This document shows, piece by piece, positions 1 through 64,000 of a DNA stretch of 64,000 nt. Location: contig CAVVLO010000001.1 of assembly GCA_963749155.1 (NCBI GenBank), forward strand, positions 1 through 64,000, given 5' to 3'. The notes below the pieces were generated by a model that saw nothing but the letters and a program-made list of their open reading frames with translations, ran no database searches and had not been told where the DNA came from. How positions within the stretch are numbered: the first letter of the stretch is position 1; the number at the start of each line of letters is the position of its first letter. Position numbers and translations under genes: made by a program. This DNA comes from an uncultured Armatimonadia bacterium. Its GTDB lineage: Bacteria > Armatimonadota > Zipacnadia > CAVVLO01.

Positions 1-148
1 TCACTCTTCAGTCAGCGCAGGTATAGTCAGGGCACTGCCGAAATCCAGCAAGCCAAGCGCCAGAAAGTCACTGGTGCTGGACAACGATAATCCTCGGAAG
101 GGCACGCAGAATGGGCATATTCCAGCAACATCGGCTGAGTGAGCTGTT

Positions 149-1894
149 ATGAGCTCCCTGATGAAGCTGGCCCGCTTCATGCGCCCTTATTGGCTGCCGG
201 CCGTGCTGGCGCCGCTGTTGATGGCGCTTGAGGTCTCAATGGACCTGCTTCAACCGCGCTTTATGCAGTCGCTGATAGACACGGGAGTCGCGCAAAAAGA
301 CCAGGCCTTTGTGCTGCACACGGGCTTGCAGATGATAGGAGTCGCGCTTGTCGGGGTGGTCGGAGGCGTTGGATGCACAGTCTTCTCGACTATTGCCGGC
401 TTGAACTTCGGCACCGAGATACGCGAACGCCTCTTTGAGAAAATCCAGGCGCTGTCCTTTGGCAACCTCGACCGGCTGCAAACCGGCGGAATTATTACGC
501 GCTTGACCAATGACGTCGAACAGGTCCAGGAAGCGATGCTGATGTTCCTGCGCATCCTGGTTCGCGCCCCGCTGCTTACTGTCGGCAGCCTGATAATGGC
601 AGTGCTTACCGCGCCCCAACTCGTGCCGATTCTGCTGTTGATAAGCCCTCTGGTCATACTGCTGCTCTGGCTGGTTAATCGTCAGGCCCACCCGCTGTTT
701 ACCACGATGCAGGAACGTCTCGACAGGGTTAACACCGTAATCCAGGAGAACCTGGCCGGAGTTCGGCTGGTGAAGGTTTTTGTGCGGGGCGCTCATGAAT
801 CGGGTCGCTTCGAGACAGCCAACACAGGCCTGTGCAAGGCGACGATAGGCGCCTCTTCCCTGGTGGCCGGCGTTATGCCGCTGATGATGCTGCTGCTGAA
901 CGCGGGCATCGCTTGCGCCTTATGGTTTGGCGGGGTCAATGTCACCCGGGGAGAACTCCACGTCGGGCAGTTGCTGGCTTTCATCAACTATCTGATGCAG
1001 ATGCTTATGTCGCTGATGATGGTCGGGATGCTTCTTATGCGCGTGACCAGGGCGGAAGCTTCGGCAGAGCGTATCCTCGAAGTGCTTGAAGCGACTCCCG
1101 AGGTGCAAGATACGCCAGAAGCGACTGTGATGCCAGCTCTCGAAGGTCGCATCGACTTTCAGCAGGTCAGCTTCGGCTACGAGGGTGAAGAGGGCCCTCC
1201 TGTGCTGACCGACATCACTTTTTCGGCCCAGCCAGGCCAGCGCGTTGTAATCCTCGGCGCTACTGGTTCGGGCAAGTCCAGCCTTATTCACCTGATCCCC
1301 CGGCTGTACGATGTGACCGCCGGGCAAATCCTGCTGGATGGGAGCGACATAAGGAACTACACTCAGGAAAGCCTGCGCCGAGACCTGGCTCTGGTGATGC
1401 AGGAGGCCATCCTCTTTTCGGGCACCATCCGCGATAATCTTCGATATGCCCGACTGGAAGCCACCGATGAAGAACTTGAAGAGGCAGCAAAAATTGCCCA
1501 GGCGCATAGTTTCATCTGTGGCTTTCCCGAGGGATACGACACAGTGCTCGGGCAACGCGGGTCAATCTTTCGGGGGGCAGAAACAACGGTTGGCTCTTGC
1601 GCGGGCGCTGGTTTCCAAACCGGCGATACTCCTGCTCGATGACTGCACCAGCGCGGTGGATATGGCGACCGAGGCGGCTATCCTCAAGGCCCTTGGAGAA
1701 GGTCTCACCGCTGCACGCGGCTGATAGTTGCCCAGCGTATAGGTACAGCCCTCGAGGCTGACCTTATCCTCGTGCTGGAGAGAGGACGACTGGTAGCCCA
1801 GGGCACTCACGCCGAGTTGATGGAGACAAGTGAAGTCTACCAGGAGATAGTCCGCTCTCAGCAGGATGGACAGGAGGCGCCCGGTGTCCACTAA
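149..1894 (+). CDS. ABC exporter subunit (transmembrane domain + ATPase), heterodimeric multidrug-type; reconstructed across three 1-nt deletions (~1560, ~1575, ~1710)
   Basis: Six TM segments; Walker A GATGSGKS. Signature and Walker B ([13 protein letters not shown]...[12 protein letters not shown]) continue in ORF 1446..1724; the C-terminus ([12 protein letters not shown]...GTHAELM) returns to the original frame and ends at TAA 1892-1894. Degenerate DD Walker B and AQR switch match the non-canonical half of a heterodimer. Confidence 0.88.
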
Positions 1895-3707
1895 GCGCAC
1901 GGTAGCCGACCATATGATGCGCGGCCATCCTGGGATGATGGCTGCAGTTGATGCTGCCAGAGATCGCCGAGGGACACTTCGGCGTATTGGGAATTACCTC
2001 TCCCCTGACAAGTATGGCCTGCTGGGTATCTTGCTATTGGTGGCGCTTACCAGCGCGCTGTCGCTGATTACTCCCAACCTGATGCGCCGGGCGATTGACG
2101 ACTATATCACCGCCAAAGATTTGGGCAATCTGGCGCGCACGGTCGGACTTATGGCCCTAATCTACGTGCTGGCCACGGCCGGCTCCTGGGCGCAGAGCAT
2201 CTGGATGATCCGCATCACGCAGCGAGCAATCCGCAATATCAGGAGAGACCTGTTCGACAAGCTGCAAATCTTGCCCTTGCGCTATTTCGATGCCCGCCCC
2301 CACGGCGAGTTAATGAGCCGGCTTACCAATGACACTGACCTCCTCAGCAACGCGCTTGGAGAAAGCATAATCCAGTTCATCAGCAGTATGCTGCTGGTCA
2401 CAGGCGCGCTCGTCATTATGTTTGGGATGAACTGGCGACTGACCCTGGTCTCTTTTGTGACATTGCCTTTTGTCCTGGTGGTGACCTGGCTCCTTGGCAG
2501 AGCAACGCGCACGCGCTTCATCGATCGCCAGCAGGCGCTTGGAGAGTTGAACGGGCTGATTGAGGAGACCATCAACGGTCAACGCGTCGTCAAAATCTGC
2601 CGGCATGAAGCTGCGATTAGGCAGCAGTTTGCGACCCATAACCAGGCGCTAAAGCATACCGGGCTCAAGGCGCTTATCGTGATTGGTCTTATGGGGCCGG
2701 TGATGCAGGTCTTTCGCAACATCGGTTTTGCGATTCTGGTCTCAGGTGGCATCTGGATGGTCACTCTTGACCTGGCTACCGTTGGCACTATCGCTGCTTT
2801 TCTGACTTATTCGGACTACTTCAATCGGCCAATCCACCAACTGGCGAACCTTTATGGCTCTATCCAGTCCGCGCTGGCAGGGGCAGAACGAGTTTTCGCC
2901 GTGCTGGACGAGGCGCCTGAGCCAGCTGATGAGCCAGAAGCCCTCGAGCTTTCTCCCGTGCGCGGCAAGGTAGAGTTCGCCCAGGTTGACTTCAGCTATG
3001 TGCCTGGCGTGCAGGTGCTCAGCGAGGTCAGCTTCCACGCGGAAGCCGGCCAGACAGTGGCGCTGGTTGGGGCTACAGGCGCAGGGAAGACCACGCTAAT
3101 CAACCTGCTGACGCGCCTTTATGATATTGATGCGGGCGCTATTTCCATTGATGGCCACGATATTCGCAACCTGCGGCGGGCCAGCCTGCGCCGGTTGCTC
3201 GGGATAGTCCTCCAGGACACCATCCTCTTTGCCGATACGGTGAGGGAGAACATCAGATATGGCCGCCTCGAAGCCAGTGACGCCGAGGTGGAAGCCGCGG
3301 CCAGGCTGGCCGATGCGGAGAGCTTTATCGTCCATCTGCCTCATGGCTACGACACAGTTTTATCAGACGCGGGCGGGAGCCTCAGCCAGGGGCAGCGCCA
3401 ACTTATCGCAATCGCGCGCATAATGCTGGCCAATCCCTCCATACTCATCCTCGACGAGGCGACAAGCAGCGTAGATACCAGGACCGAGCTGCATGTCCAG
3501 AACGCAATGTATCGTCTGATGCAAGGCCGCACCAGCCTGGTCATCGCCCACCGGCTGAGTACTATCCGCCAGGCCGACCGCATTCTGGTGCTGGACCACG
3601 GTCGCGTAGTTGAACAGGGCACTCACGCGGACCTGCTCGAGCAGCAGGGCGCCTATTACAGACTCTACCATGGCCAGATGAGTGTGGCAGAGGAGAGTAG
3701 CGCCTGA
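1884..3707 (+). CDS. ABC exporter subunit (transmembrane domain + ATPase), canonical partner of the upstream subunit
   Basis: GTG start at 1884 after CAGGAGG; Walker A GATGAGKT, signature LSQGQRQ, Walker B ILILDEATSSVD, IAHRLST switch; overlaps the upstream stop. Confidence 0.92.
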   Translation: MSTKRTVADHMMRGHPGMMAAVDAARDRRGTLRRIGNYLSPDKYGLLGILLLVALTSALSLITPNLMRRAIDDYITAKDLGNLARTVGLMALIYVLATAGSWAQSIWMIRITQRAIRNIRRDLFDKLQILPLRYFDARPHGELMSRLTNDTDLLSNALGESIIQFISSMLLVTGALVIMFGMNWRLTLVSFVTLPFVLVVTWLLGRATRTRFIDRQQALGELNGLIEETINGQRVVKICRHEAAIRQQFATHNQALKHTGLKALIVIGLMGPVMQVFRNIGFAILVSGGIWMVTLDLATVGTIAAFLTYSDYFNRPIHQLANLYGSIQSALAGAERVFAVLDEAPEPADEPEALELSPVRGKVEFAQVDFSYVPGVQVLSEVSFHAEAGQTVALVGATGAGKTTLINLLTRLYDIDAGAISIDGHDIRNLRRASLRRLLGIVLQDTILFADTVRENIRYGRLEASDAEVEAAARLADAESFIVHLPHGYDTVLSDAGGSLSQGQRQLIAIARIMLANPSILILDEATSSVDTRTELHVQNAMYRLMQGRTSLVIAHRLSTIRQADRILVLDHGRVVEQGTHADLLEQQGAYYRLYHGQMSVAEESSA

Positions 3708-3739
3708 CTCCTTCCGTCCCAAATCTCTCGAAGGTTCCT

Positions 3740-6700
3740 TTACAGCTGCGGGATGACCTCGATGGCGTTTACCAGGCGAGCGGTCGGATCAACTGCGCCA
3801 CCACTTGGTACGCTAAACTCGAGGTCCAATACTCCGTCCACAACTTCCACGTCTTTGAATTCGCTTACTAACACCTTATGGAAGTCGCTTCCACAGGCAG
3901 TAAACAGGTCCAGCTCGTTCAAAACTCGTTGGCCTTCGAGGTCGAGATTGAGGACGAAAACGCCTGGTTTTGCTCCTGGCTCATAACCTACCTTCTGGTA
4001 GAGCCGCACAGTGTACTTCCCGGGTTTTACGGTGAACCGGTAGGCGTCCAGGTCATAGGCCTCGGTGGCGAACAGGCTGGGATCGTCGGTGCCGCCAAGG
4101 CCGGCGGTAGAACGCCCTACCGACTGGTAGCTGCCCTCATACCCGTAGCCGCCTGGCGTATACTTCCTGTCTGGGAAAAAGAGTTGCCCGGATTTGGCCC
4201 GGTAGAAAGCAGTGCTGCCGCAGTCCACTGCATATTCGTTGCGGGCGAGCATCTCGGTCTGCTGCGTCAGCGATCCATCGGCCAGGGCCTGCTGCAAGGT
4301 GGGGAGCTCCCTGACCAGTTTCGAGAACAGCAGCCGGTGGACTTCAGCCAAATGCCCTGCCTCGAGTTCTGTCTTCAATACCGCCGCGCGCTCGGTTAGA
4401 GCACCGACCTCGGCGCCGCTCTCGGTAAGGGCTGAGACCTCGGCCTCCACCTTCGCTACCTGGCTCGCATACCAGTCCTGGGTTGCGGCTGGCACCTTTA
4501 CACTTCCGGTTTGCGGCTTGGCGCTCGGACTGGCGAGGCGGAAGGAGCGCAGCTGGAAAGGCGCCAGCTCGATCTGCAGTGCCCCACTTTCGGGGGAGAC
4601 GATTTGCCCTGTCGAGAGGTCCATCACGGCCCCACTGCCTGCTGGCAGGTCGATAGTGGCGCTAACCGGCGCCCAGAGGAGGCTCACCGCATAAAGATAG
4701 GTGCCAGACTTCGTATTGAGGTACCTGGCGGTGACCGGGTCAGAGAGGCCTTCGATGGGCTGGAAGTCTCCCACCGGCAGCGCGCGATAGGCGGCGGCGA
4801 ACTCGCGGGTCTCGGCATCTCGGCCGGTCGTGCCCAGAGGCTGGGCGCCAATCAGCAACTGCGAGGCGTCCTGCGAAGCCAGCGCCACGGCGAAATCCTG
4901 CAAGAAATATCGCCCCTGCGCCTTGGGGTCAGAGTTCTGGAAATAGCCCTTGTAGGTCTCCTGTTTCAGCGACTCCATAAAGGACTCGAAATAGCGCAGG
5001 TATAGGGAGACGCCAGAGCGCTCTCCGTTGCGCAAGACGCCAAACTTGTCTACGTCGTGGTTAAGCTCGCCGATGACGCTCTCCTGCCCGCCATACCAGT
5101 GTTTCAGCCAGCGGTAGAAAGTGCCATCCACCATCGGCGCCAGTGTTACGGAAGGCAGCTCTTTGAGGGCTGTCAGGTCTAGCCCAAGGTGCTCGTAGGC
5201 GAACTGTGAGAAATCGAAATCCTCCGCCTGACTGAGGGCCAAAAATTCCGGTGAGAAATCATACCAGCCCCCAAGGGTTAGCAGTAGTTGCAGGTCCGGT
5301 CTTGTCTCCTGGATGAGCGCGTCCACCTGGCGCAGCAGTTCCGTGTTCTGCTCCACCCGCCAGGCCAGCCACTCATCGCGCGCTTCGCCGGTCAGATGCT
5401 TGTATCGGGCTTCGAAGCGGTCCTCGGGAGCCTGTCCGGAGGGGACTTTATGGCCTGTTTCCCGCTCGAAGGCGGCCACTGTAAGGTCGTCGTAGCCTGT
5501 CTCGAGGGAGCCGAACAGATAGGGGGTGCGGCCCTCGCACCACAGGTCCAGTCCCGCGAAGGCTGGATACTGACCATACCGGCGCAGTAGTTCTTCGACC
5601 AGCCTGAGGAAAGCAGCCCTCACCGCTGGGTGGCTCGGATTATCGCCCAGGCCAGGATCTTCCCAGGCTGCGGCGGGCGCCTTGCCTGTGCGGTCCAGCC
5701 GGTAATAACCCTCTTCGACGCGCTGCTGGAAGCCCGCTTGCGATGCGCCTTGCGCGGGGAGGGTCCATATATTGATATTGGCGAGCAGTTGCTTGTCGCG
5801 CTTGCCCATCAGCTCGAGCAGCAAGTCAATCCACCCGGCCACCCGCATACCGTCTCCGACTTCGTTCACCGGCCCCTCATCGAGGTGAGACCAGGTGTAG
5901 CGCGCCAGCGAATAGGACATCAGGTTCTGCCCGGTGTAGTCCATATAGTCCAGCAACCGCTCACAGGTCTGGATTGGATAACCATAAGGCAGAGGGCTGC
6001 GGTGGAAGCTGTCATCTTGTGGCCCGCCGAAGAGCACCTCGAAGCTCTGGTCCTCATCGAGGTGCCCCAGGGAGCGGCCTTTCAGCCCCTCGGGAAGGGC
6101 CAGGTCAAGTTTCGGAAGCCTCTCGGCCAGGCGATATATCTCCAGTTTTGAGACCGCCGCCGGCAGTCCGGGGATGAGGGTCCGCACCTCGAAGAGATAC
6201 TGCTCTTCGGTCGGGTAAAACAGATAGCGCGCCTTCTGAAGGGCGCCACTGTTTGGATACTCCCCTCCGCACTGGACGCCGCCACTCAGCCGGTCACGAT
6301 GCTGGGGCGAGGCGGATTTTGGCAGCATATAGAAACTCATCGCCCTCTCGCGGTCATCTGGCCAGGTTACCTCCAGCATCACGGGCGAGCCATCCGCGCC
6401 AGGAATAACCACCTCATAACCAAAACGGTCCCACTTGCTGGAGCCCGCCTCCCGGTACCCCAAGCCGGGGTCACTACCAAGGCCAGGCTCGGTCTTCACC
6501 AGAGTCGGGGCGCTCTCGGAGTACCCGCTGCCCGGGCTGGTGCAGTCAAGGCTCACAATGCGGTCTCCAAGTTTTACGTCTTCACGAGAGACCTCGGGCG
6601 CTGCCTGCTGCTGGTAGACCGTAAAGGCGAAACTGCGCCTGAACTGGCCTTGGGGTCGGGTCAAGAGACACTCGGCCCGGTAGGCTCCAACTGGTAACTC

Positions 6701-7694
6701 GCCCACGGGGATACTGAGCAACTGGCGCTCGGACAGGTTCAAAGAGAAAGTCTTCCCGGCGACGATACTGCCATCGGCATCCGCCAGGAGGCGCACCTGT
6801 AGCTCGCCCGTAACTGGCGCGAGCACCTCTGGGGCCGGGGCGACTTCGATTGCGAATACCTCAGGCTCCTCGGCCCGCAGGTAGCGGCGCTCAAGAGTGA
6901 AATCGAGAGGCGCAATCCGGCGGAACTCGGAGGCTAGCTCCTCTGTGGAAAGCGCGCGCGGGTAGAGGCTCAACTCATCAAAGGCGGCGCTTGCGCGCTG
7001 GGTCTGGTTCCATACTTTGGGCAGGCAGCCCACATAGAAACGTTGGATGTCCGCCAGTTTGGGTTGAGCGCGAGTTGCCCGGGGCACTCCGTTCACGTAG
7101 AGCTTGCTCCAGCCCTCGGCGTTCCAGGTGAAGGCGATATGCCACCAGTCACCGCGCATCCAGGTGTTGCGGCAGCGCCAGGCCACCGAGGCCAGAGGCT
7201 TGCCAGGTTGCTCGATACAAGTCCAGGCGCAGCCAGTTCCACATAAAGAGCCACAGCCGGTCGGCGCCGCTATCGGGGGTCAGCTCAGTGGTGGTGAAGT
7301 CCGGGGTGTCACTGCCGCCCATAGCCCCAAACAGGAAGTGCGTATCAAAGTTCACAGGATCAGTGAAGAGGCCATCCCAGTCAGGGCTCACCCAAAACAT
7401 TACAGTGCCACTCTCGGCTGCAAAGTGCTCTCCAGCGTCATATTCGAGCAGGGGGCTCTCTTCGTAAGGATACTGACCGAATCCGCCCAGGTAGACCGCT
7501 TGCCCAATCACCCCAGGCACAAAAGTCAGGCCGCGGGCGTTAGTGGGCTGAGGCGAGCCACTTTCACACCGGTGAGCGGTCACATCGCCGTCAAAGGGGG
7601 CGTAGAAGCTTGGCCCAGTCTGGGCACTGACGGTAGCTGCAAGCCAAAGTGAGACCAGAACAAACAGAGTAGTCTGGAAAGGTATGCTATGCAT
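3740..7694 (-). CDS. Large secreted glycoside hydrolase-like protein: signal peptide, N-terminal LamG/concanavalin-A-like domain, central TIM-barrel-like domain, C-terminal malectin-like domain; one frameshift at ~7213
   Basis: ATG 7694 with GGAGA RBS and signal peptide MHSIPFQTTLFVLVSLWLAATVSA. LamG motifs (GTVMFWVSPDW, WWHIAFTW, LYVNG, FDELSLYPRALS) are split between ORFs 7149..7778 and 3740..7186. Centre has NPSHPAVR...FAGLDL; C-terminus YAVDCG...DDPSLFATE...GKYTVRLY...NAIEV is malectin-like. Confidence 0.7.
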
Positions 7695-7847
7695 GATGTC
7701 TCCACTGGGGGGCTGGCAACTGGCGCAAGCCCAGGCTTCCAGGCCAGGCGTCCTGCCCTGCAACCCCGGATTCGCCATCAGAGGTGGGTTTCCCTGTTTC
7801 TCCGGTCACGCAGTCGGGCAGTTAGCTTATCGCGCTGGAAGGGAGTT

Positions 7848-9437
7848 TTAAGGCGCCAGATACTCGGCAGGTATTGGCTCGCCCAGCCGGTCAGTGACGT
7901 CTATAAAGTCATAGGGGTAGCTGCGTGTCGAAAAGAAGCAGCGATTTGGGAGCGCCTCCAGTTGCACTCCAAAATAATGCTTCAAGATAAAACGAAAAGT
8001 GTTTACTGGAGTCAGGTTGGCAGGCAAGCTTGGAGCATCCGGCCCTGGCAGGTAAAGGGTATTGAAGATGGCGAATCTCTCCTGCACCAGAGTTTGCTCA
8101 GAGCTTGTCCACACTGTGTAATTGCCTGGTCCATGATCGCCTTGTATGACGATGACAGGGGGCTGGGCAGAGTTTTCGATTATTTGGGGCAGCACGCGCT
8201 CAAGCTGCTGGTTCAGGAAGAGCACCTGGTCTCGATAGCCTTCCCGATAAGCTTTGTGCCCGTCCGAACCTGCCAGGCTCATAAAGTCAGAGGCATCATC
8301 GAGTCCATATCGCCAGGCAGGTTGCCTGGGCGTGCCATCCGGTGCGAAAACAAAGGGAGGATGGGGACAAAGGAGATGCGCGAATACGAACTTCGGCCCA
8401 GGCTCCAAGGCCACCTCCGGCAGCTTTTCAATCGTGAATGCAATCCTCTGTCTATGGGCATCATAGGCAGACCAGGCACCGGCTTTTCCAAGCCAGCCAA
8501 ACAGGGTGGGTAAGGGAGTCTGCTCGCACAGCATTTGCGCGAAATCTCCGAGCGCAGCATAGGGAGCGAGGTATTCATCTGCCTGACGCCACTCAGTTGG
8601 AGTATTACCACTGGCGAAGGAAATTAGACGATACCCCTGGGCTTTTAAGAAATCCAGTGCGCGAGTATTCCTGAGCAACCGATAGGTGGGTGTTCGATCT
8701 CGACATTGGCGACCATAGATTCTTGCGAGGTCATCCAGATAAGTACACCCGAGTGAAGAATTGAGGGACAAGACGGTCTGAGAATAATTGCTATAACTTT
8801 CACGGGTTACCTGGAAGCCGGTTTGCTCAAGCCAGGTGAGGAATTCACTGTTATCAAGACCATACAATTGCTGAAGTATGTCCTGCCGCCCGTAGGCATC
8901 GACAATTATATAGTAGATATCAGGTTTGTTCTGCGGGGCGGGTGATGCCTGAGGCCAAGTCTCGTTGCGAAGTATGTGCTGCTCGATGTGGAAGCCTAGT
9001 CTTGGCACGGCGCTAATCAATGGCACCAGTACGAGAATAAGCCCCAGCCAGTTCATAAGGGGAGTTGCGGTTGCCACCTGCCTGCGGGTGCGCAGCACAA
9101 AGTAAGCTGCCAGGGAAAACCCCGCAACTAGCAAGACCAGGGCTATCCGGCTTGAGTTAAGGTGCACCAGAGGGGCAAGCGTTTTACCTGCAGTCTCCTT
9201 CAGGCCAAGGAAGGCAAACAGCAACAGCATGCCAGCTGAGGAAAGCAAAGCGGCTTTATGCGGGTCGCGCACAAGCCCCCAGAACACTACCCAGGCAATC
9301 ACCACTCCACTTACCAGGGCAAGGGCTGGACCGACCAGTTGGGCTGGTTCCACCTCGGTCACGTTGTGGGAGTAAAGACTTAGCACCGGATACAAGGCGA
9401 ACAGGACAGGATAGACTACCCAGGGCTTCCGCTTCAC
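7848..9437 (-). CDS. Membrane protein with extracytoplasmic alkaline-phosphatase/sulfatase-superfamily domain (LTA-synthase/phosphotransferase-like)
   Basis: About five N-terminal TM helices, then PDIYYIIVDAY, YSNYSQTVLS (Thr at the nucleophile position), HLLCPHPPF and IQGDHG. No CxPxR sulfatase motif. GTG start overlaps the upstream TAG. Confidence 0.75.
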   Translation of the reverse strand: MKRKPWVVYPVLFALYPVLSLYSHNVTEVEPAQLVGPALALVSGVVIAWVVFWGLVRDPHKAALLSSAGMLLLFAFLGLKETAGKTLAPLVHLNSSRIALVLLVAGFSLAAYFVLRTRRQVATATPLMNWLGLILVLVPLISAVPRLGFHIEQHILRNETWPQASPAPQNKPDIYYIIVDAYGRQDILQQLYGLDNSEFLTWLEQTGFQVTRESYSNYSQTVLSLNSSLGCTYLDDLARIYGRQCRDRTPTYRLLRNTRALDFLKAQGYRLISFASGNTPTEWRQADEYLAPYAALGDFAQMLCEQTPLPTLFGWLGKAGAWSAYDAHRQRIAFTIEKLPEVALEPGPKFVFAHLLCPHPPFVFAPDGTPRQPAWRYGLDDASDFMSLAGSDGHKAYREGYRDQVLFLNQQLERVLPQIIENSAQPPVIVIQGDHGPGNYTVWTSSEQTLVQERFAIFNTLYLPGPDAPSLPANLTPVNTFRFILKHYFGVQLEALPNRCFFSTRSYPYDFIDVTDRLGEPIPAEYLAP

Positions 9438-10837
9438 TAGGACGCTCCTTTTACCCGCATCAGGTAAAGGGTGCGTTCACTGCCGCTCACCGGCTGGCGG
9501 CGCATGATCTCATAACGCGCCTGGAAAGCCGCCTCGAAGCCTGCTTCCGTATAGTCAGGAAAAATATCCTCCCGACTGGCCAGCAGCTTCTGGACCTGCG
9601 AGTCTCTCTTGGGGACGAATTCGACGATGAGCCAATTGCCTGCGGCGGCGAAGAAATCCGCCAGTTGCGGCAGGGGCACATTGCCCGAGAGCGCCAGGTG
9701 ATGGACCAGCGCGAGCGCCATCACGACGTCCACCGGCCCGCGCTCAAGTAGAGAGGCCCGTTCCCGGTGATGCCAGCCCAGGGCAGGACTCGGGTTGGTA
9801 AGGTCCATCAGCAAGGGCAGCATCAGCGGCTGCGGAGATTGCTTGAGCGCCAGATAATGCTGTTCGACTGCTGCCGGGTCGATATCAAAGGCCACCGTAA
9901 AAGCGCCTGTTTCTGCCGCAATCCGGCTGAAGCGTCCGACATTGGCGCCCAGGTCCCAGACCGTCCGCGGCGCTACCTGTTCCACCAACTCTTGCACCAG
10001 TTTGGCTTTTTGGTCGAGGGCTTCATCGTTGTAATTCAACTGATTGTAGTAGTCAGCCCACTCGGTACCCTCGGGTCGCCACTTCAGGCCCTGGATGGCG
10101 CCCTTGAGAGTGTCAAGCAGCCCAGTCAGGCCCTGCCGCGATACCTTTCTTTGCGTTGCGCGCTCTTTGCCTTCCGGGCGGTCCGCCCATTTTTTCTGGC
10201 TGCGCGCGTGCATAAACAGGTGGATAGACAATCCCAGTTTGAACCGACACCGCCTGGGCAGCAGGCGGGTGGCCAAATCCAGCGGAACACCGTCCAGGTG
10301 CAGGGCAAGGAGCCGACCTAGCCGCACATCAACATAGGCCATCAAAGCAAGTGGAGCCAAAAAATGCTGACAGAATTGCTTGTAGCCTACCCACGGCTCG
10401 CCTTCCTGATAACGCTCAAAGGAGAGGGTGTCAATCAGCACCGGTCGCCCTTGGCAGAACTGGATATTGTAGGCGCTGGCGTCTTTGAGGCTCATCCCAT
10501 GCTTGAGGGCCAGCCGCTGGATACGTAAAGTGAGCAGAGCCGCGTCTTTTAGCTGGCTGAAGCACCACTCGTAGGGATAGCTAATCAGAGCCAGGGGTTC
10601 GGGCCTTATTACCTTCCAGGCTTCAGCGGTTGCCGCCAGGGCCAGGTCGACTTCCTCATGCGGCACTAGTAGCTTCTTTTCTAACAGTGCCTGGTAAAGC
10701 CCCGAACTCATCAGAAGCTCATAGTCATCGGCATAACGTTGGTTAACCTGTCGCAGCAACACTCCGTCCCGGTGGAAGAGGAAACCACTTGGGTCGCGAA
10801 AAGAGCCCCCTACTGACTTTGTCTCGAGCTCACTCAT
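9437..10837 (-). CDS. NoeA-like protein: N-terminal kinase-like domain + C-terminal class I SAM-dependent methyltransferase
   Basis: SFRDPSG N-terminus, YPYEWCF, LKDASAYNIQF and VLIDTLSFE; SAM motif VWDLGANVGRFS, AFDID, and DVVMALALVHHL. Confidence 0.75.
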   Translation of the reverse strand: MSELETKSVGGSFRDPSGFLFHRDGVLLRQVNQRYADDYELLMSSGLYQALLEKKLLVPHEEVDLALAATAEAWKVIRPEPLALISYPYEWCFSQLKDAALLTLRIQRLALKHGMSLKDASAYNIQFCQGRPVLIDTLSFERYQEGEPWVGYKQFCQHFLAPLALMAYVDVRLGRLLALHLDGVPLDLATRLLPRRCRFKLGLSIHLFMHARSQKKWADRPEGKERATQRKVSRQGLTGLLDTLKGAIQGLKWRPEGTEWADYYNQLNYNDEALDQKAKLVQELVEQVAPRTVWDLGANVGRFSRIAAETGAFTVAFDIDPAAVEQHYLALKQSPQPLMLPLLMDLTNPSPALGWHHRERASLLERGPVDVVMALALVHHLALSGNVPLPQLADFFAAAGNWLIVEFVPKRDSQVQKLLASREDIFPDYTEAGFEAAFQARYEIMRRQPVSGSERTLYLMRVKGAS

Positions 10838-11063
10838 CTTCGTCCTGCTCGTTTTCTGGAGGCGAACGCTTTACCCATCTGACGAGGTTCTTCCAAAAAA
10901 GCTTCAAGGCCACAAGCCCGCTTAGAGCCACGGCGATTACCGCCTGGAACAGGTAGCTTCCCGTGCCAGGGTCCAAATAAGCCTGGGCAGGAGGCTGGTC
11001 CAGCAACATTAGTGCGCAAAGCCCAACTCCCAGCCACTGACTGAACGATTTAAAAGACCGCAT
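10830..11063 (-). CDS. Small membrane protein (77 aa) with AYLDPGTGS motif
   Basis: ATG 11063 after AAGGAAGG; signal-like segment, AQA|YLDPGTGS, one TM helix, basic then acidic tail; overlaps the start of the NoeA-like gene. Confidence 0.72.
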   Translation of the reverse strand: MRSFKSFSQWLGVGLCALMLLDQPPAQAYLDPGTGSYLFQAVIAVALSGLVALKLFWKNLVRWVKRSPPENEQDEDE

Positions 11064-11277
11064 TGGCTTAGCCTTCCTTAGCCCTAGTCCGAGCTTGCTC
11101 CAGAGCAGCCGGGTCTGGCGCACTAGCCGGAGTTATCAAACTGTTAAGATATTTGTATTTTTGAGATTCTGATAACTTTCCTGATGTCCTCTAGATTCCA
11201 GTCAACTGACCGGCCCCTTGCCTTAGGTGGTTTCTACACTGGTTTATTAGGCTGCTGCACGAATTGTTATATTTCAT

Positions 11278-11306
11278 TTGCCGAATCCAAAGGGGCATGC
11301 TATAGT
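11278..11306 (+). promoter_or_regulatory. Putative sigma70-type promoter for the DUF485-actP operon
   Basis: TTGCCG (11278-11283), 17-bp spacer, TATAGT (11301-11306) with TG at 11298-11299 (extended -10), in an AT-rich divergent intergenic region. Confidence 0.5.
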
Positions 11307-11502
11307 GTGCAGCTAATATCGTTTTTTGGGCCAGGAACATGAGCTCCTGGCTCGGTTAATTTTACTGGATGAAACCTCCGTAAGGTGGAAGTGCCGCAAG
11401 ACAGGGCATTTCTGGCAAACAAGAAGTCTAATTTCCCGTTTCGAGTCAGGCCAAGGGCTTGGCGTACCAACTGAAAAGATCTGATTAGAAGGAGAGTGGA
11501 CC

Positions 11503-11796
11503 GTGCTTCACGAACCTGCAGCCCCAGTTGGCAAAGATGATGCGGCGCCTTACAAGGCAAAAGTGGGCGTCTGGATGTTCCTCCTGTATTCGCTACTTTA
11601 CGTCGGATTTGTGGCTATCAACCTCTTCAACCCGCTCCTGATGGAAAAAATCATTATGTTCGGACTCAACCTCGCTACCGTGTATGGCTTCCTCCTCATT
11701 GTCGGGGCGCTTATTCTGGCTCTGATTTATGACAAGCTTTGCCACAGGAAGGAATTGGCAATGCAAGAGCCATCTGCGAAAGAAGAGGGCAAATAA
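11503..11796 (+). CDS. DUF485 (YjcH-like) small two-TM protein accompanying ActP
   Basis: GTG after AAGGAGAG; two hydrophobic helices (LYSLLYVGFVAINL, GLNLATVYGFLLIVGALILALIY); directly upstream of a cation/acetate symporter. Confidence 0.8.
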   Translation: MLHEPAAPVGKDDAAPYKAKVGVWMFLLYSLLYVGFVAINLFNPLLMEKIIMFGLNLATVYGFLLIVGALILALIYDKLCHRKELAMQEPSAKEEGK

Positions 11797-11797
11797 T

Positions 11798-13711
11798 ATG
11801 GTAATCATCATCTTTTGCGCTTTCGTAGTCTTCGTCCTTGCCCTGTCCTTCTATCTGGGACGGAAGACCAAGACCTCGTCTGGTTACTATGCCGCTGGCG
11901 GGCAGATCCACTGGGCCGTCAACGGAATCGCTTTTGCCGGCGACTACCTGTCCGCCGCCTCCTTCCTGGGCATCTGCGGAATGATCGCAATGGTCGGTTA
12001 TGATGGATTCCTTTACTCCATCGGTTACCTCGCCGGCTGGATGGTGGCGCTTTTCGTGGTTGCCGAGCCTATGAAGCGGCTGGGCAAATACACCTTCACC
12101 GATGCGCTGGATTCGACCTTCCATTCACGCGGCATCAAACTGGCCGCCGCGATCAGCACCCTGGTCGTGTCCATCTGCTATCTGATTCCTCAGATGGTTG
12201 GCGCAGGCGTATTGGTCGAGCCACTGCTGGGCCTGGCCCAACACTGGGGCGTAATCCTCGTTGGCGCAATCGTTATCACCATTGTTGCCACCGCCGGTAT
12301 GGCTTCTACCACCTATGTCCAGTTTCTCAAGGGTGGCCTGCTGATTATTTTTTCGCTGATACTTGTAGTCGCGGTTTGTGTGCGCGGCTTCGACACAAAG
12401 CCTGACCAGGGGGGCAAAGTGCCCTTCTACGAATACAAGACCCTGGCGGCCCAGGAAGCTGGTGGTCAGCTTACTGTGACCGAGGCAGGCTGGCAGGTTG
12501 TCGAAGTGCAGGAAGTCTCAGCTGCTCACGCAACGATTGCCAGGCTCTCAAAAGACGGCCAGGAAACCTGGTGGCTCGTTAATCACGAAGGCGACCAGGT
12601 GTCGCTGAAAGAATCGCAGTCGGTTACCGTGACCAAGGACGGGCAGAAGTTCATCAACGGCGCTCTGGCCTCGCAAACCAATGAGCTGCGGCAGGTTGGT
12701 AACATAGAATTGTTGCGCGGCGAGGAAGTCCTGGAGAGGAAGAGTGTCTCTCCCTTCGCAATGCTGGCCGCGTTGACTGACAAAGACACGGTTGTGCGGC
12801 GCTGGAAGGAAGCCAAGCTGACCGACAAGGATGGCGGTAAGGTAACGGTCTATTTCCCGGCGCCGACCGCAGGCAATCAGTTGATGCGTCCTGGTCTCAA
12901 GTTCAAAGTACAGGGGACGCCGCTTGAGAAACTGGACTTCGTTTCGCTGATGCTTGCTCTCTTCCTGGGGACGGCAGCATTACCGCATATCCTCATCCGG
13001 TATTACACCGTGCCCAACCCGGCAAGCGCTCGCAAATCAACTATCGTGGCTATCGCTGCCATAGGTTTCTTCTACATCCTGACCCTGTTTATGGGTCTGG
13101 GAGCCGCCATCAACGGGGTAATGAATCCCGCGGACAGCAATATGGCGGCGCCGCTCCTGGCTCGTTCCTTCGGAGGCCTGCTTTTCGCCTTCATCTCGGC
13201 GATTGCCTTCGCGACGGTGCTGGGTACAGTAAGCGGCCTGATTGTGGCGGCTTCGGGCGCGGTGGCTCACGACTTCATCGACCGATTCCTGGATCGCAAG
13301 CTGGATGACCGGCAGAAGATCCGCGCTGGGAAGATCTCGGCCTTCGCGGTGGGCTTCCTGGCTATCATACTGGGCATCCTGTTCAAGGGGATGAACGTGA
13401 CCTTCCTGGTAGGCCTGGCCTTTGCCGTAGCGGCCTCGGCCAACCTGCCGTCCATAATCATGCTCCTGTTCTGGAAGAGGACGACCTCGCGAGGGATTAC
13501 CGCCTCCATCATAATGGGGATCGTCTCTTCCCTGGTGCTGATTGCCTTGTCACCGGACCTCTACAAGCTGTATGGGCTGGATCCGACTACAGCGCCAGTA
13601 CCGTTCACAAATCCTGGGATCATCTCAATACCGCTGAGTTTCATCACGCTCGTGGTAGTATCTCTAGTGACACCGCGCGATAGTAATGTGGTAGCTGAGA
13701 AAGCTTCCTGA
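11798..13711 (+). CDS. actP: Cation/acetate (monocarboxylate) symporter, sodium:solute symporter family, with a large hydrophilic insertion
   Basis: NGIAFAGDYLSAASFLG, AEPMKRLGKYTFTD, YLIPQMVGAG, GTAALPHILIRYYTV, AIAFATVLGTVSGL and AFAVAASANLP are ActP-family motifs. Confidence 0.85.
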   Translation: MVIIIFCAFVVFVLALSFYLGRKTKTSSGYYAAGGQIHWAVNGIAFAGDYLSAASFLGICGMIAMVGYDGFLYSIGYLAGWMVALFVVAEPMKRLGKYTFTDALDSTFHSRGIKLAAAISTLVVSICYLIPQMVGAGVLVEPLLGLAQHWGVILVGAIVITIVATAGMASTTYVQFLKGGLLIIFSLILVVAVCVRGFDTKPDQGGKVPFYEYKTLAAQEAGGQLTVTEAGWQVVEVQEVSAAHATIARLSKDGQETWWLVNHEGDQVSLKESQSVTVTKDGQKFINGALASQTNELRQVGNIELLRGEEVLERKSVSPFAMLAALTDKDTVVRRWKEAKLTDKDGGKVTVYFPAPTAGNQLMRPGLKFKVQGTPLEKLDFVSLMLALFLGTAALPHILIRYYTVPNPASARKSTIVAIAAIGFFYILTLFMGLGAAINGVMNPADSNMAAPLLARSFGGLLFAFISAIAFATVLGTVSGLIVAASGAVAHDFIDRFLDRKLDDRQKIRAGKISAFAVGFLAIILGILFKGMNVTFLVGLAFAVAASANLPSIIMLLFWKRTTSRGITASIIMGIVSSLVLIALSPDLYKLYGLDPTTAPVPFTNPGIISIPLSFITLVVVSLVTPRDSNVVAEKAS

Positions 13712-13730
13712 CCTGAACCAACTGTCAGAG

Positions 13731-13763
13731 GCGCGCCGGTGGGAATATCGCCTGCCGGCGCGT
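13731..13763 (+). other. Intergenic GC-rich stem-loop between actP and the nucleotidyltransferase gene
   Basis: GCGCGCCGGTGGG-AATATCG-CCTGCCGGCGCGT: 8 perfect pairs plus G-U pairs; no U-tract. Confidence 0.4.
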
Positions 13764-13791
13764 CCAGACCCGCGTGGGCGGAGAAGGAGAG

Positions 13792-16700
13792 ATGAAAGCC
13801 ACTACGCGAGTCGATCTCCACTGCCACTCTGTCTTCAGCGATGGCGCTCTTACACCCCGCGAAATCGCTGAGTTTCTCGCTGCCGAGGGAGTCGCGGTTG
13901 CGGCGCTGGTAGACCACGACTGTGTTGATGGCCTTCAGGAGTTTCGTCAGACACTGGCTCGTCGTGATGTGGGCTTCATAACTGGAGTCGAGATAACAAC
14001 CCAGTGTTGTGGGCAAGAAGCCCATCTGCTCGCTTATGGCTTCGATCCAACAAATCCCGAGCTGCTTTCAGTACTGCGTTCTCTGCGTCATTCCCGCGCG
14101 CCCGAAGTCCAGAGCATCGCAGGCTCTATCCGGCACAGAGGTTCGCCTGTCCTTGAAGAGGCTGGCGCCACCGAAGTCGGGCCCGAAGGTCGCCTTGATA
14201 TCCTCGAGGCAATCGCCCTGGTCCACCGGGCGGGAGGACGCGCCTTTCTTGCTCATCCCCTGCTGCTCAAAGCCGATCCTGACGAGCTGGAGCAACTTCT
14301 TGCTCAACTGAAAACTCAGGGGCTGGATGGCCTGGAGGCTATTTACGAGCCCTTCACTGAAGAGCAGCGAATTCTGCTGGTTGATATGGCCAGGCGCCTG
14401 GGCCTCCTGGTAAGCGCTGGAACAGACGCTCACGACCGTAAACCTCAAAAGCAACTGCCTTCGGAATGGATATGCCCACCGACCTCTGGAAGGCTTTCCG
14501 CGATGCCGTCAGTTCCGGTAGCGCTCCCTCTCAGAGGCGAGCCCTCTAGAGTCATTCCCAAACGTCCTCGGGCCCGCCTCAACTGGAGAGATTTCACTTT
14601 CCATTTCGTTTTTCCCACCTTGCTGGCCATCGGGCTGTTTATCACCGCGATATATGCGGTCTTCCTGCCGACCTTCGAGAAGTCGCTTCTCGATCGCAAA
14701 CGAGAGATGATCAGGGAACTCACAAACTCCGCCTGGAGCATCCTCAATGGCTATGAGAAAGATGCGCTCGCCGGGAGGATGACCCGCGCTCAGGCCCAGT
14801 CTCTGGCTATCTCGCGGATTGAGCTGCTGCGTTATGGCCGAGATGGGAAAGACTACTTCTGGCTGCAGGACTTCAAGCCCAGGATGATTATGCATCCTTA
14901 TCGCAAGGATCTGAACGGCACGGATGTCTCGAACTTTCGAGATCCCCGGGGCGTGCAGATATTCGTCGAGTTCGCCGAGTTGGTCCGGCGAGGGCGCGAG
15001 GGCTATGTCGAGTATGTCTGGCAATGGAAAGACGATCCAAGTCGCCTCGTGCCCAAAGAGTCGTATATAAAAGAATTTGAGCCCTGGGGCTGGATAATCG
15101 GCACAGGTATCTATGTCGAAGACGTCAACCAGGAGATAGCCCTGATTGAAGGGAGCCTGGTTCGGACAGCCCTGGGTATCTCGATTATCGTGGTGCTGCT
15201 GCTGTTTTACGTAATGCGCCAAAGCCTGGGCCTCGAGCGCGAAAGGGCAGATGCCGAAGAGAGCCTCTACGAGTCTACAGAACGCTATCGGTCACTGGTG
15301 GAGGCCACCACCGAAGGCACCTTGCTGGTGATGGAAGGCCGCTGCCGGTATGCCAATCCCATCTTCCTCGAGCTTATCGGCCGCACGCAGGAAGAACTCG
15401 AGCTGCTTGACCTGTCAGACCTGTTCCCAGAGCTTGAAGGCAATGAGGTCGCCTGGGGCTACCTCAAGGCTCTGCTTGCCGGAGAAGAGGTGACTGAGGG
15501 CTTCGATGCGGTTATCCGCAGGCGTGACGGGGCGCTTATCGAGTGCGTTATGGCTGCCAGCCGAATGGCCTTCGCTGAACGAAACGGCTTTATCCTGCTG
15601 GCCAGGAGAGTCTCTCACTCTCTTGGCGGTGGAAGAAGGGAGTCCGGCTGGCGCTATCTGCAGCAGGTGGTCGATAGCGCTCTGGTTGGGCTTTTCCGGG
15701 CGCGCGCCACTTCGAGGGGCACCCTGCTCGAGTTCAACGAGGCCGCAGCTCAGCTTCTCGGAGTGCCTGGCGCCTCTGAGGACAACCCGATTATGCTGGC
15801 TGACGTTTTTGCGGATTCCAAAGCCTATGAGGAGTTCCTCCTCGAGCTGCAGCGCAAGGGAAAAGCCAGCCACAGATTGCACCTTACCACCCAGGCGCCC
15901 AGCAGCCGGACCGTTGCCCTGGCGGCGATCCTGGAAAGAGACGAACAAGGGAATCCGCGCTTCATCGATGGGGTTGTCGAGGACATCACGCTTCAAGCCA
16001 GCCAGCAGAGCGAACTCGAAAAGGTTATTGAGAAGCTGCAGACATCGCTGCTCTTCCTTCACGAGCCTGTCAGCCATATTGGGCGAAGCGCGGTCTTCTG
16101 TAAACTGGAAGCTTCGATACTGACTGTCGCCCGTCAGATGAGCGATCAGCAATCCAGCGCGGCACTGGTCGAGGCAGAGGGCGGCAACGTTGTCGGTATT
16201 GTGACCGATGGAGATATCCGAAAGCGCGTTGTGGCCGCCGACCTGGATCACCACGAACCGGTCAGCCGAATTATGAGCGCTCCCCTGGTGGTTATCTCGG
16301 AGCAGGCCCAAATCTACGAGGCGCTGCTACTGATGGAGCAGCGCGGGGTACAGCATTTGGCTGTGGCTGATGAGACTGGGCGTATTGTGGGAGTAATACG
16401 CAACCAGGAGCTGCTGCAGTTCCGCAGTTATGGGCCAATTGTGCTTTCGCGCGAGGTTCAGCAGGCCGATACTCCCGAGGAGGTAGCCAGGCACTGCCTG
16501 CGCGTGCCTGGCCTGGCGAAGTCTCTCCTCGACAGTGGCGCTCATCCACATCAGGTTACCAGGATGATCTCTTCGGTGTGCAATGCCGCGACCATGCGAC
16601 TGATTGCCCTGGCCGAGGAGAAACTGGGCCCGGCTCCGGTGCCTTATGCCTTCCTGGCCTTGGGCAGTCATGGACGGCAAGAGATGACCCTGACCAGCGA

Positions 16701-17481
16701 CCAGGATAATGCCATCATCTACTCTGCGCCGGCCGAGCCTGAAGCGCAACTTGCGGCCGAAAGCTATCTGCACGAGCTGGGCGTCTTTGTGTGTGAGGGA
16801 CTGGACAAGGCAGGCTACAAGTTTTGCTCTGGCAACGTGATGGCCCAGAATCCTCGCTGGTGCCAGCCTGTCGCTAGCTGGAAGCAGTATTTCTCCAACT
16901 GGATAAATTTGCCCGAGCCCAGGCAACTGCTGGAGTTCACCATCTTCTTCGACTTCCGGCCTGTGTATGGCTCGGTGGAGCTTGCGCAGGAACTGCGCCG
17001 TCATGTGTTTGGAGAACTGCGAGCGCAGCCTGCTTTCTACCCCCATTTCGCTCAGAACTCTCTGCTATTCAAGCCTCCAACCCGGTTGCTTGGCCGGATT
17101 ATTTCTGGCGGGGCGGGCGGAGACCATCCTGGATCGCTCGATTTGAAGGATGCCTTGATGCCGCTGGTGAGCTTTGCCAGGCTTTATGCCCTCCGGTTGG
17201 AGATGGACGACACCCATACTACCAACCGGGTAGAGGCGCTTGTAGAGCACGATGTCCTGCAGGAATCGAGCGGACAGGAAATCCTCACCGCTTATGACTT
17301 CCTTATGAGACTACGGTTGCAACATCAGGCTTCGAAGCTGGCCTCGGGTCAGGTTGCCGATAACACCATCAATTATCGAGGGCTTGGCCAGACCGAACGG
17401 ACTCTGCTCAATCAGTCCTTTGCCCAGATTACCGCTGTTCAAAAGCGTATCAGCTACGACTTCCTGGGTGGGACAGTCTAG
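13792..17481 (+). CDS. Multidomain membrane signalling protein: PHP phosphoesterase, TM, single Cache (sCache_2-like), TM, PAS-like x2, CBS pair, DUF294 GlnD/GlnE-like nucleotidyltransferase + substrate-binding domain
   Basis: ATG 13792 after AAGGAG. PHP: DLHCHSVFSDG, DHD, GVEIT, LAHP, GTDAH. Cache: YFWLQD..MIMHPY..GYVEYVWQW..PWGWIIGTGIY. CBS: GIVTDGDIRKRVVA, IMSAP, HLAV. NTase: ALGSHGRQEMTLTSDQDNAII. C-terminal DLK..P..ARLYAL. Confidence 0.85.
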   Translation: MKATTRVDLHCHSVFSDGALTPREIAEFLAAEGVAVAALVDHDCVDGLQEFRQTLARRDVGFITGVEITTQCCGQEAHLLAYGFDPTNPELLSVLRSLRHSRAPEVQSIAGSIRHRGSPVLEEAGATEVGPEGRLDILEAIALVHRAGGRAFLAHPLLLKADPDELEQLLAQLKTQGLDGLEAIYEPFTEEQRILLVDMARRLGLLVSAGTDAHDRKPQKQLPSEWICPPTSGRLSAMPSVPVALPLRGEPSRVIPKRPRARLNWRDFTFHFVFPTLLAIGLFITAIYAVFLPTFEKSLLDRKREMIRELTNSAWSILNGYEKDALAGRMTRAQAQSLAISRIELLRYGRDGKDYFWLQDFKPRMIMHPYRKDLNGTDVSNFRDPRGVQIFVEFAELVRRGREGYVEYVWQWKDDPSRLVPKESYIKEFEPWGWIIGTGIYVEDVNQEIALIEGSLVRTALGISIIVVLLLFYVMRQSLGLERERADAEESLYESTERYRSLVEATTEGTLLVMEGRCRYANPIFLELIGRTQEELELLDLSDLFPELEGNEVAWGYLKALLAGEEVTEGFDAVIRRRDGALIECVMAASRMAFAERNGFILLARRVSHSLGGGRRESGWRYLQQVVDSALVGLFRARATSRGTLLEFNEAAAQLLGVPGASEDNPIMLADVFADSKAYEEFLLELQRKGKASHRLHLTTQAPSSRTVALAAILERDEQGNPRFIDGVVEDITLQASQQSELEKVIEKLQTSLLFLHEPVSHIGRSAVFCKLEASILTVARQMSDQQSSAALVEAEGGNVVGIVTDGDIRKRVVAADLDHHEPVSRIMSAPLVVISEQAQIYEALLLMEQRGVQHLAVADETGRIVGVIRNQELLQFRSYGPIVLSREVQQADTPEEVARHCLRVPGLAKSLLDSGAHPHQVTRMISSVCNAATMRLIALAEEKLGPAPVPYAFLALGSHGRQEMTLTSDQDNAIIYSAPAEPEAQLAAESYLHELGVFVCEGLDKAGYKFCSGNVMAQNPRWCQPVASWKQYFSNWINLPEPRQLLEFTIFFDFRPVYGSVELAQELRRHVFGELRAQPAFYPHFAQNSLLFKPPTRLLGRIISGGAGGDHPGSLDLKDALMPLVSFARLYALRLEMDDTHTTNRVEALVEHDVLQESSGQEILTAYDFLMRLRLQHQASKLASGQVADNTINYRGLGQTERTLLNQSFAQITAVQKRISYDFLGGTV

Positions 17482-17586
17482 CGCAGGCACTTTGCCCCCA
17501 GGATAATTCGCCCGCAGGACGCTTCTTCAGCCTGGCGAACCTTCTCCCGGTATAAAGGCACTTGCTTCAATTAGGGAGGAGACCTT

Positions 17587-18897
17587 ATGGACCGCCTGAT
17601 GCTTTGGACTTTATTCCTGCTTGCTTTCTCCGCTTTGTTATACGCCAATCCGATGGCGCCTTCCAAATCAGTGAACGCAGTCGACTTCGGCGTGGTGGCC
17701 GATGGCGTGACGCCTGCCTCCGACGCCTTGCAGCAGGCGATTGCCGGGACAGGGGGCGGGGGCGGAGTTGTCCACCTGCCTGCCGGCGTGATGGTGCTGG
17801 ACAAGACCGTCACCATACCTGAGAACGTCCTGCTACTGGGCGAAGGAGCCTGTTGGGAGAACACCACCAGCACCTTCCACGTGAAGCATAGGGACGGGCC
17901 GGCCTTCAAGCTGTTCAGCTACTGTGGTATCAAAGGTGTCGGCATCTATTACCCCGACAACCTCACCGACGAGAAGATGATAACTCCCGACCAGTATCCC
18001 CCAGCGGTAGAACTCTGGGGCTGCAATGTGACGCTGGAATATATCAACTTCGATGGGCCGTGGATTGCAGTCTCGACAGCCCCGGGCGGCGCTAACGCTG
18101 GCCAGTGCCTGTTCAGCAACATCAATGGGTTCGCCCATCACAGGGGCTTCCATATGTCGGGCGGGATGGATATCAACCGGTTTGAGAACATCCACTGGTT
18201 CCCCTCCAGACTGAATCCGGCAGGCTCCTATGCCAGAGACAACCTGGTGGCCTTCGAATTCGGCCGGCAAGATGGCGTGATGATGACCAACTGCTTCATC
18301 ATTGGGGGCAAGACGTTCCTCCACCAGCTTCAGCACGGCGACGATGGCAAATATGCGCCTTCACTTGGCTACAATATCTACGGCTCGTGGATTGAGGCGG
18401 TAGATTATGGTTTCATCTTCGAAGGCGTCTGTGGATTCAACATCATCGGCGGTAACATCCTCATCAGGAAGGGCGGCACCGGCATCAAGGTATATCCCGA
18501 ATGTCTGGCCTGGAACGCGTTGATAAGCGGCGTGCAGATAAGAGGCTTTGGCGGCGACCAGCCTTTTGTGGGTATTGATTATGATATGCAACAGCAATAT
18601 TGGACCCCTAGTGGGCTCAACAGGCTAACCATCACCGACTGCCAGATCCAGAATGGTATGCCTGCCATCCGGCTTGGCAGCAAGTCGGTCAGGACCTTCA
18701 TCCGGGGCAATCTGCTGATGGGCGCAGAGGGTTATCCGGCTATCCAGGTGGACGAGGGCGCCGACCTGTTCACCATAACGGATAACATCTTGCAGCAGCG
18801 ACCAAGCGGCGAGACCGAACAACCTCCGGTCATCGTGGACAATAGCGGTGAGGTACAGAAGGTCCTTCGCGACAACCTGGTGGAGGAGCCGGACTAG
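17587..18897 (+). CDS. Secreted right-handed beta-helix protein (pectate-lyase-3/GH28-related superfamily)
   Basis: GGAGGA RBS; signal peptide; VNAVDFGVVADGVT..ALQQAI..GGVVHLPAG..IPENVLLLGEG N-terminal motif; repetitive short beta-strands. Confidence 0.75.
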   Translation: MDRLMLWTLFLLAFSALLYANPMAPSKSVNAVDFGVVADGVTPASDALQQAIAGTGGGGGVVHLPAGVMVLDKTVTIPENVLLLGEGACWENTTSTFHVKHRDGPAFKLFSYCGIKGVGIYYPDNLTDEKMITPDQYPPAVELWGCNVTLEYINFDGPWIAVSTAPGGANAGQCLFSNINGFAHHRGFHMSGGMDINRFENIHWFPSRLNPAGSYARDNLVAFEFGRQDGVMMTNCFIIGGKTFLHQLQHGDDGKYAPSLGYNIYGSWIEAVDYGFIFEGVCGFNIIGGNILIRKGGTGIKVYPECLAWNALISGVQIRGFGGDQPFVGIDYDMQQQYWTPSGLNRLTITDCQIQNGMPAIRLGSKSVRTFIRGNLLMGAEGYPAIQVDEGADLFTITDNILQQRPSGETEQPPVIVDNSGEVQKVLRDNLVEEPD

Positions 18898-18952
18898 ACG
18901 CGCTTGCCAGGCAGCCCTGCGCGCTGGTTGCCCGAACTGGAGGAACGAACTG

Positions 18953-20977
18953 ATGGTTAGCCTGGGCCGGTCTTCGCTTCTGCTTTGCTGTTTGCTGCTA
19001 GCCTTGTGCGCGCGCGCAAGGGCTGGTTCAGGTTCGCTTTCTGTGGGAACGAGCGAGCTTGGCGTTGCCCTCGATGAGAATCGAGGTTATGCCCTGGCCT
19101 CGGTCTGGGTAGGTGGGGTCGAGTTTCCAGGTGGCGGCGCCTTTCCCTGCTTCACCCTTTATGATGCAACGGGGAAAGAAGAGGCCTTCCGAGCCGATGA
19201 CCCGCGCTGGCAGACGGAAAGCAGGCAGCTAGAACAGGGCGTGAGGATACGCTACACCTGTGAGGGTTTCAGCGCGGATGTCGATTATGAGCTGGCCAAA
19301 GGACTCCTCACCATCACCGCAACGCCGCGTGAGGAAACCAGTCAGAAAGTCAGGTTGCTGTCAGACGGCGGAAGGCTGGTCTCAATACCGGATAGTCTTC
19401 CCGGCGCAGAAGCGACGGGATTCCTCATCAAGCCCCATTGTTCGGGCGAGTTGATACTTTTCCCCCAAGACAAGGAAGTGCGCGAGATTAGCGAGGCCCA
19501 GTCCTGGACTTACCAGGCGAGTTTCTTCGGGCTGGGCTACAACGGTCACGGATTGATTGTGCGCTGTCCCCAGTTCGGCGCGGTCTGGACCGCCGGCACA
19601 GGAGAGGTGAACGGCGAATATTCGCTTTATGGCGGGGTAGCCGCCGATTTCCGGCCTCGTCACGATGATCCGGCCAGGACTACTTACCCCTTCTGGGAGA
19701 TGCCCCTCATCGAGCCGAAGCTCGAACTCCAGCTTGTACCGGTGGCAGATGCCAACGGCGATGGCGTCTTCAACTGGGTGGACGTCGGTGTGACTTATCG
19801 AAGGAAGTTTATCAAGCGCAATCCCCACCTGGACAAGTCAGAGCTGGAATCTGTTGGGGGCAAGATTGATATTGCCGACCAGTTCGAAGGCAATCTCAAT
19901 TATGCGCAGCTCATCGAGCAAATAAGGACGGTAGATTTTGCGAAGCAGCGCTGGTGGCTTGTCGGGACACATACTGCGCCCGGCCGTCATTTCTGCGACC
20001 CACCTTTCACTGACAGTCCTGATGCCAGTCACGATGGACCAGGAGGCTATGACTATTTCGCCTTCAAACGTGATGCGGCTGCTGTGGGGGCGAAGATCGG
20101 CTTGCACGAGATGTTCCAGGACACCAGCCCTTCATGTGGGCCTGGCTGGGACAGTATGCCGCTCAAGCGCTATGAGACGGGCGACCTGGCCGCTACTTTT
20201 GGAGGCGAGTGGAACGGGCGCGACTGGATAGATTATGGCAAAGCCCTGAACGTGATGGTCGCCGACGGAAGCTTCTTCGGTACGCTGGACGCTCATCTGA
20301 AACGCTGGCAAGTGGGCGAAGGGGACACCTGGCACTGGGATGTCCTGACGGCGCAGGGCGGCTCGTCGGACTTTTCGCTCGATCACCCGACAACCCACGG
20401 GGCGGACCTGCGCACGAGGATCGAGATCCTGAAGTACTTCGAGCAGAAGGGTATCTATATGACCAGCGAGGGCCTTCAAGAGGGGCTCTCCGAGCACTGT
20501 GACTTCAGTTATGTCGCGCAAGCCGACCCCTTGTTCAAGAGCCAGTTTGCCGCTGGCGAGGTGGTGCCGTTGATCCCTGTGCTCTTCCAGGGCATGACCT
20601 ATTACTCTCCAGGCTGGGGCAGCACTGCCTGGACCTTGCTGCACGGGGCAAAGGCCCAATGGGAGTCGGTGGCTCCAGCCGACCGCGAGGTGTGGCTGAG
20701 CGCCTATTTTGGGTCCGTGGTTTTCTGGGCACAGATCGCCGACCGCACGGTAAGCAACCTGATAAAGACGCCAAAGGGCTGGGACGTCCACTATACCGAG
20801 GGCGGACGCCTGTTAGTAGACCTGACCAACGAAACGCCGGGCGAGGGGATCATCCTGGAGCTTGAGGGCAAGCGTTATACCCCTGACAATCCGCCCCCTA
20901 GCGTCTCGGGCATAAAAGCCAGGCGAGTCAAAGGCAAGTATGTACCGACCTACCCGCCGGATTGGACTGGCCCCTAG
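18953..20977 (+). CDS. Secreted glycoside hydrolase-like protein, distantly GH101/GH129 (alpha-N-acetylgalactosaminidase)-like
   Basis: ATG 18953 after GGAGG; signal peptide; DANGDGVFNWVDVGVTYR recalls the GH101 DxNxDGxVDWQDGA linker; IGLH..QD, WDV and YMTSEG fit a TIM-barrel GH. Confidence 0.45.
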   Translation: MVSLGRSSLLLCCLLLALCARARAGSGSLSVGTSELGVALDENRGYALASVWVGGVEFPGGGAFPCFTLYDATGKEEAFRADDPRWQTESRQLEQGVRIRYTCEGFSADVDYELAKGLLTITATPREETSQKVRLLSDGGRLVSIPDSLPGAEATGFLIKPHCSGELILFPQDKEVREISEAQSWTYQASFFGLGYNGHGLIVRCPQFGAVWTAGTGEVNGEYSLYGGVAADFRPRHDDPARTTYPFWEMPLIEPKLELQLVPVADANGDGVFNWVDVGVTYRRKFIKRNPHLDKSELESVGGKIDIADQFEGNLNYAQLIEQIRTVDFAKQRWWLVGTHTAPGRHFCDPPFTDSPDASHDGPGGYDYFAFKRDAAAVGAKIGLHEMFQDTSPSCGPGWDSMPLKRYETGDLAATFGGEWNGRDWIDYGKALNVMVADGSFFGTLDAHLKRWQVGEGDTWHWDVLTAQGGSSDFSLDHPTTHGADLRTRIEILKYFEQKGIYMTSEGLQEGLSEHCDFSYVAQADPLFKSQFAAGEVVPLIPVLFQGMTYYSPGWGSTAWTLLHGAKAQWESVAPADREVWLSAYFGSVVFWAQIADRTVSNLIKTPKGWDVHYTEGGRLLVDLTNETPGEGIILELEGKRYTPDNPPPSVSGIKARRVKGKYVPTYPPDWTGP

Positions 20978-21044
20978 GTCGATTTGACCTGGTGAGAGCA
21001 CTGCAAGAGAATGAACCGGACGAATCCGGTCTGGAGGGAAGCAG

Positions 21045-23234
21045 ATGAGCCTGGTCAGGACTGGCGGCACTTCAGGTGGGAAGGGCAACTGGCGACGGCA
21101 GGTCTTGAGGTTGGCAGGTGCTCTCCTGGGAGGACTGGTCTGCCTCTGTGCCCAGTGTGCCCCAGCGGCGGATGAGTCTGTTTCCAGTTCCGCTCCAAAG
21201 GACTGGCTGGACGAGGTGCAAACCTGGTGCATGGTGCCCGTGCTGCCCGAGACCGCACGAGCCCTCCACGTGACAGTAAACGGAGTCTGGGGCGGCATCG
21301 GCGGCATCAATCCTCTGTTAACCCATCGAGAAGTCGTGTCCGAAGTCGAAGCCACTTATGGAGACAACGTCGCAGCTTTCGTAGCCGCCTGCCGAGAGGC
21401 TGGGCTTCTTGTGCCGGGCATTGTTAATGGGATAGAAGGCTTCCTTACGTTGCGCGCCGTCTGGCCTGACCTGGATGAGATGGCCTGCTGGAACGCCGCT
21501 GGCAAACCAGCCCAGGTCAGCGACGAGATGCTCCTGATGTGCGTGAACAACCCCAACTGGCAGCAGTGGGAGCTTGACTGGGGCAAGCGCGCTATCGACG
21601 AGGGGGCCGACCTGGTGATGCTGGATACGCCGATGAGCGCTTCCTTCATCAGCGGTTTTCTCAAAGCGGGATTCTGCCCCCACTGCCTGGCAAATTTCCA
21701 ACAATACCTGGAGAATAAATACACCGAGAAAGAACTCAAAGAACGATTTGGGCTGGAGACCTTCGACCCGCAGAAGGTCATCGCCCTTCTCGCACCGCTG
21801 CAAGACCTCTCTAGCCCAGCGAACCGCCCACACCACAACTCGAGCAAGGAAGATCTGCTGTTTCGCGAGTTCATCTACTGCCAGGAGCAGGCCAGCTTCG
21901 ACACACGCAAGAAATTGCTAAGCGAGTTGCGAGAATATGCGGCTGCCCAGGGGCGGCAGGTGGCTTTCGCGACCAATGCGAGCGATCTGGGTACGGTGAA
22001 TCCCGGCGGCCACTGGGTACGAGCGCTTATGTTCGCGGACCTCGTCGACCTGTTTGTCTATGAGCAAAATCCCGAGCCCGAGGGGATGATGTCCAACCAG
22101 GCGATGAAATATCCTCGTGGCAAAGGGGTGGCTTATCACAAGCTTGCTCAGGCCATCCACCACCGGCGGGCTCCAGCGGTCATCCATGCCAGTCAGATGG
22201 GCGCTGTGCTTGTTGATGTGCTGACCAAAGGCGTCACCACCAACTCGTGGTTCGAGGCGCAGTCGGCCGAGGCATATGCCACTAATGGGGCTTATGTGCA
22301 GTATTACGTTTCGCCCGACAGCGTTAAGCGTCTATTCCTGGAGAAGTGCTGGTCGGGTTCGGCGGAACACGCCAGGTTTGTGCTCTCCCACCGCGACCTG
22401 TATGAGGGAGAGCTGCGCTCTGGCTCGTTGCTCGGGGTGCTATTCCTTTACAATGAGCGTGGTCGAACCATCCCAGGTGTATATCCCTCATATCTGGGCT
22501 TCGCGCAGGGGCTTGCGGAGGGCAACTACCCCTTCGACGTAGTTTTCGCCGGAGACGGTCATTATGTCCAGGACCGACTCGCTGCCAGTGACCTGGCGCC
22601 CTACCGCGTCCTGCTCGTGCCCAGTCCCATCGTGCCGACACCAGGCCAGCAACAGGTGGTCCGAGACTATGTGACCAGTGGTGGTACGGTGGTATGTCAG
22701 GAGCCAGAGGCCCTGGGGCTCTCGGCAGCTCTGGAAGCTCGAGACCCGGATATGCCCACCTGCGTCGAAGGGCAGTTCAGCCTGGGCAAGGGGCAGGTGC
22801 TGGTGCTGCGGGGCGAAGTCTCACCGACCTGGACGGATGACGTGGGTTCGAACTACTTCCGCACTTATGAGCCCAGGTTGCGTGATGAGATCGGTCGTCT
22901 GGCCGAGACACTAGGGCTGGAGCGCGTGCTGCCCGAGCAGTCTGATGGCCTGGTCACTGCCTACCCCTTACTGCAACCTGAACGGCACCGGGTTGTGGTG
23001 CACCTGGTGAACTGTGACATCGATTATGAGCACGATATGGTTAGAGAAAAGCCATCTGTCACTGTGCAGGTTGATGCTCCGAGTTATATGAGAGGCAAGC
23101 TAACGGCGCAACTCTACACAGCAGGTGGATCACTCGAATCGCTGGAGGTGATTCTGGCGGAAGGGCGGTTATCTTGCCTGGTGCCGCGCCTTGGCAGCTA
23201 CGCCTCCCTTGTATTGACCAGTCAGGAACCCTAG
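21045..23234 (+). CDS. Secreted glycoside hydrolase-like protein (TIM barrel + GH42-type trimerisation/class I GATase-like domain)
   Basis: GGAGGG RBS; hydrophobic N-terminus; MCVNNPNW, GADLVMLD, GFCPHCLANF; C-terminal PFDVV..DLAPYRVLLVP..VRDYVTSGGTVV and VVHLVN. Confidence 0.55.
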   Translation: MSLVRTGGTSGGKGNWRRQVLRLAGALLGGLVCLCAQCAPAADESVSSSAPKDWLDEVQTWCMVPVLPETARALHVTVNGVWGGIGGINPLLTHREVVSEVEATYGDNVAAFVAACREAGLLVPGIVNGIEGFLTLRAVWPDLDEMACWNAAGKPAQVSDEMLLMCVNNPNWQQWELDWGKRAIDEGADLVMLDTPMSASFISGFLKAGFCPHCLANFQQYLENKYTEKELKERFGLETFDPQKVIALLAPLQDLSSPANRPHHNSSKEDLLFREFIYCQEQASFDTRKKLLSELREYAAAQGRQVAFATNASDLGTVNPGGHWVRALMFADLVDLFVYEQNPEPEGMMSNQAMKYPRGKGVAYHKLAQAIHHRRAPAVIHASQMGAVLVDVLTKGVTTNSWFEAQSAEAYATNGAYVQYYVSPDSVKRLFLEKCWSGSAEHARFVLSHRDLYEGELRSGSLLGVLFLYNERGRTIPGVYPSYLGFAQGLAEGNYPFDVVFAGDGHYVQDRLAASDLAPYRVLLVPSPIVPTPGQQQVVRDYVTSGGTVVCQEPEALGLSAALEARDPDMPTCVEGQFSLGKGQVLVLRGEVSPTWTDDVGSNYFRTYEPRLRDEIGRLAETLGLERVLPEQSDGLVTAYPLLQPERHRVVVHLVNCDIDYEHDMVREKPSVTVQVDAPSYMRGKLTAQLYTAGGSLESLEVILAEGRLSCLVPRLGSYASLVLTSQEP

Positions 23235-23301
23235 TCCACTTGCTTCTCCCTGCCACCGCCAGATTGCGACAGGGAGACCAGGCACATAAGAAAGGGTGGC
23301 G

Positions 23302-24712
23302 CTAATTGGCTGGCTTGACCCTTCCCGTCACAGCGTAGACATTGGCGCTGCGCAGATAGAAGCGCAGGCGGACTGTCTGCCCGGCGAGTTCGCGCGCTGA
23401 TTTGCCCTCCCAGAGCAAAGGTAAATCAATCTGGTCGGCATTCTGGATGAGACACTTCTCGAACTCGAAGCCCGGTATAACCTGGCCTGCCCCGTCAAGC
23501 AGGGCTGCCATCAGATAGGCCTGATTGCCTGCCAGGGGCTTGTCAGGCGAGGGCACCGCGGCATTCAGGTACAGGTCCGCTTCGGGCATCTCGAAAGCCA
23601 GGGTGGAGAACTCTGCATTGGTCCGCGCTCCCACGAAACTGAGGCGGTCTTCCTTCATCCCCACCAGATGATGAGGGAAGCGGAAAAGCAGCCGGCCATC
23701 GATGAGCAGCGGGTTGTGGGTGATGCGCGCATAGCCGGGAAAGGCGTTACCGAGCGCATTGACCTCGCGGAAGGGTCGCTCCCAGTCCAGCCCCTCGCGC
23801 GCCACCCACCATTCGGTGTCCAGTTGAGGGCCATGCTTGCCAGGCGCCAGTCGAGTGGCGGCATAATTGAGCACCATCATATAGCTACGGTCGTGGTACC
23901 AGAAGCCATTGCCGCTGTAGAACTCCAAATCGGGTGGGTCCTGCTCGTCCGGCAGCGTCAGCAGTTCATCGGGCAGAGGCTTCCAGCGCCCGTCACGATT
24001 CCAGACGTCATCTATGGAGTCGGATGGCTCCCAGTGTCCGCCCGTCCACGCTGGACCGAATCGAAAGCACGCGGCGATAGATACCTCCGTGGTCGGGGAG
24101 ATGCTTGGGCTCGGCCGTGTTCTGGAAGCTCTTGGAGGTCAGCACGAAGCGATGCAGCTTCGGGCTCCAGAAGAGGCTAATGGCGTCGCCATCCCAGAAG
24201 AGTGGATTGCCGGGATTCTCCGTCCAGTTGTGCCCATCAGAACTGAAGAAAGCCATATAACGAAAGCCCGATCTATCAATATTCAGCTTGAGCAGCAGAA
24301 ATTCCTTGGCCTCTGGGTTGTAGGCCATCGCGTGGTTGAAGGTCCACTCGCCCGGCGGGGAATCGTAGACGGTCTCGATATCGTCGAAACTAATCGCATC
24401 GCGCGTCGTGGCATGGATGATGCGCCATTTGTTGTAGGTCTGACCCTCTATTGAGATTGGTTCCTCGTCCAGTATCAGACCGTAGATATCCCAGACGCCA
24501 TCATCTCGGGGGACGCAGCAACTGACCTCGAAGCCTGGGTGGGGGACTTCTTCCATCCGCTCGAGGGAAGTGGCGCCGAAGTGCAGTTTGCCCCAGGTGT
24601 CAGCGACATCCTGCGGGCCTGAGAAGAGCAACTTCAAGGGAACTTGCTGGGGCATTGCAATCACCTGACCAAGTAGAATCATGATTATTACGAGTATGGA
24701 AAGTATTGCCAT
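23302..24712 (-). CDS. Secreted hypothetical protein, probable five-bladed beta-propeller glycosidase-like fold; frameshift at ~24036
   Basis: ATG 24712 after GGAGGGG; signal peptide; Asp-box-like SSDGHNW, SSVDGR(H)W and REGLDW; frame switches to WEPSDS..LPDEQDPPDLEFY; C-terminal GQTVRLRFYLRSANVYA. Confidence 0.6.
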
Positions 24713-24835
24713 ACTGTTCCCCTCCCCAGGAGTAGCTTGCCTGGTGTTGCTCCCTCCTTGTTTTCGATAACAGAGCCTGAGGCCCTACTGTCAGGAGGAA
24801 AACTTGGGGAGATAAGGAGCTTCCCAAACGTCGCA

Positions 24836-24859
24836 CGGCCCGGCGAAATCGCCGGGCCG
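24836..24859 (-). terminator. Perfect inverted repeat downstream of the repeat-protein gene; possible terminator or stabilising hairpin
   Basis: CGGCCCGGCGA-AA-TCGCCGGGCCG, 11-bp perfect stem about 30 nt after the stop at 24891; only a weak U-tract. Confidence 0.5.
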
Positions 24860-24890
24860 CGCTGGACAGTCTACAGATTAGTCTGCGTTG

Positions 24891-25382
24891 TTATCCGGTT
24901 GGTTGACAAGAGCCATCGCGCTTGCGAAGCTGGCTGCCCTGGCCTTGTCCGTTGCCCTGGCCCTGGCCGGAGCCGTCGCGAAGACGCCTCTGCTGGCCGT
25001 TGCCTTGTCCGTTGCCCTGGCCCTGGCCATTGCGGGCCATAAAGGCATCGTCCAGACAGGAGCCATCATGCTTGCGAAGCTGATCGCCCTGGCCTTGCCC
25101 TCTGCCCTGGCCATTGCGGGCCATAAAGGCATCGTCCAGACAGGAGCCATCGCGCTTGCGAAGCTGATCGCCCTGGCCTTGCCCTCTGCCCTGGCCGTTG
25201 CGGGCCATATACAGCGGGGTGGAGCTGTCAAGGCCGGCCAGATCAAGGCAGGAGCCATCTCGGTTCTGATCGCGGATAGCTTTGTCGTTGTCCCAGCCCT
25301 GCCCTGGACCAGCGGCGAAGGCGGTGTTCAGCATCAATCCAAGCAAAACGATGCTGATGAAGATCCCAAAAGTTGCTCTCAT
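24891..25382 (-). CDS. Secreted Gly/Gln-rich repeat protein with recurring RDGSC motifs (163 aa)
   Basis: ATG after GAGGGAGG; signal peptide ending AFA; motifs RDGSC x3, HDGSC and RDGSG separated by GQG tracts. Confidence 0.8.
   Translation of the reverse strand: MRATFGIFISIVLLGLMLNTAFAAGPGQGWDNDKAIRDQNRDGSCLDLAGLDSSTPLYMARNGQGRGQGQGDQLRKRDGSCLDDAFMARNGQGRGQGQGDQLRKHDGSCLDDAFMARNGQGQGNGQGNGQQRRLRDGSGQGQGNGQGQGSQLRKRDGSCQPTG
25020..25210. repeat. Coding tandem repeat, 84-bp unit (28 aa MARNGQGRGQGQGDQLRK[R/H]DGSCLDDAF), about 2.3 near-identical copies plus degenerate copies toward 24900
   Basis: GCGGGCCAT recurs with its CCAT at 25037, 25121 and 25205 (84-nt spacing); copies differ by only a few bases. 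Confidence 0.9.
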
Positions 25383-25466
25383 TGTACTTCCTCCCTCGAA
25401 AGGTGGTTGTTTTGTCTATCAATTGAGAGCTTACCCCTGGTTCCTCTCACCAGCCTCACATCGAAC

Positions 25467-26903
25467 TCATTCTTCGCTCACATCTTCAACGCTCAGCAAA
25501 ATAACCCATACAGTTGCGCCTTCACCCTCGTTGTTCTGGACGCCAACCTGGCCTCCCATAGCCTCTACAAGCGCCTTCACAATGGCTAGCCCAAGGCCAG
25601 TGCCGGCCTCCGATTCTGATTCGGAAGGCTCCTGGCGCGCAAACCGGTCCCATATGTACGGCAGCACGTCGGGGGCGATACCGGGCCCAGTATCAGTTAC
25701 ACCAAGGCGGACTCCCGCCTCATCGCGTCTGGCCCAAATCTTCACGTCGCCTTGAAGTGGAGTGAAGCGCAGCGCATTATCCAGCAGGTTGCGCAACACT
25801 CGATACAGCCCATCTCGGTCGGCCAGCACCTGGGGTATATCAGGGGGTATATCCAGTAAAATCTGGGCACCAGGCATACTGGACTCCGATTTGGTGACTT
25901 CGGCGCAGATTTGAGCAACATCCAGACTTTCCAGCGCAACCGTTGCCCGCCCGGACTCAATGCGCGAAAGATCCAGCAACTCTGTTACAAAGCGCCCGAG
26001 TCTTTTAGCTTCGACCCGTAGCATTGCGATGGCTTCAGGTTGTTCCTCAGGCTGCAACACCCCATCGTGCCAGGCGTCCAGAGTTATTGCCATAGCGCTC
26101 AGTGGTCGGCGCAACTCGTGAGAAGCATCTGCCAGAAAACGTCGCTGGGCTTGTTCAAGTTGTGAGAGCCGAGTATGTTCCAAGCGCAGGTCTTTTATGA
26201 TTGTGTCCAGATGCCTGGCCAGTTCGTTAATTACAAGACGTAGCTCCTCGAACTCGCTGGTCGACTGAGGCGGCAGCTCAACTTTGAAACTGCCACTAGC
26301 CATTTGATGGCCTGCTGTGACTACAGCACTTACTCCCTGAGCAATCTGGCGTATTGACCGGGTAGAGAAGGCAAACCCAACCAGGAAGGACAGTGCAATC
26401 GCTAGTGCGACCAGCAGGTAAGTCATCCCAGCAGCAGTCCTGATTGCTTTCACTCCAAGCCAGGCGACCAGCAATTGAACCTCACCGCTGTCAGTATTCA
26501 CTGCGCGCGCGGCCCATACCACCGGTTCAGCCACCCAGGGCAAAGCACTTGTGCCTTGCAGTTTGCCCTGAGCGAGGACTTCGGGCGCCAAGGCCCAGGG
26601 GGTCTGCAGTTGGGCCTGACCCCGGCCATGCCCCCTGCCTCCTGGATAAGGCTGGCCACTGCCCTGGACAGGCGTACCCTGGGCGTCCAGAGCAATATGT
26701 CCAGCCCGCCCTCGTCCAAGAGAAAAGTAATCTGTCGTCGCTTCTCCCGAGTTCAATTCATCAGCCAGATTATGCGCGGCCATTCGCAGAGCCAACTGGT
26801 CTGTCAGCACTAACAACGCCACCAGCATCAGCAAAGCTGTGACAAGAGCAGCCCAGGTATACTGACGCAGTTGGTAACGGAGCAAGCTTGGCAGCCTAGC
26901 CAT
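25467..26903 (-). CDS. Membrane sensor histidine kinase (HAMP-HisKA-HATPase)
   Basis: Two TM helices; H-box FLADASHELRRPL; N-box NLLDNALRF; DTGPGI; GTGLGLAIVK. Confidence 0.93.
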   Translation of the reverse strand: MARLPSLLRYQLRQYTWAALVTALLMLVALLVLTDQLALRMAAHNLADELNSGEATTDYFSLGRGRAGHIALDAQGTPVQGSGQPYPGGRGHGRGQAQLQTPWALAPEVLAQGKLQGTSALPWVAEPVVWAARAVNTDSGEVQLLVAWLGVKAIRTAAGMTYLLVALAIALSFLVGFAFSTRSIRQIAQGVSAVVTAGHQMASGSFKVELPPQSTSEFEELRLVINELARHLDTIIKDLRLEHTRLSQLEQAQRRFLADASHELRRPLSAMAITLDAWHDGVLQPEEQPEAIAMLRVEAKRLGRFVTELLDLSRIESGRATVALESLDVAQICAEVTKSESSMPGAQILLDIPPDIPQVLADRDGLYRVLRNLLDNALRFTPLQGDVKIWARRDEAGVRLGVTDTGPGIAPDVLPYIWDRFARQEPSESESEAGTGLGLAIVKALVEAMGGQVGVQNNEGEGATVWVILLSVEDVSEE

Positions 26904-27603
26904 CCTGACGCACCTCGAATTTGTAACCGATGCCTCTTACTGTACTTATGTACTGATAGCCATCCTCAGCGACAAGCTTCTGGCGCAGCCGGTTCATAGT
27001 GACATCCAGCGTGTGGTCATCGCCAAAGGACTCCTCTCCCCAGGCCAGGTCGTAAAGCCGCTGTCTGGTGAGCACCCGGCCCGAGTTTTGAGCAAGCGCG
27101 GCAAGTACGGCGAATTCTTTGGCGGTCAGGTTAAGTGGTTGTTCGTTGCGCCAGACACTGAAGCCGACAAGGTCGATGCGCAAGCCAGGGAATACGAGTT
27201 CGTCAGTCGGCTTTCCCGGACGTGTGGCACGTCGAAGCACGGCCTTGACGCGAGCGATTACCTCTAAGGGCTCGAAAGGTTTGACTATGTAGTCATCTGC
27301 GCCCAGGTCAAGCCCCATAAGACGATCCGGTACATCGCTTCGGCCAGTAAGCATTATGACCGGTTGGTCAGGATTGCTACCCTGGCGGATCCGCCTGAGG
27401 ATAGACCAACCATCGATATCGGGAAGATTCACATCGAGAAGCACGAGGTCTGGTTGCTTTTCCTCCAGTTGCTCCAGTCCAACCTGCCCTGTAGAGGCGG
27501 TCAGCATCTCAATCTGTTCGCGCTCGAAATAACGAGGGAGCAGGACGCGTATTCTGGAATCGTCCTCAATCAGCAGTACGGTGATTTTAGACAGCTGAGA
27601 CAC
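26896..27603 (-). CDS. OmpR/PhoB-family response regulator
   Basis: VLLIEDD, DLVLLDVNLPDIDG, GADDYIVKPF; winged helix LTAKEF..LRQKL..TVRGIGYKF; start chosen at GTG 27603 (uncertain by a few codons). Confidence 0.93.
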   Translation of the reverse strand: MSQLSKITVLLIEDDSRIRVLLPRYFEREQIEMLTASTGQVGLEQLEEKQPDLVLLDVNLPDIDGWSILRRIRQGSNPDQPVIMLTGRSDVPDRLMGLDLGADDYIVKPFEPLEVIARVKAVLRRATRPGKPTDELVFPGLRIDLVGFSVWRNEQPLNLTAKEFAVLAALAQNSGRVLTRQRLYDLAWGEESFGDDHTLDVTMNRLRQKLVAEDGYQYISTVRGIGYKFEVRQDG

Positions 27604-27647
27604 CCCCTGTTCTGAGCATTTAGTCAGAGCCGGCAGGGCCTGACCTT

Positions 27648-30600
27648 TCAGTCCGCCTTTTCCGAGCTGAAGACAGTCACTTCCGCCTGGCGAGTGAAGT
27701 CGAGAGAGGCCGCCAGGGCATCCAGTATCGCGCTGGGCTCCGCCGGGCAGGGGCCGCCGTAGATGACGAAATGGCTCGCAGGCGGGCTGCCATCTAGTCC
27801 CACGCCGCCCATCCCGCCGCCCGGACCTACGATATGCCTGACACGCGCGCCAGGAGTGAGCAGGGCCAGCAGCGCTCCATCGGGGACGAACTTGGCGCCC
27901 CACTGCACTCCGCTGCGGGCCTCTTGAGATTCTACTCCTGCCGTTGGCCGCAGCGGGCCAGTAGCACCGCCTGGGAAGAGATAACTGCCGGGCGTTTTGC
28001 TCTCGGCGCCCATCAGCGAGATGTCGTCATAACACCAGAACCACGAGGTGGGGGTGTTGAGAGTGACCTCGGCCCACGGGACGCCTGCCCACAGGCTGAT
28101 TGTCTTCACCAGCCCCTCAGGACTGCTGCAACGCACGCGCACCAGCGCCGGACCATTGTTCTCCACTTTCAACTTGTTGCTGGCGCTGCGTCCCGCGCCG
28201 GGGCTGACATCCGCAAAGCCGGCCCAGCCGGCCTCGCCCGGCTCGGTGAGGTCAAGACCCTCCAGGGCCTTCACTTCCCAGCGATAAATATGTGCCCCTT
28301 CTTTACCGAGCAGCAGGCGAAGGTCGGCGTTTTCGAGCCCTTTCATATTGTCCGGGGCGTCCTCGCAGGTCACTGCCCCCGCCTTCCCTGAAGGCTTTGG
28401 TCCGCCGTAGTAGAGCAGCAGCCTGCGCGTGGCGCCGGCCTCGGTACGGCCCGGCAGCAGGAAGGCCAGCCGCTTGCCCCCCTTCCCGGAGTCCACCTGG
28501 CAGAGCACCGGTGTCTGGGCGCAGTCCTCGCCAAGCTCCATCAACTGTGCCGAGGTGCCCAGGCCCTTCCGGGAGGGCAGGTCCACTTCGAGGGGGAGGT
28601 CTACCCTTGCCACGTCACCGGCAGCGACAGAAAGGCCAAAACGATAAGGCTGGTCTGGCAGCGCCCAGGCGGCATCGGAGGCAAGGGCTGTTTCCAGCAC
28701 CTGCGCCGGGCAGGTCGCGCGCGCGCCAGTCTCAACCAGACGCAGGCCAAGGGCCTTGGCGGAAGGCAACTCGCCGCGCTCGGAGAGGCTGGCCTTCGCG
28801 TCGGCAAGTGATGTCAGCAGCGCATCATAGCGCTCAATCAGCGCATCGTAGCGGCGCTCGATGCCATCCAGCACATACGGTTTATTGGCGGCGAGGAAGA
28901 TCGCCCTGTAACGTGCCTTGAGGTCAGCGTGGGCATCGCGCAACTGCTGAAGGAGGTCCGTCGATTTCGCCAGTTCGGCTTCAGCCGCTACGCGGTCCGG
29001 CAAGGCCTTTTCGGCGGCCTCGTAAGCGTCCGCAGCGTCGAGGAACCCAAGCTGGCGCGTGGCGATGAGCTGCATCCGCTCCGCGCCAAATATGAGTGTA
29101 TCGAGGTCGCTCTGGTTGAAACGCGCCTCGGCCCGAGCTTTGTGGAGGTGCTCCAGCGCCGGCTTTGTAAGGGCAAGCAGGGCCTTCGCCTGGCGCCTGG
29201 CCTCGGTCTCGGTCGAGGCAGACTGCCCATAATAACCTTGCAGGAATTCCCGGTTCATCATCCCGCTGTAACCGGGCAGTCGGAAGGTCTTCCCCAGCAG
29301 CTCGATGGCCTGGCCAAAGTCATCGTCACCTTCGCCGTATAGCACAGCACCGACCCGGCGGTTAAAATCTTTGATTGAGGTGGCAGAACCGTTCCAGGCG
29401 CACTCGGCGCTCCAGGCAAGGCCGTGCCAATTATAGGCATAGAGATTCTCGCTATCGTCCGACCAGACGGTATTGAGCATCCCCAGCGCGCCCAGCCTGG
29501 TCCCATCGCGCACATAGTTGTGGATATTGGTCACCGCGACGTCGAAATCGGGCAGCACACGCCCCCAGCAGCTAACGCCCGGGCAGACGAAGAACTCATA
29601 GCCCGAATCGGCGAAGGGCTTGATGGCTTCCTCGAAGGAGGGGCGCGGGTCATAGCCCCAGGAAAGCATCACCGTATCCTGGGGTATCTGATCCAGCTCT
29701 TCCGGGTGCTGCAGGATGATGTCCCCCCACATCATCATCCGCTTGCCGTATTTGTCGCGCAGCAGATCGTGGATGCGCCTGATATGCCGCACATAGACCC
29801 CACCCACGCCGATCTCATCGGCCAGTTCCTTCGAGGGGCCGGTGCCCAGATCAAATGTCTCATCGCAACAGACATTGAAAAGTTTCGAGTCCAGCAGGGG
29901 CGCTTCCTCGGAATAGAGGTCGTCCAGCAGCTTGTAGGTGGCCTCGACGGTCGGGCAGATAGTGAAGAGTGTCTCGCGCAGGTCTTTGTAGGCATCCAGT
30001 TGGAGGATCCCAGTCAGATGACCGAAGGACTGCTGGCAACCGATGAGTTCTACGTTCAGCGGACGGCAGTAATCGTTAAGGGCTTTCAGCTCCGCCGGCA
30101 GGAGGCTGCCGTCTTTGGGGCCGATGTCCGGGTGCTTCGCGAAGGCATACTGGTGCTCCATATAATAGGTGAAGCCATTCAGCTTGAGCAGCGCGCCGAG
30201 GTCTACCTCTCGTTTGAGGGTTGTGAGTTTCGGGCTCTGGCCGCGGGTGATGTCGTCCTGAAAGACTCGGTAGCGCAGTGAGGGCCAGTCGCGGATGGTG
30301 ACGCCGGGCAGGGCCTGCCCGTCCAGATTCGCGCGCGCGAGCTGCCGCAGGGTGCCGATGCCGCAGGCAAGTCCGGGCTCCCCAAGGGCCGCGACGGTAA
30401 CGCGGTCAGGGCGGACCTCCAGCCCATAGCCCTCGCGCTGGTCCGGCAGTGACTTCAGCGAGGCCGGTCTGCCAGCTTCAAGCGAAAGAGCAAGCACCCA
30501 TTGGCCGCCTTCGGCCGGCGCGGGCAGCAACGTGACTTCGCACAAGACGCCGGTCCTCTGGCCCAGCTCGGTAGCAAGCTCTTCGGCGGCGTGGCGAGCA

Positions 30601-30797
30601 GTTGGGCCATCGCTAACGGCAAGCTGCAGGCGCGCTGGTAGTGTAAAGCCGGCCTTCTCCAGCTTAACCTGTTTGGGGAAGGGCACCAGGCGCAGGTCGG
30701 CGGCCTTCCTGGGGGCGGCATAACTGCTAGCCGCGGAAAACAGCAAGCCGAGTAGCGCCAGAGTCAGCACGCGCAGGGCAGGGGTGGCAAGGTCCAT
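27648..30797 (-). CDS. Secreted GH20-like beta-N-acetylhexosaminidase with long C-terminal extension
   Basis: ATG 30797 after GGAGG; signal peptide; LVPFPKQV, EGYGLEV, TIRDWPSLRYRVFQDDITRG, QSFGHL, catalytic NVCCDET, MMMWGDI, WGY. Confidence 0.8.
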   Translation of the reverse strand: MDLATPALRVLTLALLGLLFSAASSYAAPRKAADLRLVPFPKQVKLEKAGFTLPARLQLAVSDGPTARHAAEELATELGQRTGVLCEVTLLPAPAEGGQWVLALSLEAGRPASLKSLPDQREGYGLEVRPDRVTVAALGEPGLACGIGTLRQLARANLDGQALPGVTIRDWPSLRYRVFQDDITRGQSPKLTTLKREVDLGALLKLNGFTYYMEHQYAFAKHPDIGPKDGSLLPAELKALNDYCRPLNVELIGCQQSFGHLTGILQLDAYKDLRETLFTICPTVEATYKLLDDLYSEEAPLLDSKLFNVCCDETFDLGTGPSKELADEIGVGGVYVRHIRRIHDLLRDKYGKRMMMWGDIILQHPEELDQIPQDTVMLSWGYDPRPSFEEAIKPFADSGYEFFVCPGVSCWGRVLPDFDVAVTNIHNYVRDGTRLGALGMLNTVWSDDSENLYAYNWHGLAWSAECAWNGSATSIKDFNRRVGAVLYGEGDDDFGQAIELLGKTFRLPGYSGMMNREFLQGYYGQSASTETEARRQAKALLALTKPALEHLHKARAEARFNQSDLDTLIFGAERMQLIATRQLGFLDAADAYEAAEKALPDRVAAEAELAKSTDLLQQLRDAHADLKARYRAIFLAANKPYVLDGIERRYDALIERYDALLTSLADAKASLSERGELPSAKALGLRLVETGARATCPAQVLETALASDAAWALPDQPYRFGLSVAAGDVARVDLPLEVDLPSRKGLGTSAQLMELGEDCAQTPVLCQVDSGKGGKRLAFLLPGRTEAGATRRLLLYYGGPKPSGKAGAVTCEDAPDNMKGLENADLRLLLGKEGAHIYRWEVKALEGLDLTEPGEAGWAGFADVSPGAGRSASNKLKVENNGPALVRVRCSSPEGLVKTISLWAGVPWAEVTLNTPTSWFWCYDDISLMGAESKTPGSYLFPGGATGPLRPTAGVESQEARSGVQWGAKFVPDGALLALLTPGARVRHIVGPGGGMGGVGLDGSPPASHFVIYGGPCPAEPSAILDALAASLDFTRQAEVTVFSSEKAD

Positions 30798-30817
30798 AAG
30801 TTTGGGGCCTCCCAAAG

Positions 30818-33035
30818 CTAGGTCATATGGGTTGTGCGGGCGATGATGTCCTCTTGCAGGATGGGGTCAAGCGTCACAAAGCGCGCGCAGAAGCCTCCCA
30901 CCCGCACCACGAGGTTGCGGTAAGCGTCCGGATCGGCCTGAGCGGCGCGCAGAGTCGCGACGTCCACCACGTTCACCATCAACTGCTGGCCACCAAGGTG
31001 GAAGTAGGTGTCGAACAGGTCGCCCACTTTCGCGACGCCGGCTGCCTTATCGCCCTCGAAGACAGTGGGGGAGAACTTCATATTCAGGCAGAAGCCACTC
31101 GTCGCCAGGCGATGGGGAAGCCGGGCGGCGGAGAGCAACATCGCAGTCGGCCCGCTGCGATCTCGTCCGGCCGAAGGCCCGCAGGAGTCCGCCACCAGTT
31201 GGCCCTTGCGCCTGCCATCGGCGCCAGCAGCCAGATCTCGGCCATACTCAGGCGCGCGCACGAACACGCTAAGGCCGCCCGAATAGGTGCCTCCGCGCCA
31301 GGTCCGGTGCGTGTTGAGAGCGCGGAAGAAGCACTCCACGGCTTCGGAGGCCAGCGCGTCCACCTCGGGCACATCGTTGCCGTATTTGGGGAAGCGCTCT
31401 GTCACCTCGGCAAGCAAGGCCTCGTGGCCAACCCAGTCGGCGTCGAGAATCGCGATGAACTCCGGCAGGCTGTAGCGGCCTTCTTCGAAGACCAGCCGGC
31501 CCAGGGTATAGAGCGAATCGGCGGTGTTGGCTATCCCCTCGGTGAGAAACTGGCCGTGGTTGTAGAGGCAGCCGCCGCGTTTCATATCCAGGCCGCGCTC
31601 GACACACTGGCCGAGGAACAGCGACCTGTAGAGATGCGGGGCGCTCTCGGCAATGGCCTGCTGGAAGACATTGGCCTTACGTGTCAGCAGCGCTGTGGCG
31701 TGGCGGATCTGCGCCCAGACCTGATCTTTCAGAGTATCGAAGTCGCGTATCTCCTCGGCAGGGAGGGTCTTGGCGCCCGCCTGGCGACCAGTGATGGGGC
31801 TCATCCCGCCATGGAGGGCCAGCTCAAGACACTTGGCGAGGTTGAGTTCGCCGTCCTCGAGGCCCATATGACTGAGCCCCTGGATGTCCACCTGGTTGCA
31901 GCCGTTCATAGCATAGTTGCGCGCGTCTTCGAGGGGGACGCCGAGGTCACAGAGAGCCGGCACCATCACCTCATCGTTGTAGAGGGCGGGCAGGCCGCAG
32001 CCGGTGGCGATGACCTGGACGCAGCGCTGCATCAGGCGCGGCGGGCTGCCGGCGAAGAAGCGCACAGTGAGGTTGGGCGCCTCGCGGCGATATTTCTCCT
32101 GCAGATCGAGACAGAGCCAGGTCAGTTCATTGGTGGCATCGCGCCCATCGGCGGTCTGGCCAGCGAGGCAGACATTCCAACTGCGGCAGGCAATGAAGCT
32201 CTCCCACAGCGCGGCCATAACTGGATAGGCGGCGGCATAGCGGGCTTCGGCATCACCCGGCAGCAACTCGTACCAGGGAAGGAGATACTGATCGAGGCGC
32301 CCAGGCGAATCGGTCCGGTCGAGCACATGGATGAACCAGAGCAGTTGGACGGCTTCGCGCAGGTCGCGGGCAGGGCCGGTGGTAAGGTGTTCGCAGATTT
32401 CGGAAATCTCCTGATAATGCGCTCGGTCGGCTTCATCCTGCGCTTCGGCGGCAAGCTCTCGGGCGCGCGCGACGTGATTGCTGATGAAGGTGCCGATGCC
32501 CGCGCAGACGTGCAGCAGGCCGCGATACCAGCCCAGGGTTGCCTCGGCAGCGCCTGTCTCCTCTGCGATGGAAAGGTGCCGTTGGACGTAGTCCGTGAGG
32601 CCGGTGACACCGTGGTTCAGGACATACTCGTAATTGAGGATGGCGTGACCGCCCCAACCGCCGCCCCAACCCAGGGAAGGCTCTTGCAAAGTAGCCTTTT
32701 CTTCTGCTGTAAAGCTTGGCTTCAATCGCATGCCAGAAGGCAGCGCCCGTCGTGTGGGACTGCCACTCTTCAAGCACTGCGCGGGCTTCAGCTTCGTGCT
32801 CAGTGTCTAGCAGGAAGTCAGGCACACCGCTCGCAGTGTAGAGGCCGCCGTGGTCGAGTAGCACCAGGGAGGCAGAACCAGGCCTTCCAGCCAGGAGATT
32901 ATCGCGCAAGACTACCGGCTCGCGGGAGGAGTATTCGGCTTCGAGCGCGCAGCCGAGGGCTTCATCATAGCCCGCGCCTTGGTTCGTCGCCTCGGCAAAG
33001 GCGCGGCTAAAAGAGAACACTGCGTCAGTCTTCAT
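30818..33035 (-). CDS. Glycyl radical enzyme (PFL-like family), substrate unknown; frameshift at ~32712
   Basis: ATG 33035 overlaps the upstream TGA. GHAILNYEYVL..G, SPGRLDQYL, Cys loop YAMNGCNQ, FPKYGND, ADGRRKG, Gly loop LVVRVGGF, QEDIIART. N-terminal part lies in ORF 32433..33038. Confidence 0.88.
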
Positions 33036-35087
33036 CAAACTGGAGCCCTCCAGAGAAGCGTTTCGCTAGATAATAACAGCTGGTACCGGATTTGCGCCTT
33101 CACCAGGCAGCTTGTTTTGAAGGGCGGCAGGTGAAGCTCCAGCTCGCCAGCCTCGAAGCGCCACAGGCACTCGGTCCTTGCGGTGTCGCACCAGACCTCA
33201 ACCGCTTCGGGCCTGGGTGACTTCAATCTGAGCAACAAGCCTTTGGCTTGCTCATCAGAATGATTGACTAAATACGCTCCCAGAGATTGTTTCCCTGTAA
33301 GGGGCATACAGGTGACCTCAGGCGAGTCGGGCAAGAGGGTTAAGCTTCCGGCCAGACCAGCTTCTCTCAGGGCGCGCATCGCGGCCAGGCGCTCGGGGGC
33401 AGCCTGCGCCAAGGTGCGCTGCCAAAGCAACTGGGGAGGGGTATCTCCGGCGTGGCCATCCCGCACCAGTGGGCCCCAATAAGGAGGCGCCGAGGTCGGG
33501 GAGAGCCTTGCGAGAGAGGCCTTTGGGGGAAAGCCGAGTGCCGCCTTCGTCTCTTTCTGCAAATCGCCCACTCGTGATAAGCAATCCGCCCCGACCGGAG
33601 TAGTCACTTAGCTCTGCAAGGGCCTTCTTCGGCAGCACAGCGCAGTCCGGCACGACCACCCAGGGGTAGTCCTCGAGGGAGAGGCCAGCTTCCAGGTCGC
33701 GGAGAGTGACCAGATCGACCCCAAGCTGCATACTGCGAAGCAGCTTGTACCAACCGAGATAGCTGGCCGGGTCGTTTTTGAAGCCTTCGGCGTCCTTTGG
33801 TGAGGCGGGCAGCACCGGTACGATAAGCGCGCCGTCAGGTTTGGGCTCAAGTCCCTCGGTTATTTGGATTGCGCGTTTGCCCTCATCCACCATAGAGCGC
33901 AACTCGTCCATCGGCCAGTCGGGGTAGAAGTTGAAATCAGTCGCGCCGTTCCAGCAGCAGTATTGCAGGCCGGTCGCGCCATGCTGGACGGCCGCGTGGG
34001 TCGCGCGCAGCATTGGGAGATAACCGATATGGACACCCGCGGCAAAATCGAGCAGGTCGAGGATCCACATAGGCTTGCCAGCCTTGCGCGCCAGGTCGAG
34101 GCCCGCTTCGATCCGGTGGGGATCGCCTTCCGAAAGGGGAAGTTGCATCGCCAGCACATCGAGAGCTTCGGCGCGGCGGGCGACTTCGTCCACTCCCACG
34201 GCAGCCCACTGGCGATAGTCCCATTCCGCGACCGAGCCCCAGGCGAAGGTCAGATAACTGGTCACAGGACGCGAGGGATCGATGCGCTTGATTTGGGTGG
34301 CCAGAGCGTCCATCGCCTCGGCCGAGGTCTCCTCCCAGAAGCGCTGCCAGTCGGAAGTAGCTGTGTCCGTATTGGTATAAGCAGGTTGGGGGCCGTGATA
34401 GAGCACCTGTATCAGCCCAGGGCGCTTGCGAGCGAAAAGCTCCGGGACGACCAGCCGGGGTGGCTCCACCTCGCCAAAACTGGTGTAATCTGCGCCCCAG
34501 GCGGTATTGAGCGCTTTCAATTTGCCATATCGCCCCTCCAGCCACTGGTGGAAACGCGCCAGGTCGGCCTGGTTGTAGCGATATTCGGCTGGGAACCACC
34601 ATTCCACCCCCGCGACATAATGGGTCACGAGCCCTTCGCGGTCGACGCGCCGGATATGCTTCAGGACGGTTTGGAGGAAGCGCTCCTGGGCTTGCTGGAA
34701 AAGAGCAGAGGTCAGGCTCGGAATATGGCTGTCCGTTCCATCAACGCCCAGCCCGTTCTGGCCGGCTGCGCTGGTCTCCTGCCTAAGCCAGATGGGGCTG
34801 CAAAAAATATTGCATTCCAGCAGCAGCACAATCCGGTAGCCGCCTTTACGCGCGGCCTCGAGTTGGCGGTCAAGGGGCACAAGGTCAATATGGCCTTTCT
34901 CCCTTTCCATATAAACCCAGGCGGCCCGAGCCAGCATTGTCGTGGCGCCGGACTCTGGCACCTGGTCGGTGCCGACATCCACATAAGGATAATGCCAGAT
35001 GAATCCAACGGCTGGCTCTTCTGCCCTTGCGGCCTGGGGCTTAATCAAGAGTATCAGCAAGGCGAATAACCCAAGCAGAAATCGCAT
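33035..35087 (-). CDS. Secreted GH42 beta-galactosidase-like protein; frameshift at ~33485
   Basis: ATG 35087 after GGAGG; signal peptide; W..E..KG..D...LD, FHQWLEGRYGKLKALNTAWG, DWQRF, IKRIDPSRPVT, trimerisation-like LEDYPWVVVPD; C-terminus continues in ORF 33035..33607. Confidence 0.7.
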
Positions 35088-35218
35088 CGAGCCACCTCCG
35101 AAGTGGTGCAGGCAGCATAACTGCACGGCGCAGGTTGGTCAACGGCCTGGGCAGGAAGAAAGCCTGCTTTCGTCGAACCTTGTTTGCATCCGCCGGCTTG
35201 CGTAACAGGAGGGGGCAG

Positions 35219-36895
35219 ATGCAGTTCTCCACACTCGACCTCATCGTAGTGCTGGTCTATCTGGTTGGCATCTTCGTTTTGGGCATCTGGCAGGCCAGGC
35301 GCATCAAAGGCTCTGGCGATTATTTCGCCGGGGGAAGAGGGTTCAACCGCTTCCTGATGATGATGCACGCGCTGGGAACCGGCACCCACGCGGACGACCC
35401 CGTCGGGGTCGTCGGAGCGAGCTTCCAGCGCGGTTTTTCAGGCATCTGGTACACCTTTGTCTATCTCTTCTGCACACCTTTTTACTGGTTAATAGCGCCC
35501 TTTTTCAGGCGCAGCAGGATGCTGACCACCTCTGACTTCTTCGAGACGCGCTTCAGCAAGCGGCTGGGCCTGCTCTACACGGTGATGGGCAGCCTTACCT
35601 TTACTGTAAACATCGGTACCATGCTGAAGGGCACCGGCACAGTGGCTGCAGCCGTGACCCAGGGGGTCATCCCCGAGTGGCTTGCGGTCGTCGTAATGGC
35701 GGTTATCTTCGTGGCTTACGGCACAGCCGGTGGCCTTATCGCGACTGTGGTGACTGAATCGGTTCAGGGCTTGCTGATAGTCGTAATGAGCCTGCTGCTG
35801 GTGCCCTTCGGCCTGATGCATGTAGGAGGCTTTGCGGGTCTGCATAACTTGCTGGACGGCTCCAAGTTCAGCCTGGCGACGCCCGAGGAACTGTCAATCG
35901 CCTGGATTGTCGCTGCGACCATCGCAAGCCTCATCGGCATTGTTGCTCAACCGCACACTATGGAGGTCTGCTCCACCGGCAAGACCGAATGGGAGGGCCG
36001 TGTTGGCTTTACCTACGGCAACTTTATCAAGCGACTCTGCGCCCTCGGCTGGGCGGTCACGGGCGTCATCGTGCTGGCGATGGTAGCTCAGGGCACGTTG
36101 CCGGAACTTGCCCATCGCGAGGATGCTTTTGGCACCGCTATCCGGGTACTGCTGCCGAGTGGCTTCACCGGGCTGATGCTGGCGGCGATCCTGGCCGCGC
36201 AGATGTCCACTCTCTCGGCCTTTATGGTCGCAGGCTCGGCGCTGCTGTCGCGCAACGTCTACCGCGGCTGGCTCAATCCCGCCGCAAGCGATGAGAGCGT
36301 GGTAAAAGTCGCGCGATATGCTGGCCTCCTGGTGGTGCTGGCAGGGGTCGCTTTCGCCTTCATCGTGCCGGGAGTCGCGGATGCGCTGACCTACTTCTGG
36401 GCGATCACGACCTTCACTGGAGTCTCGATCTGGTTTGGCACTCTGTGGCGCAAGACCACGGCGGCCGGCGCCTGGGCGTCCTTCTTCGTTATGGTGGTCA
36501 TCTGGATTGCCCTCGGCCCGCTCGGTGGTCCCTTGAAGCACCTGCTGCCGCAGTTCGGCTGGCTTGGGATATACGGCGACAAGGCGCAGCTGCCGTGGCT
36601 GCTGCTCTCCTACCTGCCTGCGGGCCTCCTCGCGCTGGTGGTGGGCAGCCTGCTCGGCAGGCCGGTGTCCGAGAAGCGCCTCGATGACTTCTACCTGCTG
36701 ATCAAGACCCCTGTTGGGGAGGAGGGGCGTCTGAAAGAGGCAGGCGTGGACGTCATCTACGCGGGCCAGAGCGAAGGCCATCCGTGGGAACTGAAGCATC
36801 CGCGCCTCGTGAACTGGCTCGGTTTTGGCTTCGCCTTCCTGGTTTCGCTCGCTTTCCTGGGGCTGCTATGGCTGGTCGCCGGCTGGGGCGGCTAG
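35219..36895 (+). CDS. Sodium:solute symporter family protein (probable sugar transporter)
   Basis: ATG 35219 after AGGAGGGG; DYFAGGR, YGTAGGLIATVVTESVQG, GLMLAAILAAQMST; 13-14 TM helices. Confidence 0.88.
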   Translation: MQFSTLDLIVVLVYLVGIFVLGIWQARRIKGSGDYFAGGRGFNRFLMMMHALGTGTHADDPVGVVGASFQRGFSGIWYTFVYLFCTPFYWLIAPFFRRSRMLTTSDFFETRFSKRLGLLYTVMGSLTFTVNIGTMLKGTGTVAAAVTQGVIPEWLAVVVMAVIFVAYGTAGGLIATVVTESVQGLLIVVMSLLLVPFGLMHVGGFAGLHNLLDGSKFSLATPEELSIAWIVAATIASLIGIVAQPHTMEVCSTGKTEWEGRVGFTYGNFIKRLCALGWAVTGVIVLAMVAQGTLPELAHREDAFGTAIRVLLPSGFTGLMLAAILAAQMSTLSAFMVAGSALLSRNVYRGWLNPAASDESVVKVARYAGLLVVLAGVAFAFIVPGVADALTYFWAITTFTGVSIWFGTLWRKTTAAGAWASFFVMVVIWIALGPLGGPLKHLLPQFGWLGIYGDKAQLPWLLLSYLPAGLLALVVGSLLGRPVSEKRLDDFYLLIKTPVGEEGRLKEAGVDVIYAGQSEGHPWELKHPRLVNWLGFGFAFLVSLAFLGLLWLVAGWGG

Positions 36896-37987
36896 GCCCC
36901 TGCGCTCAGTTCGGCTACGACCTGTTTCACGCGTTCGAGGTTGGCGCGTGGCGTGCCGACGGGCGGCGGCACCTGCAGGATGAAGCCGTGATAAAGGTCC
37001 AGCCCCTTCAGCACCTGGTGGAGATGAGCTTCGACAGCATCAGGTGTCCCGAAGCGCATCACGGCGGGCGCCGGCGTGCACATCAAGCCGATATGGTCTC
37101 CCAGCAGGGCCTGGGCCTTGCGGAAGTCTACATCCCCAGTCGGCGGCGGCGTCACCCAGTCGATGGCGTCGATACCACTATCCACCAGAGAGGGCAAAAA
37201 ACCATCCATATGGCCGCAGTCGTGCAAAACCAGTGTCTTGCCATAACTGTGGGCGATCTCGGCGAAGGCCCGATAGGCGGGCAAAATATATCTGGCGAAT
37301 TGCTCGGGCGAGAAGTAGAGGGTAGTCGCATCATCCCAGAAGACCAGCACCTGGGCCGGAGTGTTCGCGGCGAGCGCTTCCAGCTCTTCCAGCGCCTTGC
37401 GCAGCATCACCTCGAGGGTAGCCTCGACCACGGCGGTGTGGTCCTCCAGGTCGTAGACAAGCTGCACCAGGCCAACCCATACTCGACCTAGATCCATCAA
37501 GGGAGAGGAGCTGAAAGCATTGTAGCCGATGCCGTCCTCCCCGATATAAGCAAGTCGGTCGCGCACCGCCTGGATACCCTCCTGACTGACCTGGATCTCC
37601 TGGTCTTCGAACAAGGCCATCAAGGCCTCGTAGTCGGCTGGGCCCTGGACACAGTGATCCACGAGGAAAGCAGTGTTGGCCTCGCCTGAGGGGCGAGTCC
37701 GCGCGCGCAAAGTACCGGCGGGAGTGCGGTATTCGGCCAGCCAGTCGCCGTCCTCAACGCCTGATTCGACCTGACACTCGCGCTGAGGTCTGCCCACGAT
37801 ACCGGGCATCGAGCCGGTCATGCACCATCCCGCCCGCCCAATGGCACAGCGCCACCATATCGAAGGGATTCAGCAGCTCGGGGGGCGTGTCAGCGGTCAG
37901 GTTGAAGCCATCCAGAGTGACGGTATAGGGCACTTCGTCTACGCGCTCGCACCGCAGAGCGGCAAGGAACCTCTCGCGACCAGTCAT
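36892..37987 (-). CDS. Uroporphyrinogen-decarboxylase/MtaA-CmuA methyltransferase-family protein; frameshift at ~37811
   Basis: ATG 37987, MTGRERFLAALRCERVDEVP; RTPAGTL, WDD, FSPEQFARYILP, LHDCG, GIDAID, GTPRANLE. Confidence 0.78.
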
Positions 37988-38102
37988 GGCTCTCTCCAGG
38001 AAGCAGCAGTCGGGGCAGTTTCGCCGAAGCAGGGGGGCTTCCTGCCTGGCCGAATATGCGCCAAAGCCCTTAGGGGCGTTTCTTGCAGTGGGGAGGCCGG
38101 CA

Positions 38103-41100
38103 ATGTCGCGCTGCCCGCACAACCTGACGTGCTTGCTCACCGGCCGCCTGGCCGGACTCATCCTGCTGCTCTCGGGAGTGGCCCTTGCGATGGAACCTGC
38201 CCTCAAGCTTCTGCCCTGGCCTCAGCACCTCGATTATCTGGAGGGAGAAGTGTGTCTCGGCCCACCCAAACTCGCGCCTGGCAGCTCGACTGGCCAGAAG
38301 GCCGCGCTCGCACTGGATTATCTGGGGCGCGCGCTTGCCAATTTCGGGTCCAGCGCTTCCTGTAAGGCTGGGTTGCCTTGAAGAGGGTACTGGAGACCAG
38401 TGGCTGCAGCCGGATGAGACGACCTTCCTCCAGGCTGCCGACACGAGTGAGGAAGCCTACGTTTTACGCCTCGATGCAAGTGGCGCAACGCTCGTCGGGA
38501 AGAACACTCAAGGGCTGCTTTGGGCTGCCCAGACGCTGGTGCAAATCGCAAAATCCGTCGATGAGAGGGCGCCTGCCCTTGCCATACGCGACTGGCCGAC
38601 GCTCGAGTGGCGGTGCCTGTCGCCCACGATGACCTGGTACTCGGGTTGGAACCGCCTCGAGGGTTACGACCTTTGCAACTGGACCTTGGACGAGTGGAAG
38701 TGGCTGGTCGACTGGTCTGTTGAACAAAAAATCAATTGCTGGGCGATGTGCCTCTATGGCTTCTGGCCTTTCACTCTGGACGGGTTCGAGGAGAGCATAC
38801 TGGACGTGGAGTCCTTCTATTTCGACCCGGCCACCGGCGAGAAGACCCCCTATCAGTTTGTCCATCGCAATATAAAGCGAGAGTTCCTCCCCGAGCTGCT
38901 TGCCTACGCGGAAGAGCGCGGTGTCAAAGTATATGCCTACATCGGGAAGAACTCCTTCAACGGGGGCTATATCATCCGGCACCCCGAGGCCAATGCGGGC
39001 GGGGCCGCCGAGGCGCTGCCCTTCGAGCCGGGCGTTGCCGAGTATTGGGATGCCTTCATCGGACGGTTGCTCGAGTGCGGCTTCGATGGCTTCGTATTCG
39101 AAGATCCCGAAGCGTATCACGTCCCCAACGGCAATCTGGGCTGCTGGGAGACTTTCTGGAAGCCCTGGGCTGAAGAATATGGCTACAGCTCGCCTGCCGA
39201 AACCGATGCCAACAAGCCCCCCCTCGGCGTCCATGTGGAATATTACACCTGGCTTTTCCGCCAGTTCGATGAGAGCATCCAGCGCCATGCAAAGCGACTG
39301 GGGAGAGAGCCGGAACTCTATCTAATCTCCCACTTCTTGCTGTCGCGCATACTGGGCGAGGCAGGCAGCGAAGAGAAGGCCCGCGAATGGCTGAAGCTGG
39401 TGGACGAGAAGCAGGGCCATCCCGTGAAGTATATCGTCGCCGAGGGTACCGAACCGCGCTTCGTTGAGCTGCTCGGGCAGGACCGGGTCGCGAGCCTGGG
39501 GGGTCGCGGGGGCAGTTGCCTTTGCGCCTGGCGGCGGATGACCGGAGTTAACAGCAACGCGGTCGGCGGCCCGATGGGCGCCAGCGTGGACTGGGAGCGC
39601 GATTGCCAGCGGCGGGTGGCGCGGGCTGGTGGCTTCGGCGCAATGGCTTACACCTTCGAGTGGCGCAGCAACGAGATCTATGGCTACATCGGGGCGCAGC
39701 ATCTGTGGAACCCCATCGGCGTGCCGGGCATCGACAACGAGGACCAGACAGGTTTCCTCGACTGGGCTTACCGGGTCCATTACGGCGATAAGGCAGGCGC
39801 GCTGGTCGCCAAGGCCCTCGACACCAGCGCCAATGTAAACGATGCGATGGTGCTGGAAGAGGTCCATGGCTCGCAGTATCCAGAGACCGGAAGAGCGCTC
39901 CATCGAGATTATCAGTTGCTGGCAGCCCAGGCGGATGAGGCGCTGGCTCTCGCCTACGAAGCTTATCGCGACTTCACCGGCAGGGAGCCGAACCTCGAAG
40001 CGCCCGACTATCAACCTGAGGCTTTCCACTGGGCTGGGCCTGATGACACCGAGGACAAACTCTTCAAGGCCGAATCGCTTCGGTGGCTCTGTGTCGAGCT
40101 TAAGCGCGCCCAGGTGCTGTGCGAGGCAGCGCTTGCCCATCGCAAGGCCGCAAGCCTGGCAGCAAAGGGCGCTGCTTCAAGCAGAATTGATTCCACTACT
40201 CGAGCGATGCGTAGTCCTGGCGCGGACCAACCAACGGCTCTACCAGGTCAACTTCGAGGACGATTACAACTGGAACGATGGCCTCTCGGTAAACCTGACC
40301 GAGCGTTTCGAGGCGTTACTGGCACTTGCGAAGGCCCAGCCGGCGGGCGAGATGCTGACCTCGGAGCTTGGCCACTCCGATCCGCTGCCATGGGAGAAAC
40401 TCACCGACCTGCTGCCGACACCGAGCCGGGCCCCGGGCTGCGGTTGGAGTTGAAGCTTGGGCTTAACTCCCTGCGGTCCTACCAGTGTCACGGGGTGGTC
40501 TACTCGGTGCTGGCCCAAGTCGGCGGTGACTGGCGGCTCCTCTTCCGCCGCACAGTTGGCAAGAACGCCACCGACTGGGAGCCCTGGGAGATTTCCTTGC
40601 CAGAAGGCACAACTGCTGTGAGACTGGAGACCGACAGCTACACGCGCGCCCAGGCCAGAGCTTCACTGCCCTTCGATTGGGCGCTGTGGGGCGATGTGGA
40701 GCTTGTGCGCGTGGACGCGGCGGGCGACCGCACGCTAGTGGCGCAGCTGGCAGATTCTCTCGATAAAGTGCAACGGTTTGTGGTGATGGATTCCGACGGC
40801 TTGGTGCGGCCTTTCGACGGGCCGGAAGTGGATTCCACCGGCGCCGAAGTCAGAAACCTTGCCCCTGGTCTGGTCCAGCAACTGCGCGCCAGTGAAGGCG
40901 CCACCTGGCAGTGGGTAGACGGTTACACAACTGAAAGCGAACCTGGCGCCCCTCACGCCTCGCCCTACCCAAGTTACGCGGGCACCTTCTCCTCCTGGTG
41001 GGGTTACGCGAGAGAACTCGGCGAGGTGACCTGGGCTACCGCGCCTGTGCCGGAGGCGAAGCGCACTGCTTTCGTTTTCATCGGCGGCACCGACTATACG

Positions 41101-41493
41101 CCTGGCACTGCCGAGTTACTGGTAAACGGGCAGCGCGCGCTGGGCTTTACTACCGGCAGCAGTAGAGACGCCCTCTGGCGCGAGGGCGAGGTGGAACTGC
41201 GCTACTTCCACAAGGCCGACACGCGTGATGAGCGCATCACCTATGGCCTCAGCGGGGTCTTCGTGCTGGTGTTGCCGGCCGAACTCCTCCAAACTGGCCA
41301 GCCTGTCGAACTGACCGTGCGAGTGCTGACCGAGGGCCAGTCCTGGTTTATGCTGCATGGGATCGAGCAACCTCTTGCTCGCGCGGATGGGGTTTCCCCA
41401 CCGGCGGGGGCGAAAGCAGTCCTTACTGCCTTCACCCCTCGCGCTGAGGGCAAGTGGGGCGTGACTGGACTGGAATGGGAGTTACCCAATTAG
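38103..41493 (+). CDS. Secreted protein with GH20/hexosaminidase domain-2-like N-terminus and uncharacterised TIM barrel; frameshifts at ~38344, ~40177 and ~40437
   Basis: ATG 38103 after GGAGG; signal peptide, LLPWPQHL, EEAYVLRL..GLLWAAQTLVQ..IRDWP, ELLAYAEERGVKV. Between ~40177 and ~40437 the protein-like reading is the +1 frame (QAELIPLLERC..NFEDDYNWNDG). Confidence 0.65.
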
Positions 41494-43853
41494 CTAGGGC
41501 TCTCGCTTCACGATCCTGACGCCAAAGGCGCCGCCGGCCATATTGCCCGGCTGGGCCTGCAAAGCGTACTGTTACCTGCTCTTTACCCGTCGTTAGTTCG
41601 ACTGGCAGCGGCACTTCCTCATCGTAGAATCGGCCAGGCTGGTTGTTACTCAGTGAGTGGGTGGCTACCTTTACGCCCTCCACCAGCACATCGAATACTC
41701 GCGGGCCTGAGTCGCTGCCCCAATAAGTTATGATCAAGTCGACTGGCTGATCTGGTAGCACAGCCATATTAAACGAGAACCAGCCCTGATCGGCGTCGCG
41801 CCAGCCTTTGTCACGCAAGGCGCCAGTGCGAGAACGTTCTCCCTGCACGCCGTGGGTCGCTTCGGAAGCCCCATCTCCAGGCTGGCAGAAATCCACTGTG
41901 CGCGCCTGGAGGGCTGCCAATCGTGCCGCTTCGGCGCGGCGTTCGGTCTCCATTTGCTTCCAGCCTTCGCGCGTCATCAAATCAAAGTAAACACTGTAGT
42001 AGGCTCCGTGTACGGTATAGAAAGGCTTGAAAAGGATGTCCTCCGGCAGGCCTGCCTTGTGAGAAGTGAAAGTCAAAGGCTGGTCTGGGACTGGCTGTAT
42101 CCAGCGCTCCAGAGGGCGGTTCTCGGGCAGGAAGACAGGCGCTGGGCCAGTCTCGGAGCCGATCTGTCCAAGCTCGCCTGCCAGCACCAGTGGCCCATAC
42201 ATCACCGCAACGCGGCTGGGATTGTCCGGCATCGGTTCGAGATGCAGCCCCATCGGCAACGCGACCTCCAGCACATCACCGCCCCGCCATTCACGTTCGA
42301 TCGAGACAAAACCGGCCTCAGTTTCACGTCCGGCTACAGGTTTGCCATTTAGCAGAAGCGCCATAGGCCCAGCCAGCCAATACGGCTTGCGCAGCAGCAC
42401 TTCAAGCTTCACCGGGCGCTGGCAGTCAAAGCTGAATTTGGTCGCTGGCTCCTCGGGGAAGGTTGTCGCCTGCGTCAGCTTCAGGCCCTTCTCGGCCCAG
42501 GCAAGCTCGGAGGGGAGGTAGAGATTCACCCAAAGGGCGTCCTGGGAGTGGAAATATATCCCCTCGCCATACCTGGCGTGGTTCTCGATGCCCGTCCCAG
42601 TGCAGCACCAGAAGGAATCGTGGGGTGTTGAGTAGACCTTGAAGCCGCCTGGCTTCAGCGAGACGTAATAACACATCATCCCATCGCCTGGATTCTGCGA
42701 GGCCAGGATGTGGTTGAACAGCGCGCGTTCGTAGAAGTCGCCGAGCTCGGTGGTTGGCGCCAGCTCAATCAGGTGGCGCGTGAGTTTGAGCATATTATAG
42801 GTATTGCAGGTCTCCATCGTGCTGGGAGAGAGATATTCTGCCAGGAGGTCAGAGGGGCTAAAGGCTTCCCCATCGCTATGACCGCCTGTCGCATAGGAGT
42901 GATGATGCGCGACTCTGTCCCAGAAGAAACGCGATATGGTCAGGTAACGTTCTTCACCCGTCAGCTCGTAAAGGCGCGCCATACCTAGGACCTTGGGTAT
43001 CTGTGTGTTGGCATGGATTCCCCCAAGGCGGTCTTCGCCAGCCGCAAGCGGGTCCAGGATGGCCCGGTGGAAGAATCTCTTCGAGAGGGTAAGGTAACGC
43101 TCCTCTCCAGTGAGGGCGTAGAGATTGGCCAGCGCCTCGTTCATCCCGCCATGCTCGCAGGCGAGCATCTGTTGCCACTGCTCATCGGTCAGTTTGGCAG
43201 TAGTCTCGATGGCCCAGTCGCCAAAATCGGCTGCGATACGCTTGGCTTCGTTGTTGTCACAGTACAGCCAGGCATCCACGAGCCCTGCCAGCAGCTTGTG
43301 CAATGTGTACCAGGGTACCCAGAGCCCATTGAGATCGAAGCCCTGGCTAGTGATTTTCCCTTCGGCGATCTCGGCAAAGACGCGCTCACCCTCGGGGATG
43401 CCTCCCACATAACCAGTTCCGTATTGGGCCTGGCAAAGAGCCAACTCGCCCACAATATAGTCTACGCGCTCCTTGAAGCGCTCATCACCTGTCGAGGCAT
43501 ACATCATCGAGCAGGCCGAAAGATAATGCCCCAGTGTGTGGCCTGATACCCCACCTGTCTCCCAGCCGCCATACAGCTCTCCTTTGGGCTCCAATCCTGC
43601 GTACTCGTGGAACCGGTGCAACAGCCGGTCAGGTTCGAGTTCCAGCAGGTATTCGGCATCCTTCTGCTGCGCGTGCTGGAAAGGGCCAGGCAGCAATCGG
43701 ACTTCGTGCAGGCTGAAAGGTAAAGCTTCAAGCCTGGCCGACGGCAAGACCTTTACCCGAGCACTATCGTATTCTGGCCAGTTGGCCGCCATCGCAGCGT
43801 TCATCAGCAATCCTCCGAATATGAACAGCGCCAGTTGAGGCAGATAATTTCAT
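41494..43853 (-). CDS. Secreted GH127/GH146-like beta-L-arabinofuranosidase with C-terminal beta-sandwich; frameshifts at ~43848 and ~41560
   Basis: YGGWE, GHTLGHYLSA, WVPWYTLHK, EHGGMNE, HANTQIPK, METCNTYNMLKL, FWCCTGTG, YGPLVLAG. Corrected start ATG 43853 (GGGAGG RBS) restores a signal peptide; corrected end ..AGGAFGVRIVKREP* at 41494. Confidence 0.88.
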
Positions 43854-44011
43854 CTGTCGATACCTCCCAAATCCGAGTGTCCAGTAAAAAATATTCGACG
43901 CTTTTGGCCGGTTTCTTGCATATCGCCCTAAGGGAGGAGGCCGAAACTTCCGATAAGGCAGTCTGGAAGGGATTTCCAGGCCTGTTTGGCCTCATCCAGG
44001 GACGGTGCGGT

Positions 44012-45298
44012 ATGGCATACGGCAGGTTGATGTATCTGCTTCTAGTAGTTGGACTAGTGCTTATAACTAGTGTCTGGCTGACCGACTATACACCTTCAGG
44101 TTTATCGATGTGGCTCCCCGTAGTGCTTGGATTATTATGGCTGCAAGTCTTTTTCCTGCTCGGAGGGGCAGAGCGTTCTACCCTGCGCAGGGCCCGGACT
44201 GTGTTCTGGCTTGCGTCCGTGGCGTCTTTCACCGTGCTGGTGGGCTTGTGGGTTGGTGGCTATGGAGCTTCTTTGCCGGCCTATAAGCTGGCGGCTATCT
44301 GCTGCGGTTTGTGGACTGGAGGCGCGCTGGCGCTTTGCGTGCTGCTCAGGCCCTTTGCCAGGACTGATTCGACAAGCTTCTTCCTCCTGGTTGCGGATTC
44401 AGCTGAACTGGAGCGTTCGCTCGCGGCTGAAGTCACTCGGGTATATGGCGTCGAGTGCGCTCCGGCCAGTGCTCGGCCCCAAGCGACAGAGACTGGACAG
44501 GAGCCTATGGCGTATCTGCCAGGGGTCGCCTCTCCGGAAAAACTGACGTTACTCAGTCGTCAGGCCCAGGCCCGGGGTCAATTGATGCCCCTCGGTGACC
44601 TGCTGGAACGCCTGACAGGCAAGGCGGCGCTGCTTCACGTACCCGAGGGCTGGATTGCACGTATAGGCTGGCAGCGACCTCATTCAGATGCCGTGATGGC
44701 CCTCAAGCATCTGCTCGACAAGCTGGCGGCGCTGGCCTTGCTGGTTTGTTCGTCGCCGCTGCTGGTTGCCTGTATGCTGGCGATCCTGCTTGAGGATGGG
44801 CGGCCGATTTTTTATTCTCAGCGACGCAGTGGAGAGCGTGGCAAGATTTTCACGATGTGGAAGCTACGCACGATGGTCAAGGACGCCGAACAGCATACAG
44901 GCGCCGTTTGGGCTTCCCATGGCGATCGCCGGGTAACTCGTACTGGGCGTATCCTAAGGGCCACAGGCCTGGATGAGATACCCCAACTGTGGAACATTTT
45001 GCGTGGCGAGATGAGCCTGGTTGGGCCAAGACCCGAAAGGCCCGAACTGGTCGAGCAACTGGCCGAACAACTTCCGGTCTATCGGGCGCGGTTGGCTGTG
45101 AGACCGGGCTTGCTTGGGTGGGCGCAACTCCATCGGGGGGGAGATACCTGCCTTGCCGATGTTATAGATAAATTGCGCTACGACTTGTACTATCTCAATC
45201 ATCTCTCACTCTGGCTCGATGCGCGCGTTGTCCTGGGGACGCTCAGGATGATTGTTCTACAGCGCAAGCCTTCAGCGGGGGTGGAGCAAACAGTCTAG
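44012..45298 (+). CDS. Polyprenyl-phosphate glycosylphosphotransferase (bacterial sugar transferase, WcaJ/WbaP-like)
   Basis: Four N-terminal TM helices; PIFYSQRRSG, FTMWKLRTM, LDEIPQLWNILRGEMSLVGPRPERP, RPGLLGWAQ, YDLYYL. Confidence 0.9.
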   Translation: MAYGRLMYLLLVVGLVLITSVWLTDYTPSGLSMWLPVVLGLLWLQVFFLLGGAERSTLRRARTVFWLASVASFTVLVGLWVGGYGASLPAYKLAAICCGLWTGGALALCVLLRPFARTDSTSFFLLVADSAELERSLAAEVTRVYGVECAPASARPQATETGQEPMAYLPGVASPEKLTLLSRQAQARGQLMPLGDLLERLTGKAALLHVPEGWIARIGWQRPHSDAVMALKHLLDKLAALALLVCSSPLLVACMLAILLEDGRPIFYSQRRSGERGKIFTMWKLRTMVKDAEQHTGAVWASHGDRRVTRTGRILRATGLDEIPQLWNILRGEMSLVGPRPERPELVEQLAEQLPVYRARLAVRPGLLGWAQLHRGGDTCLADVIDKLRYDLYYLNHLSLWLDARVVLGTLRMIVLQRKPSAGVEQTV

Positions 45299-45394
45299 AC
45301 TGCTTGAGGGTTGGAGTGGTCAAGTATTGCCTCGGGTGTGATAGGATTCTAGTAACGCACCTATCCTCATCCACTAGGAGGCGACCATCGCTCT

Positions 45395-46111
45395 ATGGGC
45401 CTGATTGAGTTTACTGACAACCACGAGGACCTTAGTACCGATAAGGGGTTCCAGTTCAAGTTCTTCTGTGAGCGCTGCCAGAACGGCTTTATGAGCACTT
45501 ACAAGATCAACAAGCTCGGAACCGCTTCGGGCTTGCTTGGCGCCGCGGGCAGATTACTCGGCGGAGTGCTGGACCGCGCCGCGGACAGTGCTTACGAAGT
45601 TCAACAGGCAGTGGGCGGTCCCGCCCACGATGCTGCGCTCAAGGAAGCGGTCGAAGAAGCCAAAGTCCACTTCCACCAGTGCGAACGGTGTGGGCAGTGG
45701 GTTTGCCCCGAACGCTGCTGGAATGAAGAGCGCACGATGTGCAAGGACTGCGCGCCCGATTTCGGCGAGGAACTCGCCGCCGCTCAGCAGGAAGAGATGC
45801 TGAGCCAGATGCGCGAGAAGGTTCGCGAGACCGACCTCATCGGCGAACTGGATGTCACAAGCACAGCCACAGGCAAATGTCCCAATTGTGGGGCAAAATC
45901 GACTGGGGGCAAGTTCTGTCCCGAGTGCGGCAAGCCGTATGCGCCCGAGATAGAGTGCCCAAAGTGCGGAGCCAAAGCGAAAGCTGGCGCAAAGTTTTGC
46001 CTCGAGTGCGGCCAGTCTTTGGTTGTCCTGACCGCCTGTCCCAAGTGCGGCGCCAAACTCGAGCCTGGCGCGAAATTCTGCGCCGAGTGTGGAGAGAAAC
46101 TTGGTGGCTGA
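45395..46111 (+). CDS. Cys-rich zinc-ribbon protein with three C-terminal double-zinc-ribbon repeats
   Basis: AGGAGG RBS; ten CxxC-type pairs; repeats CPxCGAK..(G)AKFCxECG. Confidence 0.85.
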   Translation: MGLIEFTDNHEDLSTDKGFQFKFFCERCQNGFMSTYKINKLGTASGLLGAAGRLLGGVLDRAADSAYEVQQAVGGPAHDAALKEAVEEAKVHFHQCERCGQWVCPERCWNEERTMCKDCAPDFGEELAAAQQEEMLSQMREKVRETDLIGELDVTSTATGKCPNCGAKSTGGKFCPECGKPYAPEIECPKCGAKAKAGAKFCLECGQSLVVLTACPKCGAKLEPGAKFCAECGEKLGG

Positions 46112-47357
46112 GCAACCGGCAGAATTCAAAGGCGCCTGGCGCTTATTGGCCAAGGACGGCAGCCTGCTCGAAGAAGGGCAAGGCTCGCTGGCCTTTCTGC
46201 CTGATGCAGTGGTGCTTGCTTCCTCGACAGGCGGACAGCTGGAAATGCTCTGGCGCGACTTTGCCGCGCTTGAGAGCGCCGATTATGTTCTCTCGCTTCG
46301 ATTGCACTCGGGTGAGAAGTTGGCACTCTACAAACTCGGCGCGCGCTATGAAGAGGCCGTCGAAGAGGCGGCCAGGTTGCGCGCCGATGCGCTGGCTGCG
46401 GCTTTACTGATTGACGAGTCGTTATTGCATGGGGGTTACGAGGCGCTAATCCGGGTTGGTGAAGAGCCTGCCTTCGAGGGAGAACTGCGACTTTATGATT
46501 CGCGTTTGGGACTTTTCCCTCGAGCCAGTTTGCCCTCAGTGCTGGAGTATCCATGCCTCGCATCGGTTGAACTGGATGAGGCTACTTACGAACTGGTGCT
46601 GCAACCTGCTAACGGCAAGCCGGTGAGGCTGGGCAAGCTGGGCGCGCGCGGGGCAGAGTGCCAGGAGCTGCTCTCCCAATTGATCGCAAGGCACAAAGGA
46701 CGCACCCAACAAGCGCTACAAAATACATTGGCTGGGCTGGATTCGATGGCGCTGCGCAGGACCGCGAACCTGCTGGTCGATGGCCGATGCGCAAGTAAGG
46801 CGGAGCTGGATTCCGTGGCCTCAGCCGCCTGGGCCGCTCTCGAAGCCGCTTGTCTGACGAAGGAAGAGCGCAAGCCCTATTATGAGGCGCTCAAGGCAAT
46901 CAGCCCGATAAATTCGTTGCGTTTTGGCCTCAAACAGGTGACCGCCACCGGCTTTGAGGGGCAGGAGAGTTCTTTGCCTCCTGTCGGGGACGAGACAGGC
47001 CGGGAGTTTCCGGTGCTCGCCTGGTTGCTTGCGCCACTCGGTCCCGAAGGCGCGCCCGTTGCTGTGGCCTGGGAAGTGCTGACCGAAGGCGATCACGCCA
47101 CATATGGGTTCTGGCTGGATCCCTCGCAAGGGCAAACCGATCTGGAAGAACTCCAACGGTGCCTGCAGCGAGTGCAATTTCGCCGCGAACCCATCGGGGC
47201 AAGCGCCACCGACCTGACAGGGCAGCTTGGTCAGTATGCGCTCGCGGTAGCCCAAGTGCCAGAGCTGGTCTGGCTGCGAAAGCGCCTGATGGGGAGAGCC
47301 ATCCACGCGACGCCAGAGAGCTGGGCGAAATCGGTAAAGGAGTGGGCGGGCGGATAA
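46104..47357 (+). CDS. Hypothetical cytoplasmic protein, translationally coupled to the zinc-ribbon gene
   Basis: GTG 46104 after GGAGAG, overlapping the upstream stop; 417 codons with protein-like composition; two beta-rich segments ending in L.KLGAR. Confidence 0.7.
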   Translation: MAEQPAEFKGAWRLLAKDGSLLEEGQGSLAFLPDAVVLASSTGGQLEMLWRDFAALESADYVLSLRLHSGEKLALYKLGARYEEAVEEAARLRADALAAALLIDESLLHGGYEALIRVGEEPAFEGELRLYDSRLGLFPRASLPSVLEYPCLASVELDEATYELVLQPANGKPVRLGKLGARGAECQELLSQLIARHKGRTQQALQNTLAGLDSMALRRTANLLVDGRCASKAELDSVASAAWAALEAACLTKEERKPYYEALKAISPINSLRFGLKQVTATGFEGQESSLPPVGDETGREFPVLAWLLAPLGPEGAPVAVAWEVLTEGDHATYGFWLDPSQGQTDLEELQRCLQRVQFRREPIGASATDLTGQLGQYALAVAQVPELVWLRKRLMGRAIHATPESWAKSVKEWAGG

Positions 47358-47373
47358 TTGCCTGTGCCGGAGG

Positions 47374-48864
47374 CTAACCTGATGAGCCGCCAAAAGCCAA
47401 GGCGATAAGGCGCTCTTCGGTCGCTTCGGCGCCGCTGACCTCGCCTCTCAGTCGCCCCTCGTGCATCACGAGGATGCGATCGCACAGGCCGATGAGTTCG
47501 GGCAGCTCCGAGCTGACCACGATTACTCCGTTGCCAGCGCTTGCCCAGGCGCGCAGTTGGCGATGGAGTTCTGCTTTGGCCCCGACATCCACGCCGCGAG
47601 TCGGCTCATCCACCAGAAGCACCTTCGGCCTGGTCGCAAGCCACCTGCCAAACAGCACCTTCTGCTGGTTGCCGCCGGAAAGCCGTCCCACCGCCTGATC
47701 GAGGGAAGCATAACGCACATCCAGACTCTGGCAGGTTTCAGCAGCGAGTTTCTGAGCAAGCCTGGCGCTTACCACTCCGCCTGGCGAAAGCGCGTCCAGA
47801 CTCGCGCAGCCGATATTGTCCTCGATACTGCGTTCGAGGAATAATCCCAGCGTTTTGCGGTCTTCAGTCACGTAAGCCAGGCCCGCCGCCATCGCGTCAC
47901 CGACCCTCTCCAGTCGGAGCGGCTGGTTTTCGAGGCTAACAGAACCCTCGGTTGCTGGTGCTGCGCCAAAAAGGGCCAGCATAAGCTCGGTGCGGCCCGA
48001 ACCGACCAGGCCCGAAAATCCCAAAACCTCGCCGCGATGCAGATTGAAGCTGATATCTGCGAATACGCCAGCCTTCCCAAGCCCCTCTACCCGCAGCAAC
48101 TCTTCGCCAATCTCCTCGGCTTTGGGGGGGAAGAGCGCGGTCAGCTCGCGCCCGACCATCAGATTGATGACCTCAGGGCGGTTAGTCTCGGCAGTTGGCC
48201 TGGTGGCCACCAGATTGCCATCGCGCAGCACGGTGATACGGTCGGCTACCTGGAAGACCTCATCCAGCCTGTGAGAGATATAGACGACTCCAAGCCCGCG
48301 CTCGGCCAGGCGTCTGATTGTGTCCAGCACCAGACTCGTCTCATGGGCCTCAAGGGAGGAGGTCGGCTCATCGAAGATGATGAGGCGCGGGTTTTGAGCG
48401 AGCGCTTTCAGTATCTCGACGACCTGACGATTGCCCATCCCAAGCTCGGAAGTCGGCGTGGCAGGATGGATCTTGAGGTCGAATTCGGCCATCAGCGCGG
48501 CGGCCTGGCGATTCAATTCGTTCCAGTTAATCAGGCCGAAAGTGGTTGGTTCGCGGCCAGCCATCAGGTTCTGCGCGACAGTAAGGTCAGGCGCAAGCGA
48601 CAGTTCCTGATGGACCATCGCGATGCCGGCTGCAAGCGCCTCGTGCGGATTATGAAAAGTGCCTTGCTTCTCCTCGAAAAGCACCTGGCCAGCATCGGCC
48701 TGATACACCCCGGAGGCGATCTTCATCAAGGTGCTCTTGCCGGCGCCATTCTCACCGACCAGCGCATGCACTTCTCCGGCGCGGACTTCGAAGTCCACCC
48801 CGTGCAGCACTTCGACACCGCCGAAGCTCTTGCGAAGGCCAATCAGCCGAAGCAATTCGCTCAC
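47374..48864 (-). CDS. Monosaccharide ABC transporter ATP-binding protein (RbsA/MglA type, two NBDs)
   Basis: GENGAGKSTLMK, FDEPTSSL, YISHRL, LSGGNQQKV, DEPTRGVDVGAK, SSELPEL. Confidence 0.95.
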   Translation of the reverse strand: MSELLRLIGLRKSFGGVEVLHGVDFEVRAGEVHALVGENGAGKSTLMKIASGVYQADAGQVLFEEKQGTFHNPHEALAAGIAMVHQELSLAPDLTVAQNLMAGREPTTFGLINWNELNRQAAALMAEFDLKIHPATPTSELGMGNRQVVEILKALAQNPRLIIFDEPTSSLEAHETSLVLDTIRRLAERGLGVVYISHRLDEVFQVADRITVLRDGNLVATRPTAETNRPEVINLMVGRELTALFPPKAEEIGEELLRVEGLGKAGVFADISFNLHRGEVLGFSGLVGSGRTELMLALFGAAPATEGSVSLENQPLRLERVGDAMAAGLAYVTEDRKTLGLFLERSIEDNIGCASLDALSPGGVVSARLAQKLAAETCQSLDVRYASLDQAVGRLSGGNQQKVLFGRWLATRPKVLLVDEPTRGVDVGAKAELHRQLRAWASAGNGVIVVSSELPELIGLCDRILVMHEGRLRGEVSGAEATEERLIALAFGGSSG

Positions 48865-50918
48865 TGGGTCGCGGGCGCCTCCTCGAGTGGGGGTTCGGCC
48901 GCGCCGACTCCTGCCGATTGCTCGTGGTAGAACATCGCCGCAGTCTCGGGCGTGATGAGGAAGCTGCCGGTATCGATATGCGGGGGCAGCGGATTCACGT
49001 CCGCCGCTTTCCAGTCGTCCACCAGTTTGACCTGGCCGTTGCGCAAGTTATACAGCAACTGCAGCGCGGTGTAGGTCATTGTATAGCTGCGCTGGGCGAC
49101 ACTGGCATCAATCACGCCCTCTTCAATCAGGCGCAGTGTGGGATCGTCGCGGTCCATCGCAACTATCTTTATCTTGCCGACTTTATTAGCTTCTTTAACC
49201 GCAGTGGCTGCCGAGACTCCCCCTGTGGCCTCCACACAGGCGAAGGCCGTCAGGTCCGGCCTTGACTGCAGGATAGCGCGCGCGACTTTTAGTCCCTCGG
49301 TGTTGGAACTCTGGTCATTGAGTTCGGCGATGACCTCGATGTCCGGCCACTTCTTGAGAGCGTCTTTATAGCCATCCACGCGCTGCATCAGGTTGTCCTG
49401 GCCTGGCACGGTGAGGATTGCGACTTTACCTTTACCGTTCAGCAGTTTGCCGAGGTGCTCACCGCCCTGGAAACCTGCCTCATAGTTGCCCGTGCCAATG
49501 AAAGAGAAACGTTTGCTGCTGGGCGCATCCGTATCCACACAGACCACGGGGATGCCTTTGGCAATGGCTTTATCGATGACGGGGGTCAGCGCATCGGAGG
49601 CCGGCACGGCGACGATGCCATCCACCCCCTCGGCGATGGCGCGCTCGATATAGTCTATCTGCTGGTTGGCGTCCACGTTGGGGGCGCCGGTGAAGAGCGC
49701 CTCGACACCGAGTTCGGCGCCCTTATCCTCAAAGCCAGCTTTGGAATCAATCCAGTAGGAGGCGTTGGTTGCGATGGCGACCATAACGTATTTCTGCTTG
49801 CGCCCTTGTTCGAGCTCTGGGCCAGCCTGCTGACCGCCACCGAGTTTAAGGACCAAAACGACCGCAAGTGCCACCACGAGCAGCACGTTAAAGATACGTT
49901 CCACTTTTTTATTCCTCGTTTTGGTGAAAAGTGAGAGCAGCCGGGGGCCAAGCGAGGCGCCCGACTGGTCTATCATCGCGGCCAGTATGAGCACAAGGCC
50001 GACGGCTATCATCTGAGCCTCGGGGGCGATGTTGATGAAGACCAGTCCTGTGGTGATGACCTGCATCAACAGCAAGCCCAGGAAGGAGCCAAGGACCGTG
50101 CCGCGCCCGCCGGAGAGGCTCGCGCCACCGACGATAACCGCGGCGATAACGCGCAACTCCGCGCCTGTCCCTTCGTTAGGGTCAATCGTGTTGCCTCGCG
50201 CGGCGATAATGACGCCAGCGAGTGCTGCCAGAAGCCCTGTGAAGGCGAAGGCAAAGGTCTTCACCTTGTCCACGGCGATGCCAGTGAGAGCGGCGGCTTC
50301 TTCGTTGCTGCCAACAAAATAGGCTTGCCGAAGGTAGCGCAGGTTGCGCAGCAACAGGTCAGCGATGACAATGGCGATGACAAGCAGCGCTATCGGCACA
50401 GGGATGCCCAGGAAAGCGCCCCAGGCCAGCTTAAGGAAGCCCTCGGGGAAGCCTGTTGGTGGATTGTTCTTCGTCACGACCAGCACGATACCGCGCAGGA
50501 TGCTCATCATACCGAGGGTGGTGATGAAGGGATTTACCTTCAGGCGGGTGATGATCAGGCCATTCAACCAACCGACAAAAAAGCCTAACAGCAGGGCCGC
50601 AAGCACAGCGAGCGCAACCGGCGTTCCGGATTTCATCAGCAGGGCGGCGGTCAGTCCACCAGCGGCCATTGTCGAGCCAACCGACAGGTCGAAACCTCCG
50701 CAGATGATGACGAAGGTCATCCCGATTAGTACCAAACCATCGGTGGCGCTGCTCTGAAGCATCGCCTTGAGCGGTTCAAGTCCGAAGAACCGGTCGTTCA
50801 TCAGGCCGAAAAGTACGTAGAAAAAGACCACCGAACCGAGTATGGCGAGTTCGCGCAGATGCACTCGTCGCTTTATCGGTTTGGGTGGAGTTGCAGGTTG
50901 CTCTGGTCGGGCTTCCAT
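48861..50918 (-). CDS. Fused sugar ABC permease (RbsC-type) + type I substrate-binding domain (RbsB-type)
   Basis: ATG 50918 after GGTGAGG; GFDLSVGS, FITTLG, VGSNEEAAALTGI, ELRVIAAVIVGGASLSGGRG; then a further TM and an SBP domain (GVDGI, GIPVVCVDTD, GTGNYEAG, RVDGY, VAMD, VAQRSY). Confidence 0.88.
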   Translation of the reverse strand: MEARPEQPATPPKPIKRRVHLRELAILGSVVFFYVLFGLMNDRFFGLEPLKAMLQSSATDGLVLIGMTFVIICGGFDLSVGSTMAAGGLTAALLMKSGTPVALAVLAALLLGFFVGWLNGLIITRLKVNPFITTLGMMSILRGIVLVVTKNNPPTGFPEGFLKLAWGAFLGIPVPIALLVIAIVIADLLLRNLRYLRQAYFVGSNEEAAALTGIAVDKVKTFAFAFTGLLAALAGVIIAARGNTIDPNEGTGAELRVIAAVIVGGASLSGGRGTVLGSFLGLLLMQVITTGLVFINIAPEAQMIAVGLVLILAAMIDQSGASLGPRLLSLFTKTRNKKVERIFNVLLVVALAVVLVLKLGGGQQAGPELEQGRKQKYVMVAIATNASYWIDSKAGFEDKGAELGVEALFTGAPNVDANQQIDYIERAIAEGVDGIVAVPASDALTPVIDKAIAKGIPVVCVDTDAPSSKRFSFIGTGNYEAGFQGGEHLGKLLNGKGKVAILTVPGQDNLMQRVDGYKDALKKWPDIEVIAELNDQSSNTEGLKVARAILQSRPDLTAFACVEATGGVSAATAVKEANKVGKIKIVAMDRDDPTLRLIEEGVIDASVAQRSYTMTYTALQLLYNLRNGQVKLVDDWKAADVNPLPPHIDTGSFLITPETAAMFYHEQSAGVGAAEPPLEEAPATQ

Positions 50919-50990
50919 TGCCTCACCGCTTGGCACAGCGAAAATTGATGAGAAGGCTTTCGCTGAGTGACAGCAGTCTCCTGCCTGTCG

Positions 50991-52982
50991 CTAGTCGCTG
51001 GGCAGTTGGGGCAATATATATGTGATATCGGTCAGGCGTTGTCTGGTGACAGGCTCAACCGCGCGCAGGAAGCACCCCGTGTGTCGAGCAGCGCCATAAG
51101 CGGCTGTGGAGTGATAGAGCAACGTCAGGCTGTTCTCTCCCTGCCTCAGCGCGCCGGTGGATCCTTCAAGCCGGTCTCCGTTTAGCCACAGAGCTTGCAC
51201 GTCTTCTGGATTCACTTCGAAATGCACCGGCTGAGGCTCTGGTGAGTTGAGGAGGGTGGAGAGCAGATAAGGAGCGGAGGTCAGTTTTGACCAGTCGCCC
51301 TGAGTACGGATGAGTTCGCAATCGAGATGCTCGTCAGGCACAGGCCCGTCGGTTGGCGCCAGGCGCCAGGTGACCTCGGCCACTTCGCCAGGCAAGCCCT
51401 CGGTCTCCACTTGAGCAATTAGCTCAGCCACTGTTGCCTCAGCCGGCAGTGGTCCAAGCAAAGCGAAATGCCCCTTCGGGAAAGCTTGATCTTCAACGAA
51501 AGGCAACTGGGTAGTGGCATAAAGCCTGCCTTGGGTGTCCATCAACTTGAAATCAAGTTGAGCCACCAGATAAGCGGCGCCATAACGATATTTGGCGTCA
51601 AGAGAGGCCTCGGTTGGACGGAAGCGTTCTGTCCAACGCTCTCCCTCTCCGAGTCGAGGCAACTTGACCAGGTGGATGCCCTCCTGCCAGGCAAGAGGCA
51701 ATCTGAAGGTAACAAGGCCGCCTTCAAGCAGCTGGCCAGTGTGGTTCTGGACCTGCAGAACCAGCTCGCCGTCTTCGAAAAACAGCAGGGCAAGCAGGCC
51801 TGGGAAGTCCGCATCCTGGCAGGCTTCGGTGAGTTGCACAGTGTTTGAGAGGTTCTTCACAACGCCGATCTTTTGAGGTGCAAGCTGACCTGGCAAAGGC
51901 GGCACGTTGATCAGCACCGAATCTGGGAAAGGTTGGCGCGAGGCTAGAGCCAGTTCTGCGTCGGGGCTGGAGAAGTCTTGCAAGGCGTTGTGTTCGCAAT
52001 GGACAGCCAGGGTTAGCGGCATATCACCATTCACGAAGACGCCAATCGGGCGTGTGAGATGCACCGTGACGGTGTTGCCGGCTCGTTCGGTGGTCAGGTG
52101 CGCGCGGCGCTGCTGATACCAGTAGGCTGCATATTCGTTCTGATTGCAGCGCCAGGCGTTCGGTATGCTGGCCAGCAGGTCAAGGCGCCGGGCAAGTTCG
52201 TCCCAATCGTAGTTCAGGAGCTTCGTGCCATACCAGGCGTGCATCGAGTTGCTTAGGGCAGGATAATCGCGCTTGAGGCTCTCATCTCCCAAAGCCCAGT
52301 TAACTGCCTGCTCGAAGACTTCGTATGACACGTTTTCAGGGGGCATGATAACGCTGCCAGCCAGTTCCGAGGGCAAAGACTGGAAGAAATTTATGAACTC
52401 GGCGACATGGATATATCCTGCCCGCTGCAACAGTCTGACCAGATCGGCCTGGACGACAAAGCCTTCGGCCTGACTGTAATAATCAACATAGGAGAAGGTA
52501 TGCGAATTCACCAGTGTATCGAGGGTGGCCTCCCACTCGATGCGCACGGCCAGTAGCTCTTCAAAGGCGCGGTTGCGGCTGACACAGGTCAGATAAGGGT
52601 GGGAGAGAGTATGCCCGCCGATGCTGTTGCCCAGCGCAAGCAGCTTGCGCGCTTCTTCAACAAAACCGGACGGGCCGGCGTAGCTCGTGGCAGGGGAGTT
52701 CAGATAATAGGTGGCTTTCAGATCACGCTCCCATTGCAACTCGGCGGCAGTGAGGCCGGTCGGCGCATTGTCGTCCCAGCGGCCTGTAACCGCGCGCTCA
52801 TACCCCTCGAAGAGAGGGCATATCTCGAAAGTCGCTTGTTGGGCGCTCTCGTCACAATCGAAGACGAAAGCAAGTTGCTGCTCATAAACAGGGGGAGGAA
52901 ACTCTTCGTGCAGGTACTCACCAGCTTGCAGCAAGTGGCTGCAACCGAGGACAAGGCAAAGGCAGGCTAGTAGCAGGCTCAA
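50991..52982 (-). CDS. Secreted polysaccharide deacetylase-like (NodB/CE4) protein with C-terminal extension
   Basis: TTG start overlapping the upstream stop; signal peptide; RWDD, ATYYLN, IGGHTLSHPYL, MHAW. Confidence 0.68.
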   Translation of the reverse strand: MSLLLACLCLVLGCSHLLQAGEYLHEEFPPPVYEQQLAFVFDCDESAQQATFEICPLFEGYERAVTGRWDDNAPTGLTAAELQWERDLKATYYLNSPATSYAGPSGFVEEARKLLALGNSIGGHTLSHPYLTCVSRNRAFEELLAVRIEWEATLDTLVNSHTFSYVDYYSQAEGFVVQADLVRLLQRAGYIHVAEFINFFQSLPSELAGSVIMPPENVSYEVFEQAVNWALGDESLKRDYPALSNSMHAWYGTKLLNYDWDELARRLDLLASIPNAWRCNQNEYAAYWYQQRRAHLTTERAGNTVTVHLTRPIGVFVNGDMPLTLAVHCEHNALQDFSSPDAELALASRQPFPDSVLINVPPLPGQLAPQKIGVVKNLSNTVQLTEACQDADFPGLLALLFFEDGELVLQVQNHTGQLLEGGLVTFRLPLAWQEGIHLVKLPRLGEGERWTERFRPTEASLDAKYRYGAAYLVAQLDFKLMDTQGRLYATTQLPFVEDQAFPKGHFALLGPLPAEATVAELIAQVETEGLPGEVAEVTWRLAPTDGPVPDEHLDCELIRTQGDWSKLTSAPYLLSTLLNSPEPQPVHFEVNPEDVQALWLNGDRLEGSTGALRQGENSLTLLYHSTAAYGAARHTGCFLRAVEPVTRQRLTDITYILPQLPSD

Positions 52983-55144
52983 GTTGCCGGTTCCTCCCAG
53001 GCGGCAGGGCGCTCGAGGCCCTCCGTCTCGAGGAGCCGCTGATACTTGACCAGGGCCTTGTTGAGGTAATCGAGCGCTTCTTGAAGCTGTGCTTCGTTTT
53101 CGAACTGGCCACGTCGCTTTACGTTTTCGATGTGGTTGGTGAGGTTGTTCACCCAGAACTCGGCTGACTCGCGTCGAAAAGCTTCTCTGCCGTCCACTCG
53201 CAAGTAGATAGCGCTTGTGTGGGCGGCATCCGGCGAGTTGAGGGCATCGAATTTCCCATCGCGGCTTGCGCGCGCGACTACCCAGAGGGACTCGGAGGGC
53301 GTCAGCTCGAAGTCCAGTTCGGCGGAATTGTCCTCGGTATTCAGCGAGGCGACCACCTGATGGTTGGCCACCACTTCAACCTGACCCAGCGGGTGACGAG
53401 ACCAGGCCTTGAGATGACCTGCAAGCTGCTGGCCAGCTTCGATATCGAGAGTTGAGCCAGGGCCCTGGCCTTCCACTGTAAGTAGCAGCAGCGGGCCGGA
53501 GGTGGTAAAGGTTCGACCGGCCTTAAGCCCGTCCAGCCAGGCGCGATAGGTGAAGTCGCCTTCCACCTGGACATAAGTCCGGACGCAGCCTGCCACGCGC
53601 GCGGGATGGTCGCTGCCGTTGCCCAGCCCAATATGGAAACCGCAATCCAGGAACCGGTAATAGTGTTCAGGCTCGAGCTGGTCGAGTCCATCGGCCAGTC
53701 CTTGAATAACGTTTACCGGCACATCGGAGGCGCCGAAAGGCCCCAGATTGTGGGCTTCGAGGCTGATACCACCTTGCCGATGGGCCTCGAGGATGGCCGT
53801 CTTGTTGAGGGGATAATCGAAGGCGTCATGCGGGCCGCCGCTGCCGGGGCCAGTCGCAATCGGCTGGACGAGGTCGGTAATCCCCAGTAGATTGATATGG
53901 CCCCAGTGATTGTCGTTGCGATATTCCTCGCCCATCCAGATGAGATAATCATCGTCTGAATGGTCTGCCACCAGTCCCATCGGGCGCTGGTCAGGTTTGG
54001 TGAAGGGGCCGCCCTGCTGGGCCGAGCGCCACTGGTAGAGGGTCAGGTTGTTGGCAACGCGCAAGTCTTCAGCCCGCTGGACCATTGCAAGCAGCGCGAG
54101 GTCTTCATTCTGGTCCCAGGCATTGATGGCCCAGTGGATATGCGTATCGCCGCTGATCCAGCCAAGGTCCTTCATGTCCAACTCGCGAGCGGAGGTCAGG
54201 GTGATAGCGCGCGTCTCGCCGGCGGCAAGGTCAGCCCCCTGGGTCACAAGCGGGTGCTCGAAACCGCGCTCCAGCGTTATCTGGGTGGGCCCGGGCGGCA
54301 CCAATACTTCAAAGTGGCCGTCACTGTAGAAGAAGGGCAGCTTGTACCAGGCGGGGCGGAACACGACGGGCTTCTCCGAGAGCGTCGAGTTGGCCTTGAA
54401 AGCCTCCCCGTGCCGTACCAGACCATCGCTCCCATAGACCCGGACGCGCCCTGGGAAGGGCTGGCCAGTTGAGGCTTCAATCAGAGTACCTGTAAGCCTG
54501 GCTGGTTCCACTACTGTAACAGGCAGTTGGAAAGCCAGGACCGGTTTGGCAGCCTCGTCCACGAACTGAATATCAAATCCGGTCAGCGCGGTGGTTTCAG
54601 CCAACATAGGCAGCAGGAACCAGCGACTTTGCCCCGCTGGGATAGCTTCGGCCGGCGCGCAGGGGGGCAGGTCAGAGCCAAGGCGAGGCGCCAGGACGAC
54701 CTCCTCGCTCGTGGTGTTGGCGACTTCCACCAGCATGACACGTGTAAGACCGCGCGCAAGCGCTACCACTTCGGGCGAAGGCAGCTCTCCACTGCCATAG
54801 GTCAGAGCCAGGGTGGGGTATTCGCCGCGCAATCGCTCGCAGAGTTGGCGAGAGGCCTTGCTCACGGCGGCGTGGTCGGCTTCGGTGGCAGGCTCGAGAC
54901 GCCAGGCTTCAGTGATCTGCCAGATGGCTTCGGCCTCGGCCATAAGTTCAGGTTGCAGGCGCGTCGGGGCGATATGGGCCAGGTCGGAGAAGAGCCTGTA
55001 GAAATGAGCGTATTCTGCTTTATCGAAACGAGCCTCAACAGGGGTCAGCCCGGCCAGATCAGCAGAGACGCCCTCGTTCGGTTGGGCCAGAGCCAGTAGA
55101 GGCAGACCCAGCACCAAGATCATTATCAGGATTATTGGGTTCAT
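52979..55144 (-). CDS. Secreted CehA/McbA-family (PHP-like) metallohydrolase
   Basis: Signal peptide; RGFEH, GWISGDTHIH, GEEYR..WGHINLLG, EAH, GSDHP, RTYV, WLDGLKAGRTFTTSGPLL, AHTSAIY. Confidence 0.78.
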   Translation of the reverse strand: MNPIILIMILVLGLPLLALAQPNEGVSADLAGLTPVEARFDKAEYAHFYRLFSDLAHIAPTRLQPELMAEAEAIWQITEAWRLEPATEADHAAVSKASRQLCERLRGEYPTLALTYGSGELPSPEVVALARGLTRVMLVEVANTTSEEVVLAPRLGSDLPPCAPAEAIPAGQSRWFLLPMLAETTALTGFDIQFVDEAAKPVLAFQLPVTVVEPARLTGTLIEASTGQPFPGRVRVYGSDGLVRHGEAFKANSTLSEKPVVFRPAWYKLPFFYSDGHFEVLVPPGPTQITLERGFEHPLVTQGADLAAGETRAITLTSARELDMKDLGWISGDTHIHWAINAWDQNEDLALLAMVQRAEDLRVANNLTLYQWRSAQQGGPFTKPDQRPMGLVADHSDDDYLIWMGEEYRNDNHWGHINLLGITDLVQPIATGPGSGGPHDAFDYPLNKTAILEAHRQGGISLEAHNLGPFGASDVPVNVIQGLADGLDQLEPEHYYRFLDCGFHIGLGNGSDHPARVAGCVRTYVQVEGDFTYRAWLDGLKAGRTFTTSGPLLLLTVEGQGPGSTLDIEAGQQLAGHLKAWSRHPLGQVEVVANHQVVASLNTEDNSAELDFELTPSESLWVVARASRDGKFDALNSPDAAHTSAIYLRVDGREAFRRESAEFWVNNLTNHIENVKRRGQFENEAQLQEALDYLNKALVKYQRLLETEGLERPAAWEEPAT

Positions 55145-55236
55145 ACTGGCAGTATATCAAAGCTTTGGCGGCAGGAAGGTCCCTGGCTTGCTCGTATATT
55201 GCCGGGTCTTTATGCCAGGGATTTCCCGGAGGGAAT

Positions 55237-56268
55237 ATGAGCAAGCTCAGAGTCGGTGTTGTAGGGATGGGCGGCATCAGCGGCGCGCATGTCCCGGTCT
55301 ATCTGAATGATCCAAGGTGCGAGCTAGTAGCAATCTGCGACAGGGACGAAAAATGGCTCGCCCACTGCAAGGACGCTTACGGAGCCAAATACGCCTTCTC
55401 CACCTGGGAAGAACTGGTCGCCTGCGATGAAGTGGACGCGCTGTCGGTCTGCCTGCCGACCATATTCCACGCGCCTGTGACAGTTGCGGCGCTCGACGCG
55501 GGCAAGCATGTGCTCTGCGAAAAACCGATGGCTCAGAATCTTGAAGCCGCCCAGGCGATGGCCGCAGCTTCAAAACGCAACGGCAAGACGCTGATGGTCA
55601 GCTACAATCAGCGGCTCGGGGGCGACATCCAGTACCTCAAACAATATGTGGACGAGGGGCATCTGGGCGAGGTCTACTTCGCTCGCACAGGTTGGCGGCG
55701 CGCAATGGGCATCCTCCCCGCGCCCAGCGTGGACAGGGCAACTGGCGCTTACAACCGCAACTGGTTCAACGAGAAGGCGATGGGCGGCGGTGTCTGCAGC
55801 GATCTCGGCTCTCATGTGCTGGACCTGGCTCTCTACCTGATGGGCTTCCCCAAGGTGAAGCAGGTCGTCGGCTGCACCTATACCAAGTTCCTGCCGCAGT
55901 TCCTCGCGGGGACGGGCCTGCCGAGTGATGCGGACGATCATTCGGTGGGATTCGTGAAGTTCGAGAATGGTGCTTCGCTGCAGTTTGAGGCCAGTTTCGG
56001 CTGCTATGTGGAGCGCGAGACCATCTTCCAGGCCCTTTACGGAGACAAGGGCGGCGCTCATCGGGAGATCGGCCAGCCGGTTAAGCTCTTCACCCAGACC
56101 TCAGGCGCCTATTCGACCGTTGTACCGAACATCTCGCTGCCCGCCCAAAGCCCTGTCGCGCACTTCGTGGATGTCATCGTGGACGGTGTCACGCCGATTA
56201 TCACACCTGAACAGGGCGTAATGGTCACCGAGATCCTCGATGGCTTCTACAAGTCGTATGCCGAGTAA
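55237..56268 (+). CDS. Gfo/Idh/MocA-family NAD(P)-dependent oxidoreductase
   Basis: ATG 55237 after GGAGGG; VGVVGMGGI, AGKHVLCEKPMA, GGGVCSDLGSHVLD. Confidence 0.92.
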   Translation: MSKLRVGVVGMGGISGAHVPVYLNDPRCELVAICDRDEKWLAHCKDAYGAKYAFSTWEELVACDEVDALSVCLPTIFHAPVTVAALDAGKHVLCEKPMAQNLEAAQAMAAASKRNGKTLMVSYNQRLGGDIQYLKQYVDEGHLGEVYFARTGWRRAMGILPAPSVDRATGAYNRNWFNEKAMGGGVCSDLGSHVLDLALYLMGFPKVKQVVGCTYTKFLPQFLAGTGLPSDADDHSVGFVKFENGASLQFEASFGCYVERETIFQALYGDKGGAHREIGQPVKLFTQTSGAYSTVVPNISLPAQSPVAHFVDVIVDGVTPIITPEQGVMVTEILDGFYKSYAE

Positions 56269-56282
56269 AGGGAGCGACCGAT

Positions 56283-58191
56283 TTGCCACGACTTTTAGTG
56301 CTGGGTCTGGGAATACTGCTGTTTATGAGCCCTGGCCTGGTATATGCGAAGAAGGAGAGTGTCATGCCGATTGTCAGCCTGCCGGTTGAGGCCGGTCCAG
56401 CGATGAGGTTCGCCGCTGGCGAACTGGTGAAGTATCTCGGCCAGATGACCGGCCAGGCGTGGGAAGCCCGGCCTGAAGCCAAGCCGACCGAGGAAGTTGC
56501 CATCCGGATCGATTATGCGCCGCAGCTTGTCGAGGATGGCTTCCACCTCTATCGCAAGGGGCGGGCTGTCTGCATCGCTGGCGGAGGCTCGCGCGGAGCG
56601 ATGTATGGCGCTTACGAACTGCTGCGCCAGCTTGGCTGTCGCTGGCCGCTGCCGGGCAAGGAGTACGAAGTCGTGCCAAAGCTTGAGGCCTTCGACTGGC
56701 AGGGGCCTGAGCTTGTCAGTCAGCCTGCGATGCGTCGGCGAGGGATGGCTTTCATCCTCTGGCAGTGGCAGCCGCAGGTCGTCGAGTGGATAGACTACCT
56801 CGCCAAGAACGGTTTCAATTTCCTTTTCTATATGGGGATGTGGCAGGCGCCCTTTACCGAGGCAATCAACGAGCGCGAGCTGGGCTTCGAGTATGGTCAG
56901 CACATCCTGCGCAATCTGCTGCCAGCCGACCTGTTCGAGGCGCATCCAGAGTATTTCCGCTTCGATGGCGAGAAGCGCAATCCGGACTGGAATCTCTGCA
57001 CCTCCAGTGATGAGGCGCTTTCGGTGATGGGGCAGAACGCTCAGAGGATGCTTGGCGACCTTTCGGTCTTCGACAGGCTGGAGACGCTGCACACCTGGGC
57101 TGACGACCTGGTAGGCGAGGGCTGGTGCAAGTGCCCGGAGTGCGCAGGCTTCTCTGAGACAGACCAGACCGTGCGGATGATGAACGGCATCGCCAGGCAC
57201 GCTGACCTGGGCGCCACCAAGCTCGGTTTCTGCGCCTACCACGCCTCCATCTATGCGCCTGAGCAGGTGCAGGCAGCCGAGGCAGTACGATTGATGTACG
57301 CCCCGCGCGAGCGTTGTTATCTCCATCCGCTAGGTGGTTGCGAGGCCAACAAGCGTTATCTGGACTATATGCGCGCGTTGGTGAAGGCCGTGCCCGCCGA
57401 GCCTGAGGTGTTCGAGTATTACAACGACTGCATCCTGCTGCGCCATATGGGGATGCCCCTCTACCCGACCATCGGCAAGGATGTCGAGGTGTACCTGGCG
57501 GAGGGGATGGACGGCGTGATGTCGCTCTTCTTCCAGGACTTCAGCGACTGGGCCTACGGTATCAACACCTACACGCTGGGCAAGGCGCTGTGGCGCGGGA
57601 AGGGCGAGGACGGGGACGCGGTGGAGTTCTGCGCAGGCTGTCTACGGGCCGGCTGCGCCGGCGATGAAGTCCTTCTCCGATCGACTGTTCGAGCTGACGG
57701 CGACTTCGATGGCGACCTGCGGCTACTATGACTTCGTGGACCTGCGCTTCCCGCCAAGGGATGCCTGGTCGGCCGAGCATCTGGCGCTGCTTGCGCCGCT
57801 GACCACGCCAGAGAAGCTTGGCGAGATGGACGCGCTGCTCGAGGAGGCCGAACGGCTGACCGAAAAGGGGCGCTGGGCTCAGAACGTAGCTGATCAGGCG
57901 CTGCTGTGGCAGTTCACGCGGCACGAAGTGCTGACCATCCAGCAGGAGCTTGAGTTCGATCCGCTGTGGTCGAAGGTGCTGGATGGCAAGGCAACACCCG
58001 AGGAAGCGCGAAAACTCGCCGACGCGCTGGACGACAACCTGCGGCGGCTGGATGTCGGGACGGAAATCCTGATGAGCGCGCCTGAGCGATTGCGCAGTCC
58101 TGCGGGACGGCAGGCCAGCTTCGGCGAGCGAGATGGCTTCTTCCAGGGCCACAGGCGCAACGTGCGCGACCTCGCCCGCAGCCAGCAGTAG
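56283..58191 (+). CDS. Secreted DUF4838-type protein with alpha-glucuronidase-like N-terminal domain; frameshift at ~57637
   Basis: Signal peptide; FAAGELVKYL.QMTG, RGAMYGAYELL.QLGCRW, LFEAHPEYF, LCTSS, DD..GWCKCPEC, AYH; continues as YGPAAPAMK in ORF 57664..58191. Confidence 0.7.
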
Positions 58192-58228
58192 CTGCCAGGC
58201 AACAAAGAAGGTCCAGGGGCGCCGGGGC

Positions 58229-61200
58229 TTAGTCCGGCGCCTCTTCCGCAATAAGCAGCCAACCCTTGGCAGGCTGGACAGGGATGGCTTCGTCCGGCGC
58301 GAACACCGCCTCAGGCTGGAAATGATCGATCGCCGGTGCGACCAGCTTCGTCTTCGCCGGATCGAGTCCGAGCGCTTCCCAGTCGATCTTCAGGCGCACC
58401 AGTTCGGCGCCGGTGCTGGAACCGGATTGCGGTGCTTCCACTGTGAAAGGCCCCTGGGCAGCAAGCTCGAGCCTCGCGAACCGGCTCGGGTCGTGGAAAC
58501 TGCCTGCAATCCGCGCCCAGGACGAGAGCTCGAGAGCGGGCGTCTGGCGCCCGCGCGCCAGGTTGAAGCCAAGCGTCGCCGGCTGGCCCGCGGTTAGCCC
58601 CAGTGCCGAGAGCGGTAGAGCCAACTCTCCCTCCCAGGCGTCAGCGGTGACGCGGGCCTGGTACTCGCAGGCGCCCTCCCAGGGGTCGTTCATATTGCGC
58701 GCGCGGAAGAGCGTCCCCAGCGCGTTGCCCACGAAGTGAAGGTAGTCGGGCCTCGCCATATCCGGTTGGAGGAACACCTCGAAGTCGTCGTCCTCCCACA
58801 CCGCGCCTGCCGGGTCGGTGATTGTGGCTTTAGGCGCCACGCCGCCAGTGTGACAGCGCCAGCCGATATAAAGCACGCCCTCTGCGCACTTGGCCCAGGC
58901 TTCGGTGGGTTGTTCGGGCGCGCCTCCAACGCCCACGCGGTCGAAATCCGTAAGCCGCGCCGCATCGGCCCATTCAGCCTCGTCAACTGTGCCATCTACC
59001 TTTGGCGCCGAGGCCGCAAGAGGCGCCTGGGCAAGGAGCCCGGCTTCTTCTTCGGGCCACTGAGCCAGCGCTATCAGCGACTTGCCGGGCTTGCGGTAGA
59101 CGGTCGCCAGCACACCGGGCTTGTCTGTCTTGACCGGGCAAGCGGGGTCCCAATAGCCCAGCCAGTCGGCGTCCTGGATGCCGAACTCGTCCCAGAAACG
59201 CCACATCGCAAAGGCTGAGGGATTCTGCCTGCCGGTCATCCCGTAAAGCATCCCGCGCCACTGGTTGCCGCCGTTCTCGTAGTTGAGCATCTCGCTCGTT
59301 AGCCCAAAGGGCAGGCCGCTTATCTCGACCAGCCAGTAGTCGGGCTTGCTGTTGTAGTCGTACATCTCGCCTATCCAGAGATTGCTAAAGTAGGGCAGAT
59401 GCTCGAGGTACTGGTTCAGCGGGCTGACTTTGGTGTCCATAAAGTCATAGTTATTGCCCGAGTGGAAGTTGATGCGGCTGCCCGGATCGGTGCGTTGCAT
59501 AACTTTGGCGATGCGTTTCATTATCTCGCGGTCATAACCGATACCATCGAGGTACAGGCCATCTATCCCCGTGTTTTGCATCAGCCAGCGCATTCCCTCG
59601 ACATAATAGTTATGCCAGCGTGAAAGGCCTACCTGGGCGATGGCGGCATCGGTGTCGCCACCCGGCAAAGGCTGACGCCAGGCGGGCACGTAGCCGGAGA
59701 CGAGATGCTCTTGCAGCCAGGGATAACCGCCTCCAGGCTGCCCGAAGAAGGTCTTCTCGACGCTGTAGACGTAGCTCTGGCCCACGTCGAAGATCTCTCT
59801 GCCCAGGCTGCGCAGCGCCCATAGCTCGGAGACATGGTTGGAAAGCTCTCTTACCGTGTAGTAGAGGTTGACGCCTTCCATCGGCGTGCGGGTGGCCGAG
59901 AAACGCAGCAGCGGGCCTTGCTCATCGCTGACAATCCCAGCTGCGCCAGTCACCTCGCCCGCAGGGCCGGCCTCTGCCCGACTCACCTGGGCCAGATCGA
60001 TATTGGTGAAAGCGTCCAGCAACAAGGTATGCTCGTCTGCGACGGGCTCGATCGGCTGCCCCTCGACATAAGGCGCATCTGAAAGCTTCAGCGCCGCCAG
60101 GTCAAAGCCGCCGTGGAAGGTAACCTTCACTCCAGTCAGCGAGTTGTCCAGGGTCCCCTCATAAGGCAGTTTGCCTATCAATTTGCCATCGACATAAATA
60201 GCGAATTCCTGCCCCCAGGAAAGCGTGAGCAGGTGGCGCTGGCCCTCGGCCCAGTCGTCCGACCTGGTGCCGAAGATGACGGGATACTGGTTGAGCGCGG
60301 GGTCGCCCTTGCGGATATAGGCGCGCATCCCATGGTCGTCGATGTTCCAGTAGAAACCGATGCCATCGCCATTGGGGTATTCGATGTGCAGCAAGTTCTG
60401 GTTGTAGGAGGTGGCCGGGTCGAAGTTCAGCCGCGCCCAGACGTGCAGACTGCCCTGTTTCGGATTGAAGCACTGCTCGGCCGGGTAGTCCACCTGACCA
60501 CGGTTGGTCAGAACGCCCTGACCTTTGGCGTAGTCTACGACTTCTTTCAGCGCGTCTACGGTCAGGAAGGGATAGTTGATATAGGGGTTGGCCGAGTTGC
60601 CGTGGTGGAGATGCACTATATTTCCACCTGATTCGGGCGAGGCATAACGCCAGTTCCAGTGGCCTGGGTCGAGGGGCTTCAAGGGGGTGACATAGAAGCG
60701 GAACCGCAACAGCAACTGCTCGCCGGCTGCCAGAGTCCTCGGCCCTGTGAAAGCGCGGAGGATAAAGGCGTCACCTTCCTCGCGCACAGTGGCGCCTCCC
60801 TGGCCGCCGTTGCCCCAGCTTTCAGGGACGCCACTCGCAAGGTTCATCAGGTTCCAGACGTCCTGGTTGTCCTGCAGGCTGACTTGCAACCCGGCGTCGA
60901 AATCGCCAAGCCACAGCTGGTTGTCGCAGCGGCGGGCGTCCCACTTCCAGTCCCAGCTCGCGGGGCGTTCACCGCCCCGGAAGGACAGCCCCATCATGTA
61001 GCGAGCGACCTCCTCGGCGACTGGCACCTCCAGCGCCAAATCGGTCAGGCTGGTCTGCTCGGTTGCGTCGAACTCCGCCCAGCAGTTGATGCAGCCATCC
61101 GCCTCGGTGCTGGTGGTCAGTGTCAGCTGCAGCCCGCCGCCGGTGGAGACCGTCTGGCGCTCTACCTTGCCAGGCGCCTGCTTCAGCAAGCGCGTCTCGC

Positions 61201-62500
61201 CCGCCTTCCATTCGATTGGCCCGGAGCTGGTGGATGCCACAAGCTTCACTGGTGAGTCCAGCACTTCGCGGTCATTGGCCTGGATGCTCCGCGGCAGGCC
61301 GACGGGATTGTAGGTGACCGAGCGCAGCACGAAACTCAGGGTAGCTCCTGCGACCTCAATCGGAGTAAAGGGCGAGATGACCTCATCGTCCAGCCCGAGC
61401 GTCGAATCAAGCCACGAGAGGCGCGCCATCCGCCACAAGTCATCAGTACCGCCGTTGGCGATCGGCTCGCCTGCGACAGTCAGGCTGACCGGGATAGTTT
61501 GTGCCGGCAGGCCTTGCGGCTTCAGCGTCAGCGTCCCCTCGTAAAGCCCCTTCGCATCTTCGGGCACGGTGATGCCTACCCACAGCGCGCGCACCTGACC
61601 TTCGCCAACCGCGAAAGTTGGCCTGATAGGTCTGCCAAGCCAGTCGCTACCCTCCAGGTTGAGGCAGGTTATTGCGGAAGCGGAGATATTACCGGATTGA
61701 CTGACCAGGTCAGAGCGTTCCAGTTCGACATCCGATATGGCCTGGCGGGCTGCCCAGAGGCCAAGCTGGAACCAGTAATTTTCTCCGGGGCGCGCTTCCC
61801 CAGAGAAACCCGCCGCTGGGCCAGTCTGAGTCCAACTGACAGGCAGGTCATCGGGCATCTTGACCTGCCGGGCGCGGTCCTCGGGAAAGACTAGATAGTC
61901 GGAATCGGGGTGCTTCGCGAGCAGCGCGGCGACCTCGTCCGCGGTCGCAACGACCTCCATCGGATCGAACCGGTTGAACTCTGTCCGCGCCTGCAACTCC
62001 AACACCTGCGCCTCGGGCAGCGTGGCTACTCCGGCTGCAGAGGGCGATGCGAGGCCTGTTGCCTCAAGCCAGGCGGCCTCGGCGGTGGCTTCGGGCTTAT
62101 AGTAAGCGCCAGCGTCATCGAAGTTGCCCTTCGGGGCGGTGTAGGGCAGGTAGTAGACCTCGTATAGCCCCGCGCCGGAGGTCGGCTGGAAGGCCAACTC
62201 GCCCACTTCGCGCGTGATGGAGAGGGCCACCACGTTCACAATCCGCTGGCCGGTCTGGGCATCAAACACCAGCACGGCTTTGCCCTCGGCATCTCGGTCG
62301 CGCCTGCGCCAGGGGATGCTAACCTTGACGGCCTGGGCCGCCTGGTCCACCTGGACCAGCGCGCGATGGTTGCCTCGCCCGTCCTCGTTCCACTGGCCGA
62401 CCGAGTAGTTCGCCAGATCAAGTGCCACTGCAATACCCCCAAAAATCGCCAACAAGCTGGCGAGTAACAGCAGTATTAAGGGTGCCGGAGCAAGTTTCAT
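58229..62500 (-). CDS. Large secreted DUF6067/GH123-like glycoside hydrolase with LamG and CBM9-like domains
   Basis: ATG 62500 after GGAGG; signal peptide; GNHRA, IPWRRRD, NPYINYPF, YYTVRELSN, SRWHNYYVEG, IDGLYLD, YWLVEISGLPFGL; LamG-like GSLHVW..HLLTLSW..IYVDG; CBM9-like APKVDG..EW..WEDDDFEVFL..WEGELALP..FHDP. Confidence 0.7.
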   Translation of the reverse strand: MKLAPAPLILLLLASLLAIFGGIAVALDLANYSVGQWNEDGRGNHRALVQVDQAAQAVKVSIPWRRRDRDAEGKAVLVFDAQTGQRIVNVVALSITREVGELAFQPTSGAGLYEVYYLPYTAPKGNFDDAGAYYKPEATAEAAWLEATGLASPSAAGVATLPEAQVLELQARTEFNRFDPMEVVATADEVAALLAKHPDSDYLVFPEDRARQVKMPDDLPVSWTQTGPAAGFSGEARPGENYWFQLGLWAARQAISDVELERSDLVSQSGNISASAITCLNLEGSDWLGRPIRPTFAVGEGQVRALWVGITVPEDAKGLYEGTLTLKPQGLPAQTIPVSLTVAGEPIANGGTDDLWRMARLSWLDSTLGLDDEVISPFTPIEVAGATLSFVLRSVTYNPVGLPRSIQANDREVLDSPVKLVASTSSGPIEWKAGETRLLKQAPGKVERQTVSTGGGLQLTLTTSTEADGCINCWAEFDATEQTSLTDLALEVPVAEEVARYMMGLSFRGGERPASWDWKWDARRCDNQLWLGDFDAGLQVSLQDNQDVWNLMNLASGVPESWGNGGQGGATVREEGDAFILRAFTGPRTLAAGEQLLLRFRFYVTPLKPLDPGHWNWRYASPESGGNIVHLHHGNSANPYINYPFLTVDALKEVVDYAKGQGVLTNRGQVDYPAEQCFNPKQGSLHVWARLNFDPATSYNQNLLHIEYPNGDGIGFYWNIDDHGMRAYIRKGDPALNQYPVIFGTRSDDWAEGQRHLLTLSWGQEFAIYVDGKLIGKLPYEGTLDNSLTGVKVTFHGGFDLAALKLSDAPYVEGQPIEPVADEHTLLLDAFTNIDLAQVSRAEAGPAGEVTGAAGIVSDEQGPLLRFSATRTPMEGVNLYYTVRELSNHVSELWALRSLGREIFDVGQSYVYSVEKTFFGQPGGGYPWLQEHLVSGYVPAWRQPLPGGDTDAAIAQVGLSRWHNYYVEGMRWLMQNTGIDGLYLDGIGYDREIMKRIAKVMQRTDPGSRINFHSGNNYDFMDTKVSPLNQYLEHLPYFSNLWIGEMYDYNSKPDYWLVEISGLPFGLTSEMLNYENGGNQWRGMLYGMTGRQNPSAFAMWRFWDEFGIQDADWLGYWDPACPVKTDKPGVLATVYRKPGKSLIALAQWPEEEAGLLAQAPLAASAPKVDGTVDEAEWADAARLTDFDRVGVGGAPEQPTEAWAKCAEGVLYIGWRCHTGGVAPKATITDPAGAVWEDDDFEVFLQPDMARPDYLHFVGNALGTLFRARNMNDPWEGACEYQARVTADAWEGELALPLSALGLTAGQPATLGFNLARGRQTPALELSSWARIAGSFHDPSRFARLELAAQGPFTVEAPQSGSSTGAELVRLKIDWEALGLDPAKTKLVAPAIDHFQPEAVFAPDEAIPVQPAKGWLLIAEEAPD

Positions 62501-62517
62501 CGGCCCTCCAGTAAAAC

Positions 62518-63657
62518 TCACGTCAGCGCGTTCGCCACCAGCGTAGTGACTGTGTTGCGCAGCTCATTGGTCTTCTCGTCGCTCTTTGGCGAGTTGGTCG
62601 TGATGAAGGCGACGGCCAGGTTGGTCTCGGGATCGGCGACGCCGATGACGGTGTTGATGCCTGCGTGGCCATAGGTCGCCTCGGACATGGCAGTTGGCAG
62701 ACCGAACCAGGGATTGGCACCCGGCCCGCGCGTAAGCCACCCAAGCGCCCAATATTCATGAGTTGGGGGCTGGCCCTTCGCCAGCGCCGACTGGATCTGT
62801 TCCAGATACTGCACGCGGTGCATCTCCTCGAAAGCTGACTCGGAGAGCAATCGGCCGCCCGGCCACTCGCAATGGTTGAGATGCAGGTTCAATAGCCGCA
62901 GCATATCGCGCGGCGTGCCCATTACTCCGCCCGCTGGGTGGCCAAGTACGCCGTAATGGGCTGAATCGAAGGGCGTCGGCAGGCTCAGAGGCTGTGGCGA
63001 GAGAGCCGCTCGGTCGGTTGGACCGGGCGTCTCGAAGCCAAAGGTCCCGCCCAGCGGCTCGAAGAGCAGCTTGCGCGCAAGCTCAGGCCAGGGGGTGCGA
63101 TTTGTGACGGCTCGGGCACATTCGGCGGCAAGGAAGAGGCCACTCAGAGCATGGTAGAAGGTGCGCGTGCCAGGCTCCCACTCGAGGTCTGTGCTGCAGA
63201 CGAGTTCTACGCCCTGATGCCAGAGTTCTTCTGTATCAACTGGGCCGAAAGGCACATTGGGCACACCCACCGAGTGGGTGAGGGCGTGGCGCAGCGTCGC
63301 CGTGTCCCTTCCACCACCTTTGAAACAGGGGATATATCGCGACAGCGGCGCATCAAGTTCAAGCAGGCCCTGATCTATCAGGCGCATCACGACGGTGGCG
63401 CTGACTACTTTGGAAAACGAGTAAAGGATATGTCTGGTGTTCCCCTTCATGGGGTTGTCGCGTCGGTAGCTGCTGCACCAGGTGCCCCAATAGCGTTCGA
63501 TGAAGAGCTTGCCGTTGCGCGAGGCCAGCAAGGCCGCGCCGGGGAACTCTCCGGTGTCAAATTGCGCGTCCAGATACGCCCCCGCTGCGGCCAGTTTGGT
63601 GGAATCCACCCCTGCCGCCTCGGGACTGACTTCCTCAAAGAGCTTGTTGATTTCCAT
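62518..63657 (-). CDS. Serine hydrolase, beta-lactamase class C / family VIII esterase-like
   Basis: ATG 63657 after AGAGGT; SxxK motif SFSK, LRHALTHSVG, WEPGT..YHA, YGHAG. Confidence 0.85.
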   Translation of the reverse strand: MEINKLFEEVSPEAAGVDSTKLAAAGAYLDAQFDTGEFPGAALLASRNGKLFIERYWGTWCSSYRRDNPMKGNTRHILYSFSKVVSATVVMRLIDQGLLELDAPLSRYIPCFKGGGRDTATLRHALTHSVGVPNVPFGPVDTEELWHQGVELVCSTDLEWEPGTRTFYHALSGLFLAAECARAVTNRTPWPELARKLLFEPLGGTFGFETPGPTDRAALSPQPLSLPTPFDSAHYGVLGHPAGGVMGTPRDMLRLLNLHLNHCEWPGGRLLSESAFEEMHRVQYLEQIQSALAKGQPPTHEYWALGWLTRGPGANPWFGLPTAMSEATYGHAGINTVIGVADPETNLAVAFITTNSPKSDEKTNELRNTVTTLVANALT

Positions 63658-63758
63658 ATTTACCTCTCTTGCAGGCTTGGTAGGTTGCGTGGAGTTCGCC
63701 TTCGGGTCACTTTTTACCTGCCTGATGAAAAAGGGCAAAGAAACTTTGAGGGAACCTC

Positions 63759-63793
63759 TTGCTTAGTTATGGAATTGTGGTATCATAATACCA
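63759..63793 (+). promoter_or_regulatory. Putative promoter with overlapping palindromic operator
   Basis: TTGCTT (63759-63764), 16-bp spacer, TG-g-TATCAT; inverted repeat TGGTAT-cata-ATACCA at 63778-63793 covers the -10 element. Confidence 0.45.
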
Positions 63794-63838
63794 GATAACT
63801 CGGGGAGAGGATCCCCTGACCTTGGGAGAGTGGCTCAG

Positions 63839-64000
63839 ATGGCAACCAAAGTGCTGCGGAAGATCATCGAGATAGATGAGGAGAAGTGTGACGGCTGCGG
63901 CCAGTGCGCTACGGCCTGCCATGAAGGCGCAATAGCAATAGTCGACGGCAAGGCCAAACTCGTCAGCGAGACTTACTGCGACGGGCTTGGCGCTTGTATC
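63839..64000 (+). CDS. 4Fe-4S dicluster ferredoxin-type protein (5' part only; runs off the window)
   Basis: ATG 63839 after GGGAGAG; MATKVLRKIIEIDEEKCDGCGQCATACHEGAI...YCDGLGACI. Confidence 0.85.
   Translation, partial: MATKVLRKIIEIDEEKCDGCGQCATACHEGAIAIVDGKAKLVSETYCDGLGACI

Follow-up and report, generated by a model that had tools for sequence, protein, structure and literature searches.

The third gene of a cassette at positions 11503–17481 of the plus strand, within a window (the whole stretch of DNA analysed) of 64,000 nucleotides, is predicted to encode a member of the DUF294 (COG2905) family, a one-component transmembrane receptor. The ORF list and translations revealed three same-strand genes here, for a DUF485 protein, an ActP-type symporter and the receptor of 1229 aa, as the initial annotation had described (DUF485 and actP, then a receptor of ~1230 aa). 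We propose that the receptor is a carboxylate-gated writer/eraser that reversibly nucleotidylates a protein, a reading to which we give an even chance. A C2/C3 carboxylate would bind the Cache domain outside the cell, and this would shift the balance of two opposing activities within one polypeptide, with the PAS and CBS inputs modulating the response. The nucleotidyltransferase (NTase) would place an NMP on a hydroxyl of the target protein, whereas the PHP domain would hydrolyse the NMP-protein phosphodiester and undo the mark. The output may thereby adjust the uptake or assimilation of carboxylates at the post-translational level. The receptor family is widespread, and places a sensor, a putative AMP-tagging enzyme and a putative tag remover in one chain behind an acetate-type importer.

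The DUF485-ActP-receptor cassette

The first gene (11503–11796, +) encodes a small two-TM subunit of the DUF485 (YjcH-like) type, which matched PF04341 (E 3.3e-7; 30.6 bits, with the cut-off at 28) and showed two hydrophobic segments in the hydropathy scan. His3, Asp12, Tyr17 and Lys18 in its cytoplasmic N-terminal tail are conserved (alignment A5 numbering). The second gene encodes an ActP/MctC-type sodium:solute symporter (11798–13711, +), the single ActP of its own genome. It was matched by PF00474 in two stretches (3.6e-66) and by the NCBIfam models of MctC (2.4e-134) and ActP (5.9e-122), each under its cut-off. Although the ORF spans 11729–13711 with a first ATG at 11729, the likely start is the ATG at 11798, right behind the DUF485 stop, where the alignment of relatives (A4) opens. 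For the receptor gene (13792–17481, +), identified from the ORF, translation, Pfam and relatives, the ORF spans 13774–17481 and opens with a GTG at 13774; the likely start is the ATG at 13792, preceded by GGAGAAGGAGAG, which gives 1229 aa. A relative with 96% identity (P0004) has the equal length of 1229 aa.

No terminator-like site was listed in the 80-nt gap between the ActP stop and the receptor, which is very likely co-transcribed with DUF485-ActP. Three 151-nt contigs from one sediment metatranscriptome, at least 99% alike, lie inside the receptor gene and give a weak hint of its transcription, with DNA carry-over possible. The linkage to DUF485-ActP proposed earlier proved to be conserved. 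The cassette was present in 55/80 loci, ActP was 70–87% identical in 55/80, DUF485 lay upstream of ActP in 50/80, and the adjacency to ActP spanned many phyla. Thirteen of the 80 loci with a fused PHP domain had no ActP within the flank at hand, and besides the ActP-type cassette no neighbour family occurred in more than 7 of the 80.

The symporter carries an insertion of ~180 aa after its sixth hydrophobic segment (12386–12922, +), which splits the SSF match. It matches no known family and had no match at ≥0.9 in the Atlas. Hydropathy, together with the N-out topology rule that the SSS family follows, predicts that it is extracytoplasmic. Canonical ActPs of the same phylum (523–570 aa) align in two pieces on either side of it. 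A phmmer search with the insert gave matches in 53 fused loci and also in L209–L211, L216 and L220, and none in the 80 soluble loci or the 40 Bacillota/L207 loci; insert-bearing ActP was found almost only beside Cache-type receptors.

Receptor architecture and the probable carboxylate sensor

The receptor runs in the order PHP, TM, sCache_2, TM, PAS, PAS, CBS pair, DUF294 NTase and DUF294_C, so that the architecture and topology first read from the sequence were recovered by Pfam, NCBIfam and hydropathy. Since more than 120 database clusters have its full length and an identical Pfam set, this architecture is far beyond chance. The lack of a kinase, GGDEF or DNA-binding output also held, with no such family matched in Pfam at E ≤ 0.01.

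TM segment 1 (residues 274–302; 14593–14679, +), preceded by the basic stretch RPRARLNWRD, and TM segment 2 (within residues 455–488; 15154–15237, +) were located by the hydropathy scan. Between them lies the extracytoplasmic sCache_2 domain (14680–15141, +), which matched PF17200 at residues 307–456 (4.6e-33; Pfam residue numbers on the receptor are counted from 13774) and, by sequence and alignment, PDB 4k08 and 5g4y (E ~1e-33). Its pocket consists of Y361, W363, H374, F397, Y414, W416 and K428. The seven propionate-contact residues of PscD, as named in PMC5062169, are identical in the receptor (7/7) and invariant in 57/57 relatives, among which sCache_2 is the most conserved receptor domain. 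The carboxylate-type Cache domain suggested initially is thus supported at the level of sequence, and external acetate-like acids are the probable signals of the receptor.

On the cytoplasmic side, two PAS-like domains (15271–16008, +) were matched by PAS PF00989 (residues 503–612, 1.5e-11), PAS_8 PF13188 (residues 628–677, 5.4e-11) and TIGR00229. The CBS pair, a Bateman module (16081–16428, +), matched PF00571 in two stretches (1.1e-16), and the structure model matched CBS pairs at Z 13–17. Receptor variants of ~950–990 aa are without the CBS pair.

The nucleotidyltransferase and its partner hydrolases

The DUF294 core (16501–16920, +) matched PF03445 at residues 910–1049 (1.3e-44), and its translation contains the LGSHGRQE and SDQD motifs. 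The catalytic residues G964-S965, D976, D978 and D1060 are kept in 56–57 of 57 relatives. The helical DUF294_C domain (17032–17463, +) matched PF10335 at residues 1087–1230 (7.7e-35). In a tree with the soluble sample, the fused NTases formed one clade (support 1.0). The model of both domains (pLDDT 88) had DrrA and both GlnE domains as its closest Foldseek matches (6yx5_B, 3k7d and 1v4a; E 1e-9 to 1e-8). VIA-align over 48,161 chains placed DrrA/GlnE at Z 26.9, 26.2 and 26.0, with only CBS pairs in the next rows. The model therefore predicts a GlnE/DrrA-like fold for the core and DUF294_C, in agreement with the GlnD/GlnE-type NTase first proposed. GlnE and DrrA are protein adenylyltransferases, and to our knowledge every characterised member of this fold class reversibly modifies a protein tyrosine. 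A fold in common with GlnE and DrrA is not proof of a common substrate class. The literature searched gave no biochemical characterisation of any DUF294 protein; the Pfam clan of GlnD_UR_UTase also holds DUF294_C, according to PMC3710099.

At the other end of the chain, the cytoplasmic N-terminal PHP phosphoesterase (13792–14478, +; Pfam residues 14–85, 9.9e-8) could be narrowed from the metallophosphoesterase originally named to the TrpH/YciV/RNase AM-Cv1693 type. NCBIfam gave 3',5'-nucleoside bisphosphate phosphatase (7.6e-37) and RNase RNM (6.8e-31), each under the equivalog cut-off. The alignable sequence matches in PDB were 2yb1, 3e0f, 9etk and 7ug9, and the same entries (3e0f, 7ug9, 9etk, 2yb1) were the top Foldseek matches of the AlphaFold model (E ~1e-16; pLDDT 85, with a poorly modelled insertion domain). 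The metal ligands H16, H18, D23, H48, E73, H84, H161, D218 and H220 are kept in 56–57 of 57 relatives, and both the PHP and NTase centres are predicted to be catalytically intact. The genome also holds a separate stand-alone TrpH-like PHP gene (C2:420041-420880); the fused PHP is therefore distinct from the housekeeping one. The genome has no match to the DUF294-type exonuclease HMM.

We compared the hydrolases across loci, including the mutual exclusivity of PHP and DEDDh exonuclease near actP that had been set as a test. PHP was in the same ORF in 80/80 fused loci, partly by construction because each set, fused or soluble, was collected using queries of its own kind, and no DEDDh exonuclease was detected by HMM within 3 kb of any of the 80. 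In contrast, soluble cNMP-CBS-DUF294 loci had the exonuclease within 3 kb in 62/80 cases (42/48 where both flanks were at least 1 kb) and PHP in 0/80. The Bacillota sample had the exonuclease in 31/39 loci, with a single RNase_H_2 and a single Metallophos besides, and the Acidobacteriota sample in 7/8 soluble loci. A phylum scan without such query bias covered ORF lengths only. Cache receptors without PHP, many of which were among the best 150 representatives, had an adjacent Metallophos gene in three of four loci (L206, L209 and L211, not L210); in L209 and L211 it lay between ActP and the receptor, the position taken by the fused PHP here. That one position is occupied by three unrelated phosphoesterase folds points to a shared need, which would be the cleavage of the NTase product. 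The best reading of these sequences is that the fused PHP would be a functional stand-in for the DEDDh exonuclease of the soluble loci or the Metallophos enzyme of the PHP-less Cache receptors.

This either/or of PHP, DEDDh and Metallophos beside DUF294, strict in four samples, would be difficult to account for without some functional connection. It thus argues against the least probable of the alternatives, in which there is no opposing pair: PHP would do an unrelated job, such as local pAp or nanoRNA clearing, and be fused for co-regulation only, or one domain would be a non-catalytic regulatory module. The scores under both equivalog cut-offs, an insertion domain ~40 residues shorter than that of Cv1693 and the unconserved linker from PHP to TM1 (0/37 columns) favour such a view; the conserved metal ligands and NTase carboxylates and the stand-alone PHP gene speak against it.

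The characterised relatives of the hydrolases also bear on what the NTase product might be. RNase_T-family enzymes are exonucleases, Metallophos enzymes include nucleotide phosphodiesterases, and we know of no relative of the PHP or DEDDh partners that acts as a de-nucleotidylase of proteins. RNase AM is described as a 5'-3' exoribonuclease, diribonuclease and deFADding enzyme whose insertion domain builds a pocket for the 5'-phosphate and base (Arg141, Phe161). According to PMC11528712, RNase AM (PHP) can take over the clearance of diribonucleotides from the DEDDh enzyme Orn, a published instance of the same exchange as across the loci here. Because these relatives act on nucleotides and short RNAs, the nucleotide messenger named initially as a second option stands, which we consider unlikely though not negligible: the NTase would join NMP to a small acceptor (a nucleotide or metabolite), yielding a linear dinucleotide-like or NMP-adduct messenger that PHP, or elsewhere DEDDh or Metallophos, degrades, with carboxylate setting its level. 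The cassette's lack of a conserved protein target besides the transporter favours this option and counts against protein nucleotidylation. However, the NTase model is closest to protein adenylyltransferases, no cGAS/DncV-, OAS-, CCA- or poly(A)-polymerase-type chain was among the 50 structure matches listed (which is not an exclusion), no messenger receptor or effector is encoded nearby, and the PHP insertion domain that would hold the 5'-phosphate pocket is shortened and poorly modelled.

Some Pol-beta-type NTases are RNA-tailing enzymes, and the partner hydrolases fall in exoribonuclease families. The NTase might extend a specific RNA at its 3' end, be it a tRNA, an sRNA or the mRNA of the operon, and the nuclease might trim that end, with carboxylate controlling RNA stability or translation. 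We regard this as very unlikely: the receptor has no RNA-binding domain in Pfam, its closest folds are protein-modifying enzymes, a metallophosphoesterase takes the place of the nuclease in 3/4 PHP-less receptors, the region has no Rfam match, no conserved leader was seen in relatives, and RNA tailing by a membrane-anchored enzyme would be unexpected.

The writer/eraser reading, as put forward initially, is therefore partly supported: the architecture, pocket, fold, intact catalytic centres, exclusivity and conserved DUF485-ActP linkage agree with it, whereas the characterised PHP and DEDDh relatives do not act on modified proteins. As for the target, the cassette offers a single conserved candidate in cis, DUF485/ActP, and we name it with low confidence; a protein encoded elsewhere, acetyl-CoA synthetase or another, is just as possible.

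Comparison with known systems

GlnD unites an NTase, an HD hydrolase and sensor domains in one chain, and the receptor shares with GlnD/GlnE the combination of writer, opposing activity (putative here) and ligand-sensing domains. With GlnE/DrrA it shares the fold of the NTase core and helical domain (Z 26–27), and Pfam at E ≤ 0.01 gave no GlnD or GlnE family match. It differs from all three in that the putative eraser is a PHP rather than an HD or second NTase-like domain, and in being membrane-anchored with an external sensor. The PHP barrel has all trinuclear-site ligands of RNase AM (YciV/TrpH)/Cv1693, its best sequence and structure matches, but its insertion domain is shorter, its scores lie under both equivalog cut-offs, and it is fused to a receptor in a genome that keeps a stand-alone copy.

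Like the sCache_2 carboxylate chemoreceptors (PscD of P. syringae, with all seven contacts, Adeh_3718 and McpP), the receptor has two TM helices flanking the domain, whereas its output is NTase/PHP rather than an MCP signalling domain or histidine kinase. The PHP-less Cache-PAS-CBS-DUF294 receptors (L206, L209, L211) have the same sensor and NTase architecture, and loci L209–L211 the insert-bearing ActP, with DUF485 also in L209 and L210; they differ in the separate calcineurin-like Metallophos gene.

The receptor module is a variant of the still uncharacterised COG2905-plus-exonuclease module, cNMP_binding-CBS-CBS-DUF294-DUF294_C with an adjacent RNase_T/DEDDh exonuclease, such as PP_0354/PP_0353 of Pseudomonas alloputida and Pflu5625 of P. 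fluorescens. These belong to the CrbS/R (MxtR/ErdR) acetate regulon; two papers describe Pflu5625, and PP_0354 with PP_0353, as uncharacterised, and mutant phenotypes are mild or absent. Both types share the CBS pair-DUF294-DUF294_C module (~35% identity over receptor residues 760–1235), linkage to an SSS carboxylate symporter and small membrane subunit, sometimes with acs, and pairing with a metal-dependent phosphoesterase. However, the receptor here lies in the membrane, with sCache_2 and two PAS domains replacing the cNMP-binding domain, a fused PHP instead of a separate DEDDh gene, and DUF485 with an insert-bearing ActP where 39/80 soluble loci have DUF4212 and a VC_2705-type symporter.

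Gene cassette and predicted carboxylate receptor

The cassette comprises three genes on the same strand (11503–17481, +), as delimited by ORF calls. DUF485 (11503–11796, +; PF04341) is followed by an ActP/MctC-type sodium:solute symporter gene (+), whose ORF runs from 11729 and whose likely start is the ATG at 11798, one base past the DUF485 stop and at the point where the alignment of 34 relatives begins. The receptor ORF (+) opens with the GTG at 13774, and its likely start is the ATG at 13792, right after GGAGAAGGAGAG; from this ATG the protein has 1229 aa, the length of P0004, a database relative with 96% identity. Between the ActP stop and the receptor start lie 80 nt, in which the site scan listed no terminator-like site. 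According to Pfam and NCBIfam, the symporter has the SSF fold with a DUF485 partner upstream, and it scored below both equivalog cut-offs (TIGR02711, 337.5 bits vs 1099; NF058657, 448.7 bits vs 670).

About 150 nt ahead of DUF485, a promoter-like site (11278–11306) is followed by a hairpin with an 11-bp stem and a T-rich tail (11326–11355). A conserved leader or riboswitch upstream of DUF485 was considered and dropped, since Rfam gave no match at E <= 1 across 10800–17900 of the window and no 9-mer of the 400-nt leader was common to at least four of 34 relatives. A pectate-lyase-like gene (17587–18897) and two big ORFs without a Pfam or NCBIfam match (18848–20977 and 21045–23234) lie 3′ of the receptor, and sulfatase-like and methyltransferase-like genes occupy the other strand upstream of the cassette. 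Clustering of flank ORFs revealed none of these flanking genes recurring beside the receptor in relatives. In one sediment metatranscriptome run, in which one twentieth of the sampled words were present, three 151-nt contigs at least 99% alike fell within the receptor gene (13982–14273 and 14554–14704), covering 453 nt of it at >=99%. This is a weak hint that the receptor gene is transcribed; the contigs could also be DNA carry-over.

Pfam assigned PHP, sCache_2, PAS, PAS_8, a CBS pair, DUF294, and DUF294_C domains to the receptor, and no kinase, GGDEF, or DNA-binding family at E <= 0.01. With residues numbered from the ORF opening at 13774, hydrophobic segments at 274–302 and 455–488 lie on either side of the Cache domain. 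Since these transmembrane (TM) segments bracket it, the Cache domain is predicted to face outward, with the PHP domain and all parts past the second segment in the cytoplasm. The domain content and topology described in the initial annotation were thus correct.

The PF17200 (sCache_2) match reached 114.8 bits between the two TM helices, and the domain also matched the solved sensors 4k08 (Adeh_3718) and 5g4y (PscD), with E of about 1e-33. PscD is described as binding glycolate, acetate, propionate, and pyruvate; its propionate is held by Tyr90, His103, Tyr143, and Lys156 in a stack with Trp92 on one side and Trp145 on the other, and Phe126 lies behind it (PMC5062169). In the HMMER alignment to 5g4y, all seven of these contact positions were identical in the receptor (Y361, W363, H374, F397, Y414, W416, and K428), and the seven residues were invariant in 57/57 full-length relatives. 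Conservation along the protein was also highest in the Cache domain: at least 90% identity was reached in 75 of its 162 columns, compared with 50 of 229 in the PHP domain and 33 of 146 in the core of the DUF294 nucleotidyltransferase (NTase). Judged from its sequence, the Cache domain is very probably a sensor of C2/C3 carboxylates. Its pocket matches that of a solved acetate/propionate sensor exactly, which makes the input ligand predictable.

This architecture is common. The best 120 database clusters were nearly all about 1200–1270 aa, had the same Pfam set in all but about a dozen cases, and carried only the names "DUF294 nucleotidyltransferase-like" or "PAS domain S-box". A genome scan with one genome per species gave 157 confirmed matches, and the best 80 of the 157 were used as fused loci, with PHP and receptor in one ORF; as labelled, they belonged to Armatimonadota, Planctomycetota, Verrucomicrobiota, Chloroflexota, Acidobacteriota, KSB1, Latescibacterota, Fibrobacterota, and a Clostridia bin. 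ActP was directly upstream on the same strand in 51 of these 80 loci, directly downstream in three, and about 0.9 kb upstream in one, giving linkage in 55/80. A divergent SSS gene adjoined the receptor in four loci, 13 had no ActP within the available flank, and in eight the flank was too short to judge. In all-against-all clustering of the flank ORFs, every other family was confined to at most seven of the 80 loci, indicating that the conserved unit consists of DUF485, ActP, and the receptor. By Pfam, 37 neighbours in 20 loci without ActP in view (short flanks included) were mixed housekeeping genes, with no exonuclease among them. In three Verrucomicrobiota-type bins (L059, L062, and L066), an orphan PHP-fused receptor stood between the genes for EPSP synthase and a PfkB kinase, and no transporter was in view, indicating that the receptor can exist away from ActP. 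Strong DUF294 matches occurred in 10/151 sampled genomes of the window's phylum, all in ORFs of 1208–1351 aa (judged by ORF length). DUF294 matches were also present in 44/301 Bacillota genomes and 13/251 Acidobacteriota genomes.

Exchange of the hydrolase partner

The soluble relatives, with a cNMP_binding-CBS-CBS-DUF294-DUF294_C arrangement, are about 610–650 aa long and share about 35% identity over receptor residues 760–1235. In plasmid records of Vibrio pelagius and Hymenobacter, the soluble DUF294 gene lies beside an RNase_T-type exonuclease gene, abutting in V. pelagius and overlapping in Hymenobacter; in those of Paracoccus and Skermanella, it stands behind a DUF4212 and SSS pair, and the Paracoccus record has acs further upstream as well. 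HMMs built from the soluble/plasmid seeds were run on all ORFs of each locus. The fused and soluble samples were scanned for PHP, and the Bacillota and Acidobacteriota samples were scored for the exonuclease.

In the genome scan, PHP was in the same ORF in all 80 fused loci and a DEDDh exonuclease was within 3 kb in none. Among 80 soluble loci of the metagenome scan (alignment A1), PHP was in the same ORF in none and a DEDDh exonuclease was within 3 kb in 62 (in 42 of the 48 loci whose flanks both reached 1 kb or more); the two sets are biased by their queries, each having been gathered with one of its own architecture, and the soluble set had itself served to train the exonuclease HMM. The mutual exclusion of PHP and the exonuclease gene, raised in the initial annotation, held throughout these samples. 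The exonuclease was also found in 31 of 39 Bacillota loci, among which one RNase_H_2-type and one Metallophos gene were the other partners; these 39 were drawn from 50 places listed, with ORFs of ~370 aa, one locus already sampled, and some lower entries excluded. Seven of the eight Acidobacteriota soluble loci had it as well. Two independent checks, the flank clustering and the Pfam analysis of the 37 neighbours, showed no exonuclease beside fused genes, and a subfamily HMM found no DUF294-type exonuclease in the window's own genome. We conclude that the fused PHP domain replaces the adjacent RNase_T/DEDDh exonuclease gene.

Four Cache-PAS-(CBS)-DUF294 receptors lacked PHP (L206, L209, L210, and L211), and a calcineurin-like metallophosphoesterase gene touched the receptor in three of these four loci. 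In L209 and L211 it lay between ActP and the receptor, the position of the fused PHP in the window. When residues 270–1235 were used as the query, receptors with and without the PHP extension were both frequent in the top 150 representatives, of which at least one short entry was a truncated gene call. The partner of the NTase thus has one of three phosphoesterase folds (PHP, DEDDh, or metallophosphoesterase), all metal-dependent and unrelated to one another. This is most simply explained if the partner cleaves the phosphodiester formed by the NTase, whatever that may be.

Several further features were observed around the soluble genes. In one Holophagales genome (G152, that of locus L021), a PHP-fused receptor occurs together with a soluble cNMP-CBS-DUF294 gene of 611 aa, which has an exonuclease HMM match directly downstream (G152 places C10:156221–156616 and C17:58268–58630). 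A ~170-aa protein with a hydrophobic N-terminus, conserved Cys residues, and no Pfam match is encoded between the soluble DUF294 gene and a long (470–730 aa) exonuclease gene in 28 metagenome loci (within L103–L164), L082:7380–7961, and L083:7385–7882; neither the fused loci nor the Bacillota loci nor the window's genome had it, and it could serve the soluble systems as an accessory protein or be their target. In four Bacillota loci, a very hydrophobic family of 140–171 aa without a Pfam match is directly upstream of cNMP-CBS-DUF294 (L191:6397–6912(−), L192:3618–4040, L198:3461–3934, and L174:2249–2680), and in three of the four, acetyl-CoA synthetase is directly downstream. Five other Bacillota loci (L176, L180, L183, L188, and L190) have an aconitase-family gene immediately upstream of the DUF294 and exonuclease genes, suggesting that the link to organic-acid metabolism extends beyond acetate.

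Catalytic domains and candidate reactions

Both Pfam matches of the NTase module were far above their cut-offs (PF03445, DUF294, 151.9 bits vs 21; PF10335, DUF294_C, 120.3 bits vs 22.5). The Pol-beta NTase motif was intact (G964-S965, D976-x-D978, and D1060) and kept in 56–57 of 57 relatives. The CBS pair (PF00571, two stretches) is immediately upstream of the NTase; variants of ~950–990 aa retained PHP, Cache, and NTase and had no CBS pair. An AlphaFold model of residues 745–1235, built on a 60-row alignment (pLDDT 88), was closest by Foldseek to DrrA (6yx5_B) and both GlnE halves (3k7d and 1v4a), each with probability 1.00. A search of 48,161 representative chains without Foldseek gave Z values of 26.9 (1v4a), 26.2 (6yx5_B), and 26.0 (3k7d_B) over 295–329 aligned residues, and the remaining matches listed were CBS pairs plus one DrrA entry, 3l0i, at Z 12.9. 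With GlnE and DrrA at the top of both searches, the module is predicted to be a GlnE/DrrA-type enzyme by fold. To our knowledge, the characterised members of this class adenylylate or uridylylate a protein tyrosine. Pfam gave no GlnE or GlnD_UR_UTase match in the window receptor at E <= 0.01, and one soluble relative had a faint GlnD_UR_UTase match at 0.008. DUF294_C is grouped with the C-terminal domains of GlnD/GlnE in PMC3710099.

The PHP domain has a barrel with the full trinuclear metal-ligand set, and its nine ligands were kept in 56–57 of 57 relatives. It aligned to 2yb1, 3e0f, 9etk, and 7ug9, and the same entries headed the Foldseek list for its model (pLDDT 85), with E of about 1e-16 to 1e-17. 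It scored far under the equivalog cut-offs of the two NCBIfam models that it matched, those for 3′,5′-nucleoside bisphosphate phosphatase and RNase RNM (NF041577, 127 bits vs 400; NF047791, 107.5 bits vs 375). Given this conservation in both catalytic domains, we regard it as very unlikely that the two do unrelated jobs or that one is non-catalytic. A stand-alone TrpH/RNase AM-like PHP gene, with 146 bits to the PHP HMM, is present elsewhere in the window's genome (G000 C2:420041–420880), indicating that the fused PHP domain is a specialised paralogue.

The insertion domain of the PHP is ~40 residues shorter than that of Cv1693 and was modelled there at pLDDT 54–60. In RNase AM, this domain helps form the pocket for the 5′-phosphate and base, with Arg107, Arg110, Arg141, and Phe161 (PMC9410882). 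Two Arg residues at its start were partly kept among the receptors (R105 in 44/57 and R108 in 32/57). We infer that, with this domain shortened, the site usually occupied by the 5′ nucleotide would lie open.

We propose, by analogy with GlnD, that a carboxylate ligand would set the balance between nucleotidyl addition and removal within one protein: the NTase would add a nucleotidyl group to a protein hydroxyl, the opposing domain would take it off, and carboxylate uptake or assimilation would be tuned as the output. The GlnE/DrrA fold, the layout of writer, hydrolase, and sensor, and the tight transporter linkage favour such a reversible protein modification, but it is weakened by the fact that all characterised relatives of the hydrolase partners act on nucleotides or short RNA. 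It is the reading that we adopt, with chances that we judge to be about even. RNase AM, for example, is reported as an exoribonuclease and deFADding enzyme (PMC9410882), and also as a diribonuclease able to replace the DEDDh enzyme Orn (PMC11528712). The same exchange of PHP for DEDDh is thus documented on dinucleotides and, together with these nucleotide substrates, leaves room for a messenger-type signal made by the NTase and degraded by the hydrolase; with the fold pointing to a protein target, we consider this unlikely, yet worth weighing. Tailing of RNA by the NTase with trimming by the nuclease domain, which the same short-RNA activities would accommodate and against which the GlnE/DrrA fold speaks, appears very unlikely. 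The protein mark and the messenger are chemically close: a DEDDh exonuclease frees 5′-NMP from R-O-P-O5′-N, in which R could be a protein side chain.

Transporter insertion and comparison with known systems

The SSF match of ActP is broken in two by an insertion of about 180 aa (12386–12922, +) after the sixth hydrophobic segment, which belongs to no known family and is predicted to be extracytoplasmic. Canonical ActPs of the same phylum (523–570 aa) are without it. In the 151-genome sample, insert-bearing ActPs of at least 75% identity occurred only in receptor-bearing genomes (8/10 of these), and two remoter ones (57–60% identity) were in phylum genomes without a strong DUF294 match. With the insert as the query, phmmer matched 53 fused loci, 0/80 soluble loci, and 0/40 of the Bacillota loci and L207 together; it also matched the loci of the PHP-less Cache receptors L209–L211, as well as L220 and L216. 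L220 has a Cache-type DUF294 receptor, and in L216 the insert-bearing ActP is beside a 590-aa CBS-DUF294 gene. An ESM Atlas search with the insertion gave a best score of 0.80, under the meaningful level.

The confinement of the insert mostly to ActPs beside Cache receptors makes a physical receptor-transporter unit an attractive idea, and DUF485 and ActP are the only conserved proteins encoded in the cassette besides the receptor. The insert might dock on the Cache domain while the NTase reversibly nucleotidylates DUF485 or ActP, for example at a conserved tyrosine of the DUF485 N-terminal tail, and PHP erases the mark. We regard this specific arrangement as quite unlikely; a complex prediction of ActP (637 aa), DUF485 (97 aa), and TM-Cache-TM (223 aa), with 35-row alignments each (score 0.00, mark 0.32), counts neither for nor against it. 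If the arrangement is true, no transporter before this one would have been known to be gated by AMPylation or UMPylation, and the exonuclease-fold partners of the DUF294 family would be protein de-nucleotidylases, giving the whole family a function. In Paracoccus and in five Bacillota loci, acs is found beside a soluble DUF294 gene, so that Acs, as a target in trans, is just as good a candidate.

DUF294/COG2905 proteins are common. Two recent publications describe the soluble homologues as members of the CrbS/R (MxtR/ErdR) regulon, the acetate regulon of Pseudomonas, and as uncharacterised proteins with weak or no phenotypes (PMC5715377; bioRxiv 10.64898/2026.09.07.749794). In the open-access and bioRxiv literature, we found no publication on the PHP-Cache fusion and none giving a DUF294 activity. 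For experiments, the fused receptor provides a DUF294 system that is self-contained and can be addressed with a ligand, and the question becomes easier to attack with the writer and putative eraser in one polypeptide and a transporter pair as the only conserved neighbours. If reversible protein modification is true, nucleotidylation would join the known outputs of one-component receptors, and PHP, DEDDh, and calcineurin-like phosphoesterases would be interchangeable as erasers; if a messenger is made instead, it would be a new nucleotide signal linked to short-chain-acid metabolism.

Compared with known systems, the receptor has the same PF17200 domain as the sCache_2 sensors PscD, McpP, and Adeh_3718, together with all seven PscD contact residues. 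It shares with the DUF294/COG2905 family the linkage to an SSS carboxylate symporter with a small membrane subunit. The cyclic-nucleotide-binding domain of the canonical COG2905 N-terminus (PF00027) had no match in the receptor at E <= 0.01; unlike canonical COG2905 proteins, the receptor has PHP, TM, Cache, TM, and two PAS domains where that domain would stand. With GlnE, GlnD, and DrrA it shares the fold of the NTase core and helical domain, but not Pfam family membership. Its PHP domain shares the barrel and metal ligands of RNase AM/Cv1693, whereas the insertion domain is reduced.
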